Source of the DNA: Podarcis pityusensis
Taxonomy: Eukaryota
Assembly: GCA_964106645.2 (NCBI GenBank)
Contig: OZ067040.1
Direction: 5' to 3' (one strand)
DNA length: 64,000 bases
A program made the translations under genes and the position numbers. The notes under the pieces were generated by a model. That model ran no database searches. It saw only the letters and a list, made by a program, of their open reading frames with translations, and had not been told where the DNA came from. Of this stretch, positions 1 to 64,000 are shown in pieces. Numbering within the stretch: position 1 is the first letter of the stretch; every line of letters begins with the position of its first letter.

Positions 1-657
1 GAGGAGGGAATAACAGTCCTCCTCCAGATGATCTCTGCGATTGAGCTGATCTATAAGGGTTCAGGCAGTCCCCAAGGTCTCCTGGACCCAAATGGTTCAG
101 TGCACAAGATACACAACTTATGCCACCCATGCCTGACCTAAATCATTCCTCTAAAGCTACATGTTGCACTAGAGGGGATACTATGCAGAGAGTTGGAAGG
201 TAAAATTGTATCTTATCCAGTTTGTCCATGTTTTATTGTACAGTATACTGTATCACTAGGTTCAGAGAAACCTCACACTCTTATCTGCAAGATCTAGGCT
301 TTGCAGCAACTACAAAGACCTCTTCCTTGCCAAAGAAATTTTAAGACAACAAGGTTGGAAAAGCAAACGGAAGCCTTATTGCTAATTTAGTCATGATTTG
401 TTTATTTATAAATATTTATATACCACTGTATCATAAAAATATATGATGCTTACAAGAATATGAAAACATAAAACCAAACAATAACATAACGTAAGTTAAA
501 AATAAGTTTAAAGCAAAAAGAAATTAAAAACAAACATGAATAGACCATTGTGGGGGATGAGCTCTTAATTGCCTACATAGGCCTGGCAGCACAGAAAAGT
601 TTTCAGCAAGCTTTAAAAGCTGGCACAGAAGGCGACCGCTGATTCTTTGAATTGCCA

Positions 658-670
658 GTTGCTAAGCATC
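658..670. promoter_or_regulatory. RFX X-box-like motif, candidate SPATA45 promoter
   Basis: GTTGCTAAGCATC is one mismatch from the palindrome GTTGCTnAGCAAC; candidate donor G|GTATGT at 773. Confidence 0.35.
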
Positions 671-1247
671 TACGGAACTTCCTGAAGTTCTAAACAGTCC
701 CTGTTTGTCCATCAGGAGATCTAAGTTGGCAGTCCCACGCAATAATCTCTTAGGAAATCAGAGCACGGCAGGGTATGTGTTGCTTAAAGGTTGAGCTGGT
801 ATAGGAGGCCTCCACCTCTAGTTCCACCATATTGGGAAGAATATAGGAGTACTTTCTGGCAAGACACGTAATCTAAGAAGCAACGACCTAATCAAGATTG
901 GCATGCTGACCGTGGTTTGCCAGAACAGCCCTCCCCGGTTTTGAACTACACTTCCCATCATTCTTGGCTGCTGTCTTTGCTGGCAGGACTGATGGGAAAT
1001 GCAGTCCAAAACATCTGGAGGGCACCAGCTTGGGAAAGGCTGTTCTGGAGACCTAAGCTGCATCCAAATTATCATTTCTATCACAAATCAGCTATAAATC
1101 AAATGGTGCTTCGAACAAGGAGCATTTCCAGCACCCCTTCATGAGTTGGATGGCCAAGAACCTTTTTTTTTAGAGAGTTCATTTCTAGCCTACTTCACAA
1201 CTTAGATACATCATCTGCAAGAATTATTTATCCCTGTCATATTAGAT

Positions 1248-1691
1248 CTGTGTTTCCCAAAGTGGGTGATGCCGCCCCCTGGGGGGGTGTTAGAATGATC
1301 CAGGGGGGCAGTTGGTAGCCTCAGGTGCAATTGGGGGGCATTGAATAAAAATAAGAGGGCAGAGGAAGCATAAATAAGAGAATTTAAAAAAAAAAAAAGT
1401 TTGTTGTGTAATAATGCTTACTACCAGGTCGGGCACTGTTGCGGGATGGCAACAATGCCTCCCCTGGATCTTGTGGTTCTGGTGCAGGTGAGGGGTTTTC
1501 CTGGGCTTGGGTGAACCCTTTTCAGCTTCCCAGGCCTGGGAAGTAGATCACAGCTTGCCTATTTGGCCAATGGCAGGCTGGCTGTGGCACCAGCCCTGCC
1601 CCTGGGGCAGATCAGACTGAGTTGGGGGGTGCTAAATATATATTTTTTCTGAAAAGGTGGGAGGTAGGCCAAACAAGTTTGGGAACCTCTG
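1248..1691. mobile_element. Non-autonomous hAT (Charlie-like) DNA transposon
   Basis: TIR C(A/T)GTGTTTCCCAAA ... TTTGGGAACCTCTG; 8-bp TSD TATTAGAT. Confidence 0.8.
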
Positions 1692-2282
1692 TATTAGATG
1701 ATGGATTTAACCCAAAGGTAGCCAACAGGGTGCCCTACAGATGTTGTGGACTACAACTCCCATTGTCCCTGATCACTGGCTAGGCTGTCTGGCCCTTGGG
1801 AGTCTCCCCAGGCCCCTTCCACAAGCGCACTCTCCTTTAATGTTTTTGCCTGGCTGATATGGGACCTTAAACTCAGATAATGCCTCTTGCTTGCTTGAAC
1901 GGAAGACAGAGAGGGGTGTGGGAGTATCATCGCTCCAACCACTTTTTGCCTCTGGTCCCACCCACCTCTAGCATGCGGCCCTCAGAAGGTTCACACAGGG
2001 GAAGGTGGCCCCTGGACACGAGTTTTAAAGCATCCTTATTATTTGATCCCAGAAATAGTAGTACTGATCAGCATGGGGGCAGAGGAAAAGAGCCAATTGT
2101 ACCATCTTCTGTTGCACAACTGTATCTTAGGTTTCATTCCTATAGCAACTGAGCAGGGCTAAGGTGTCCTGCTTTCACATGGACTAAAAGCATTTGAAGT
2201 TACTGAGGCTTGCTTATATTTTTGCTCTGCTTTTAAAAGCAGGACTTCATCTCGGGATAAAGAGAAGTTCCAATTGACCAAA

Positions 2283-2523
2283 ATGGCCGAAGATGAGAAA
2301 AAGCTCTTGATTGAATATAACAAGTTGAGGGACCCTGGATGCTGGTTGGAAGGAAAGTCCGAAACGGCCTGGCTCAGGCCTCAGAGGAGACATTATCCCT
2401 TTTCTAACCGCAATTCGGCAGAGATTTTTAAAATAGTGAAGCATGAGTACATCAGTGACAGGGCCTCCTGGATAACAATAGGCCCTCCTGAAAATAAGGA
2501 AAAGAGGCATTTCCCGGAAAAAA
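2283..2523 (+). CDS. SPATA45: Spermatogenesis-associated protein 45, coding exon 1
   Basis: AAAATGG start. MAEDEKKLLIEYNKLRDPGCWLEGKSETAWLRPQRRHYP...DRASWI...EKRHFPEK resembles human SPATA45 as recalled (LLEEINKKRESNC...LRVQKRHFP...RSSWI...ERKHFPPK). Acceptor AG at 2241-2242, donor A|GTAAGC at 2524. Syntenic next to TATDN3. Confidence 0.88.
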
Positions 2524-2984
2524 GTAAGCTAATTTGTAATATATTGTGACACACAATATTGCCAATCTCCACAGCAGAGATTATAGGGAGTTCCAGGCAC
2601 TCTTTACCCCAGGTTTGTGTTTCCTTTTGGACAATGAGGAACAGCGGAGACGGAAGTGTCTTTATGATATATGGTTTATTTACACATCTATACAACCTGT
2701 ACCTATGATGAAGGGGCTTCCAGTGTTACAGTACAAGAGGGTTCTGTTTCTCCCTTGGATTCTATCTTGGATTCAAACTGTCAGCCCACATTGTGCCCTG
2801 ACTCCCACCTTTCTCCAGTTTGGCACCACTTGCAAACTGCAATTAACTTTCCTCCAGCTTACACCATGCCCACTGCAATCCTGAAACTCCCTCCCTGAAA
2901 CTCTGGTGTTGTCTTTGGCTAGCCATCCAGAACCTGGGGTGGAGATCCACCCATTTACTGGCTGGCACATAGTCTCTGCCCAGT

Positions 2985-3525
2985 GTACCTGAAGGAGCGT
3001 CTCCACCCCCATTGTTCAGCCCAAACACTGAGCTCCAGCTCCAAGGGCCTTCTGGCGGTTCCCTCACTGTGAGAAGAGAGGTTACAGGGAACCAGACAGA
3101 GGGCCTTCCTGGTAGTGGTGCCCGCCCTGTGGAATGCCCTCCCATCAGATGTGAAGGAAATAAGCAACTACCTGACTTTTAGAACACATCTGAAGGCAGC
3201 CCTGTTTAGGGAAGTTTTAATGTTTAATGTTTTATCATGTTTTTAATACGGTGGTACCTCGGTTTACGAACTTAATCCGTTCTGGAAGTCCATTCTTAAG
3301 CCAAAACGGTTCTTAAACTGAGGCACACTTTCCCTAATGAGGCCTCCCGCCGCCAGTGCCCTTTCACTGTTCGGATTCCATTCTTAGACCGAGGTAAAGT
3401 TCACAAGGTAAAGGCCCCCTGACAGTTAAGTCCAGTCGCGAACGACTCTGGGGTTGCGGTGCTCATCTCGCTTTACTGGCCGATGGAGCCGACGTTTGTC
3501 TGCAGACAGTTTTTCTGGGTCATGT
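2985..3525. mobile_element. Nested fragments: L2 LINE 3' part, then Tc1/pogo MITE left half, then Sauria SINE 3' part
   Basis: L2-type segment like 23060-23395; GTGGTACCTC TIR at ~3250; AAGGTAAAGG SINE tail from ~3406. Confidence 0.7.
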
Positions 3526-5429
3526 GTACAGGGTACAGGGATTAAAAGGTCTGTCACCAACACATAACAATATATTACATTGCAAGTAAATGTTAAACTG
3601 TAGGAATCTGTAATTCCACCCCTCTCTACGCATCAACTTTGGAGGAGTAAGGAGGGGCAGTTTCGCACAACAGTTTATCATGGATTAGGTGTGCACATGG
3701 ATGCAATTTTTCATAGCATCTGCATGGTGACGTCCTTGTCAAAATACCAGCCCATATTTCCCTCCTGTTTTAAGGGATTTTTATGTGATTGATATCATGT
3801 GCTTTGCAAAAATTTGTGTGCATGAGTTAGCCCCTTAGTTTGCAATGGGCCTACTGCTCACTCTCTGTCCATCCTGCCTCTTGTGTTCTTAACTCCCATC
3901 TCTTCTGTTCCATTCTCCTTTACCCAGCATGACATTTTCTTCTGCCTGAAAAGTATGGCATTATCTTTCTTTCTCCTGAGGTGCAATTCAGCTGCATTGC
4001 TTCCCTATGTTGTAGAGTTATGCTTGCCTCACTCCCCCAAAGTGGTGAAAACTTTCAGGGGTACACACAGTGCTTACCTGGGTTTGGTTTCCTTTGGAAG
4101 AAGGGAGTAAATAGAATGACTATACAAACAGTGACAAAGAGGGGTTGGGGGCTGTTCAAGAAGTGTATTCCTCTGAGGGCATATTTCCCAAGCCCATCTG
4201 CCCACCCCCACTCCATGTGGAGACTGGTTATTATTGCTCAATAGTAAGCAAAAGACAATCAGCTAAGAGACATTCTTGTTTAGAATTGGTGGGCATATTT
4301 CATGACTGAGCTTTGCTAATGCAAACAGGTACTGGGGATTGATCACTGACTCAGCCACCAACTAATTCCTTGTAAAACAAAACAGAAAACTGATGTTGAG
4401 TACGGGCTGAAGCAGCAGAACAGGTGTTACATCATCACCACTGAATTTATTTTAGATGCTGCTTGCAAAACAATGAGGAGAAAGGCAACGCTTATTTATT
4501 TAGCTTTTTGCCTTATCTTGCCTGGCCCACAGTTCCGTGCATGATTAACTTTTAAGACTGGGAGAAAGGACACTCAAGTAGAGTTAAACAATTTGGTCTG
4601 AAAAATTCTCTCAAGGTTAGAGATAGATCCCTCTTGTCAGTTTTGCTTTCTAGTCTTTTGAAACTTACATTTGGTTCTCCAAATTTCTGCAGCAACTTCC
4701 ATGAACAAATAAATAAAATTATCCATGAAAATTCAGCAGCAATATAGTGCAATTTTCTCCCAATAAGCACATTTCTGTTTGCAGTTTTTACACATTTTTG
4801 CAAGCAACTTTTCCTAACTTTTTGTGTAATTTTTCACTTATATGCATTTTTATACACATTTTCACCTAATTCTTTTTTAAAATTAGTTGGAGAACTAGAT
4901 CACAACATTTATAGAAGTGTGAATTTTGAATCATAGTGGCCAGAGACTGCTGGGATAGGGCAGAATGTTGGTTCAGTTTGCATTTTCTGAAAAGCAGCTT
5001 ACCCTGGTCTCCCAGGTCCTAGACCAGCACTCTAACCACTACACCACAATGGCTCTTACCAGTACAGGTCACATCATGCTGGGAGCTTCCCACTTCAGAC
5101 AGTAGCTGTCCAGCTGTTTGACGGGTTGGGGAAGGTGGAGCTGGCAGGCTGCTCTCCCTCACATGTTGCTTTATTCCAATTCTTGAACATCTGTAGAGAG
5201 CTTGTTGATTTAGCTCAAAAGTTAGCCAAGATGGTGCCCTACAGATGTTGTGGACTAAAACTCCCATCATCCCTGATCATTGGCTATATTGACTGAGGCT
5301 GTTGGAGCACGTAGTCCACAACATCTAGACAGCACCACATCGGCTACTCTTGCTTTCACCAAATGGTTCTAAGAAAGTTGTCGGCTCCTACTGATTCTGT
5401 TTTATGCTTCTTTACTTTGTATCTTGCAG

Positions 5430-5449
5430 GCCATGCCATCTTTGGATGA
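5430..5449 (+). CDS. SPATA45: SPATA45 last coding exon (SHAIFG*)
   Basis: Pyrimidine tract plus TTGCAG acceptor. The phase-1 join gives S-H-A-I-F-G-TGA, matching the human C-terminus NNAIFG. Total 86 aa. Confidence 0.88.
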
Positions 5450-5503
5450 CGTGCTCCTCAAAGGCTGCTTCTCCTGGACATTGCTGGGCATTTCTCAGGA
5501 GCA

Positions 5504-5509
5504 AATAAA
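5504..5509 (+). terminator. Poly(A) signal AATAAA of SPATA45
   Basis: AATAAA about 55 nt after the stop, followed by GT-rich sequence. Confidence 0.6.
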
Positions 5510-5750
5510 CAATTATAATACTGTCTGTGTTTGAATTAAATTGGTTACCAAAAAATTAAATAGTTTGAAAATAAGTTATGTAAAATATGCCAGTAGGGTT
5601 TTTTTATTTTAAAAATTGTATCTATTTCCTTGGTCCAGACTAAGTGATTAAGAAATAAATTTAACACACTTGGCTTGTATCTAATGCACTATTTAAGAGA
5701 ACATTTTGTGTTTGTCGTTTCAGTAATCAAATAATTAAAGACAGTTTAAA

Positions 5751-6080
5751 AAAGGTAAAGGGACCCCTGACCATTAGGTCCAGTCATGACCAACTCTGGG
5801 GTTACGACGCTCATCTCGCTTTATTGGCCGAGGGAGCCGGCATACAACTTCCCAATCATGTGGCCAGCATGACTAAGCCGCTTCTGGCGAACCAGAGCAG
5901 CGCACAGAAACACCGTTTACCTTCCCGCCGGAGCGGTACCTATTTATCTACTTGCACTTTGACGTGCTTTCGAACTGCTAGGTTGGCAGGAGCAGGGACC
6001 GAGCAATGGGAGCTCACCCCATTGCAGGGATTCAAACCGCCGGCCTTCTGATCGGCAGGTCCTAGGCTCTGTGGTTTAAC
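5751..6080 (-). mobile_element. Sauria SINE
   Basis: Reverse complement of the 42280-42650 element; (ACCTTT) tail. Confidence 0.9.
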
Positions 6081-6326
6081 AGAGTTACATGACAGTTACA
6101 TAATATTAAAACATGGGACAACTGTAATACTTTATTCTTACTGCTCTCAAAATTGCAAGAAGGGAGCTGCAGTTCAGCAGAAGAACATCTGCTTTGCATG
6201 CAGAAGGCTCTGGGTTCAATCTCTGCCATCTCCAAGGAGGGCTAGGGAAGACCCCTTCTCAAAACCCCACAGAGCTGCTGCCAATCATTTTTGACAACCT
6301 GAGCTTGATGGACCATGGGTCTGACT

Positions 6327-6456
6327 CAGGCAACCTTCGGCCCTCCAGATGTTTTGGCCTACAACTCCCATGATCCCTAGCTAACAGGACCTGTGGTCAG
6401 GGATGATGGGAATTGTAGTCCAAAACATCTGGGGGCCTGAAGGTTGCCTATACCTG
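6327..6456. mobile_element. Palindromic hAT MITE (URR1-like) inside a tRNA-derived SINE (~6160-6485)
   Basis: Long inverted repeat with CTACAACTCCCA motif; 8-bp TSD GTCTGACT. Confidence 0.8.
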
Positions 6457-7020
6457 GTCTGACTTAATATAAGGAAGCTTCCTCAACAAAAAAAGTGCCA
6501 TACCTTAACTAAAATTGGACAGGGCTGCCAAGGACCAGATGACATTACCTTAGAGCAGACATGGCCCATGAGCTGCTGCTAGACAGATCTGCGTAAAAGG
6601 AAGCTGAACACATTTTATTCTGCCTTAACTGAGACAGCAGAGCAAAAAATATAAAAAAAAGGAATGAAAATGCAGCTTGGTCCCCAAAGTCAGCAGATGC
6701 CACTCTGAATAAAACAGAAGGTGCCCAGATCTGTTATGTAAGAAGATGTTATTTTTCCTATTATTGCTTTCCAGAGTAGATCAGCTGTGCACCATGGCAC
6801 CTCCAAAGGCTTTCACTGGAACCCCTGAGCAGGTGCCCAAGACATTGAGCTTTCATTGAGGGAGGGGGAAAGTACATCTCTAGCCTGCCTTGGAAGAAAG
6901 TTATGAGGCAAAACGTGCAGTTGCCTTCTGTCAGGAACTGGCTGGATGAGGAGGAGTGGTAGGAGCCTCCCGCCCAGGAGCTCCCCAGGGAGGACAGGGA
7001 AGATGAGGACTTAGACTCCA

Positions 7021-7471
7021 TGTCAGGAGTGCGTGCAGGAGCCAGGCCTTGTGACCAGTAGGACTTTGCAGGACTGGAGCCTTTCTAAGTTTGTTCTGAA
7101 GAGGCAAGGTGCGGCCACACAGGTGAGGCCGATTGGTAACTCACAGCACCTGGTGGCAAGAGCTGGGAAGGGTATAAGGTTAGCATTTCCCTTTGGCTCT
7201 TTGCCACAGCAACACGTTTCCTGCCTTGGGCTCTTGAACCCCTGACTTTGTGACTCCTTGCTTCTTGATCCTTGGACCCTTGACTTCATGACTCCTTGCT
7301 TCCTGACCCTCGGACCCTTGACTTCATGACTCCCGGCTCTCTGACCCTTGGACTCTTGGCTTCCTGACTCCTGGCTTCTGAACTCCTGTTCCTGCTCCCA
7401 CCCCGCCATCTTGTCCCTGGTCCTGACGTCGCCAGCCGGGACTTCGATCACCTGTGAACCGGACCATGACA
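7021..7471 (+). mobile_element. Solo LTR (Gypsy-like), nested in an older LTR-like element (~6929-7989)
   Basis: TGTCA...TGACA ends; TSD CTCCA/CTCTG (both derivable from CTCCG); TATAA at ~7174; internal tandem repeats at 7230-7385. Confidence 0.7.
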
Positions 7472-9049
7472 CTCTGTGGTCCTAGTGGTGGGACATCAGG
7501 GAGGAGACTGGGGGAGGGATGAGCTGGGAGGTGGTAGCAGCAGGAGGTTGGAGTGATCAGGGTGGTGGTGGTCAGAAGATGAAGGCCTTTCCAAGGCAAG
7601 GCTGGAGGCTGAGCATTTCAGTGTGAGCACAGACACAGGGAGGAATCGGAAGGTACACCTGCCATCGCGCAGCAGCGCAGTCTCAGTCCTCCTGCTCTCC
7701 TCCTCTCACAACCCGGCTCCAGGAGAGCCCTGCATGTTGCCAAGCAAAGGGCCAGACAGGCCCATCTCCACGTTGCAGTCACCATCTGTTGGGGAGATCT
7801 CCAGAATAAGAGGCTAGAGGGGAAAGGCAGGGCCAGAGGTCAGTTTTCCAACAATGTCTCAAGCTGAAGGAGTCGAGCCACAGAGGCCCCGCTGTGTTAC
7901 TTTCTGTGAATAGAAGTCAGTTGCATTTCAAGCCTCCAGCCTTTTCCTGACCTGCAGAAACCCAGCATTTCTCTGTCAGCCTCATGACACTAACTGGTTT
8001 CTGTGAAATGAGAGTGGGTGTCATGTGGCCGCTTTGTATATTTTTCCTGGTAGTGAGGAATGTTCCCTCCCTATTAAGACAGCAACAACATCTGTGCTTG
8101 TTTGTGTAAAATCAGTGTTGTGCAAATCTCTACAATCAGGACCTGGAGAATGTAGCTGACATATGGGGAGTGTAAAGTTGTTGAGGATGGCTGTCTATCT
8201 AATTTTGGGTTATGCCACATGCCTCCCTAGAGGAGTTATTTTGTGGCTGGTGCCCCCAGCACTCCCCCAAAATTCAAAATGTCCAAAAATGTTGGCACCC
8301 CCTGTTCTAAACACAGACCAACTCTTACTACTTTTCACCCCAGATGACGTTAAAATGCCTGGATCGGGGTGGCCAACTTAATTCCTCCAAGGTATTGTGG
8401 ACTACAACTCCCATCATCCCTGATCATTAGTTATGTTTGGCTTGATGGGAGTTGTAGTTCACAATAGCACCAGATATAAGGCTGCCCTAGATTATTCACT
8501 GATGTTACATTCACTTTAGACCCAGTCAAGCACCAGTGGTTAATGTAGTTTCCTTGTAAGCTGCTTTTCCATCGTGCCCAAAGCTGCTCAGAATAAACAT
8601 CAAGTAATTATCACAATAAAGCAATGCATTTAGAACAGCAATTCATTACATGTTAAGTTAAATATGATAAAATGATACTACTATACTTCATTATTTACTT
8701 ATATAACACTCAAACAGTAGGCTGCTAAGAGGTTTGCAAAAGACAACCTAAACTATTTATTAAAAAATACAGATAAAAGCAAACAAAAACAAGTTAGATA
8801 ACATTTGGTTACATAACAAGTTGTCATACATTTTGACATTTGAGATTATGTTTTTAGGACACACCTCATTTTCTTGGTTGCAAGTTGTTTAAAATTGTTT
8901 TTATATTGTCTTTTAATGCTGTAACTCACCCTGGGAACTTAGGATAAAGGGTGGGTAACAAACAAACAAACTTGTTAAAAAATATTTAAAAAACAAGTAA
9001 TTTATAAACCATTATACATGCCTGGGTAGGCTTGCTGAAATGTAACAGT

Positions 9050-9145
9050 GATGGCTCAGTTGGTTAGAGCATGGTGCCGATAACGCCAAGGTTGCAGGTT
9101 TGATCCCCGTATGGGACAGCTGAATATTCCTGCATTGCGGGGGTA
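9050..9145 (+). mobile_element. tRNA-Ile-derived SINE head
   Basis: GCTCAGTTGGTTAGAGCATGGTGCCGATAACGCCAAGGTTGCAGGTTTGATCCCCGTA followed by non-tRNA body TTCCTGCATTGC. Confidence 0.75.
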
Positions 9146-9642
9146 CCTTCCAACAATACAACGAAGGTACCTGCCTAATATCAATGGGCAAGGAGTTCCA
9201 AAGATTGGGCTGAAGGACCAATTTATTGCAAGTGGGGTACAAACACTTGTAAAAGTGCCAGTTCCACAGACCTAAGTGATCAGATGAGCACACATGGAGT
9301 TAAAATATATGCAATACAAAAGCAAGATCAAAATTAATAGAAAATAAAATTACATAGCTGGCTCAGCTCACGCATATCTAGTGCTGGTCTACTCTAAGGT
9401 GCCACAGCAGCCTGAGGTTGACATAGTTTGAGATCCTTGACTGGGCAAGGACAGAATTTTGTCAGTAGGTAAATGGTTTTGCTGACTCCCTCTTTTTTTT
9501 ACTACAAAGGAACACTGGCAGCAATATGGTGTCTGTAATAAATGTAAAATTAAGTGCACAGAGAGAGACAGAGGAGACATAAAGTATTGTTGTTAGCCGC
9601 CCTGAGCCCGGCTTTGGCTGGGGAGGGCGGGATATAAATAAA

Positions 9643-9645
<3 letters not shown>

Positions 9646-9684
<39 letters not shown>
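9646..9684. repeat. (TTA)n microsatellite at a LINE-like 3' tail
   Basis: Direct reading. Confidence 0.9.
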
Positions 9685-11160
9685 CTCAGCCAAACTGATT
9701 CAGTTTTGTGATACTTCTTGTCTCTGGCCAGTTGCAAGCGCAGACAGGCTTAGTTCAATGTTTACCACACAGATCTGCTTAAAATTCAGTAAGCTAAGTT
9801 AGTATGGTTACCAGGGTGGGCAGACCTCAGGTTTTTTGGATCTGCTTTGGGGTTTGTTTTTTCTAAACCTCCAAGATGTACCAGGTGCAAAAGGCATACA
9901 GGTAAAATGAAACAACAGAGTGGCTCTGAGCACGTTAAGAGTTTCAAGTTTACAGGATTCTTTGAGGGGGGAAATGTGTTACAGGCCTGCTGTGTTTGAG
10001 GCCTTTCTGCTTAGCCTACGGACTGCTGCCCTGACAGTACCACTGATTTCTGCTCCTGAAAACAAAACACATTTGATCTGAACTGAGAGGTGTGTGTGGA
10101 ACCCAGCCACAAGAAAATGTTGAGTTTTGTTAAAACAATGAAGTTCAGAGGTGCCAGCTGTCATTGCTTTTCTTGACAGAAGCCCCATTTATATCCTGCC
10201 AGAAAGCAATTTGGAGATCAAGTTGCTAGTTAAAGTTCCCTTTGTTTCTCTTAAAAGCTGGTCCAACAGAGTAACTTAGAATGGAGAAAGTTAATTCACA
10301 CACAGAGATTTTCCACTGAATAGGTGGTGTCAACGCTAGACAAATGCAGACTGTTATGTGGCTTAAAATGCAGTAATGTGGGATTTGATTCATATTTTGG
10401 AGTGATCATTGGAAACACTTGCGATGCTGCTGTTAATGTTCACCTCAGTTCTCAGAGCAATAAGATGGTCCAGGGGTGCTGCAGTTATTCCGGTTTGGTT
10501 TCCTTTGGAAGGAGTCACTGGAAATGTTTTTGGTGTTTAGCAGCATTGTGTTTATTTACAAAAACAAAGAGGACACTTGACAGACTTGTCCAGGGCTTCT
10601 AAACTGGTTTGACCATTTTAACAGTCCCTCTCTTTTGCAGATCCTCCTCTTACAATGATAAAATTATTGGGCTAGCAGGGATCCTGAGAAGACATTCAGC
10701 TCAACCCCAATCCTAAAACATTGGGTGAATTTCTAGAAAATTATCTGCTAGAGACTTGGTGATAGAGGTGAAGAATCCATGTTTGTATGAGAAAAGAATG
10801 TTTCCCTAAGAATGGGATGGCTTCAAAGTTTAGGAGATGTTGTTTCAGAGGGTTAATTTCATGGCATATCATCTCAACAAATATTTTTTTCTTGAAATTC
10901 ACAAAGACATTAAGGTAAAGAGATGGCATATGTGCCTTGATTAACCGCATGGCAGTTAAGCCAAAAATATCACAGTAGCAAAGAAATCAAAACATTCTTC
11001 ACTTGCAATAGTGATCAAATTATTATCATGCTTCTCATGTGTTGAACAGCAAGTTCCAGCCAAGGCAAGCAAAACCTTACTAGACCTCAAAGCCTTAAAA
11101 GACCTTTGTAACAGCTATGTTGAAGGTTCTGAAACAGGCAGAAATCCTTATAGCCAATTA

Positions 11161-11329
11161 CCGTATTTTTTGCACCATAACACTCACTTTTTTCCTCCTA
11201 AAAAGTAAGGGGAAATGTCTGTGCGTGTTATGGAGGGAATGCCTATGGGTGGCATGCCTACGGATTTTCCCCCTCTAAAAACTATGTGTGTGTTATGGTC
11301 GAGTGTGTGTTATAGAGCGAAAAATATGG
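11161..11329. mobile_element. Tc1/mariner-superfamily MITE
   Basis: TIR CCGTATTTTT...AAAAATATGG; TA flanks. Confidence 0.75.
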
Positions 11330-14038
11330 TATTTATGTATTGCTTGTCACTCACCACAAGCAACAAACCTCCAGAATGTAAAACAAACATTCAAGCATGC
11401 AAATATCAGCAAAATGCAAGCAATTCAAAACAGCACAGGCGATAAAAAGCAAACAAAATCCCACAACACCTGTATAATCCTAAAAATCTAAGACCCCCAA
11501 TGGAAGCTAAAGCTAACTGCCATCAGATTTAACAAAGACTAATATTAAATTGTCAACATAACAACATAACATAACATACTTGCATCCAGTCCAGGGCTCA
11601 GTTTTTAGTTTCTTAGCCACAGTGTTGCCCTTGTAGGGAGGAGGATGTGAACAAAACTAGAATGAGTTGGCTCTGGCTGTCTTTGGCTCCAGCTCCCCTA
11701 AGTGTTGGGTCACCCTGCCCTCTGCCAGTCCCAAATGGCACCAACTACCACTGCCATTTTGTGTTAGGCCACACTTTCCACAACAGCCATATTGTGTTAG
11801 GCCTCACCCCCATAACAGCCATTTTGTGGCTGGTGCCCACGGCACTTTTTCAAAATTATATATGGGCCCACTGCCCCCAAAAGCAGTAGCGATGCATGTT
11901 CTCACATAGTAATTAGAATATTTTCCCCTAATTATTAGAATAAACTTCCCTGGGGAGGAGCTGGAAAAGCAGGTTACTGTACTTGGAACAATAAAAACTC
12001 TCTCTACTTCAGCTTTGGCTGTTTGCCAACCCAGCCCTGCTTGTCTCTACTTTAACACGTCCATTCTTTCAGCATAGCAGACATCTTTTAGCTTCTTTGA
12101 CCGCTATGTCTTTCTGGAACTGTGATTGATTTGAAAAACAACCTGGAGGTTATTTGTATTCTAAAGCACTGTTAGGGATGCATACACAGGGCACCCAGTT
12201 CTGTCTTAGAAAAGAAATGAGCTAGACTTGTTATTCCCCTCTGAGTGCCTATAAAGGAATATATATCTTGATTTCATACATGTCCATACAGTGGAAAGCA
12301 AGTGCATTTTATTAATCATTTATAAAGTGCCTAAAATTTGACAGGCACCATACAGACGCCAGAAGCCCACACAAACCCTTCACTGTACTCTTTCTGGTGC
12401 CTATAAAACACATTTTTGTTTAACAAAACAAAACATGGAAAATGTGGATTTATGTTTTAATCTGCTTTTAGTTTATTGCTGGTTTTTTAAAATATAAAAA
12501 TGCTTTAAATAGTTGCTTTTAACAGTTTTACCTGATGATTTGGTTGTTTTATTGTCTTTGTAAACTGCTTTGAGGGTTTTTTTTTTTTAAAAAAACAACC
12601 ATCAAGCGGTGTAGATTTTATGAAATAAGTATGTAAGGCATGTTACTCATGCTAACTGAATAGCCAACAACATTGCCTTATCTCCCAGTAAACAAATCAG
12701 GAGGGGCTGCTCAATAAATGAGTTATCATATATTCTTTTTAAATTTTCTTTATTGAATTTATATCCCACCCTTGCTCCCTAAGGAGCCGAGGGTGGCAGA
12801 AAATATATATAAATATATGCATTAGGTGCACATTAATTTTTTTACCTCAGATTGCCTTTTACCATCTGCTCCCATGTTTTATGGCAGATGCCCCACACCG
12901 TCTGAGAGCAATCTGTGCTTCAAATCCTTTCCAAACTACCTTAACTTGTTATATTAATGGAGAGGGCTAATGGCACAGCTTCAGGCTGAAACAAATTACT
13001 CTCCAATATCTGTGTGTGTGCGCGCCTGCGCATACACAAACACACGCTGCTTCCCTCTTTTCTTCCTCCCCACAGGAGAGCAGGGAAGCAGGAAGAAGTT
13101 GGCTTCCTTACCCCTTTGATCCCACAGCAGCTGCTGAGGTAAAGGGAGGTCATGGAGTTTGCTGGAAGGAACATGAATCTGGCAGCGTTCTCCTCTCCTC
13201 ACGCCTGGCCAGCAACAACTCCTGCTTAGCCCCAGGTTGCTAGAAAAACGGTCTCTGCTTCCCCATCTTATTTAATTTCAGCGCTGCAAGCAAGAGGACA
13301 GTTATCACAGGAATGTGGCTCTCACACGAATTTCACAACAGGCATGTGGAACCTGTGGCCCTCCCGATGTTGCAGGACTCCTAGCTCCCATCACCCCCTG
13401 AACCAGTGTGGACAGTAGTTAGGGATGATGGGAACTGGACTCCCAACAGCCTAGGGAGGTCCACAATCTCCTCGCCCCTGGGTTGGACCAAAGATAGGTA
13501 AGAGTGGTCAAGTTTTTCACCTTCACATTTACTCTCACATCTTCCCTCAGTAGATCATTCCCTGAGCTGAAAGAAATAGGAGTCAGAAGCGGTGCATGCC
13601 TGCTCAGCTTATTAAAACGGGGAAAAGGCAATATTTCACCCCCCAGAAATAAAAAAAAAAGATAGACAAGTAAGAGAGGCTAATCCATCTGATGAAATTA
13701 GCAGGCAGAGTATGTAGCTGTTTGAAATGATGAACAAGGTTGAAATAGCTACACAGGCTTACATCCAGTGGGATAATTACTCCAAGCTCTCGGGTCACAT
13801 CGGGTGACGGTCCATTGCTCAGTAGCAGAGCACATGTGTTGCATGCAAAGGGGCTGATGTCCAATTTCTGTCTTCTCCAAGGATCAGGTAGGAGGCATAG
13901 ACAGGTTCCTGGGAGAACAGCGTGTAGATCTAGCTGGGACTCACCCTTTGGTCTGATCAAGCAGGCCTCTCCTCAGTAAAGGTCACCTTGCTTGTCAGAG
14001 TAGACAATATATGGACAAAATGGGCAAATAGTCTGAAA

Positions 14039-14420
14039 GGGACATGGGTGGCGCTGTGGTCTAAACCACTGAGCCTCTTGGGCTTGCTGATCAGAAGGTC
14101 GGTGGTTCAAATCCCCATGACGGGTTGAGCTCCTGTTGCTCTATTCCAGCTCTTGACAACCTAGCAGTTCAAAAGCACGCCAGTGCAAGTAGAGAAATAG
14201 GTTCTGCTGCAGCGGAGAGGAAAACAGAGTTTCCGTGTGCTCTGGTTTCCGTCATGGTGTTCTGTTGTGCCATAAGTGGTTTAGTCATGTTGTCCACATG
14301 ACCTGGAAAGCTGTCTGTGGACAGACACCAGCTCCCTCAGCCTGAAAGCGAGATGAGCGCTGCAACTCCATAGTCGCCTTTGACTGGACATAACCGTCCA
14401 GGGGTCCTTTACCTTTTACC
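14039..14420 (+). mobile_element. Sauria SINE
   Basis: tRNA-like head, ACCTTT tail, TSD TAGTCTGA. Confidence 0.9.
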
Positions 14421-14900
14421 TAGTCTGATTGGGTATTAAAGCAGCTTCCTATGTCCATCATTTTGGGGTTCCAACTGGATACCTGCAAAGCCCCCGCATT
14501 TTTAGTGGGGTAGCACTGTAGAAGGGTGTGTGTAAGAGTCACCACCATTAAAAAGACGAGGAGAAAGCATTATGAGAACTCAAGGACACATTCCAGCTAG
14601 GCCAATGCTCAAAAGGTCCACGATGCAAGCAGGGCCAGTGAGGGGAGTGGCCTGTAGGGTGTCTCAAGGGCCAGAAAGAGATGCCTCGAGGGCCACATTC
14701 CACTCCCAAGCATAACGTTTATCCCTCCTACGCTACAGTCTTCTACTAATTTGTTCTTCACGCATTCCTGTGAGGTAAATAGGACATCAACATTCCCCTT
14801 TTATATAGCCAGAACTAAGACGCAAAGAACTCCATGGAGAAAGGGAAGACATACAAATAAGATAAATGCCTATAAAAAAACCAATCAAGATAAATTAATT

Positions 14901-14977
14901 TTTATTGTTTTTTAAGCACAAAGAAAACGAAAGATGTTACATTTTTTTAAACACGCAATGGTTACGGTCCTTTTATT
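14901..14977 (-). terminator. Candidate TATDN3 poly(A) signals
   Basis: tttatt (AATAAA on -) at 14901-14906 and 14972-14977. Confidence 0.5.
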
Positions 14978-15154
14978 AGGAAAGTGCCAATGTCAAATTA
15001 AGGAGAGTTTGTACATAGCATCATTCTATATTTGGTTCAATTTACAGACACAATCAATAGGGAACATCATAACTTCTTAAAAATTGTGAAGTTATGAATA
15101 TATTGAAGCCAGTTCACACAAATATATTAAGGCACAGCAGAACATTAGTTATAT

Positions 15155-15292
15155 TCAGAGAAAGTTATTCAGTTTGGGAAACAGTTTCTGTGCATTCTGG
15201 GTTGTTATGCCTATAACTTCTTCCACTGAAATCCCTTTTATTTTAGCAATGTATTCTGCAGCAATGAAGATGTTCTTTGGTTCATTTCTCAC
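15155..15292 (-). CDS. TATDN3: TATDN3 exon 10 (VRNEPKNI...[16 protein letters not shown])
   Basis: RNEP and TTxNA motifs, TGA stop; summed CDS 804 nt = 267 aa. Confidence 0.95.
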
Positions 15293-15369
15293 CTGAAATA
15301 CAAATAAGTGACATTGGTCTCCAGTGACATCTATGGCCAACTCAGTTTCTGTTTAGGTTCAAATCCTCG

Positions 15370-15610
15370 TACAATCGTAGAGTTGGAAGGGATAATAATA
15401 ATAATAATAATAATTTATTATTTATACCCCACCCATCTAGCTGAGTTTCCCCAGCCACTCTGGGCGGCTCCCAATTGAGTATTAAAAACAATACAGCATT
15501 AAAGGGGCATCTAGACCAACCCCTGAAATGCAGAAATCTTTTGCCCTACGTGGGGCTTGAACCCATGACTCTGATATTAAGAGTCCCATGCTCTACCGAC
15601 TGGGCTACCT
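15370..15610 (-). mobile_element. tRNA-Lys(CTT)-derived SINE with CR1-type tail, split by an L2-type 3' fragment (15393-15502)
   Basis: Minus strand reads TAGCCCAGTCGGTAGAGCATGGGACTCTTAAT...; tail CTTCCAACTCTACGATT. Confidence 0.75.
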
Positions 15611-16003
15611 TGTTGTGCTCTGGCTCTTATTAACGGCACCATTCTTTTTATCCACCTTTGAAACTGACCCTTTTATGATATTCATGACTGAGCCCTTTAC
15701 AGAGGTTGAGGCCCAGTAGGTCAGCCTATTGCACTCAAGCCTCCATTTACTCTACCCAGCCCTTTCCCAACACTGTCAAGACCTCTTGAGATCTCCTCCC
15801 AGCTGTAGTTGTTTTGCCACACCATCACTTGGCATCTCAAGCCACTTATTCCCAAACAGGATTGTGCTCATAAACTGTGTTGCAAAAGTTGGCTGGCCAT
15901 CTGTCATGGGTGCTTAGCTGAGATTCCTGCGTTCTGGGGCTGAACTAGATGACCCTCAGGGTCCCTTCCAACTCTACAATTCTACGATTCTATGATACTT
16001 TAC

Positions 16004-16084
16004 CTGTTTCTCAGGGCCGAGCGCAGGAGAGTCAGTTTCTAAGCAAATGTTTTCTAGGGGCAACTGTTTCACAAGTTTCTGCTT
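16004..16084 (-). CDS. TATDN3: TATDN3 exon 9 ([27 protein letters not shown])
   Basis: 81 nt, ETDSP motif; tandem NAG acceptors make the 5' edge uncertain by 3-6 nt. Confidence 0.92.
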
Positions 16085-16500
16085 CTTGAATAAAATAAGG
16101 AAACCAATTAGCATCATCATTCTCTAAGCAGCCAAAATAAACATTTTAAAAGCTGAACTGTCCACAGATTAAATAAGTGTTTAGTTTACCCAAATAATTA
16201 AATATTAATACTGCCAAAGCTTGAATACAAATGCTTTTTCTGAGGACAGTGGGGAAAAAATTGTTTATTAAATTGTATATTGCCAATAATTGGAAGCAGT
16301 TGTTAATGTCTTCTTTTCCATTCCTTATTTCAGTGGCAGGAGAACCAAAATAGCTTCAAAAGTAAGTGTCCTCATCTCCTACAGGTTAAAGAAATCAATC
16401 AGCTAAAGCAGAGGTGGAAAATCCTTCTGGCTCCATGCACCAGATTTGAGATATGAACAAAGAACCTTATAGCCAGAAGCCAGGACTTCTTGACTCTCAC

Positions 16501-16613
16501 CTGTTCACTCCTTATAATAGACGGAGGAATGGAGAAAAAATACCCAGCCTTCACCCCTTCCATTGCCACTGACGGCTTGCCATCAAACGCATGGAGCAGC
16601 ACCCTTTCAGCAC
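16501..16613 (-). CDS. TATDN3: TATDN3 exon 8 ([19 protein letters not shown]...IIRSEQ)
   Basis: 113 nt, LLHAF motif. Confidence 0.95.
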
Positions 16614-17041
16614 CTAAGGAGAACGACAGAAATCAGGAAAAGAACTTTTGCTTCCTGTAGAAACATCAAAGCGCAGACCAGGCAGGGAATGTGATCCAAA
16701 GTTCCACAGGGCTATAGAAAAAGCTAGAGGCGCACTTGTGGAATGCGTCTCTATGAATGGGTTTATATCCCTTTACAATATAGTAATGTTATATTTGGCT
16801 GTGTGATCTCCTGACTTGCCTGGCATGACTCTGACCCAAACCCCAAAATGCAGCCAGCTGACTGCTGGCAGGCCCAGCTGCACGGGCTGCCAGTACGTTT
16901 TTGCAGAACAGGTGTTGATCTGCAAAGCCCTGTACGGCCTAGGACTCCGATATCTTTCAGGGCATCGCCCCCAATATAAACCTACCCAAACCCTTCTATC
17001 TTCATCTGAGGCCCTCCTCTAGGTGCCCCTTCAGAGGGTGG

Positions 17042-17503
17042 TGTGGCATTCGTACAGAGCCCCCGGTCGTCTCACGGACTATTGACCCATACACCACTAA
17101 TCTGCTGCCACCAACCAGGTCCTCCCCGGTAAATCACTTAGTCTCAGTCAGGTTATTAAGTTAACAATGAAGATTGTAGTTTATTGCAAACACAAATAAA
17201 CTTTAAATGCATTCGAAACTCTGTTACCCTTTATCCTATTAGTCTTATTTTATTCTGTCTCTAACTCTTCTACCTCCCCTCACACAAGAACCAACTGCAC
17301 TAACTGTCTCTCTATTTCCATCTGTCTGCCAACTGCTTTCCCAACTGCCTTTTCCCAACCAACCAACTAACCAACTGTCTAAACCTTGGGCTAAGCCGTT
17401 TTATAAACAGGTAGGCTCCGCCTCTGGCTTTTCTATTGGTCTACCTATTAACTCTTTCTCTCCCCCTGTACAGACATTTTCAAAAGAACAGGCAAACGCC
17501 ACA
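17042..17503 (-). mobile_element. Solo LTR inserted in an old L2 fragment
   Basis: TGTGGC...GCCACA termini; 5-bp TSD GGTGG; CCAAT, TATA and AATAAA in order on the - strand. Confidence 0.8.
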
Positions 17504-18047
17504 GGTGGCAATAAGAGAGAGGGCACTTTTAGTTGTGGCTCTCAGCTTGTGGAATGCTTTCGAGGTCTGCCTGCCAACACCATTAGCACCCTTTCGGCCT
17601 GTGGTAAAAATGTATATCCTCTCCGAGGCATTTGACCGACTGTGTCCTGCTGCTTATTGATGAAATGTCTGCTAATGATGTTTCTGCTATTTGCTGGGTT
17701 GCTTTATGGGTCACTGTGATGGCTTTATTGCATTTCCCCCTGGTTTTATGCTATGTCTTCATCTCTTAAGCCTTTGCCAGTTACTTACAGACCTTTTTGG
17801 AGTAAGCAACTAGTAAGTCAAATAATAGTATTAACAACAACAACAACAATAATAATAATACCATCATCTAAAGATAACTTCCTTCTAAAATATAGTGCCC
17901 AGGGCCTTCAAAAACCTATGCTTGTGCCTCTGATTGAGAAGACTCTGGATCTTATGCCAAAACAGATGTGTAATATTGGCTGAGCCTGAATAGCTCAGTT
18001 GGTTACAGCGTGGTGCTGATAACGTCAAGGTTGCAGGTTTGATCCCT

Positions 18048-18981
18048 AGAATCATAGAATCATAGAGTTGGAAGAGACCACAAGGGCCATCGAGTCCAAC
18101 CCCCTGCCAAGCAGGAAACACCATCAGAGCACTCCTGACATATGGTTGTCAAGCCTCTGCTTAAAGACCTCCAAAGAAGGAGACTCCACCACATTCCTTG
18201 GCAGCAAATTCCACTGTCAAACAGCTCTTACTGTCAGGAAGTTCTTCCTAATGTTTAGGTGGAATCTTCTTTCTTGTAGTTTGGATCCATTGCTCCGTGT
18301 CCGCTTCTCTGGAGCAGCAGAAAACAATCTTTCTCCCTCCTCTATGTGACATCCTTTTATATATTTGAACATGGCTATCATATCACCCCTTAACCTCCTC
18401 TTCTCCAGGCTAAACATGCCCAGCTCCCTTAGCCGTTCCTCATAAGGCATCGTTTCCAGGCCTTTGACCATTTTGGTTGCCCTCCTCTGGACACGTTCCA
18501 GATTGTCAGTGTCCTTCTTGAACTGTGGTGCCCAGAACTGGACACAGTACTCCAGGTGAGGTCTGACCAGAGCAGAATACAGTGGCACTATTACTTCCCT
18601 TGATCTAGATGCTATACTCCTATTGATGCAGCCCAGAATTGCATTGGCTTTTTTAGCTGCCGCGTCACACTGTTGGCTCATGTCAAGTTTGTGGTCAACC
18701 AAGACTCCTAGATCCTTTTCCCATGTACTGCTCTCAAGCCAGGTGTCACCCATCTTGTATTTGTGCCTCTCATTTTTTTTGCCCAAGTGCAATACTTTAC
18801 ATTTCTCCCTGTTAAAATTCATCTTGTTTGTTTTGGCCCAGTTCTCTAATCTGTCAAGGTCGTTTTGAAGTGTGATCCTGTCCTCTGGGGTGTTAGCCAC
18901 CCCTCCCAGTTTGGTGTCATCTGCAAATTTGATCAGGATGCCCTTGAGTCCATCATCCAAGTCGTTGATAAAGATGTTGAA
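18048..18981 (-). mobile_element. 5'-truncated CR1 LINE (RT C-terminal region, open frame)
   Basis: ORF with FADD, LGCINRS and [19 protein letters not shown]; (TTCTATGA)n tail; possible TSD ATCCCT. Confidence 0.95.
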
Positions 18982-19186
18982 TGCATCCCTGTATGGGACA
19001 TCTGCATAGTCATGCATGGACTTCCAACTCTACAATTCTATGATCCTATTTCAGGTCTGCTTCTTGTTTCTGGTCTAACATCCAAAGGGGAAAAACCTGA
19101 CTGTCCCCCACAGTGAATAGGCCCTGTGTATTTTGGCAAGAAAACTAAACAAACCGAATGAATGTAAATAAAACAAAACATTATAC

Positions 19187-19242
19187 CTTGTTCCTTTAAG
19201 AGGTTAATGGTTGGCCTTCCAGCTGAGCGGGAATGGACATTT
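19187..19242 (-). CDS. TATDN3: TATDN3 exon 7 (NVHSRSAGRPTINLLKEQ)
   Basis: 56 nt, HSR motif. Confidence 0.95.
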
Positions 19243-19776
19243 CTAGGATAAACAAGAAGAACAAAAGATATCAGCAGGAGTTGTTAGCAAAAGTGTGGGC
19301 TGGGTTTTCATGGCCGGATAAACCACTTCCCTGGGTGGAGTTTTAGCATTTTTTATGCGATTAAGCGTGAATCAAGTTACATTTTTTAACTCTGTTTTTA
19401 TCTACCCCAAGCCTTCAGAACAGGACTATTAAAATTATGTAAACAAATAAATTGCACTTTGATGGTCCACTGAATTGCTGCTTAAAGCAAAATAGGTAGG
19501 AAGAGTTCTTGCAGAGTGCCTGGAAACATCTCAAAAGAACTATGCAAAGATTATACAACAACACAGCCTGTAACCCTGAAAATACAGCAAAATCACTTCC
19601 TCTATTAATACGAGGAATAGATAATACAATAAACTGCAGTAATAATTTTAATTAGACCACTGCATTTTAGACAATGCTCTGGTTTAATTAGCAACTGAAT
19701 TCCAATCACGTCAAATGACGTTTTCATTCACAAAAATAAAACTAATTGTCTCTCTTGCAACATACACAAGACCTAC

Positions 19777-19886
19777 AAAGGCAAATTTAGTTGTTTTGCC
19801 AGCTGAATCTGCTTGATCAAGACTTGTCTTTGCCCTTCCTTCTGCTCATCAATGCTTGCAAATCTGGGAGTGAAATCCAGACCAAC
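19777..19886 (-). CDS. TATDN3: TATDN3 exon 6 (VGLDFTPRF...LAKQLNLP)
   Basis: 110 nt, completes the GEVGLD motif. Confidence 0.95.
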
Positions 19887-20405
19887 CTGCAGGAAAAATG
19901 GGAGGCGGGAATTCAAAAACACTGCTAGAAATTGTTGTTTTACTTTGTCTATCAGCACAAAATGCACTCAGCTAGGAGCAATAATAAAAGCAAACTCGAT
20001 CCCAAAGTCTCCTAAAGCAGTTTACACTTAACAAGTAATGTATTCTTGAAGACCTGCTATTTTTGTGAAACACCCAAGGTCCTTAATCAAGCATTTAATC
20101 AGCAGTCCAATATATTGACTGTTGTGAAAAAAGCCAAGAACTTGCTTAAAGTTTAAAGGGCTATTTCTGACATGACACAATTTCTACATCAAAAATATTT
20201 CCCTTGTATGAAAAACTGTGCCACTCACATGCAGATCATCACATGTGACAACTGCATATATGGGTGGTATAAGAAACAACATGTATAACATATGTTAAAA
20301 ATATTTATTTTCATTATTTATATCCTTATATGAAACATAATTATATAGGATGGACACAGATATACATTATTTCAGTGTGTGCACACTTCCTGGAACACTA
20401 TAGCT

Positions 20406-20541
20406 CAGGCTTCCTCAACCTTAGCCCTCCAGATGTTTTGAGACTACAATTCCCATCATCCCTGACCACTGGTCCTGCTAGCTAGGGGTCATGGGAATTG
20501 TAGGCCAAAAACATCCAGAGGGCCGAGGATGAGGAAGCCTG
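20406..20541. mobile_element. Palindromic hAT MITE (URR1-like)
   Basis: TIR CAGGCTTCCTCA; TSD CTATAGCT/CTATAGCC. Confidence 0.85.
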
Positions 20542-20940
20542 CTATAGCCCATCACAGCTTCCCAGAACATGTTCTATACTCAACAAATTACATGTGGGGT
20601 TTTTCGTCATGCAAATATCTACACAACAAGCATTTCACATTGTTTTGTGAACCGCCAACACAATCCTCTAAGTGCCTAATTAGAAATAAGTCCCACTGAG
20701 TTCAATTGGATTTACTCCCAGTTTACATGTGCATAGGAGTGTAGCCTAAGGTTGAAGTCCTATGCACACTTACCTGAGAATAAGCCGTACTGAGCATAGC
20801 GGGACTTACTTTTGGGTAAACATGCAGAGGATTGTGCTGTGTAGCTGTAATCCTAGGGACCTGCAAGTAAAAACATTTAGGATTGTGCTGCCCAGTGCTT
20901 TTGGCAGCTGATTACCAAAGGCTATAAAGATTCTACTTAC

Positions 20941-21003
20941 TTCTCCGATAGCCAACAAGCGGTCCTTATAGAGTTCTATGAGTGGCAATGCTTCGTCCAG
21001 ATC
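20941..21003 (-). CDS. TATDN3: TATDN3 exon 5 (DLDEALPLIELYKDRLLAIGE)
   Basis: 63 nt, AIGE motif, GTAAGT donor. Confidence 0.95.
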
Positions 21004-21791
21004 CTGCACAAAGATCTTGTGTAAGTGTGAAATGAACACTTAGGCCTCAAACAATTACAGTGGACTCAGATGTCTGCTTCACCTCCCACCACTGTTTCTC
21101 TCTCCTATTCCTATTTTATAACCCACTTTTCCACATACATTCCTGCAACTTGTGTACATTTAACTTGTGTGCATTCAGCTTTATATGTGTGGCAATTAAA
21201 TAATTTTTTTAAAGGGGACGGGGTTCTGGGGAAAATGACTTTGGCAATCCCACCCACCATTGAACCCAATGGGTTTTGGACCATTTGGGATTTAGGCATG
21301 ATCCCTGGAAGGTAACCCCCATGCAAGCTGTGGGCCTACAGTATTTAAGTAAGACACCACAGATGTTTTAACACATCTTTCTTGGATCATAGTTTTGTTC
21401 TTTGCTAATTGCAATTCTGTATTGCTAAAGCAATGCCATTTTGCTGTACGCAGTGCCTTTTCCTTGACCTGTTTAAGTTAGGTCTGCGACGTCAGCCTGG
21501 CAAACTCCGTAATCTGGGTTGTGGCATATAAATTCAAGGCAGGGATAGTCAACATGGCCCCCTCCGGTTGTTGTTGGACTCACAGCCCAAACAGCCAATG
21601 GTGAGGGATAATGGGATTTCAGCTGCACATTCCAAGCTAAACACATTGTAAGTTTACTTAAGAGCAGGGACAGCGAACCTGTACCCTACACCTACCCACA
21701 GATGTGGCTGCACTATAATGCTCAGCACCCTTGGCCACAGACTATGGTAGCTGAGGCTGTGGGGAGCTAGAGCCTAACTACACCTGAAAGA

Positions 21792-21989
21792 GTTACAGGT
21801 AGGTAGCCGTGTTGGTCTGCCATAGTCGAAACAAATTAAAAAGTTCCTTCCAGTAGCACTTTAGAGACCAACTAAGTTTGTTATTGGTATGAGCTTTCGT
21901 GTGGTATCTGAAGAAGTGTGCATGCACACAAAAGCTCATACCAAGAGTTGGTCTCTAAGGTGCTACTGGAAGGAATTTTTTAATTTTGT
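21792..21989. mobile_element. Short palindromic Penelope-like element (same family, opposite orientation), inserted in a hAT MITE
   Basis: Homologous to 41018-41236; direct repeat TACACCTGAAAGA (21779-21791 and 21990-22002). Confidence 0.75.
21902..21943 (+). ncRNA. Hammerhead ribozyme motif, probably inactive (GAAA->AAAA at 21930)
   Basis: UGGUAU-CUGAAGA-A-GUGUG(caug)CACAC-AAAA-GC-UC-AUACCA. Confidence 0.6.
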
Positions 21990-22698
21990 TACACCTGAAA
22001 GACTACAGATTCCCCATCCATGATTAAGAGGCAGGCTATGTGCACCGTTAATCACACTAGGATGCTTCAGATTGGTTACTTTTATTTTGAAGACACAGGT
22101 ACAGGCCCCCACCTGGAGCATGCTTCCTATCTGGACTGTACCCTACACTAGTTTCCTCGATGAAAATTATTATAGGGAACCTGTGCTCCCCTCTCCAGAT
22201 GCTGCTGAACTACACTCCATCACCTCTAGCCAGACTTTTGAAAAGCATGTCTTGTTTGCTCTCCAAGGTACTGTTGAAAATCACCTCTTGACAACACATC
22301 CCTGCTCTGAAGTAAGCTTGTCATGCATCTACCTTGGAATTATGTGAACCTCCTTTGATGAGAGCTAAGTTGTAGATCTTGCTTAGACGCAAGGATGGGA
22401 AGTTATTTTGCCTAGCACCAATTTTTATTTTCTTTCTGATACTCGGGGGTTGGACTCGATGGCCCTTGTGGTCTCTTCCAACTCTATGATTCTATGATTC
22501 TATGATACTCCTTTGAGGATACCTCTAGTTTGCTCTGGGAGAGCAGGAGACAGGGAAGAAGGGGCTCAGTATACAAAAATAGTGACCACTCTATTGCTGC
22601 AAGACCACATGCAATAGGAACAGATAAGTTTACCTGGCAAACTGAAAAACAGTACAGAAATTGTTAACTGCTACAATTGTAACTGGCTGCCATTTCAC

Positions 22699-22783
22699 CT
22701 TTAATGTAACACTGCGATCGTTTCCCGTTGGACTACTTTGAACTGGATGGATGCCCAGACATGGAAAGACAAATCCTGGGTAC
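22699..22783 (-). CDS. TATDN3: TATDN3 exon 4 (YPGFVFPCLGIHPVQ...RSVTLK)
   Basis: 85 nt, TatD GxHP motif. Confidence 0.95.
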
Positions 22784-23059
22784 CTGGATACAAACATGTG
22801 TTAAGTAATGGGAAAGGGCAGACATGTATTATGGTTAAATAAAAAAGAAAGAGGACTGAAAAGGTAACAGCTTTTGCTATTCCAATCAACACTACAACTA
22901 AGATTTTATTGCTCCTATTTTGATTGCTTATGAACAATAGCATTTTCAAATTTTGCACCCTGACCGTGAATGTCTCTTAAAGCACCATTGTTTTATTTAC
23001 TATAACATCTTTCACATAAAACAATACCGGAAGACGTTTATTTTATGAGATAGTGACAA

Positions 23060-23395
23060 GCTCTGAAGGAGTGTCTCCAACCCCATTGTTCAGCCCAGGC
23101 ACTGAGGTCCAGCTCCAAGGGCCTTCTGGCATTTCTTTCACTGTGAGAAGTGAAGTTGCAGGGAACCAGGCAGGTGGCCTTCTCGGTAGTGGCGCCCACC
23201 CTGTGGAACGCCCTCCCATCAGATGTCAAGGAAATAAACAACTATCTGACTTTTAGAAGACATCAGAAGGCAGGCCTGTTTAGGGAAGTTTTTAATGGTT
23301 GATGTTTTACTATGTTTTTATATCTGTTGAAAGCTGCCCAGAGTGTCTGGAGAAACCCGGTCAGATGGGTGGGGTACAAATAATAAAATTATCAT
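23060..23395 (+). mobile_element. L2-type LINE 3' end
   Basis: Same family as 2985-3247, 25410-25530 and 37705-37920; ends in AATAATAAA/ATT tail. Confidence 0.75.
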
Positions 23396-23579
23396 CATCT
23401 CACAATGTAATTTTGACTTAAACCAAAAACAGTTACCATGCAGCATGACAGAACTGTCATATGAGAAGCAAAATCCAAAGTATCTGGATGTGCTGAACAA
23501 GTTGTTCATCTTTTTGGATTCTAGCCTGTAACTATTTTCTACCTTGTGAAACAGACTGAAGAACTAGAAACTTCGTTAC

Positions 23580-23653
23580 CTTTCTGAAAGTTGAATAATT
23601 TTTTCAAAATCTTCTGTGTATTCAGCAACTACCACCAGAGCCAAAACTTTACA
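23580..23653 (-). CDS. TATDN3: TATDN3 exon 3 (CKVLALVVVAEYTEDFEKIIQLSE)
   Basis: 74 nt, CAG/GT boundaries, homology to human. Confidence 0.94.
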
Positions 23654-24274
23654 CTGAAACAACGTGGAAAAATGTTAGCTAGAGTTGACAATAACAATGA
23701 GAAGTCTTACAATCTGATCATAAACACATCTGTTTGAAATTACTTATTTTGCCATATCTTCCTTCCTATATTTCCTGTATTTCCCATATCTACCGTCCTG
23801 TTTCTTAGTTTACCTTAAAATGGCTTGGCCTTTAGGAGAAGTTAACTCAAGGAAGTTCATGGAAGAAAAGTTTTCCATCCCCTTCATAACTGCTACAGGT
23901 ACCTGAAACCCCTCAAAAAGCCTTTCCAGAAAGGGAGGGGAGCTTCCTGAACAATGTGGGATGGAGTGTGGGGGCTGCTGGGGGGCTCCATGAACTTCCT
24001 TACTTATCTTAGGCTCCAAACTCGATTTTGGTAGAATCTTCTTTCCCCAGCAACTCATTCCCTGTTGCTCAGGAGGGGTCCTGATCATTCAGAGATGATT
24101 TCAGGGGGTGCAGAGGATTGCAGAAGAGAGGTGGGGACAGACAACTTTCCTTCAATTAACTTCCTTAAGTTAATTTACCTTAGTATACAAACTAAGCCCT
24201 TGAGCTATCAAAATCTATAGATCTACTACCTATAAAACTTTAACTGCAAAAAATATATAGCTATAACTACAAAC

Positions 24275-24307
24275 CTTTTTTGCTTCTTCCAATACACTTT
24301 CAATGTC
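24275..24307 (-). CDS. TATDN3: TATDN3 exon 2 (DIESVLEEAKK)
   Basis: AG/GT-bounded 33-nt exon, homologous to DLDDVLEKAKK. Confidence 0.92.
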
Positions 24308-25049
24308 CTAGAAGATATTAAAAATATAATTATGCTAGCAGAATAATTTGTAAAGAAGGGGAGAAAGCAGTAGAAATGGCAAATGTGTCCTTTCTTTTTC
24401 AATAACTCTTTGCACCTAAAAGTTGTCAAACGTTACTTATTTAAACCACCGCTGTCTCTTCTTTCAAACAGAAGGAAAGCTATTACTACTACAACTACTC
24501 ATTAAGGTGTTTTTCCTTTTCAATTCATATATTCAGGTACAGATAAGGGCAAACAAATGCACGTGCATTTTGCAAAAGTAAAATGATTTCCCCCCCCCCG
24601 GCTTTATGTTATATCGGCCCATAGATGAGCTGTTTACATTTTTACTGATCAGCACTGGAGACTTCTATCCCCTTTCACACGGGGACCGAAGTAAATTCAG
24701 ATGTCCCTGACCGCAAGCTCTTGCTGGGATGAATAACTGCGGAAGGAGAGGGGGCTTTTCATAGAATCAAAGCTAGAAGGCCCCAAGGGGCTTGAAACCA
24801 CGACCCTGAATGTCTCGTGCTCTACCGACTGAGCTATTTCACCTGCACATCCTCCCCGGGGAGGAGGCATGTTAATTGTAGCTTTACTTGGTAAAAAATT
24901 ACTGCTTTCAATCTGGAAAAGAAATATGTTTTATTAATGTCAGACATTAAGTAATTCATACTGAAGGAAGCTAGTAGTAGATAGCATGTGACTTTATGCA
25001 TGTGTATAGGGAAGTTTGTAACGTTTGGTGTTTTATTATCCTTTTATAT

Positions 25050-25407
25050 TGGTCAACAAAAGAGGGTGAAAGACCGTCTCAAGGCAAATCTAAAAAAATG
25101 TAGTATAAACACCGACAACTGGGAAATACTGGCCTGCGAGCGCTCCAATTGGAGAACAGCGTTTTCCAAAGGTGTCATGGACTTTGAAGACACTCGAACT
25201 CAGGACGAAAGGGAGAAACGTGCTAAGAGGAAGGCACGCTTGGCAAATCCACACCGTGATCAACTCCCACCGGGAAACCTACCGGTATGTCCCCACTGTG
25301 GAAGGACGTATGGATCCAGAATTGGCCTCCACAGTCACTTACGGACTCATTGTTAAAACCGCGTTTATGGAAGACAATCTTACTCGGCTACGAGTGATCG
25401 CCAAAGA
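25050..25407 (+). mobile_element. RTE-clade LINE 3' fragment
   Basis: GQQKRxKD.LK...W...CPHCGR...RIGLHSHLRTH zinc-finger C-terminus. Confidence 0.85.
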
Positions 25408-25674
25408 TATTCTGGAAGTTTTTGACATTTTATTATGTTTTTATATTCTGCTGGAAGCCGCCCCGAGTAGCTGGGGAAACCAAGCCAGAGGGGCGGGGTA
25501 TAAATGATAAAATTATTATTATTATTATAGGGGTTAGCCACCGTAGGAAACCGTAAGAAATGGGTCGCTGGACCAGATGGGTCCTCGATCTCAACTCTTA
25601 TGAGATGAGAGGGAGAAGGAATTATAAGCGGCGGCCAACCGCAGGGTGGAAACCGCACCGCGCCGCCCACTCAC

Positions 25675-25725
25675 CCCTCGGAACTCGGGCGCGGCGAGGT
25701 GGCAAAGGCAGTCCACCGCCCCCAT
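25675..25725 (-). CDS. TATDN3: TatD DNase domain-containing 3, exon 1 (MGAVDCLCHLAAPEFRG)
   Basis: ATG at 25725, donor GTGAGT. Matches human VDCHCHLSAPDF except for H->L. Confidence 0.93.
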
Positions 25726-25933
25726 CCCGACGACGCGCGCGGAACCGAACGCCGAGGGGGCTTCGCTTTCCAGCCGGACCTATTTTGCCGAAGCTCCCTC
25801 TCGCGCGCGCAAGTGCGCACAGCCAACCCGCCTTTCAATACGGCTCGGCTTAGCACTGCTTCCGGTTGAGGGAGGGAGATAAAAAAAATCAACGAACGGT
25901 TTATCCGAGAGAGCGGGAAAAAGGCAGGCCGAG
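25726..25933. promoter_or_regulatory. Bidirectional CpG-island promoter of TATDN3/NSL1
   Basis: 208 bp between divergent ATGs; CpG-rich; TCTCGCG (~25799), NRF1-like GCGCAAGTGCGCA, ETS CTTCCGG at 25859-25865. Confidence 0.85.
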
Positions 25934-26116
25934 ATGGAGGAGGCGCCGCCGCCGGCTGCTGCTGCTGCTTCCCCTCGGGACTGCCGGGTGCGGTGCTGCT
26001 CGCGGCGCCAGACGGCCGAGTTGTTGGACTACTGCCAGCCTTTCGTGCGGAAGCTCGGGGAGGGCCAGCCGGTGGAGGCCGAGAGCTTGGAGCAGGCCGT
26101 GGTCGAAGCGATCTGG
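25934..26116 (+). CDS. NSL1: NSL1 (MIS12 kinetochore complex component), exon 1
   Basis: MEEAPP...DCRVRCCSRR...FVRKLG...AIW resembles human DFRVRCTSKR...FVQKLG...AQW; donor GTAAGG. Confidence 0.92.
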
Positions 26117-26627
26117 GTAAGGGCGGCCCAGCTGAAGGGGCGGCTGGGAAGGGGGAGGCCCACACGACCCCCCCCCCACAACTACAGCTTTCGGGCGGCG
26201 CGGGTTGCCCAGTTTCTAAGGCGTGTCAGATCAAAAATCATTTCTCTCCATTGCGTGTCATTGAATTGCTTGTGGAGCCTTGTTCTGTGGTGCTGAGATG
26301 TTTGGTGCAATAATTTCTTCTTTAAAAACTGTTACTTTTCCATATGTAATAGAGTATTATTCTTATTTATTCTGCCTTTTCATCCTGACAGGGGGTCAAG
26401 GCGGCTTTAAGATAAAAGAGAAACAGATCGTTGCAATACAAACATCACAGCTCTAGCTGTTTCCTCAAATATAATTTTAAATGCAGTAAACCACAACAGC
26501 AGCTAGCCGTGTCATTTTTTGAGGTGGGAACAGGGGAAGCATATTGGCAGCTTAAAATTAGAACCATGACTTAAATGCATGTTAAAGGCTCCCATCCAAT
26601 AAGTCTCTCCGGATGTTTCCTCTGAGG

Positions 26628-26765
26628 CAGTGCAGTTTTTCTAGAAAAAGAGGTGCTGGCACTCGCAATGAACGCCTCCCTTGTTCTCCTATAATGGCAA
26701 TGGCACCCACCTGAGAGGTGCCGGTACTGAGTTCCAGTGAGTTCTGGCTGGGGGGGAAAGCCCTG
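26628..26765. mobile_element. hAT MITE
   Basis: CAG...AAAGCCCTG ends; TSD CTCTGAGG/GTCTGAGG. Confidence 0.65.
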
Positions 26766-28274
26766 GTCTGAGGAGGTTGTCTTGATTTCTTGCTTCTCAT
26801 CTCATAAGGAGATGAATGGATGCCAGGTGTAAAAGTATAGAGGACTCATCTTGACTCTGGCAAGACCATACCTGCGAGTACCAGGAATTTATTGACAGGC
26901 CTGCTGCAGAACATCAGCATTTAGCAATTTCTAAATGAGCAGCGACCAACAAAAACGTCATTATCTCCTGATGAGTTACATGTTGATTTGATTCACCCAT
27001 TATTCCTAACAAGACTAACAAAGGAGTTGGGTTTATCTTTGTATTTGCAATAATCCCTGACAAGGTTCTTTTATCTTTAATATGGCATCACAGTTTTTTT
27101 TGCTTTTTTAAAGAATCTATTTATTTGTTTTTAGTTCATTTCCCCACACTTTTCTGTAAAATCAGCCAAAGATATAGATAGGAAGTAGATAAATATATAT
27201 ATATATTTAAATATATAATTTTGACAATAAACAACCAGTAGTATTGAAACAGTATGAACATGGATGGAACCGGAAAACATACAGAAAATGCTTGTTTGAA
27301 TAACAAGGTTCTCAAGAAAGGGAGCCCATCAGACCTCCCCAGGGAGGATATTCCACAGGTGGGGTGCTGCAACTGAGAAGGGACTGAGGTGCTGTCCTTG
27401 GTACCTGTCAAATAGATTTCCAGGGCAAACATTTCAGAGACCAGGGCCCTTGATGCTGATCATAAGGCGCTAGAAGGCTCATATGGGTGAAGGTGGTCTT
27501 TTAAGGTTAACCCAATATATAACATTAATTCTGGAAATGAATGAAGTTATAATTCAGTGGTTGAAGTTTCATGAGTCCTCCTTTCAGTGCTAGGAAAAAC
27601 AGCCCCTGTAAATTTTCATGGTTCCAGGATCTGGTTAAAATAGTGATATTATAGATGGCTATTGTATAATTCTATTAAAAAATTGCTTTTTCTAAATGTT
27701 TAAAGTAGTTCACATACAGCGTATTACAGTGAAAGTATACATGTTTATTTGGAAGTCCAATTGTGTTAAGTGAGGCTTATCCCTGGCTTAGTAGGTAGGT
27801 TACTTTAGGAGTACAGCCTTTGTGATTCTTGCAGCAGACGTATTGACTAGGCCAGTACTATCGCCCATATTACAGGGTTGTATTCTTTCTCTTCAAAGTG
27901 AACTGAAGTATGTTATATTCCACTTCTCTCTGCTGTTTCCCCTAATTTGTTTTCCTTACCAACATGAAGGCACTGTTTGCATTTTTTGGCTCCAAAATGT
28001 TTTGGGTCATTCTTCTGAGTCTGCATGAATTGGTTGTAAAAAGGATGTGAAATATATTCTCTGTTCAGCCTTATCTGTTTATGAAGGCCTTTTCCTATAG
28101 TACGGTTGGCGTATTATTGGGGGGGGGTGTGCTGTTACAGACATCCTTACTTAGGATGGGTGCTGGATAACATGGCTACTATTTATGTGTGTTTGTTGGT
28201 TAAATCCCTCTCTGTAGTCCCACAGCAGGGGCTTTGATTTAACTGTTTGTGGAAGCATGCTTGTAAAGGGACTC

Positions 28275-28816
28275 TGTGACCACTCAGTCCTTGCCCAGAA
28301 GAACTAAGAAAGAATGAGGCACTTTTAAAACAAAACAGGAAGTTTATTTGTCTGCGCATAAAGAGGTTATAGTTTAGTGGTTACTTTTGCAAGGCACAAT
28401 ACTTTGTTTCAGATAGACACTCTCAACAGAGATGGTTAATAACTGTCTTAACACTTCCATCCTGTAAGTGGGCAGAGAAATTCTTTCTAGGATGGTTATT
28501 GTTTTACACTATACATAAAACACTTCCTGCTTTTCCCATAGTCCAAACCTTCCCCTCAGGTACATCTTTGTGTGCCCACAGATAATCTTTGTCTGTTTCC
28601 ACTGACAGATAAAACCCAAGTCCACTCAAATAACCAGAGATTCCTTCTGCCTACCCAAATAGAAAGTCCCTAACCTGAAACCCAGGTCCCTGACCCTTTC
28701 GGACTGTTAAGTGTAAGCATCTATTCCACACACTCTCTCCTGAGTGGCTGAACTACTAGCCATCTCCCACTGGTTGTTGGGTCACCAGGAGGCAGACCCA
28801 AGGTCTGTCCACCACA
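28275..28816 (-). mobile_element. Solo LTR
   Basis: TG...CA ends; TSD GACTC/GCCTC. Confidence 0.55.
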
Positions 28817-28984
28817 GCCTCTGTCTCCAGAGTAATGTGAGCCAGCTTTTCTCCATAGCTCGCTACTTTATGCTACACAGAAGTAGAAAAAAAGATGACA
28901 GTATGAGGTAGTTTATGGAGTGTTATATTGCATCAATAGATTAATTAGCATTTTTAAGAGTTCTGATGTATACATTTTCTACAG

Positions 28985-29063
28985 AATTTCGAAACAGCTG
29001 TACAAGAGAATATTACTGTTAACGGACTCCCATGGCAGGAGTCATCAGATGATCCTCAAAATG
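28985..29063 (+). CDS. NSL1: NSL1 exon 2 (NFETAVQENITVNGLPWQESSDDPQN)
   Basis: 79 nt, matches FESAVQENISINGQAWQE. Confidence 0.95.
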
Positions 29064-30259
29064 GTATGTGAACTTTTGAATATATTTTTCTTATTTCTGT
29101 GCTGACTTATTTATGTTTTAGTCTTCTGCCTATGAACCCCAACAAATGTATGAACAGAGGGTATCTGCAGGTGCCTTTTAATATACTGGTCCCCTGGCGA
29201 ATAGACATTTTGTTGTGGCAACCGCAACCCAGCTTTAAGGTGCCATTTGGCACCTAGCTTAAATATCTTGAGTTTCTAACAGTGGTTGGGAACCGTATTT
29301 TTAGGTGAGGCAAAAGGATATGTGTAAGCTGCCAGACTTCAAAAATAACTTTTTATAATTTTTAAGTGTACCTGAAGCAATAGGAACATCTGCAGGGAAG
29401 TTGCATTAATTTTTTGTGTGCAATTGATGAATCTTTTGATATTCTTTTATCACCAATTGTACAATACAATGTTAATAATAATAAGTTTGTGTTTTTTAAA
29501 AATATTGTCAGGTTTTGTTATTACTATATTTGTACTATTTGTAGGACTAAAAAAGCCCCCAAAACTTCCTTTTCCCAGGATTTTCTTTTCTTTTTTTTTT
29601 TTTTTTTTTGGGTGTTGCCATGTTTGTCCAGCAGGGGATGCTCAAAATACATCCTTGGCAGTAGCAGTACCTCTGTTTAAGAGGGATAGCTAAGTTAGTC
29701 TTTTGCAGCAAAATCAACAAAAAATCTTGTGGCATCTAAAAGACAAACAAGCTTATTATGCCACAGGTTGCGAACTAGAGGAAGTAGATTCTGGCTTATA
29801 TAATAATAAATGCTCTTTGTGCTTTATTCATCTACCTTACCTAGAAGCTGGTCTGTTAGCCATTTCTTTGGAAATAATTTAATTTTTGAGTAAATCTTCT
29901 AAATTAGATTTAGAATGGAAGTACAGCTAAAGGTTTTGCTGTCTTAATTTAATCACTCGTTGCTGTGAACCTGCTACCACCTGTTGGGAACAAGAAATAA
30001 CTATAGCTAAAAACTTTGCTGTCACTAGTTGTGTGGGTTTTTTTAATGCAACTTACTTTGATGGCATCTCCCTTTTGAAGCTGTTGTTTTCTAGTCAGAT
30101 GAGGTAGATAGCCTTCTGTTCCAGTTCCCTCACCACCCCAATTAGCAGTTACAGCATTGCGGTAGTTGTGAACTGCAACTTTAATTGTACCTAAAGCTGC
30201 CCATTTCTACAACTTGGTGTATCCATCTTCTCTGGTCCTTCTCTGCTTTAAAATGTGCT

Positions 30260-30995
30260 GATCAGATCAAACCTAGAGTCCTGTTTCTAGTTCTGGGTAC
30301 CACTGTTTCAAGGAGGGCACTGACCATTTGGAGTGTTCTCAGTGGAGGGCAACCAAGATGGTGAAAGATCTGGAAACCAACCCAAATCCTTATGAGGAGC
30401 AGTTGAAATGATTCATTATGTTTAGCCTGAAGAGGAGAAGATGAAGGGGTGCAGAGGAGACACGCATGACAGCAGTCTTTCAAACATTTGACAAGTTGTC
30501 ATACAGAAGGCTATGCTCTGCCGCCACAGATGGAGGTAGTTATGCTTCTGAATACCAGTTGCTGAAAGCAGCAGGAGGGAAAGGTGCTCTTGTGTTCAGG
30601 TCCAGCTTGTGTGCTTTCCACAGGCATCTGGTGAGCCAGAGTTAGAATAGTATGCTGTTTTAAATGGACCATTGGCCTGATCCAGCAGGCTCTTTTGATG
30701 TTCTTTAGATGGAGCAGAATTGCATCTTTGCTCCAAGGCACAGGACTAGAACCAATAGATGGAAATTTTAGGGAAGCAGATTTCTGCTGCTCATTAGTAG
30801 AACCTTTCTCAGAGTAGCTCAACAGTGTTCAAAAGCTGTTCAACAGTGGAACAGGCCACCTTGAGAGGTGATGGACTATCCTACTCAGGAGGTATCTGAG
30901 CTGAGGCTAAAGAGCCAACTCTCAGGGATGCCTCCTGCATTGAGCAAGTAGTTGGACGGTTTGACCTGCATCCCTTCCAACTCTATGATTCATAG
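30260..30995 (+). mobile_element. Old CR1 3' fragment interrupted by a SINE (30510-30705)
   Basis: Degenerate homologue of the 18048-18981 element; CTTCCAACTCTATGATTC tail. Confidence 0.7.
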
Positions 30996-31029
30996 TTCCA
31001 CATATCCCTGATCAAGATGGAGTCAAGTA

Positions 31030-31269
31030 CAGTGGTACCTTGGTTTACAAACTTAATCCGTTCCGGAAGTCCGTTCCTAAACCAAAGCATTCTTAAACCA
31101 AGGCGTGGTTTCCTATAGCAATGGGGGACTCAATTTACAAATGGAACACACTCAACATGTTCGGTTTCCAAGGCAAAGTTCACAAACCCAAACACCTACT
31201 TCCGGGTTTGCTGCGTTCTTAATCCAAGTTGTTCATAAACTTAGCTGTTCTTAAACCAAGGTACCACTG
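31030..31269. mobile_element. Tc1/pogo (Tigger-like) MITE
   Basis: TIR CAGTGGTACCTTGGTTTA; TA TSD. Confidence 0.85.
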
Positions 31270-31507
31270 TATAATACATCTTTCAATTTTTAGTTCTTAC
31301 GGTAACTGAAGATAACCTTGTGTTTCTCAGGGAATGGGGTGGGGTGATACCTTAACCATGCATTTCTCAAAGCTCCTTGGGGAATCTTTAAGACCACTGC
31401 GCTTGGAAGAGGAAACATTTTTTGCAGAGATATTGCAAACAAGACTTTCACATAGATTGTCCAAATAATTTTACATACCATATATTCATATCTGTCTTGT
31501 GAATTAG

Positions 31508-31638
31508 ATACGGATATCAAACTCCTTGAAGATCAGCTTGATGAGTTAATAGTGGAGGTGGCATCCAAACGCAATCAGTATCCCAGAAAAATTCAAGTGC
31601 ATGTGGTCCAAGCACTTAAAAGAAAGCAAGAGTTATTG
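31508..31638 (+). CDS. NSL1: NSL1 exon 3 (TDIKLLEDQLDELIVEVASKRNQYPRKI...)
   Basis: 131 nt, KRxQYPRKI motif. Confidence 0.95.
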
Positions 31639-33072
31639 GTGAGTATCCTTAATTCTTAGTTCACTTGATGCATTTCAAAAGAAGAATGTTGTTCATCTGT
31701 TGCTTATGAATCGGCCAGCAGATACTTTTGAATGTTAGAAAGAAAATGTAAATTCTAGCTTTTAGACTACATGAATTCCTCTCCCTTAATTTCGCTGTAC
31801 TCCGGTTAGGGAGATCATGCCAACAATTGCTGTGAGGATTGATGAAGTTTGTGCTGAGTGCACACTTGCCCTACAAATGTATTTTAGAATAATACCTTTA
31901 AAACTGGTTTTTCAATGCAAGTTTATTTTTGTACCACCAGAATATGTTAAATGCTTCTTGGGGGAAAATGTTCTGCTGATCTCAAGTGTGAAGTGACACT
32001 TCTTTTGGTAGTGCGCATAGGGCCAAAGATATGGTTTAGCATGTCCAGGATATGGTTGCAATTAATTTCTCTTTCTCTGCATCTTCTTGGGGCACATCAG
32101 TCCTTCTATCCTGAGTCTAATTTTTAAAAGTGCAGAGTGTATAAACATTAGTTCCAACTTTGCCATTGAGTGCTGAGTCGAATCCTTAAATTGAAGGTAT
32201 TGATGAGTTATAAACTATCACAGTATCTGATTCTGCTCCTTGCACCCATCCTGCAGGTTTTCCACTGGTGAGCATATTTGGCTAAATGTTGCTCTCAAGA
32301 ATGTATCTAGTGAAATGCCATCAAATTTAAGTTTACCAGATGGACATAATAATGAATAGATAGTTCCTAGCTGCACTGTGTCTTCTGTTCCTTACTGTTT
32401 CCCTGCTGCAACTATTTTAACCTCTCAGATGCCAGCTGTGTGCAAGCTACTTTTCAGTAAAGAAAAGCTTTCCCCGTTTCCACTCTGTATTTTTTATTTT
32501 ATTTTATCAGCACGTGTTGAAAGCTCAGATTCTGTGTGCCTCTTACACCAGGCTCGTAATCATACTGCTATACTGTAAGCACAAACAGTTTGTATGAGAT
32601 AATGCACAACTGGGTCATCAAATCTTGGTGACCAAGAAGTGATCTGTGGGACAGAAAAGATGCCTGCACTGGTTCTTTGATTTTGATTTTAAGAGAGAAG
32701 GAGGTGGCATACAGTGAAGCTGTCAGTGGTTACTAGTTATGATATTCACCTTCCACTGTTGGAGGCAGAATGCCACTGAGTGAATACCACTTGCCAAGAA
32801 ACACAAGTGGGGAAAGTGACCATGCTCTCAGGTCCTGCTTAGGGGCCTCCGTCTGGCATCTGATTGGCCACTGTGAGAACAGGATGCTGGACTGTAAGGA
32901 CTGTTGGCCTGTTTCAGCAGGCTGCTCTTAAATTCACTTAGTTTTTTGTGCCACTTCCTAAGCCTAGCAGCAGAGGGCAGTGTTTGGTCATTCTTCTAAA
33001 TTGCATTAGAATTTGAAAATGCAATTGTTTGATAGCTCAGGTTAAAATTTCAAGTGTATTATCATGGCAGTA

Positions 33073-33293
33073 CAGTGGTACCTCGGGTTACATACGCTAC
33101 AGGTTACAGACTCCACTAACCCAGAAATAATACCTCGGGTTAAGAAGTTTGCTTCAAGATGGGAACAGAAATTGTGCTCCGGCGGCACGGCGGCAGCAGG
33201 AGGCCCCGTTAGCTAAAGTGGTGTTTCAGGTTAAGTTTCTGATTAAGAACGGACCTTTGGAATGAATTAAATACGTAACCAGAGGTACCACTG
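33073..33293. mobile_element. Tc1/pogo (Tigger-like) MITE
   Basis: TIR CAGTGGTACCTC; TA TSD; inverted homologue at 61289-61503. Confidence 0.85.
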
Positions 33294-33544
33294 TATTTAG
33301 GCAGTCTAGATAAATGAGGAAAATAGAACTGCTTTTGGTAGTTCTTTGTACTGGAACAAGAATGCTGGATACTACTGGATAATCCTACTGCATGCCTATC
33401 AGAATGAATTCAATTCTCCGTTTTCCATACAAAAGAATCAGACACTCTCAGTTGTGAATGATGTCCTGTTGTAAGCTTAATAAAACTCAAAGCAAACCAA
33501 ATACTTTGCGATGGAGGTTCTAAATATTATATTTGTTCATACAG

Positions 33545-33599
33545 GGCTGCTATCGACCTCTTGCGAATCATCAAGAGATAAAAGCAGAACCTTCTCAAG
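33545..33599 (+). CDS. NSL1: NSL1 exon 4 (GCYRPLANHQEIKAEPSQ)
   Basis: 55 nt, CAG/GT boundaries, phase fits. Confidence 0.85.
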
Positions 33600-33741
33600 G
33601 TAATGGTTTGAAATGATGAAATCATAGTTTAATGCTAGCCTGAAAATGTCACCATTGCAAAAATAAAAATAAAATGCTGCACTTTTTCATATTCTCGACA
33701 GTTACAATTTAAAACACTTACTGCTCTGTTCACTCTTTTCC

Positions 33742-34025
33742 AGATAGCCATGTTAATCTATTGCTGAAAAAACAGTGCAAATAGAACATTTATTATGGCA
33801 TAAGCTTCATGGACTAGAGTCCATATCATTGGATGCAAGAAGTGTTATCCTAAACTGGCAGGCATATATACACACAGCTGTAAGGGTTTCTTTTTTTCTC
33901 TTCGCCTGTGTGTGTGTATGTGTGTGTGTGTACCTGCCAGTTTAGCTGGTACACCTGACATGGACTCTAGTCCATGAAGCTTATGCCATAATAAATACGT
34001 TAAGTCACTAGAGCCTCTTGTTTAT
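33742..34025. mobile_element. Older palindromic Penelope-like relic with degenerate hammerhead
   Basis: 37-bp perfect inverted repeat (33788-33824 and 33960-33996); TGGAC-tcta-GTCCA stem followed by GAAGCTTA. Confidence 0.55.
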
Positions 34026-34273
34026 TCTCTGTGGGCAGTAGTGGCTTTGTTTAAATATTTTAATTTATTTAAATGTTTGGGAAGCCATCTCTTTGTGGTT
34101 TTTACTGTGCTAAGCTCCTTAGAGGCTGTGGTAATTGTTGTTAGTATTATAATAATATTTATTTATATCCCACCTTTTCCCTTGACAGGCACTCAAGGCA
34201 GCTTATAGCTAAAATAGAAACAGCTAAAAACATAGATAAAAAGCAATCATTAAAAAACAATTAAACATTAATA

Positions 34274-34275
<2 letters not shown>

Positions 34276-34317
<42 letters not shown>

Positions 34318-34385
34318 TGTGTGTGTATCTGTGTGTGTGTGTAGATAGATGGATGGATGGATATGGATACATAGATATAGATATA
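34276..34385. repeat. Compound (TA)n/(TG)n/(GATG)n microsatellite
   Basis: Direct reading. Confidence 0.9.
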
Positions 34386-34425
34386 TGACATACAGATCAT
34401 TACAATAAAAACATCATAGCACCAG

Positions 34426-34834
34426 TGTCAGGACTGGTCGTTGTCCTCTTCAGATCACCACACAAACGCTTCTTGTTCTTTTATAACTTTTTATTGCGTA
34501 TTAACAAAACAATCTTATAAACGGTTCTTAAATATTATTCCTCAGAGTCACTTCTTTCAGATACCTTCTGAGCTCTCCATGACCAGCCACTCTCAAAATA
34601 GCGAAGGCGCCCTTCCCTTCGCTTTCCGCTCTTTTTTCTAACCTCCTGGCTAGAGCTGGCCTGTATCTCCCCTCCTCCGAATCTGAGCTAGAACTTAACC
34701 CTTGTCTTTCCTGTGAACAGCCGGTCCCTCCCTGTTGTTCCCTTCTATTAGATTCACTGCTCTCCTCCCCCCCTTGGGGAATGCTTTCTCCCTCTGGGAA
34801 ACTGGAATCTTCTAACTCTAACTCTTCCCTGACA
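34426..34834 (-). mobile_element. Solo LTR inside an L2 fragment
   Basis: TGTCAGG...CCTGACA; 5-bp TSD ACCAG. Confidence 0.85.
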
Positions 34835-35410
34835 ACCAGCCCTTTCTGGACACCAACTTTGAATTGTGCCCAGAAACACACTGGTATGCAGTGGAGCAAT
34901 TGTAACAAGGGAGTTGTATGACACCTAAAACCAGCCCCAGTCAGCAATTTGGCTGCAGCCATTGACATTTCGGAGCACTTTGACTACTGTTCCAGTGCAG
35001 TCATTCTGCCCCTTTTTTCTAGCCCATGTTCCGTTCTTCAGAGGCACGGCTTTTCATTTCAAAACTCTTCAAGTGGGGCACTAAACAGGAACGCAGGCTA
35101 GGAGCATAGCAGTCTCTGCCTTATGCCAGGCCAAGTTCTTTGTCCACTTACTTGGTCCACTTACTGACAGCAACTGTCCAGAATCTTTGGCAGAGGTCTT
35201 TCCCATCACCAGCTACTTGTACTGGGATTCTCAGCATTGAGTCTGGGATGTCCGGACATTGCATGCAAAGCATTGTGGTACCACTGAGCTACAATCTATC
35301 TCCTTGGTTAGTAGATTGTGTGTGAATTCTGGTTAGTAGATGGTGAGAATTCTGACACCCCAGCATGTGATTATCATTAACACTTTGTTAAACATGCCCT
35401 TAATTTAGAT

Positions 35411-35999
35411 CAGGGGTTCTCAAACTTTTTTCTCTGGCCAGAGAATAAAAAATTGCTCGCCCCACACCAAATTTTTTTTATTGATAAGAAATGCATTGGA
35501 AAACAAAAAGAAACAACTCCTAGCAGTGCTTTATTTGTAGCATGGAACACAACTACTTTATAACATGATCATGGGGCATCCAGAAAGTATAGAACAATAC
35601 AGCTACATAAGAACATGAATCATTCCCAATATATAATTATAAACAAGCTTATTACATATGTACCTTAAGTATGTACACAAACTCCATGAGAGGCTTGAGC
35701 TGTTTTTTCCGGGTAATCTCATTTAGATTAGGTCTAATTTGAGACAAACTCACTCTCATCTCATCAACACAAAGAAGCCTTTCTCTTTTCTGATCTTTCA
35801 TATTTGTCAGATTTGAAAATCCCTGTTCAGAACAGTAAGTCGTGGAGAACTGTAGAAGAATAGCCAATGCTGTTGAATAAAGGCATAGATACTGCTTCTG
35901 GTTGTGTATGCATACAACACTGAAATATTTAAATGTTTCTTTGATTGTCCTTGAATCTTCTCGCCACCCGTGCCATCCTCTGCCCTTTGAGAACCTCTG
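35411..35999 (-). mobile_element. Internally deleted hAT (Charlie/Buster-type) transposon with transposase C-terminal remnant
   Basis: TIR CAGGGGTTCTCAAA/TTTGAGAACCTCTG; TSD ATTTAGAT/ATTTAGAC; LLQFSTTYCSEQGFSNLTNMK...MRVSLS.I.P dimerisation-domain motif. Confidence 0.85.
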
Positions 36000-38900
36000 A
36001 TTTAGACAAATATAAAGTTTTTTCCCCATCAAATTTGGGTTGAGTTCTGGTGACATTTTTTCTGGCTTAGAGGAGCTGCTGCTTCCTGTGCAGCAAAGGA
36101 CCCCCACCCCCACCCCCACCCCCATATCTGGCTTTGGGTGCATTTGTGCTAGCAAGTTGCACATGTTTCCAGAAGTTGCGTACAAACTGCATTAATCCTG
36201 TGGACTCACTGGGTGATTTGAGGCAAGACACTTTGTCCCTCACCAGTAAAAAGTCAATATTAATTATTTAACTTGCAAAGTATTGTAAGGATGAGTATCT
36301 AGAAGAATTGTAAATAACTTTCAAAATGAAAAGAACTATAAATATGTTTTAGTAACAAGCTTGAGTCCTTTTTTGCACATCACAGACAGTGCCCAGCAGT
36401 GAGTGCTTCTTAACTTTGTGTCTTAGCAGAGCAGAAATACAAATTACTAACAAAAAATATCATACAGAATTATGCACTGTGTTCAAAGTGTTTATTTGCA
36501 TAGTTTCTGGGATGTTCATGCATCCCTGTTTAGTAACTGGTGGCCAGAAACCAAAGATATTTAGATTACTCACTACCTCTCATTTCCTTTTTTCATTTCC
36601 CTGTGCTTTGAAAGCCCTGAACGTATTTCTGTTACTAAATACCAAGCACCTTTAATATACTGTCAAGTAACAATCTCTCCAGCGTATTATATCATATAGG
36701 AACTGTTGGGCTAGATCAGTTCAGATGGTGCAGTTCTCTGTGTTCAAAAGAGGCCAGGCGGATGCCTCTGAGAGGTTCACAACCTTTAGCTGTTTGTAAT
36801 AAACTTGTACTCCAGTTTCTAGCCGAGATAGACAGGTACTCCAGTCTCTGCAGTGATGGGCAAGAATGTCCAGCACCCAACTGTTTAACAATAGTAGCAA
36901 CAAAATGATCCCTTGAACACTCTGCTGCTACCCTAAGTTATATATTGCTAAAATGAAGAAAGCTTGAGATAACAAGGAGTGGATTTCTGTCTGGAAGCAG
37001 TGGGAGATTTATTCAGTTCTGGTACTGACAACAAATTGTTTTGCTCTACATTATTCAATCTTGCTCCAGCTTCAAGCATGTGGATCTTGGGGTGCTAGTA
37101 AAATACCAAGTAGATCTTGTAAGCCTGCAGTCTGCCCACTGCTGCTCTAGCTTGCTGCAGCTCCTGTTATTATTGGTCCCACTTTTCCAGATTGAAAACT
37201 GAGGAGAAGAAGGACTTTTTTAAATTTAATTTAATTTACATACTACCCTATACCTGGAGGTCTCAGGGTGGTTCACAGAATAAAATCAAAATATAAAACC
37301 ACAAAATACATAATCAAAATTAAAACAACAACCCAATACCTTGCCCCCCCCAAAGAAACCCACATTTTAAAAGGGCATAGGATGTCAATAAAATCAACCA
37401 AAGGCCTGGTTAAAAAGGAATGTTTTTGCCTGGCGCCTAAAGGTGTATAAGTTCACTCAAGGGGCTTGTGAGTGAGCTGGAGTTTGTAACGTACAACATG
37501 CCTTGAGGAGTACAGGAGTAGCTTATTGAGGAGCAGGAGGGACAGAGAAAAATAATGGAGATAGAGCCAGGGGTAAATGGATGAAGAATGGGTGTATGTT
37601 TCAGATGAAGGGTTTGAAGGTGGTAAGAGTAGTGGTGTCGTGCAGGTGTTCAATAAGACAGCTGAAGCTGCTGTATCTAGAGCAAAGGTATGAAGATCAT
37701 TGGCAGGATTGTAAAGAGATAAACAACTACCTGACATTTAGAAGATATCTGAAGGCAGCCATGTTCAGGGAAGTTTTTAATGTGTGACATTTTAATGTAT
37801 TTTTAATCTTTGTTGGAAGCCACCCAGAGTGGCTGGGGAAACCCAGCCAGATGGGCGGGGTACAAATAATAAATTATTATTATTATTATTATCATCATCA
37901 TCATCATCATCATCATCATTAATTCTCCCACATAAATTATGGGGTGTAAAAACCATGCAATCCTGGCCCTCCTGCCCAATTCACAGAGGACTATCAGAAA
38001 ATGTGAGCTGACCTAATAGGGCACTCCAACTCTGTGGCAACCTCCCAGACACATGGAGCCAGTCCGTCAAACTCCAGTAACTGTTGCTGTTTTCTGGCTC
38101 AGAACATGTGGGGGAATTGTGGCAAACTTGCCCACAAGGTCACTACGTTGTGTTGTCCTATCAAGGCTCCTTACTGAAAAACCATTCTACCTTTGAGCAA
38201 GGGATCACAGGCGAACGCTCCTTAGGGTGGCTTTTATTCCCACATAGATTTTCTTTTTTAAATAATATTTATTAAGTTTTCCATTTTAATAATCCAATAA
38301 AAACCACATTAAAACATTCCAAATTACAGTACAATAAAAAAATCCAAATATAAATGCCAAATTATATATCTTTGGGTGACTTCCCATGCTCTGAATTTCA
38401 TGAAGTGCTGATCGTCTAATATCACATTGCATTTCTTAGTTAGTCAATAAACCATTCCGATGTTAATCCTTCATTTAATTTAAGTCCCACATAGATTATG
38501 TCCTGTCTGCCTTCTCCACTGCTAGTGGACTGCAGACTGTCTTTATAAGTTTCCTACTCCTAGTATTCTTTCTGGAGTGAAGTGTTACCTTTGTGTCAAT
38601 TCTTTGTGTGTTTGCACTTTTAATGTATGGGAAAGTACTTAAGGAGTCATTTCTAGCTAATTTCATTTTCATTTTATTATTACAACAATATCAACTTTTT
38701 TTTAATGCTTTTAACGTAATCATCACATTTCTTATAATTTCTTATTTCTTACTGAGTTTGACCCAACAGTGAAAGTTCTTGTTTTGCAGCAGGTGGGATT
38801 TCCACTTCTTTGTTTCTGGCTTAGCTTTTTTTTCGCTTGCTAGGTTTCTGTTGACAGGAAAGCATGTAGTTGCAACTTCACAAAGTGAAAACTAGGGCTG

Positions 38901-40206
38901 AGCTGGAACTTCTTGCATGCTTTTGCTTTTGCTGAGGTCAGCTGAGCGAGTTGTGCAGTCCCCTAGCTAGCTGGGAAACGGCCAAATCGCATGGGGAGTC
39001 TTGAGGCACGAATATTTTCTTTTCATGAGCCTGTTCATGGATTCAGAGAAATGGTCCACCCTGTTGAAAGGGCAAGATTCAGCACAATAATGCACCAAAT
39101 CCACAAAACGCAGCTGAGGGCCTTTAAGAAAAGAGCCTGTTGCAATTATGGCAATCGTCTTGATTTCTGTTGAACAGCTGTTATCCAAAAAGCAGCAAGT
39201 GCACAGGCTTACGTTTGCCCCCAAAGAAAGCTGCAAAGATTTGCCCTCTTGAGGGCTTTGCACGAAATCCATTTGTCTACCAGTTGACAATGCAAATGTT
39301 GTTGCTTAGTGTCCTGGGCTGCAGCCGATGGCTGTATTTCGGGGGTTGTTTTGTGACGCTTGCCCCTTCTCTTTACAATCTCTGCCATTTGAGGATGCCT
39401 CGCCCAGCATTTGCTCACAGAACTGCTCTCGCAAGTTACTCTGTGAATTGGGAAAGGGTATTCATGAGTCAGAGTGGATTCACATTTTGTGCAGCAAACG
39501 TGTTTAACAACATTAAGTGTGAAGTGTGCATTTGTAAACACTCAGCGGACATGTGCTGAGGAACCTCTGTAGATCAGAGTTCCCAGCACCTGTTCACCTC
39601 AAGTCAGCGAGCTTAACAAACATGCGCCTGTGCTTTAGGAGGCTTCCTGATGCAAACACACTTTCCACATAAAAGGCAAGCTGACCCAATATTGCAAATG
39701 GGGCAATCTGATTTGCATAAATTGCATTGCTAGTAGAAATAAGTCTCTTAGCCCTGGCTCATATCTTTAGGAACCAATACCTATTTCCCCAGGGGCCTGA
39801 TTACATGACTTCTCTCTGCCTGAGTGAAATCATGTGAGGGGGCCTTTTGCAAGAATTGTATTTGCCTTGTTCATATGTTAACTTTACCTGCACAGTAGTA
39901 ACAGGCCACTGCACAGGGGAATTTGAAACGTTGCTTGGATTGAATGCTCACTGGGGCACAAGTTATTTCATGCATTACTCAGTTTTCTCCTATGTACACG
40001 TTTTGAGTTTAGGTCCTCTGTGCCTGTTATGTCTTGTACATGAAGTAATTATGCACTTATAAATGATCTCTAGTAATGAAATAAAACCACAACCATAATT
40101 GTGAAGCAGTCTTTACAATTCTGTTCCGTCGCAGGTAGACATTTAGTGGAACTCAATTAACATTTACCCCTTTTCAGTTTTAAAAGCTTTAAATAAATAA
40201 ATAAAT

Positions 40207-40254
<48 letters not shown>

Positions 40255-41017
40255 TGCCACGCCCTCGCCGGCCAGGACCAGGCTCAGGGTGGCTAACATC
40301 AAAACACACAATACATTAAAAACACAAAAATCGAACACTTGATTAAAATACAGCTTAAAATCAAATTAAGATCAGAATGGCAACACACGAATTATAACGA
40401 TAGGGGTTGGGAACATTAAGTGTGCACCAAGCCCCAACTCTTCCCATTTGTGTTATTTGTGTGAGTCTTAGCTATTTGTGCTGATTTTATATGAGCCGGT
40501 GGGAAAAGTTAGGGTTGTACTAGATAAATAAAGGTTATACTAGAGTTGGATTAAGCAGCTTTGTGTTTATGGCAAAGAAAGTATGATTTCAGGCAGGAAG
40601 TAAGCAACCTAGATTTATAACATGACAGTTTAATATCACAGGCTTGACTCAGAGAATCTTTTCAGAGGGCTTTCAAATAGCAAGCAAACAAACAAACAAA
40701 CCTAAACTTGTTATTATGCCTAATCTTGTAAATAAACCCACATACGGTAATTTACTAACCTATAAAAACTTGAATCAACCCACCTGTCCACATTGTACTT
40801 AGGCTAGTCATTTGTGATTTGTGACCGTGAGCAGTCTGTAATGTTACCCTGTCTGGTCAACAGGAAATGATAGTTACTTATCACAGAAAGCCATGTACAA
40901 GCATGCTTTCATTTTTTTATATACAGTATATTTTATAGCTTACATTTTAAGCCAGCTCTTTATCCAAGGAGCCCAGGCTCTCTTTCTGTCCATTGTATCC
41001 TCACAGCAATCAGGCAA

Positions 41018-41236
41018 AATAAAAAAAATCCTTCCAGTAGCACCTTTAAGACCAACTAAGTTAGTTCTTGGTATGAGCTTTCGTGTGAAAGCACACTTCT
41101 TCAGATACTAAAAGATACTAAGTGTGCTTGCACACGAAAGCTCATACCAAGAACTAACTTAGTTGGTCTTAAAGGTGCTACTGGAAGGATTTTTTTTATT
41201 TTGATTATGGCAGACCAACACGGCTACCTATCTGTA
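41018..41236. mobile_element. Short palindromic Penelope-like retroelement insertion
   Basis: 84-bp inverted arms; flanking direct repeat ACAGCAATCAGGCAA (41003-41017 and 41237-41251); hammerhead motif. Confidence 0.75.
41071..41108 (-). ncRNA. Minimal type I hammerhead ribozyme motif (Penelope-like element associated)
   Basis: Minus strand reads GUAU-CUGAAGA-A-GUGUG(cuuu)CACAC-GAAA-GC-UC|AUAC: helix I, full core, helix II and a palindromic AGCU in place of helix III. Confidence 0.7.
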
Positions 41237-41670
41237 ACAGCAATCAGGCAAGATACTGTGACCAGCTAAAGGATACATAGTCAACTTCATGGCTCAACTC
41301 AAATCTCCCTGGTCTAGTACAACTCTTGAACCACTATATCACATTGTTTCTTAACTTATGTGCTGAGTGAATAGGAGTTTGCTCAATTTCAAGAGATGCA
41401 TCCTGTACACGTTCATGGATTTTTTCCCCTCTTAAATTGTTCAGTAATCTGCCCAATGTAGAAAGATCACTGCCGAAACCTATTCGGTACCAATCCTTCA
41501 TGCTAAAAACTTTTGATGCTTTCTCAGTGAAATAAAGTATTTTAAAATGATGTGAAATAGTGGAGACTACCTGTAATAGTGCTCTTGTAATCCTTTTTTT
41601 GTACTTTGTTGTGGGCAAATGAATTTTCTCTCCCTTTTATAGGATATGAAATCATTTTGTTTCTTTGCAG

Positions 41671-41738
41671 ATTCTCGTATGGCCGACTTGAGGCTTTCAA
41701 CAAAAACTGCATCCAGGGACATTGGAGAATCGTTTAAG
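41671..41738 (+). CDS. NSL1: NSL1 exon 5 (SRMADLRLSTKTASRDIGESFK)
   Basis: 68 nt, strong acceptor and donor, phase fits, similar to MENLK...ISEAMK. Confidence 0.88.
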
Positions 41739-42279
41739 GTGAGAACTGGAAGGGGAAGCAAGAGCTACACAATCAGCTAGGAGCATTTATACTTATTTTC
41801 AGACACTGCCATAGAACAGTGCTGAAGCAGAAACCTAGGAAATAAGACTGACCTCTTTAATTATTATATACAAATCTGTCATTTTATTAGGTAAGGTAAG
41901 ATTGTTCATTTGGACACAACTGAGCTAAGGTAGAAGGCTTCAAAATTCTCTGAGTTTCAGGGAGACAACTTTATTTTATTAATTTCCTGCAGTAGTTTCT
42001 AGTTCTCCAAAATGGCCCTGTTCTCCCTGCTGCATTTAGCATTTCAGCTAGACACTAAAGGTGTCTTAGCTCCTTGGGATTTACTGTCCCATGTTCATTG
42101 CTGGCCTGGTAAGTTTATGAGTGAGTTAATTTGCATGGTAATTATATCCTCCTGTGGGTCACCTCTATCATTAGTAAGCCACTAGTCCTATATTTTTACA
42201 CGGAATAAATTAAAAAGTATGTTCTTTCAGCTTCAGTCTTCTAAATCTAAAATAATAATCATGTATGCTCTTATGTATT

Positions 42280-42650
42280 GGGACGCGGGTGGCGCTGTGG
42301 GTTAAACGACAGCACCTAGGACTTGCCGATCGGAAGGTCGGCGGTTCGAATCCCCGCGACAGGGTGAGCTCCCGTTGCTCAGTCCCTGCTCCTGCCAACC
42401 TAGCATTTTGAAAGCACATCAAAGTGCAAGTAGATAAATAGGTACCGCTCTGGCGGGAAGGTAAACGGCATTTCCATGTGCTGCTCTGGTTCGCCAGAAG
42501 CGGCTTAGTCATGCTGGCCACATGACCCAGAAAAACTGTCTGCGGAAGCGGACAAACGCCGGCTCTCTTGGCCAGTAAAGCGAGATGAGCACTGCAACCC
42601 CAGAGTCGGTCATGACTGGACCTAACGGTCAGGGTTCCCTTTACCTTTAC
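42280..42650 (+). mobile_element. Full-length Sauria SINE
   Basis: GGGACGCGGGTGGCGCTGTGG head, B box GGTTCGAATCC, (ACCTTT)n tail, TSD CTTATGTRTT. Confidence 0.92.
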
Positions 42651-43260
42651 CTTATGTGTTGGACATTTAGTATTTATAACAGATTAGATAACAAATAGAA
42701 GCTAAATTAACTCCCTTCTGGCTTAGCTCTTTGCCACTAAACAGTAGGTGAAATGGAATTTGTAGGAGGCGAAATGGAATTTACATGTTTTGGGTTGTAT
42801 CCAACTAAGGTTTTTTCAAAGTAGACACATTGAAATTAATGAGCCTAAATTAACAGATATCATTAATGTCATTGAGTCTACTTGGAGTAGGAATAACATT
42901 GGATACAAGCCCTTTGTCTTTAAACATTTGAATGTTTTGAGCAGAGTTTTATAGCAGGGCCTCTGTGCTCTTGTTGTTTGACCATGGTGTAGTGCAGTGT
43001 GGGAAATAAGATACATTATTAAGGTAATGGGGTCAAAGATAAAAGTAGGCAATCGTTTTTGCAACTCTAGAAGATGTGAAACATTCTTTTGAGCCTTTGC
43101 AAATGAATGCTGAAATTGTGAATCAGTATCAGTGAAGGTTTTGGCATCCATGGTGGGCGCGTTAATCTTTGAATCTGATTGTTGTTGAGTTTGCAGTACT
43201 GCAATTCATACTTGTATCTTTTTCACTAACTTAAAACCTGTTCTGTTCTCCCCACCCCAG

Positions 43261-43536
43261 TCTCTGTCATCCCTTGTAGAAAAAGCAGAGGGTTTCTCAA
43301 AAGCATTGTCTATGCAACCAACTTTGGGATTATGCAAACTCCATCAAGAAATCTGTTCTGGCTCAGAAGTGAAAAAGGCGGATAACATTGAAGTCAAAGA
43401 TCTTTTGTCGCAAGTGGAAGTCACACCCCCAGAAAGTGGTACCAGTAATTCCATTCTACTGAAAAAAAAGAGACGATCTTATTCCCCACAGAAACACTAC
43501 CCACTTCGAGCAGGTGTAATTAATCTTGATACATGA
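43261..43536 (+). CDS. NSL1: NSL1 exon 6 (SLSSLVEKAEGFS...YPLRAGVINLDT*)
   Basis: Matches the human C-terminus YPLRPKKINLDT; total CDS 792 nt = 263 aa. Confidence 0.95.
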   Translation, partial: SLSSLVEKAEGFSKALSMQPTLGLCKLHQEICSGSEVKKADNIEVKDLLSQVEVTPPESGTSNSILLKKKRRSYSPQKHYPLRAGVINLDT

Positions 43537-46524
43537 AAACCTTTTTGTGGGGGACTACTGTGTAGTCTCCCCTGTCCCTGAATCTGTCCACATAAACATA
43601 GACTGGTTCGCAAAAGCATCAGTAGTGATGTCGCCTGGAATCCATACCACCAAACCGATCTTATCTGGAAGTTACAGAGTTTTGTTGTTGGGTCCTCTCA
43701 TATAGCTCTGAATACTTCGCTGGACCATTTCTTACTAATTTTGAGCATTGTTCTTTAAAACCTGAGGCTGCTATGCTTTTGCTGTATTATAGCAGACTGA
43801 TCCAGCTACAACGTCTTGAGCTGCTTACAACTTCTGAATGGCCTGGGATCTCCAGGGCGTACGTGCAGGAAGCTGTGCTCTAGTAAAGCTCAGTTCAAGC
43901 AGAAGACTCCATGCTATGGGGAGCAAAGAAGAAAGCTAAAAAAACAAAACCTTGCTGCAGACGTCCAAGACACAGAAGGGCTGGTGGATCACAGCAACAG
44001 TTTGCAATTGTGTGTCAGTATTGCTTCAGGATATAGTTTATTTGCACAGGTTTGTTGCGAACATCAGGAGATAGGTGCAGGCAGAACTGGATGTTTGGTT
44101 GCAGAATCAGTCTCCACTAAACATCTAGGAAATGATGGAGGAAGGATCCAGTTTGGAGGTTGGCAGGAGTGTTTGAGCCATTCCACACTTGCTTCTTCTC
44201 CTCTGCATTCCCTTTCCCAACTGCTTTTCTCCTAGTTACAGAACTAATGCACTGAGGATTCCTGCTGGGCAAAGGTTATGTAGGGGACGAATAGCAAGTG
44301 AGGAAACAACTAAGGATCTGTTGCATGCCCACCATTTCTTCTTTCCAAAACTGTTTAAATGTTTAATGGCGACGCAGGTACCAAAACATAGGTCTGCCAC
44401 CAGATGTGTTGTTTTGTCCTGAAAAGTAACCTGGAATATATGCAACATTTGGAATTGTAAGGGAATTCTTGGCTTGCATGTATTGTGACATCTTGAGACA
44501 GTGTTCATTATGGTGTGTTTATACGTCTGGCCTTAACCTTCTTATGGTCTCTTGAGTACTGCCCTCATCTGTACCTCAAGCGTACAAGGTTTAGGATTAC
44601 TAATCCATGTAGTAGATTGAAAGTGTTTAGATCACAGTATAAATCTAGAATTCTCATAAGTTAATTTTGAGCCATGCTGCTTTTCTGTCAAACTTGCCAG
44701 TACATCTTTGTTTGCTGTTCTCACAAAAAGTGGAAGAGATGGCCTCTTTTAGGGGTCTCTTTAGAACACAGTGCCTGATCATAGATGGGCAGTTTGACTG
44801 CTGATCACCTAAAGCCAGAGGGGAATGTACTTTTGAGTTGCATCTGCCTGCTGAAAGGAGTGGAGTGAGCTGAAACAGAATTGTTTGTTCTGAACCTGGC
44901 AGCGTATATTCAAGGAGAGCTGTAAAAAAGCTATTTTGAATTTGGGGGTACAGGACTTGTATGCATGCTTGCTTTGCCACAGAATGCTTGGTCAGTGTGT
45001 ACATTAGTACATACATTACTCCACTTACTTAGCTTCCCCTGCCTGTGAAATTCCCACCATTTCGGAAACAATATATATACAGTTTAAAACAAGACTACAT
45101 TGGTGAGGCTTATTTATGAAGTACCTAAATCAATGTTATTATCAGGTATTGTTTTCTTTTTTCCAAGTTGAAATTTACTTAGAATTACATTTTTTTCCTG
45201 AAAATGGAGGAAAAATGCTTGCCTCAATGTTAATTATTGTGGGGTGAATCCATCTAAATCATATTTGGAGTAGATTCATTAAAATCAATGGATTTAAGCT
45301 AATCATGTTTATTTCAATGGGTTTACTCTAAATATGACCTAGTTGGAGTCCATCCTGTTTCTTTTAAAAAAATATTCATTAAACAGTCTGGCCAAAATAC
45401 TAGGAGTGGTATCTGAATGGTTGGTAGTCGGTAGACATGCCCATTAATGTCAATAGGTCTCCTCTTAAGTATGTCTAACATACTTAACATCACCCTAGAA
45501 ACATATTTAACTCTGCTCTTGAAATTCTATTTTTAAAGATTGTGCTTGTGGAATAGGCCTTGCACAGTGAACATGTACACTTGCCTTGTCTCCTTTGTAA
45601 AATGTATATTTGTATATAAAATACATTTTTTGTACACCACATTCATCAAAATGAGATTTCTGGATTTTTGGTTTAGATTTATGCTCAATTTTTTGCTTGC
45701 TTTACCAGTTTTTTTTTTGTTTTGTTTTTTGCAAAGCAGTTCTGAGTCATGTTTTCAAAACAGTTGCAATTCAAGTGCGTCTGAAATGCTATATGCAGTG
45801 GGACTTGGTGCTACTTTTTTTGCATAAAGAAATTGTCATTATAAATTAGGAAATGGATAGTCAGGATCCAAACAACTACAAACTAGTTATGCATATACAA
45901 GGTGGCTGGCTTGAGTTTTTCTTCCCTCAATACCACATGGAAAATCTCTTTTGAAATGGAGCTCTGTCCAAAACATTTTTAGAGAATAGGGGTCTGTTGA
46001 TCAGAGCAAAACTTAACAAGCATCCCTTAAAGTAGATATTAAAAACCCAGCCATGTTTCAAATCCACCCATTATGAAGTTTTACGTTTTACATTTGGATG
46101 ATCATTTAAACATACTTTCAGTACCGATCAGTCCTGTCATTACACAGATAAGAGTAGTAATTTCCCTCCTTGTAGTAATTTCTCTTGTCCATAATTTTAT
46201 TAATAATACATTGTTTTTGTGGTTTGCTTTGGGACCTGTATTTGGTAATCTAGGTGCTTTTCTTTGTTCTTGTCTTTCTGCAATTAGGAGAAATAATTAC
46301 TTATTCTGATTCTGTTTTCAAAATGCCTAAAACAGAACAACTTGGGGTCCAAAAGTAGTTGTGCGCCCATTCATTTTGAAAACGAGCAGTATGACTTGTC
46401 AGTATTTCTGACATAATGGAGATGCTCCTCATCTGTGCATAAAATTAGTATTATAACCTGAACAGTTCCATCTCATGATACCATCTGCACAGCACAAGAC
46501 TTTTGGTTTCTCTTCCCTCTAGCC

Positions 46525-46770
46525 CAGGGGGCAGCAAACTTTTTCAGCAGTGGGCCGGTCCATTGTCCCTCAGACCTTGTGGGGGGCCGGACTATATTTG
46601 GGGGGGGTGAACGAATTCCTATGCCCCACAAATAACCCCAAGATGCATTTTAAATAAAAGGACACATTCTACTCATGTAAAACCACGCCGATTCCTGGAC
46701 CGTCTGCGGGCCAGATTGAGAAGGCGATTGGGCCAGATCTGGCCCCTCGGCCTTAGCTTGCCTACCCATG
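46525..46770. mobile_element. hAT MITE (MER30/Charlie-like)
   Basis: 8-bp TSD CTCTAGCC; TIR CAGGGG...CCCATG. Confidence 0.85.
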
Positions 46771-47127
46771 CTCTAGCCCACTGCAAGTATTCAAAATCAG
46801 CTCTAAAGGGTCCCCCCAGAACAGATGTGGGATATGTGAGGGGCTGTAGAGGAGAGAAAGGAGAAGCCCTATTGCAGAAGCAGACACTCGCTTGGATTAA
46901 TCGCTCTTACAGGAAATCCTATTGTTGTAAAAGTGAAATCTAAAATCTCCTTTTACTTGAAACGTTACAACATTCAACATTTTTATTTTTAACTTGGGCA
47001 TAAACTGGTGTTGCATCAGAAGGCGTCTGGCTGTTTTCTTAATATAGCTCATCAAGTTCTCCGAGGGACACCTAATAAAAAGACGGCTGCGTGATCCTTG
47101 TGTGCATCTGGGCTTGATAGTGTGGTA

Positions 47128-47964
47128 CAGTGGTGCCTCGCAAGACGAAATTAATTCGTTCTGCGAATTTTTTCATCTAGCGAATTTTTCGTCTTGCGAA
47201 GCACGAAATCCCATAGGAATGCATTGAAAATCAATTAATGCGTTCCTATGGTCAAAAAAAGTCCAAACAAAGCCAAATTTGGTACAACAAGAGTTTATTA
47301 AGTGCTCTTTAAAGTCACACATACTGTAAAGAGCATTTCAAAATTCAAACCCAGAATTTTTTTTTAAAAACAGCAGAGTTGCCCAATGGTCACAGAAAAT
47401 CATAAAAATGCAGGAAAAAAACCACAAGCTTCCAGATTCTTGCAAACCCCTCCCCAACTGTTCCCCCAGCCACCCAGCACACAGAAATTCAAATCCAGAA
47501 TTTTTTTAAAAAAACAGCAGAGTGGCCCAATGGTCACAGAAAATCATAAAAATGCAGAAAAAAACACACAAGCTTCCAGATTCTTGCAAACCCCTCCCCA
47601 ACATCAAGTCCTTGAATTCCAAACACCCCAACCCAAAATCCAAAACCCCCCAAAAAAGTTTTAAAAGCTTAACTTACCAAATGGCTGCAAAAGAAGTTTT
47701 GGAAAAGCTTCAAAAATCACCAAAGTCTTTAAAAACCTCAAAAAAGACTACTATGTACACTGCGTTCTATGAGTTGCTCCTCGAAGTCAAGTCGCAACTG
47801 TATTAACGGTGTTAAGAAAAAGGAAACAAACTTGCAAGACGTTTTCGTCTTGCGAAGCAAGCCCATAGGGAAAATCGTCTTGCGAAGCAGCTCAAAAAAC
47901 GGAAAACCCTTTCGTCTAGCGAGTTTTCCGTCTTGCGAGGCATTCGTCTTGCGGGGCACCACTG
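47128..47964. mobile_element. Non-autonomous Tc1/pogo (Tigger-like) element
   Basis: TIR CAGTGGTGCCTCGCAAGACGAA; TA TSD; subterminal TCGTCTTGCGA repeats; internal duplication. Confidence 0.85.
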
Positions 47965-49389
47965 TACATTGCCGAGACTGAAATAGGCAGGAGGATTGTG
48001 CTTTGGAAAGACTAATGAACTGCAGCGAAAAGAAAACAGTGTTGCATGCAATAAATCTAGTACACAATGGAAAATTATGCCTTTTGTTTCATTCTGGACG
48101 GCATTCTGGAATTACCAAATTATGGCTAGATGGGAAAACAAGAATATGTGACACTATTTCATCACTTTGGCAAAGGGTCATAGGTCAGTGGTAGGGAGTG
48201 AATTTTTCATGTAAAGGTTTCCCAGTTCAATCCCTGGCGTCCCCAAGCTGGGTAAGACCAGCCAGTGTACACAATACTTAGCTATATGGACAAATGCACT
48301 ATCGTGGTATAAGATGGGTTCCTGTGTTGCATCTTTGCATCAGCTGTAGAGTTGGAGGCGACCTTGAGGGTCATCTAGATCTGTCTCTGCTGTAAGGCAA
48401 CCTGTGATCTTTGGATGAAGGGAGGCATATAAACTGAACAAACAAACAATGGGAAGGGGGGTGTTAACCATTCAGTGGTCTGCCAAGACCCTTGGCAATT
48501 TTCCTTTTTTAATATTTATGTTTTATTGAAAATTTTCCTTTTTTTGGAAAGTTTTATGGACACTTTTCAGAATACATTGTAATAAAAAACCAACTAATCT
48601 AAACAAATAGAAAAAAAGGAAAATGCAAAGTCCTCTCTGATAGGGCTCTTACCCACACACAGAGAGGTGGACTCTCCTGGCTCTCATCTGTGAGCTTCCC
48701 TTTCTTATCCCAGCCTCTCACCCTGGGAAATCTTACTTTCGCTGCCTCTCACACAGGGTCCTTCACCAACCATTCATCCCCTTCATCTACGCGTCATTTC
48801 CTCGTTAACCCAGAGTAGAGGATAAAAGCAAAAGCAAAGCAGGGGGGGAAATATATTAGAGGGATGAAAAAGAAGAGGGGAGGAATAAAAAAGATAAATG
48901 GATGGATGCCTTTTCTGACTATTTAAAGAAATAGTATGATGAACTCGCTAGCAGGATTTGAGCTATGAGCAACAAAAGTAATTAGATGGTAATATTGTGG
49001 TTATGATTTGATAGATAAAAGATAGGGTGCAGCAGAAGTGAAGAAGCAACAACTCCATGGGGAAAGGGGTGGGAAGTCGACGAAAATAAGAATTTTTTTT
49101 GTTTTGTTTTAACTGCATATGTTTAAAAAGTTGAAACTTAATAAGATATAATTAAATATATAAAAGGAAGACATTAGCAGAAAATACAGAAGAGGAACTT
49201 CCAATTTTCCATCTGCTGTTTGCATAAACTATGATTCTTGGTTGAAAGTTTTCGGTGCGAATACAAAGTGAAAGGAAAAAATATAATCACAAAAAGATTT
49301 TTTTAAAAAAATACTTGAATTTGTGATGCAATACGAAATATAAGTCTGTAAGTACTGGAAGCGTGAAATTAATAACAAGGCGATTCTTT

Positions 49390-50250
49390 TTTCAAGCGGC
49401 GCGTGGGCGGCGTTTGGTGGCGAGGTGAGGAACTTCTGGTTTCACACGACCCCTCCGCGCTGATCCGGCCCGGGATGGCAGGCAGGCAGGCGGGGAGCGG
49501 TTCTGGTTGGGGCCGCTGCTCTGGCCGAGACGCGGCGGTGGGGAAAGGGCGAGGGAAAAGCCCCCGTAGCCTCGCTTCCCCCTCGGGCGGCTCCCTCGCC
49601 GCCCCCCGGCCTGTGGTCGCGCAGCCAGTTCCCTCCGAAGTTTCATCCGGGGCGCCACGTGATTTCCACGAAGCCCGCCTCGAGCCCGCCTCGGAAGGCG
49701 CCGCCGCCGCCGCCGCCCGGGCGCCCCAGTCAGGCGAGCGCGGGAGCGGGAGCGGGCGCCTGCCTGCCTGCCTCTGCTCTCTTCCCGGCCGGGTTCTGCC
49801 CCAGCAAGGCGGCGAGCGGCCGGGGAACCACGCGCGCCTCGCGGTTGCCGGCAGCTGCCGGGATGTCCCTGGCTGGGCTTTCCGCCTAGGCTGAGAGGCA
49901 AAGCAAGCCAAGCAGGCAGGCATTCGTCCGGCGCAGCGCGGCGACGACGACGCTCCACCTCTCCGGGGCTCCCCCGATGCGCTTTGGCCGCCAACTCCTG
50001 CCGGCTGCGCGCACAAGGAGGAGCGCCGGCGCCGCCTCGGCGGGATGTCTCAGGGCGCGCCGGCGGCGAGCACTTTGCGAAGGAGCTCCTCTTCGGAGGG
50101 GACGCAGCAGGTAAGGCAGGGAGAGGGACCGAGGCCAGGAAAGGGGACCCGGGGGGAGGAAAAGGGTTGCGCCGAGTCGCCCTTGCGCGCTCCTTCCCAG
50201 CAGTGGCGGACCTACATTGGGGGGGGGGGGGGCTTGAAGCTTGAGCTGCT
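49390..50250. promoter_or_regulatory. BATF3 CpG-island promoter
   Basis: Very GC/CpG-rich; E-box CACGTG at 49656-49661; kB-like sites GGGATGTCCC at 49860-49869 and TGGGCTTTCC at 49874-49883. Confidence 0.8.
50045..50110 (+). CDS. BATF3: Basic leucine zipper ATF-like transcription factor 3, exon 1 (MSQGAPAASTLRRSSSSEGTQQ)
   Basis: Resembles human MSQGLPAAGSVLQRS; donor CAG|GTAAGG. Confidence 0.88.
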
Positions 50251-50484
50251 ATGGGGGCCCCTTCACAACCAGCAACGGGGTCTAACCACGGTTCTCTTCA
50301 ACCATGGGGTTGCTCCATGGCAGATCACCACAATTTGCGTTTTGGGTATCCACTTTCGTGAATTCATAGAATCATTAGAATCTTAAGAGTTGGGAAAGAC
50401 CTCGAGGGTCATCTAGTGCAGGAATCTCAGCTGAAAGCACCCATGACAGGATGGTCATCTAACCTCTGCTTCAAAACCTCCAAG

Positions 50485-50915
50485 CAGCGGCGTAGCGTGA
50501 GTTGTCAGCACCCGGGGCAAGGCAAGTAATTTGCGCCCCCTAACCCGGGGCAAGGCAAGTAATTTGCGCCCCCTAACCCCTAACCTGCCGCCGCTGCCAG
50601 CTTCTTCTTGCTGCTGCCTGGTCTGGTCTGGTCTGGTGTGGTTCTCTCCCACGCTCAGCGCTGCGCTGGGCGGCCGCTGCACTGTCCCTCCCCCAGATAG
50701 TCCCTCGCTCTCTCTCCGCACCACACGCCTGGCACCCACCCCCTCCACAGTGGGCGGCGACCCAGCGGCTCGGATCAGATTCACACAGCCAGCACTGCAG
50801 TGAGAGAGAGTGAGTGAGCCAGGTAGGGGCAGAGAGCTGCGAGTGCGAGCGCGCCCCCCCAGATGTTGCGCCCGGTGCGGCCGACCCCCCCTGCACCCCC
50901 CACGCTACGCCACTG
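50485..50915. mobile_element. GC-rich hAT MITE inserted in a CR1 fragment (~50365-51175, - strand)
   Basis: TIR CAG(C/T)GGCGTAGCGTG; perfect 8-bp TSD CCTCCAAG. Confidence 0.88.
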
Positions 50916-52601
50916 CCTCCAAGGAAAGAGAGTCCATCACCTCTGTGGGAGTCTCTTCCACTGCCAAACAGCAATGACTGTCAGAAAGTTTTTTCAAATG
51001 TTTAGTCGGAATGGCCTTTCTGGTAACTTTAAGCCATTGCCTCGAGTCCCACCCTCCAGAGAAAGCGAGCATGTTCCCTCTTCCATGTGACAACCATTAA
51101 GATATTTGGAGGTGGCTATCGTATCTCCTCTCAGTCTCCTCTTTTCCAGGCTAAACATACCCAGCTCCTCATAAGACTTAGTTTCCAGACCCTTAGCTTA
51201 GTTTCCTCTCTAGGGTCTGTTTTTTCAAAAAAGGGAAGGGGTTATATTAGCCACAGCAGAACAGCCAGCTTACTGTGCTACTTACTCTCAAACTTCGTTG
51301 AAATGTATGCAGCAAAAAAAATTGATTTGTGCTACTTGGGGCTCCTCTGGAATTCAAGACCCTGAAGCTTGAGCTTCATTTAGTTTCATAGTAAATCTGC
51401 CCCATGCTTCTGAGGGATCAGAAATAAAACCACCGAGCAGGGCTGCAGAGGTTTGGTGCTGCTGTGCAGTCTCAAAAACCAAAATCAGATCAAATAAAAA
51501 ATATATGGGGGTGGAGGAGCAGGGCAGCCAAAATGACAGAGGTGTGTGTGGAACGGTTTACTTACCAGGAAAGGCTATGGGGTTTTGTCTTTTCCTTGTT
51601 TTTATTACATATTTTGTGTTTTTAATCTTGTATTTTTGGGCTGTGAACTGCCCTGAGATCTTCAGGCAAAGGGCAGTTTACGAATTTAATAAATAAACGA
51701 AATCTCATGGGGTATGTTTTAGAAGAAATCTGTGAAGCAGGTAAGGTTTGAGGAACAGGTGTGCACAGAAATAATTCCGGGTGAAAGTTTGCTGCATGGC
51801 AGATGACGCTCACGGCCATTCCAACTCTGCAATTCTATGATTCTAAGGTCTATGACTTATAAGTTACAGGTTGCCAACTTGGATATTCTCAATCTTTATG
51901 CGACTGGGACCCCCCCACCCCACCCCACTTGGCACCACTGAAAGGAACCCTGGTGGACTGTGCCTGTCAGGGATCTCCTATGGGACTATACATTTCAGAA
52001 CAAACTTAGAACAAGCTGCTCTGTTTGTCCATTTGACACTAACAGAGCAAAGGCACGCAACTTGAATTTCCCCATTGAACAACAGTCCTATCTTTCTGTG
52101 GCTACAATCCATGATTGCCCTGCTCTGCCTCCACAGCTTGGAGGCAGCAGAGCTTCTCAGTGCCAGTTGATGGAAACCACCAGAGGGGAGAGAGAGGGCT
52201 CTTCGCGCAGGCATCTGGTTGGCCACTGTGAGAAGAGGATGCTAAGCTTAGATGGGCCTGAATTTAAATTGCGTAACAATAACTAACAGATCAGTGACTG
52301 AGAGAGTGAGAAGAAAGAAACTGACTGTTAGGTGGAAGGAGGGAATGAATCAGAGTGGATGGAAAGAGAAAGGAACAGGGAAAGGCAGAAAGGACAATCT
52401 CTTTATATAGATAGGCCACATCCTTGTTCACCCTGAAATGCTAATTTTTAAAAGTCTCCAGGGAAGGAGGCGAGAATTACCCATAGACATCAATGGGGAA
52501 ATTAAACAATCTGATATAACTAGGATCGGGCACAAGCTTGTCCATTTCGCCCTTCCCAAAGCGGGGAGTAGAAAACCACATTGGAGTGGAGCATCCTCAG
52601 T

Positions 52602-52822
52602 TAGGGTTGGCATACGGCCACAAGCAGTGTCTGTGCGGAAATCGTCAAAAATGTCCGGGAAAATCTGAACGTATGGCAGCCCATGTCAGGAGTGTCGTTT
52701 TTGCAGATTTCCCTCAGAAATACGGTAGCTCGAAAACATCCAATTTCCCTGCAATTTTGCAATTAGAAAACCAAAAGAACTTTTCTGTCTAGATTTTCGC
52801 TTTTTGAAATATGGCAACCCTA
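52602..52822. mobile_element. hAT MITE
   Basis: TIR TAGGGTTG(G/C)CATA; degenerate TSD TCCTCAGT/TTCTCGGT. Confidence 0.7.
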
Positions 52823-53315
52823 TTCTCGGTGGGCATGGATTTCTGTCTATTAGGAGTGGATCTTGGGGTAGGGGGATGGCATGGGGAGTGACTGGAACCC
52901 AGAACAAAATTGCACTTCATACTGCAAAATTTTGTTGCAGGACCCACTGTATAATTCTCTAAATCAAAACCCACCAGTGGTCATAAGCGACTCGTTGGTC
53001 ATGTCTTGCCGGAAGGCAGTAGGTACCGTCAGCTGCACTGTCTTGTGTGTTTTTTAAAAATTGCTTTTCAAAGAGAAGGAGAAGGAGTGGGGGTGAGGGG
53101 CAATGGGGGGAAAAGGAGTGAGTTAGATTGGAAATTTGATGCATTCTCAGTGGGGGAACTCCCGCACACATGCAAAGTGCTTACCATCACAGAAGACAGT
53201 GGGAAGCCTCAGCGAGCAGATCATACCCCTAAGGGAAAAGCAGAGAGAAGACCCAGGTCCGCTTCAGTGATTTTGCTGGGACCCAAGCACACCAAAGCCT
53301 TCAGGACCCATTAAG

Positions 53316-53642
53316 CTAGGGCTTGCCGATCAGAAGGTCGGCGGTTCGAATCCCCATGACGGGGTGAGCTCCCATTGCTCGGTCCCTGCTCCTGCCAACC
53401 TAGCAGTTCGAAAGCACGTCAAAGTGCAAGTAGTGCAAGTAGATAAATAGGTACCGCTCTGGCAGGAAGGTGAACAGCGTTACCGTGCGCTGCTCTGCTT
53501 CGCCAGAAGTGGCTTTGTCATGCTGGCCACATGACCCAGAAGCTGTGTGCCAGCTCCCTCGGCCAGTAAAGCGAGATGAGCACCACAACCCGAGAGTTGT
53601 CCGCAACTGGACCTAACAGTCAGGGATCCCTTTACCTTTTTT
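53316..53642 (+). mobile_element. 5'-truncated Sauria SINE
   Basis: Homologous to the 42280 copy; ~30-bp flanking duplication. Confidence 0.9.
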
Positions 53643-54545
53643 AAGCACACCAAAGCCTTCCAGGGCCCATTACGCAGAGCGAAGGGGCCATGCCATGCAT
53701 CTGAATACCAGCTGCTGGAAACCACCAGAGGGGAGAGTGCTGTTGTGCTCGGGTTGCACTTGTGGGTTTCCAACAGTTCTGTGGTTGGCCACTGTGAGAA
53801 CAGGATGCTGGACTCAATGGGCCACTGGCTCCTCTTATGTTAAGCTGCAGATGCTACAGCAGCAGCCAATCTACCCTCCATTCCCATTTTTGCAAACAGC
53901 AGGTGTTTCTTTACCAGTGCACCTTTTAAAAAAAATTAAAAAATAGCACACACACCAGGAAGTGTGCAAGAACAAAGTTTAGTGGTGTATTTCACCATGG
54001 TCAAAATGAGTAGTTGTGAATTGGGAAAGGGATTTGAATTAAGAAATAAACAAGGTTCTAGTCCATCTAGCCCCCAATGCTCCGGTGATTCTTCCTTCTT
54101 TTCGTGTTCTTAGGTTAGTCCTTCACCTTTTTGTGTCCACATTCCCATCTCCCTTCACTCCCAATTAATATTTACATGTTGTAGTTGTGTGTGTGTGTGT
54201 GTAGGTTTTGCACAAGACTCCTCTTACACAAGCCTCTGTATTAAAATTTAAGAAATATTAAGGTTTAGTTATGTTCGGCAAACATACCCCCAGCATGCAG
54301 TAGTTGGAAGTAGGCATGTTTGGAAATGTGTCAGCAACTGAAGCGCAGTTTTAATTTTATTCTTAATACTGCTGTTTTGCAGAAGAGCAGTTTAAAAATA
54401 ATAATAATATGATTTCTCTACCTTCAGTCACAGTTGGTGGAAATAGGCATGATACATCCTTTCCTTTTGACTGATGGAAACAGAATGGCTAGGCTGTGCT
54501 CAGGCAAGGAGCAAATGACAGTAGAGGGTGCAACAATAGATGGCA

Positions 54546-54898
54546 TGTTGTTGTCGTTTAGTCGTGTCCGACTCTTTGTGACCCCATGGACCAGAGCACG
54601 CCAGGCACTCCTGTCTTCCACTGCCTCCCGCAGTTTGGTCAAACTCATGCTGGTAGCTTCGAGAACACTGTCCAGCCATCTCGTCCTCTGTTGTCCCCTT
54701 CTCCTTGTACCCTCAATCTATCTCAACATCAGGGTCTTTTCCAGGGAGTCTTCTCTTCTCATGAGGTAGCCAAAGTATTGGAACCTCAGCTTCACGATCT
54801 GTCCTTCCAGGGAGCACTCAGGGCTGATTTCCCTAAGAATAGATAGGTTTGATCTTCTTGCAGTCCATGGGACTCTCAAGAGTCTCCTCCAGCACCAC
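54546..54898 (-). mobile_element. BovB (RTE) LINE 3' end
   Basis: WCWRRLLRVPWTARRSN...SLEKTLML and AWRALVHGVTKSRTRL; (CAA)n tail. Confidence 0.92.
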
Positions 54899-55189
54899 AC
54901 TGCAAAACTTCACTACACACAAACCCACACACCTACACAATGTGCTTCATTGCATCCACAGTCAGTGCATGTGATTTTATACTGGATACTTCTACAAACT
55001 GGATTAGCCATGGATTGGAAAAATCTTAATTAACTGGGGGGGGGGGGGCAAATTAACTGGCTGCCGGTTGGATGAATGATTTGGACGCTGCAGGGTGGGG
55101 GTGGGGAATGGAGGCACAAGGAGCTTCAAATCCACATTAAACTCCTTTGTAGGTGAACCCTAACTAAGTCATCTGATTTCGTTGGCCAG

Positions 55190-55294
55190 GGTCATGAAGA
55201 CGATGAAAGGAAAGTACGACGGAGAGAGAAGAACAGAGTTGCGGCCCAGAGAAGCAGAAAGAAACAAACACAGAAAGCAGATAAACTCCATGAG
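55190..55294 (+). CDS. BATF3: BATF3 exon 2, bZIP basic region
   Basis: GHEDDERKVRRREKNRVAAQRSRKKQTQKADKLHE; branch-point-like CCCTAAC at 55158. Confidence 0.97.
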
Positions 55295-55619
55295 GTGAAC
55301 ATTGCTGTGGATCCCTGAGGGAGGGAAGAGCAGTAATATCACTCCCGAGTGCAAATGAAGGCCCTCTTCATACTTGTTTAAGGGCTGAACAAAATGGCAG
55401 CATTTGTCAGGGCTGGGGAACCTGGCTTGTTGTTGAGCAGCTGTAAAGTAGCAAAGGGGAGTGTGTGTTTTGTAGCGGAAAAGCAGCTGGTGGGAGGGGG
55501 TACTTAACCCTTTCTCTGCCTACTAGTACTACTGTCCTCCCACCCCACGCTGCTGCTTTTTCCTTGGATGCAGCAAACATGAGTCTGGAAGAGAAGCAGC
55601 TGGGGGGAGGTGTTGTATG

Positions 55620-55982
55620 GAGAAGGAACAGGCAGGGGAATCACTTGCCTTGCAGTATCTGAAGGGCTGTCAAACTGAAGAGAGAGCCGATGTGTTCTCT
55701 GTTACTTGCAAGGGTGGCACTAGAACTGATGGGTGGAAATTGCAGGGAAGCAGATTTTGGCTTCAACATTTAGGTGAGACATCCAAATGGTTACGGGTTG
55801 TTTGACAGTGGAACAGCTGGCCTTGGGAGGGGTTGGGTTCTCCTTTGCTGGTGGTAGTGTAGCAGAGGTTGTAGACAACCATCTGTCAGGGAGGCAGCAA
55901 TTGCATCCTGCACTATAGACCCTGCTTTGAGCAACAGATTGGATGACCTACAAGGTTCCTTCCAGTTCTATGATTCTATGAT
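55620..55982 (+). mobile_element. Old CR1 3' fragment
   Basis: YLKGC...FS...TR..G.KL..RF-like sequence and (TTCTATGA)n tail. Confidence 0.7.
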
Positions 55983-57943
55983 GTTCACATGCAAACGCCT
56001 GTAGAATTAATGGTCTCCTTCTACCATTTTGCATCTGTTCATTCACTACCCTGTTAGCAGTTTGGTGATGTGGCAAACACTGCCTTGCGTGACTGGAGTG
56101 GATGACGTTTTTAAATTATTATAAATGATCATACATAAATACATCATTTTATTTGTATGCCATATTTCTAGTGTTCAAACCATTACATAATTGCAAATAT
56201 AATCAAAATGGTCATAAACAATACTGTAAATGAAACACATTAAAAAGTACAGAACTAAACTGAACAACTTCCACATTAAATCACAACAGGATTGAAGAGT
56301 AAAGATACAAAAATTAATATCAGTAGCAGCAACAACCTCTCACTCTTCTCCCCGCAACAAAACAATACCCTAGCCCGAGAGTCTGTTCAGCAGCCTCAGC
56401 TTTTGTAGCTGGAGTCAGTCAGGGCCCCAGCATCCCAGGCCAGGTGGGAAAAGGCCTGCAAGGCAGGGAGCAGGTCTTCCACGACTCACAGCCAAGATGG
56501 TCTCTGGTCTCTTCAGCAGCTTCAGCTTCTGCAGCTGGAGTCAGTCAGTCAATCCTGTGACCAGGCAGTCCATGATGTGATGTGCAATGTCTGTCATACG
56601 TTATCCCAGAGTGGCCAACCAGGTGCCTATGGGAAACCCAGATGCAGGGCATGAGTGTAGAAACCCTCTTCCGTTTTTGTTCCCCAGCAGCTGGCATTCA
56701 GAGGCAAACTGCTTCTCATCTTGGAGGTAGCATTTAGCCGTTGCCAGTTTTCCTGAAGGAGCTCAGTTTTGGTGTGTCAGAAAACCTCAGGCCCATCTAT
56801 TTCTGCATTCTGTTTCTGACAGGGAGGCTAGCAGGATGCTGAGAAGGCAAGGTGCAGTGGAGCTGAACACCCCCAGTTGTTTAAACAGGGCATTGGTGAT
56901 CAGGGGTAGACTGCCTCTGATCACAGCTGTTCCATGCTTCACCCTTGAGGCTCCTAGGTGGTTCTTTCCTCTGCAAACACATTTTCAAGGATGCTTAAAC
57001 TCGTGGTTCTCAATGCAGCCTGGGGCAGTGAATTCTGCATAATAATTACAAACCACATGAAGTACAGCTTTGACTGGCCTGCGTCTTACACACCCTGCCA
57101 GGTTCAGAAGATCCTGGAGCGTGTCATGTTTTGAGTCAGAATCGGTGGGTTTTTCACTATTCACTCTCCCTGCAATGTTCATGATATTAGAAGTCTGTGC
57201 CACAGCCCTTCTTGCTGTCACATGTCTTTCAGGGCTATAAAGCCCTGATTGCCAAAGGTTTTCCCTTTGCTCTTTTCTATGTGTCTTCTATGTAACAAGT
57301 AGAGCAGAAGAAGACAGGGCTCCTACACTTTAACTGGTGTACAGAAAAGGAGCTTTCAACAGGTGTAGCTTGTGCAGAAACTATTTTTTATCAGAGTCAT
57401 GGCAGTTCTCCAACATAAAATTTTTTTGCAGGCCACTTACTGGTGTGGGAGTGGCCCCTCAGGAGACCATTTAGTAAATCTTTTGCTATTCTACAAATCA
57501 AAACACAGATTTCAGATTTTAATAACATTTCCTCTTCAGTGTTGGCATTGTTGTCAAAATAATTGCTTTGGTATGAAAATGTCCTTTTATCTAGTAACAT
57601 ATAAAGGGGAATAATAATAATAATAATAATAATAACAACAACAACAACAACAACGATGATGATGCCACCCTTCATTGTAAGATCTCAGAGCAGTTCACAG
57701 AATAAAATACAGGAAAAAAACATGTAAATAATTAAACAAAGCAGCAAAACAATAACCAGCCCCCTTCTCACAGACAACATTTAAAAGGCTGTAGGATATA
57801 AATCAGCCAAGGGCCTGGTTGAAGAGGAATGTTTTTGCCTGGTGCCTAAAAATACATAATGAAGGTACCAGGCGAACCTCCCGGGGGAGAGCATTCCACA
57901 GATGGGGAGCCACTGCAGAAAAGGCCCCTTCTTGTGTTGCCAC

Positions 57944-58599
57944 TAGGCCTGGGTGATACATCAACATATCGCCCAGGACCAGTATGAGGAGCAGACTGCA
58001 GTGTCTGCTTCACTCAGTGATATATCGCTGGTGAAACCGCCACCGCTCCTGAGTCCCTCTGCTAACGACTTCCTCCAGTGAGCGTTACTAGCAGAGGGAC
58101 TCAGGAGCGGTGGCGGTTTCACCAGCGATACATCACTGAGTGAAACCGCCATCCCACGCTGCCCTCATACTGCGCAGAGGAAGATAACAGCTGCATTGGT
58201 GAGGCGCCGATACAGCTTGCGCCTCTCTCTGCATCTATAAACTGCTTGGCTGAAGAGTGTGTGGTTGCCGCTCCCCTCAGCTGAGCAGTTAAAGGATCCC
58301 CCAGCCCAGCGCTGGCTCCTCGGCAAGTGGGGGGGGGGGCCAGGGATGGCTCTTCTGGGATTGGGGAGCCCTCCCGCGCCCCAGCTGAGCCAGACAAACA
58401 AGCTGCGTTGTCCCAGCCTGCTAGGCACTGGGGTGAAACCGCCTCAGCTTCCGCAATGAGAGCTGCGACAAATTATCCCGGCGCCTCGCAGGCTGAGGCC
58501 AATGCAGCTTGTTTTTTCAACATCACAGTATATCGCCAGACCACGATGTTTGACTGGTGATATACCGCAATGTTGAAAAGATGATATTGCCCAACCCTA
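57944..58599. mobile_element. hAT-like non-autonomous element inside an L2 fragment (~57610-58730)
   Basis: TIR TAGG.CTGGG.GATA; degenerate TSD GTTGCCAC/GATGCTAC; internal 56-bp hairpin. Confidence 0.75.
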
Positions 58600-61288
58600 G
58601 ATGCTACCCTTTGGACTTCACGTGGAGGAGGCACATGGAAAAGGGCCTCAGATGATGAATGCAGAGTCTGGGATGGTTTATATGGGAAGAGGTGTCCTTG
58701 AGGTACTGCGGTCCTCAGCAGTTTAAGGCTGCATCAATACTGTATTGTAAAAATCACAGAGAGTAGTCAATAATCTGTCCCTGATCAAAGCAGTCCCAAT
58801 CTCCTTTAAGTCAATCAATCAAATGTCAGGCCAAGAACATATATTCTTCATTGTTCTACAAACTTCCTCCAGACTACCTGAATTGTCTGTCGTTTGAGAG
58901 CCCCTGGCTGGGACCATGTTGCAACTTTAGAGTTGTAGTTTCTTTAGTCTCACATTCCCCTGGAGTATATTTCTGCATTCCTTTTAACTCTCCTTTCCCT
59001 TTCACTCCTTTAACTGATTACTGTAAAGCTGATTTTCTTTAGAAGAGAGGCTCAAAACTGGAATAAGAAGGGTGTTGGCCAAGACTGTGTTCAGTGAGGT
59101 CGTAACAACTACTGTGAGTTTTATCATTTAGTGCTTCAACGCTTTCTTATGAGCAATCCTGAATGCATTTTAGGAAATTAGGGGGGAGAACCAGAGAGAT
59201 TAATGTGACATTTCCATAGAAGAGAGCAAATTATTCATCCCCTCCATGTGTGGTACGTGGCACGCTTCAAGCAGGTAATGAACTTAGTGACCATAGCAGC
59301 TGTTCCGGGCAACTGCTTCTATCTACTTTTCTTTTTTAAGGTGTATTGCTATAAATTCTCCTAGCCACATTCAAATCAGGGGGGGAACCAGCAACCTGCT
59401 GTACATTTGCATTGGTGCCTAAGCCACCTCTCTTTTCCCCACCTGCACTTAAAAAATAATAATTTAAAAAGCAGCTTTGCGTCTATGTTTCATTTGACAA
59501 TCACACCGATGAAGAAAGCAGATAGTGTTTGATAAAGGAGCAGAGAGGATGGGAGACTACAGGCCCCGCAGGAAGTGCAGATTATTAAGATTGTTTCATT
59601 TTAAAAATGGAAGCTGTGAAGATCCAGGAAAGGGTTTGCAAATGATGTGGGTTTTGTGGAAGCATTTGAAAGAGGGGAGTGATGTGTGCAGAGCTCACCA
59701 GGGGGTTTAATAAACTTTCCTGCCTCCTGGTTTTCACCTGTTCTTTTTTAAAAACAACAACACAAAAACTGACAGACCACAAGAGATGGATATTGGGTTG
59801 TGTTTGCTTTGATTGCAAGCCCCTCCACAGTTACGAGTGTTTCTTATTTCCAGTTGGTTCATCTCCTCATAACAGACATGTTTGTGTGCGTCCGTTTCTG
59901 ATGGCAGCAGATCTAAGTAACTGCTAGGTTTTCAGAACATGGGAGGACAGCAATTGTTGCCTTTCCCCCGCCAGCAGCTGAAAGGGAAGGGTCATAGCTC
60001 AGCGAGAGAACATCTGCTTTTGCATACAGAAGGTCCCAGCTATCACTAGGTACTGTAGGGCATGTTCTGAACACCTGGAGTGCTGCTGTCCGCCAGTGTA
60101 GGGAACACTGAACTAGATGAGCCAGTGGTCTGATTTGGGGTGTGTTCCCATTACTTAGTGCGCAACAAAGTTGTATTTTGCGTTGTGCGTCTGTGTCTGT
60201 TTCACAACTCTTCCCCTGGCTGTTCACATCAGGACAGCTTCATTAGTGTCAGATTCGTTTCTGTTTGTGAATGCACCGGGGTCATTGACTAGAGGCAAAG
60301 TAGAAACAGCTTAAGGAATCCAATTGATGTGCGGCTAATTTGAGAAATAGTGCATCAAACTGTATTATTTTATAAGAGGGGACAGGAACTCAACACTAAT
60401 GTCTCATAACAAATGCAACTGATCTGTAGAAACGACTGTACAACTTGAAAAAAGAGGCAAGGTGTGTACTTTTGTAAACCATGAAAATCTATAAAAAGAA
60501 GAAAAAATAAAAATAAGAGACGACAGGATCCATATGTGTTTTGATGGCCATCATGTGTGAATGTGAATTAAAAACCCAGCACTGGAAATGCAGTGTGTGG
60601 ATTTTCATAAGACTATTGTAATATGGACAGATTTAGAGGGGCTGTGTTTCTTGCTTGCAGAGGACAGGCCTCCCTTTGAAGGTGTCCTCTGTCTTAAAGG
60701 GCTGCCACCTGGTCCTAGTCCAGTTTCAAGATAAGAAGGGAGAGCAGGAAGGACCTTGAAGTTGCACATCAACAGTTAGCGGCATCTGGGCCGCAGATTG
60801 TGCAGGCTCATCTACATGTATAAATTAGCACATGTACATTTTAATGCAAATCAGTGCCTTCATGCGTCTTCTCTTGCTTGGGCGGTAGATTCCTACTGTA
60901 TCGTCATTTCTCTGTCATGGCTAATAGTTTGGGGATAGGTCTGTCTGCCATGAATGTGTCTATCCCCTCTGAGCTACCACAAAGGGCCAACGCCTCTGAT
61001 ATGCAAACAGTAGATTTACATTGGTGAAGACCGCAGTAATTGAGGGCTGTGTACACACTAATCTTGTTCATAGCACACAAAAAATGTAGTTTTTCTCAGT
61101 CGGGAATTATTCATGCTCATCCTCAACATGGTGGCTTCTATCAAGATTGATTCTAAATCCTGCCATCTCCACAACTTTTCCTGTTTACATATACCGTATC
61201 CCAGGGGAACGAAGAAGGAAATGGTCATTGTGACTGCCCACCCACTCATTTATTGCCATTATCGCCTACATCTGTTTTTAAATAGGTA

Positions 61289-61503
61289 CAGTGGTACCTC
61301 GGGTTAAGAACTTAATTCATTCCGGAGGTCCGTTCTTAACCTAAAACTGTTCTTAACCTGAGGTACCACTTTAGATAATGGGGCCTCCCACTGCCGCTGC
61401 GTGATTTGTGTTCTCATCCTGAAGCAAAGTTCTTAACCCAAGGTACTATTTATGGGTTAGTGGAGTCTGTAACCTGAAGCGTATGTAACCCGAGGTACCA
61501 CTG
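61289..61503. mobile_element. Tc1/pogo (Tigger-like) MITE
   Basis: TIR CAGTGGTACCTCGGGTTA; TA TSD. Confidence 0.85.
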
Positions 61504-62165
61504 TACATAGCAATCGTTCCAAAATGGGCTTTATTTTCAGAACAGGTTTCCAAGAAGCACTTTTTGTGGGGCCAAAGATATGCACTAGGTTATGTGTGGA
61601 CTTTGTAGGGAAAGCAAGAACTCATTCTCCATTGGTTGCCGCATAAAATGTCACATGTGTGCAGCCATAATCTCAGGTCTGGAGCCAGATGTCGTGAAGC
61701 TTACTCTGTTGCCTCAAGGTGCAGTCATTTACATATCAAACTTGCCTTACCCCATAAATTACTATCAGTGGCTACTTACCAGTATGCTTCTGACTACAAG
61801 TTGTTGGAAACCATAGGAGGGAAAAGTGCTGTTGTGTTCAGATCCTGCTTACATGCTTCTCATCGGCATGTAATTGGCCACTGGGAATAGGATGCTGGAC
61901 TAGATTGGCCGTTCACCTGATCCACCAGACTTTTTTAATGTTCTTAAACTAACAAAGCCCAGACCATAATGTACAAGGAATATCACACAGAGACGCGATC
62001 TTCAGAGTAGCTCTTGATAGCTGATACCAAGTCTGCTTTTATCTGATTTCTTCCCCTTGCCTTGTTTTTATTTACTTTGCAATGAGGAAACAGCGAAGTG
62101 GGGGAAATGTGCCTGGCAGTGGCTGGCTGGGTTGCATGCTTAACTCATGTGATAATCCGTTTCAG

Positions 62166-62351
62166 GAATACGAGTGCCTTGAGCAAGAGAATATCTCCCT
62201 GAAAAAAGAAATTGGAAAGCTGACCGACGAAATGAAACACTTGAGCGAAGTCTTGAGGAACCACGAAAAAGTCTGCCCTCTGTTACACTGCTCTTTAAAC
62301 TTTGGCTTGATTCCTAGACACGATGTCCTCAGTGGCCCCTTGCCAAGATGA
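62166..62351 (+). CDS. BATF3: BATF3 exon 3, leucine zipper and C-terminus
   Basis: EYECLEQENISLKKEIGKLTDEMKHLSEVLRNHEKVCPLL...LPR*; total 118 aa. Confidence 0.96.
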   Translation, partial: EYECLEQENISLKKEIGKLTDEMKHLSEVLRNHEKVCPLLHCSLNFGLIPRHDVLSGPLPR

Positions 62352-62565
62352 GGAGGCCCCCTTCAGAGGATCTGCAAGTTCTACTGATATGAGAGAGTTT
62401 TTGAGAGCCTCTTTCTTTTCCACCATGCTTCATGGACATGACAAGCACTCTCGCAACTTGCGACTGGTTTCCCACCGCGAAAGTCTAGTAAATAATCAGG
62501 ATACTGTCTTGAGGATGGAAAACATGGATGGGCTGCAACCTTGTGGGAAAATCTTTGGACAAAGT

Positions 62566-62606
<41 letters not shown>
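62566..62606. repeat. (CT)n(GT)n microsatellite in the BATF3 3' UTR
   Basis: Direct reading. Confidence 0.9.
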
Positions 62607-64000
62607 TTCCACTGAGTGCTGTTTGTCCAGCAAGGAATCTGAAATGTGGCCTTGAATGCAAATAATGTCATCACATTTATTTTTAAAGACACAACTTTCT
62701 TGTCCTCATTGTTGCTAAGAAATGTGCTGGCGATGATGAGGAAAGGGGAAGAGCCTGTTCTGGAGCTTGAAACCAAAAGGGATAGTGGGCACATCCTGGA
62801 GCCAAGGATTGCCACTTCTGCATCTCTTGCCTACCTACCAGATTCTTTGTTCCCTGTGTGCCTTGGGCTTCTCCTCTTCCACTCTCTGTCAAGTTCTGTG
62901 AAAATCCAAACATTGCATGTATACTTTTCGGGCTTGTTGTAGTCGTACATAAATTCAGTGATACAAATGCAGCCATCTCCCCTGGTGATTGGGTAGCCCA
63001 CATCCTAGGCCTATTTTTTTCTCTTCTTCTTTTTGGTGGCGGCGGGGGGGGGGTGTTCCCAGCTTTCAGGAGAGGCCTGAGGGAAGCATGCAGAGGATGG
63101 CAGAGGGAAGAAGAGAGGAAGATTCCCCTCTCTTGAGCAGTACCGTGGGGTTTCTTAACTGCGAGCACACCATGAATTTAAAGCACATGAGCTCCTCCAA
63201 AGATTCCTAAGAACGCTAGTTTATTGTAGCTCCGTGAGGGGCTAACTATGACTCCTAGGATGCTCTGGGGAAAGCCACATGCTTTAAATGTATGGCATGT
63301 ATGTTCTTTCATTCCTTTAGAAAGTACCAAATAATGAGCCTATGGTTTGGCTACGTTGTTGAACTGTGCCTCCAGCATTGATACCCTTTTATTTCCTCCT
63401 TCTTTTGAGCCGCTGTTCTGAACCCCATTCTACAGAGAACATATTGATGCCCCCCTTTTATTTGCACTGTTCTTCATCTTCATGAGTCCCTTCCATGCCA
63501 CCCCATAAGGAAAAAAAGCATTTATCTGGCTGGTGAGTTCCTGCTTTATTATGGATCAGAGCCAAAGTCTAAAGCTAATCACATTTTCGGCGTGTTTGCT
63601 GAATGACTCTGAGACCTGCATGAAAATATCTGTTTCCCCTTCCTTTATGGAGGGTGAATGTGCATCACCACTCATGCCCATAACTGGCATGTCTTTGAAA
63701 ACCACAAATCCTCACTGAGTTTCATTTCAGGAACACAGCCTCACCCTTTTCTGCCCATGTTCATAGGACTGGGAACATGGGAAGCTGTCCTGTACTGAGA
63801 TGGACCACTGAGCCATCTAGCTCACCATCATATGCACTGACCCGCATGGGCGCTCCAGGGTTTCAGACACAGCCAGCCCTACCTGGAGATGCTTCAGATT
63901 CAACCTGGGACCTTATGCAATCAAAGCAGATGTCCTACCATGGAGCCATACCCCTTCCTCTGGGATTTCTCTGCTGTTTTCAGAGCAGGAAAAGCTGACA

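Follow-up and report, generated by a model that had tools for sequence, protein, structure and literature searches.

The element at 41003–41251 (copy 1) is a very recent insertion and is asymmetrical: in the sense of the hammerhead motif that it carries, it consists of two 5′-truncated copies of the same element end joined 5′ to 5′. Very probably it is a dead-on-arrival stump that was inserted in trans or in cis by the reverse transcriptase (RT)–endonuclease of an active Penelope-like element (PLE), the mirror being built at each insertion. Since a mirror shape and a small hammerhead are both already known features of PLEs, copy 1 is a fresh example of a known PLE insertion product and not a new fold-back family. 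Its value is that of a clean and still polymorphic example, in which a known empty allele fixes both junctions to the base. The window referred to below is the whole 64 kb stretch of DNA that was analysed.

Anatomy of the insertion

Copy 1 holds an insert of 219 nt (41018–41236) between target-site duplications (TSDs). Its parts, followed by those of a second copy in the window (copy 2), are

41003–41017: left TSD, 15 bp, identical at 15/15 positions to 41237–41251 and present as a single copy in the empty-site contig of run X1
41018–41108, minus strand: tail-less arm, a sense copy of the element end from the first base of helix I onwards
41071–41108, minus strand: minimal type I hammerhead, predicted cut between 41075 and 41074
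41109–41119: central filler, 11 nt, private to copy 1 and absent from copy 2
41120–41203, plus strand: tail-bearing arm, a sense copy without the first 10 nt of the hammerhead
41204–41236, plus strand: unpaired tail, 33 nt, or 35 nt counting 2 nt of microhomology into the TSD
41237–41251: right TSD, 15 bp, duplicate of the left TSD
21779–22002, plus strand: copy 2 including its 13 bp TSDs, insert 21792–21989 (198 nt), built on the same plan as copy 1
21903–21792: tail arm of copy 2
21904–21989: tail-less arm of copy 2, with no filler between the arms

The initial annotation had described a 15 bp direct repeat, 84 bp inverted arms with one mismatch and a length of about 220 bp, all of which are confirmed; the tail and the filler were absent from it. 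The inverted arms (41015–41098 and 41120–41203, 84 nt each) are spaced by 21 nt, and the outermost 3 nt of the left one fall inside the left TSD. The tail-less arm has its 3′ end in a T-rich tract and shares 3 nt of microhomology with the TSD, while the filler repeats the initial 6 nt of this arm. The tail-bearing arm has neither the 5′ strand of helix I nor CUGAAG and thus holds only half a core. Relative to each other, the tail-less arm has 10 nt and the tail arm 33 nt of private sequence. Only 1 of 84 sites differs between the two arms, compared with 7–12 sites when they are set against the arms of copy 2, which indicates that both arms of copy 1 come from one source.

Copy 2, already placed at 21792–21989 in the initial annotation, is a true second copy, with the same layout and a blastn E value of 6e-50 against copy 1. 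Its tail-less arm starts at the same helix I base as that of copy 1. Its tail arm is without 21 nt that are present in the tail-less arm, and the tail is present only in the tail arm. In both copies the tail is found on one end only (about 35 nt in copy 2) and holds a common ATG, at 41207 in copy 1. The hammerhead core of copy 2 carries a change of GAAA to AAAA.

Age, polymorphism and abundance

Contigs of four sequencing runs (X1, X3, X6 and X15) were aligned to 40750–41500, with X1 coming from the species label that had the highest word share (0.86). The figures for joints and loose ends given here and below are those of the best-supported ones listed, and they count contigs, not copies. In X1 a contig of 1,396 nt runs over 40750–41002 and then 41237–41500, holding the TSD once and showing no difference over 253 + 264 nt. 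This exact empty site bears out the earlier view that the element is young, and it shows the insertion to be polymorphic or heterozygous within that species label. In X3 and X6 (species B and D) the flanks are mostly without coverage.

The summed X1 depth is 0.56–1.6 million on the element compared with 28.9 on the flanks; depth of this kind is no copy number, although it suggests that related ends number in the order of ten thousand. At 41238, loose ends in X3 (40 contigs), X6 (51) and X15 (9) identify a family end. The base that copy 1 has at 41047 accounts for about 42% of the X1 depth and that at the mirror position 41171 for about 26%, compared with less than 2% in X3 and X6, which places copy 1 in a recently expanded subfamily; both of its arms carry the subfamily base. 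Family contigs also occur in X15, the RNA origin of which is a guess, and these contigs show no strand, start or level. Insertions such as copy 1 are usable as presence/absence markers.

Probable affiliation with Penelope-like elements

Copy 1 has the features of a PLE insertion: a head-to-head inverted 5′-truncated copy, a one-sided tail of 30–40 bp, a TSD with an empty allele and a minimal type I hammerhead in a terminal repeat. The assignment rests on this architecture, since an autonomous partner (a linked ORF with telomerase-like RT and GIY-YIG endonuclease) was not found. When the 40-codon open frame of the tail arm was searched against longer proteins, there was one candidate and none at E ≤ 10, which is weak evidence. 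Pfam assigned no family to the 11 of 22 window ORFs that were run. A pattern scan of metagenome collections returned eight loci, none with blastn similarity to the element, and that of viral collections 0 matches. To judge from the sequence of the element end, the parent may belong to the Neptune clade, which is marked by its RT phylogeny and by a Zn-finger-like linker between RT and endonuclease. In open papers our literature search returned no description of the squamate family, which subscription papers, supplements and Repbase/Dfam probably annotate. The initial annotation was right in calling the element PLE-type, hammerhead-bearing, abundant and, as inserted, non-coding.

Mechanism of insertion

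This layout agrees with that of PLE insertions in the accessible text of PMC8557442, where an inverted 5′-truncated copy is accompanied by a 30–40 bp tail at one end, and with rotifer Penelope copies, which, in the available sections of PMC3846280, have an inverted pLTR, a 31 bp tail and TSDs of 8–10 bp. Purified PLE protein from a lizard acts in vitro on both target strands, cutting and extending them; it starts reverse transcription at two sites with a spacing equal to the tail and uses hammerhead-uncut RNA; the late steps of insertion are described there as not yet validated (PMC11167929).

Using these data as a guide, copy 1 can be modelled as follows. The endonuclease would nick both target strands 15 nt apart, and each 3′-OH would then prime reverse transcription on element RNA. 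Starting at the outer RT site would give the arm with the tail, and starting at an internal site about 33–35 nt upstream the tail-less arm, with priming at both sites aided by the 2–3 nt of microhomology. Extension of the cDNAs towards the 5′ end of the RNA would end at the first base of helix I in one case and 10 nt short of it in the other. Joining of the cDNA ends through the 11 nt, partly templated filler, followed by gap filling, would generate the TSD. Both arms span the predicted cut site, which means that the hammerhead had left the RNA template uncut. In copies 1 and 2 alike each arm has sequence of its own, so neither is a plain fold-back copy of the other and a longer template must have been copied twice. 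Priming from the two nicked target strands is the most likely source of both arms.

One observation does not fit simple stump formation: random 5′ truncation does not predict that both window copies start at the identical base. A template with a fixed 5′ boundary would account for this and is taken up in the next section.

For rotifer Penelopes the proposed origin of the mirror arm is self-priming, with one cDNA folding back, or copying of an antisense template; Arkhipova and coworkers put forward self-priming on an antisense template for head-to-head junctions (PMC3846280, accessible text). The position of the junction at the helix II hairpin and the repetition of junction sequence in the filler would suit such a route. 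The arm-private sequence in both copies would, however, necessitate a further switch to a longer template, and we regard self-priming as unlikely. Young head-to-head stumps with private arm sequence argue for two-strand priming, and they can be counted genome-wide.

A possible 5′ RNA boundary at helix I

As a refinement of two-strand priming, the template could have been a dedicated short RNA, either the 5′ end of the mRNA or a SINE-like non-autonomous transcript, that starts at or just before helix I. The stumps would then be complete and not truncated, reverse transcription having run off at the 5′ end of the RNA or at a splice junction. Both window copies (2/2) begin with the first base of helix I. 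Among the listed loose ends, 41108 ranks first in X1 (49) and X3 (65) and second in X6 (43). Part of this pile-up is ascertainment, because the reference homology ends there, so that longer copies clip, and because identical continuations collapse into one contig. The continuation past 41108 is heterogeneous (agreement 0.38–0.40). Among the best 12 of 127 filler rows, nine leave at 41106–41109, and the six of these that leave at 41108 agree with the longer consensus over just 1–7 nt. In open papers our literature search found no report of 5′ ends piling up at helix I.

A longer upstream form is present in the X3 and X6 consensus. On the sense strand it has a run of pyrimidines with CAG at its end, one base ahead of helix I, and to judge from these letters it looks like a splice acceptor. 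In Drosophila virilis the 5′ end of helix I is where an intron ends (PMC4209133, available text); this intron end lies 46 + 75 nt after the start site and the tail is the start of the ORF, according to the accessible part of PMC2377424. By analogy, the ATG shared by the tails of copies 1 and 2 may be an ORF start, for which the protein search with the tail-arm frame gave no confirmation. Beyond 41108, the continuation in other copies varies at its third letter (ACT or ACA), as could result from a spliced form or from a second parent subfamily.

Several observations speak against a short template. Ten of the 15 best-supported inversion joints (of 118) leave earlier, at 41039–41101; a form continuing upstream of helix I exists; the relic of another family in the window runs about 45 nt past its hammerhead; and neither a spliced copy nor an RNA start was seen in the contigs examined. 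We put forward only tentatively that the stumps are a complete short 5′ RNA segment, bounded at helix I by a start or splice acceptor and, at the start of the ORF, by the two RT starts, and primed on two strands. If true, tens of thousands of copies would record the RNA 5′ boundary of an active family and also two-strand priming, which until now has been seen in vitro only. If the pile-up at helix I is real, it locates an RNA start or splice acceptor, and the hammerhead would mark this boundary without cutting.

A fixed palindrome or a mirror built at each insertion

In the initial annotation the palindrome was the family unit, a pre-formed non-coding element of fixed length that is transcribed and mobilized whole. 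The two window copies are indeed alike in length (219 and 198 nt) and in layout, and their arms are nearly identical. Their centres, however, differ. In X1 the depth over the centre (41111–41120) is 222–1,018 compared with 0.55–1.38 million at the listed arm positions, less than 0.2% of the arms. Inversion joints, taking the best 15 of 118, are scattered: they leave the left arm at 41039–41108, with 5/15 at 41107–41108, and enter the right arm at 41120–41214. An 84 bp hairpin is moreover predicted to bury the hammerhead. A constant centre, terminal inverted repeats and a fixed TSD length, as expected of a fold-back or MITE-like family, are all lacking. A fixed fold-back unit is thus not supported, and mobilization of the whole palindrome is very improbable. 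The variable ends produced by inversion and truncation that the initial annotation had set against its family are what is seen in the centres, the depth and the joints. The reading as a MITE (miniature inverted-repeat DNA transposon) or a microRNA hairpin draws on the long inverted arms and on the Rfam miRNA models that match the hairpin shape, and we reject it as next to impossible given the asymmetric tail and the variable TSD (15 compared with 13 bp), an inverted repeat that is not terminal (33 nt of tail on one side), a centre that is not fixed, and Rfam scores of 40–48 bits compared with gathering scores of 90–171.

The hammerhead motif

The minus strand at 41108–41071 reads as initially annotated, with the predicted cut in the same place: a 4 bp helix I, CUGAAGA, an extra A, a 5 bp helix II, GAAA and a palindromic AGCU. 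All parts of the published minimal PLE hammerhead are present, namely the core CUGANGA/GAAA/UH, the extra nucleotide and the palindrome that replaces helix III. Both the extra A and the AGCU pointed out initially belong to the consensus in the accessible text of PMC4209133. The same text reports the PLE minimal hammerhead in turtles and snakes, and describes no cleavage as a monomer and weak cleavage as a dimer.

A hammerhead search, as had been proposed, gave this motif as the sole match to a minimal-hammerhead descriptor when both strands of the 64 kb were scanned, compared with one match in total across 30 second-order Markov simulations of the window. With Rfam no hammerhead family reached the gathering threshold anywhere in the window. 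On 40950–41300 at E ≤ 10 there were ten Rfam matches, all below gathering and mostly to hairpin or miRNA models, with no hammerhead among them.

The motif had been called intact. This holds for its letters; the fold is a different matter, as it is predicted to be sequestered in copy 1. In a minus-strand transcript of copy 1 the antisense arm precedes the hammerhead arm, and the predicted energy of the hairpin is −148.3 kcal/mol compared with −107.6 kcal/mol for the hammerhead fold. Forcing the hammerhead costs 40.7 kcal/mol, and the predicted pair probability of helix II is about 1e-11. The only mismatch between the arms of copy 1 lies in the loop, CUUU in the hammerhead and CUUG in the mirror arm. 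For the isolated motif, the predicted fold with CUUU favours a hairpin that buries GAAA. The predicted helix II probability is 0.01 for the 38 nt motif of copy 1, and over the 28 nt that are shared it is 0.00 for copy 1, 0.14 for the mirror arm and 0.88 for copy 2. For the dimer, the predicted energy of the active form is −9.9 kcal/mol compared with a minimum free energy of −24.2 kcal/mol. On these predictions the hammerhead of copy 1 would be sequestered in the hairpin or misfolded, without a partner core, and its cleavage is unlikely. Probably it is a passenger from the pseudo-LTR of the parent and silent in copy 1.

A relic of another family

A relaxed half-hammerhead motif has five matches in the 64 kb, all within copy 1, copy 2 and the following relic.

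33742–33996 (33742–34025 in the initial annotation): older head-to-head element of another hammerhead-bearing family, with a decayed hammerhead and with arms that extend about 45 nt upstream of it
About 33836–33798, minus strand: decayed hammerhead of this relic, with a 6 bp helix II intact in both arms

The initial annotation listed it as an older relic related to copy 1, which is confirmed only in part: it is a head-to-head element with a decayed hammerhead, but neither blastn nor nhmmer finds similarity to copies 1 and 2. When it was aligned to these, 10 and 7 of 1000 shuffles reached the score of the tail arms and 177 and 169 of 1000 that of the hammerhead arms, and among 2,130 window tiles ranked by similarity to the element it is not within the first 25. 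A TSD was sought and none was found. The relic is the same kind of object from a different and distantly similar family, and as such is no evidence for the abundance of the family of copy 1.

The best tile outside the family (score 160), at 29760–29680 on the minus strand, is a degraded single copy of a similar end (nhmmer E value 0.21), with no mirror arm or TSD found.

Surroundings in the window

The host has the look of a squamate reptile: the window has 43% GC, is CpG-depleted and holds the RT fragment and the SINE described below. About 25600–26300 and 49300–51000 are GC- and CpG-rich and resemble CpG-island promoters. An open frame of 270 codons at 18217–19029 (minus strand) matches RVT_1 with an E value of 1.3e-6, just under the cut-off; it is a LINE 3′ fragment, presumably CR1, and is unrelated to the element. 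About 1 kb from copy 1 lies a SINE (about 42280–42650, minus strand), which we take to be a Sauria SINE. The 244 bp element at 31028–31271 has terminal inverted repeats of 25 nt (92%) and internal short repeats, and we assume it to resemble a Tc1/mariner-type MITE. Two tRNA-like Rfam matches on the plus strand (6163–6234, 38.7 bits; 9052–9110, 30.5 bits) are probably SINE heads or tRNA pseudogenes.

Comparison with known systems

Copies 1 and 2 share with endonuclease-bearing PLE insertions the head-to-head arms, the one-sided tail, the variable TSD, the hammerhead in a terminal repeat and the variable truncation (accessible parts of PMC8557442, PMC3846280 and PMC8969392). Unlike the insertions described in these parts they are very short, with arms of about 90–120 nt and no ORF body, and the 5′ ends favour the edge of helix I. 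Their TSDs of 13–15 bp are longer than the 8–10 bp of the rotifer copies in the available text of PMC3846280. According to the sections of PMC4209133 at hand, helix II has 7–8 bp in the Schistosoma families compared with 5 bp here, and, set against the metazoan PLE minimal hammerheads covered there, copy 1 has a single complete core that lies opposite its own antisense.

Non-LTR retrozymes, as presented in the available portions of PMC7229834 and bioRxiv 10.64898/2026.07.22.740005, are likewise small, non-coding and PLE-related and carry a type I hammerhead. They consist of head-to-tail tandem units of 150–400 nt with a hammerhead in each unit, whereas copy 1 has one core in one head-to-head insertion, and this assignment was rejected.

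The Poseidon element of Anolis carolinensis (PAc) is a different element, and the accessible part of PMC11167929 holds no analysis of head-to-head stumps. The target site of copy 1 (6/15 G+C, no ATT at the left junction) is unlike that of PAc (PMC11167929). The likeness lies in what PAc does in vitro: two RT start sites give ends with and without a tail, both strands are cut and extended, and RNA that the hammerhead has left uncut is used (PMC11167929).
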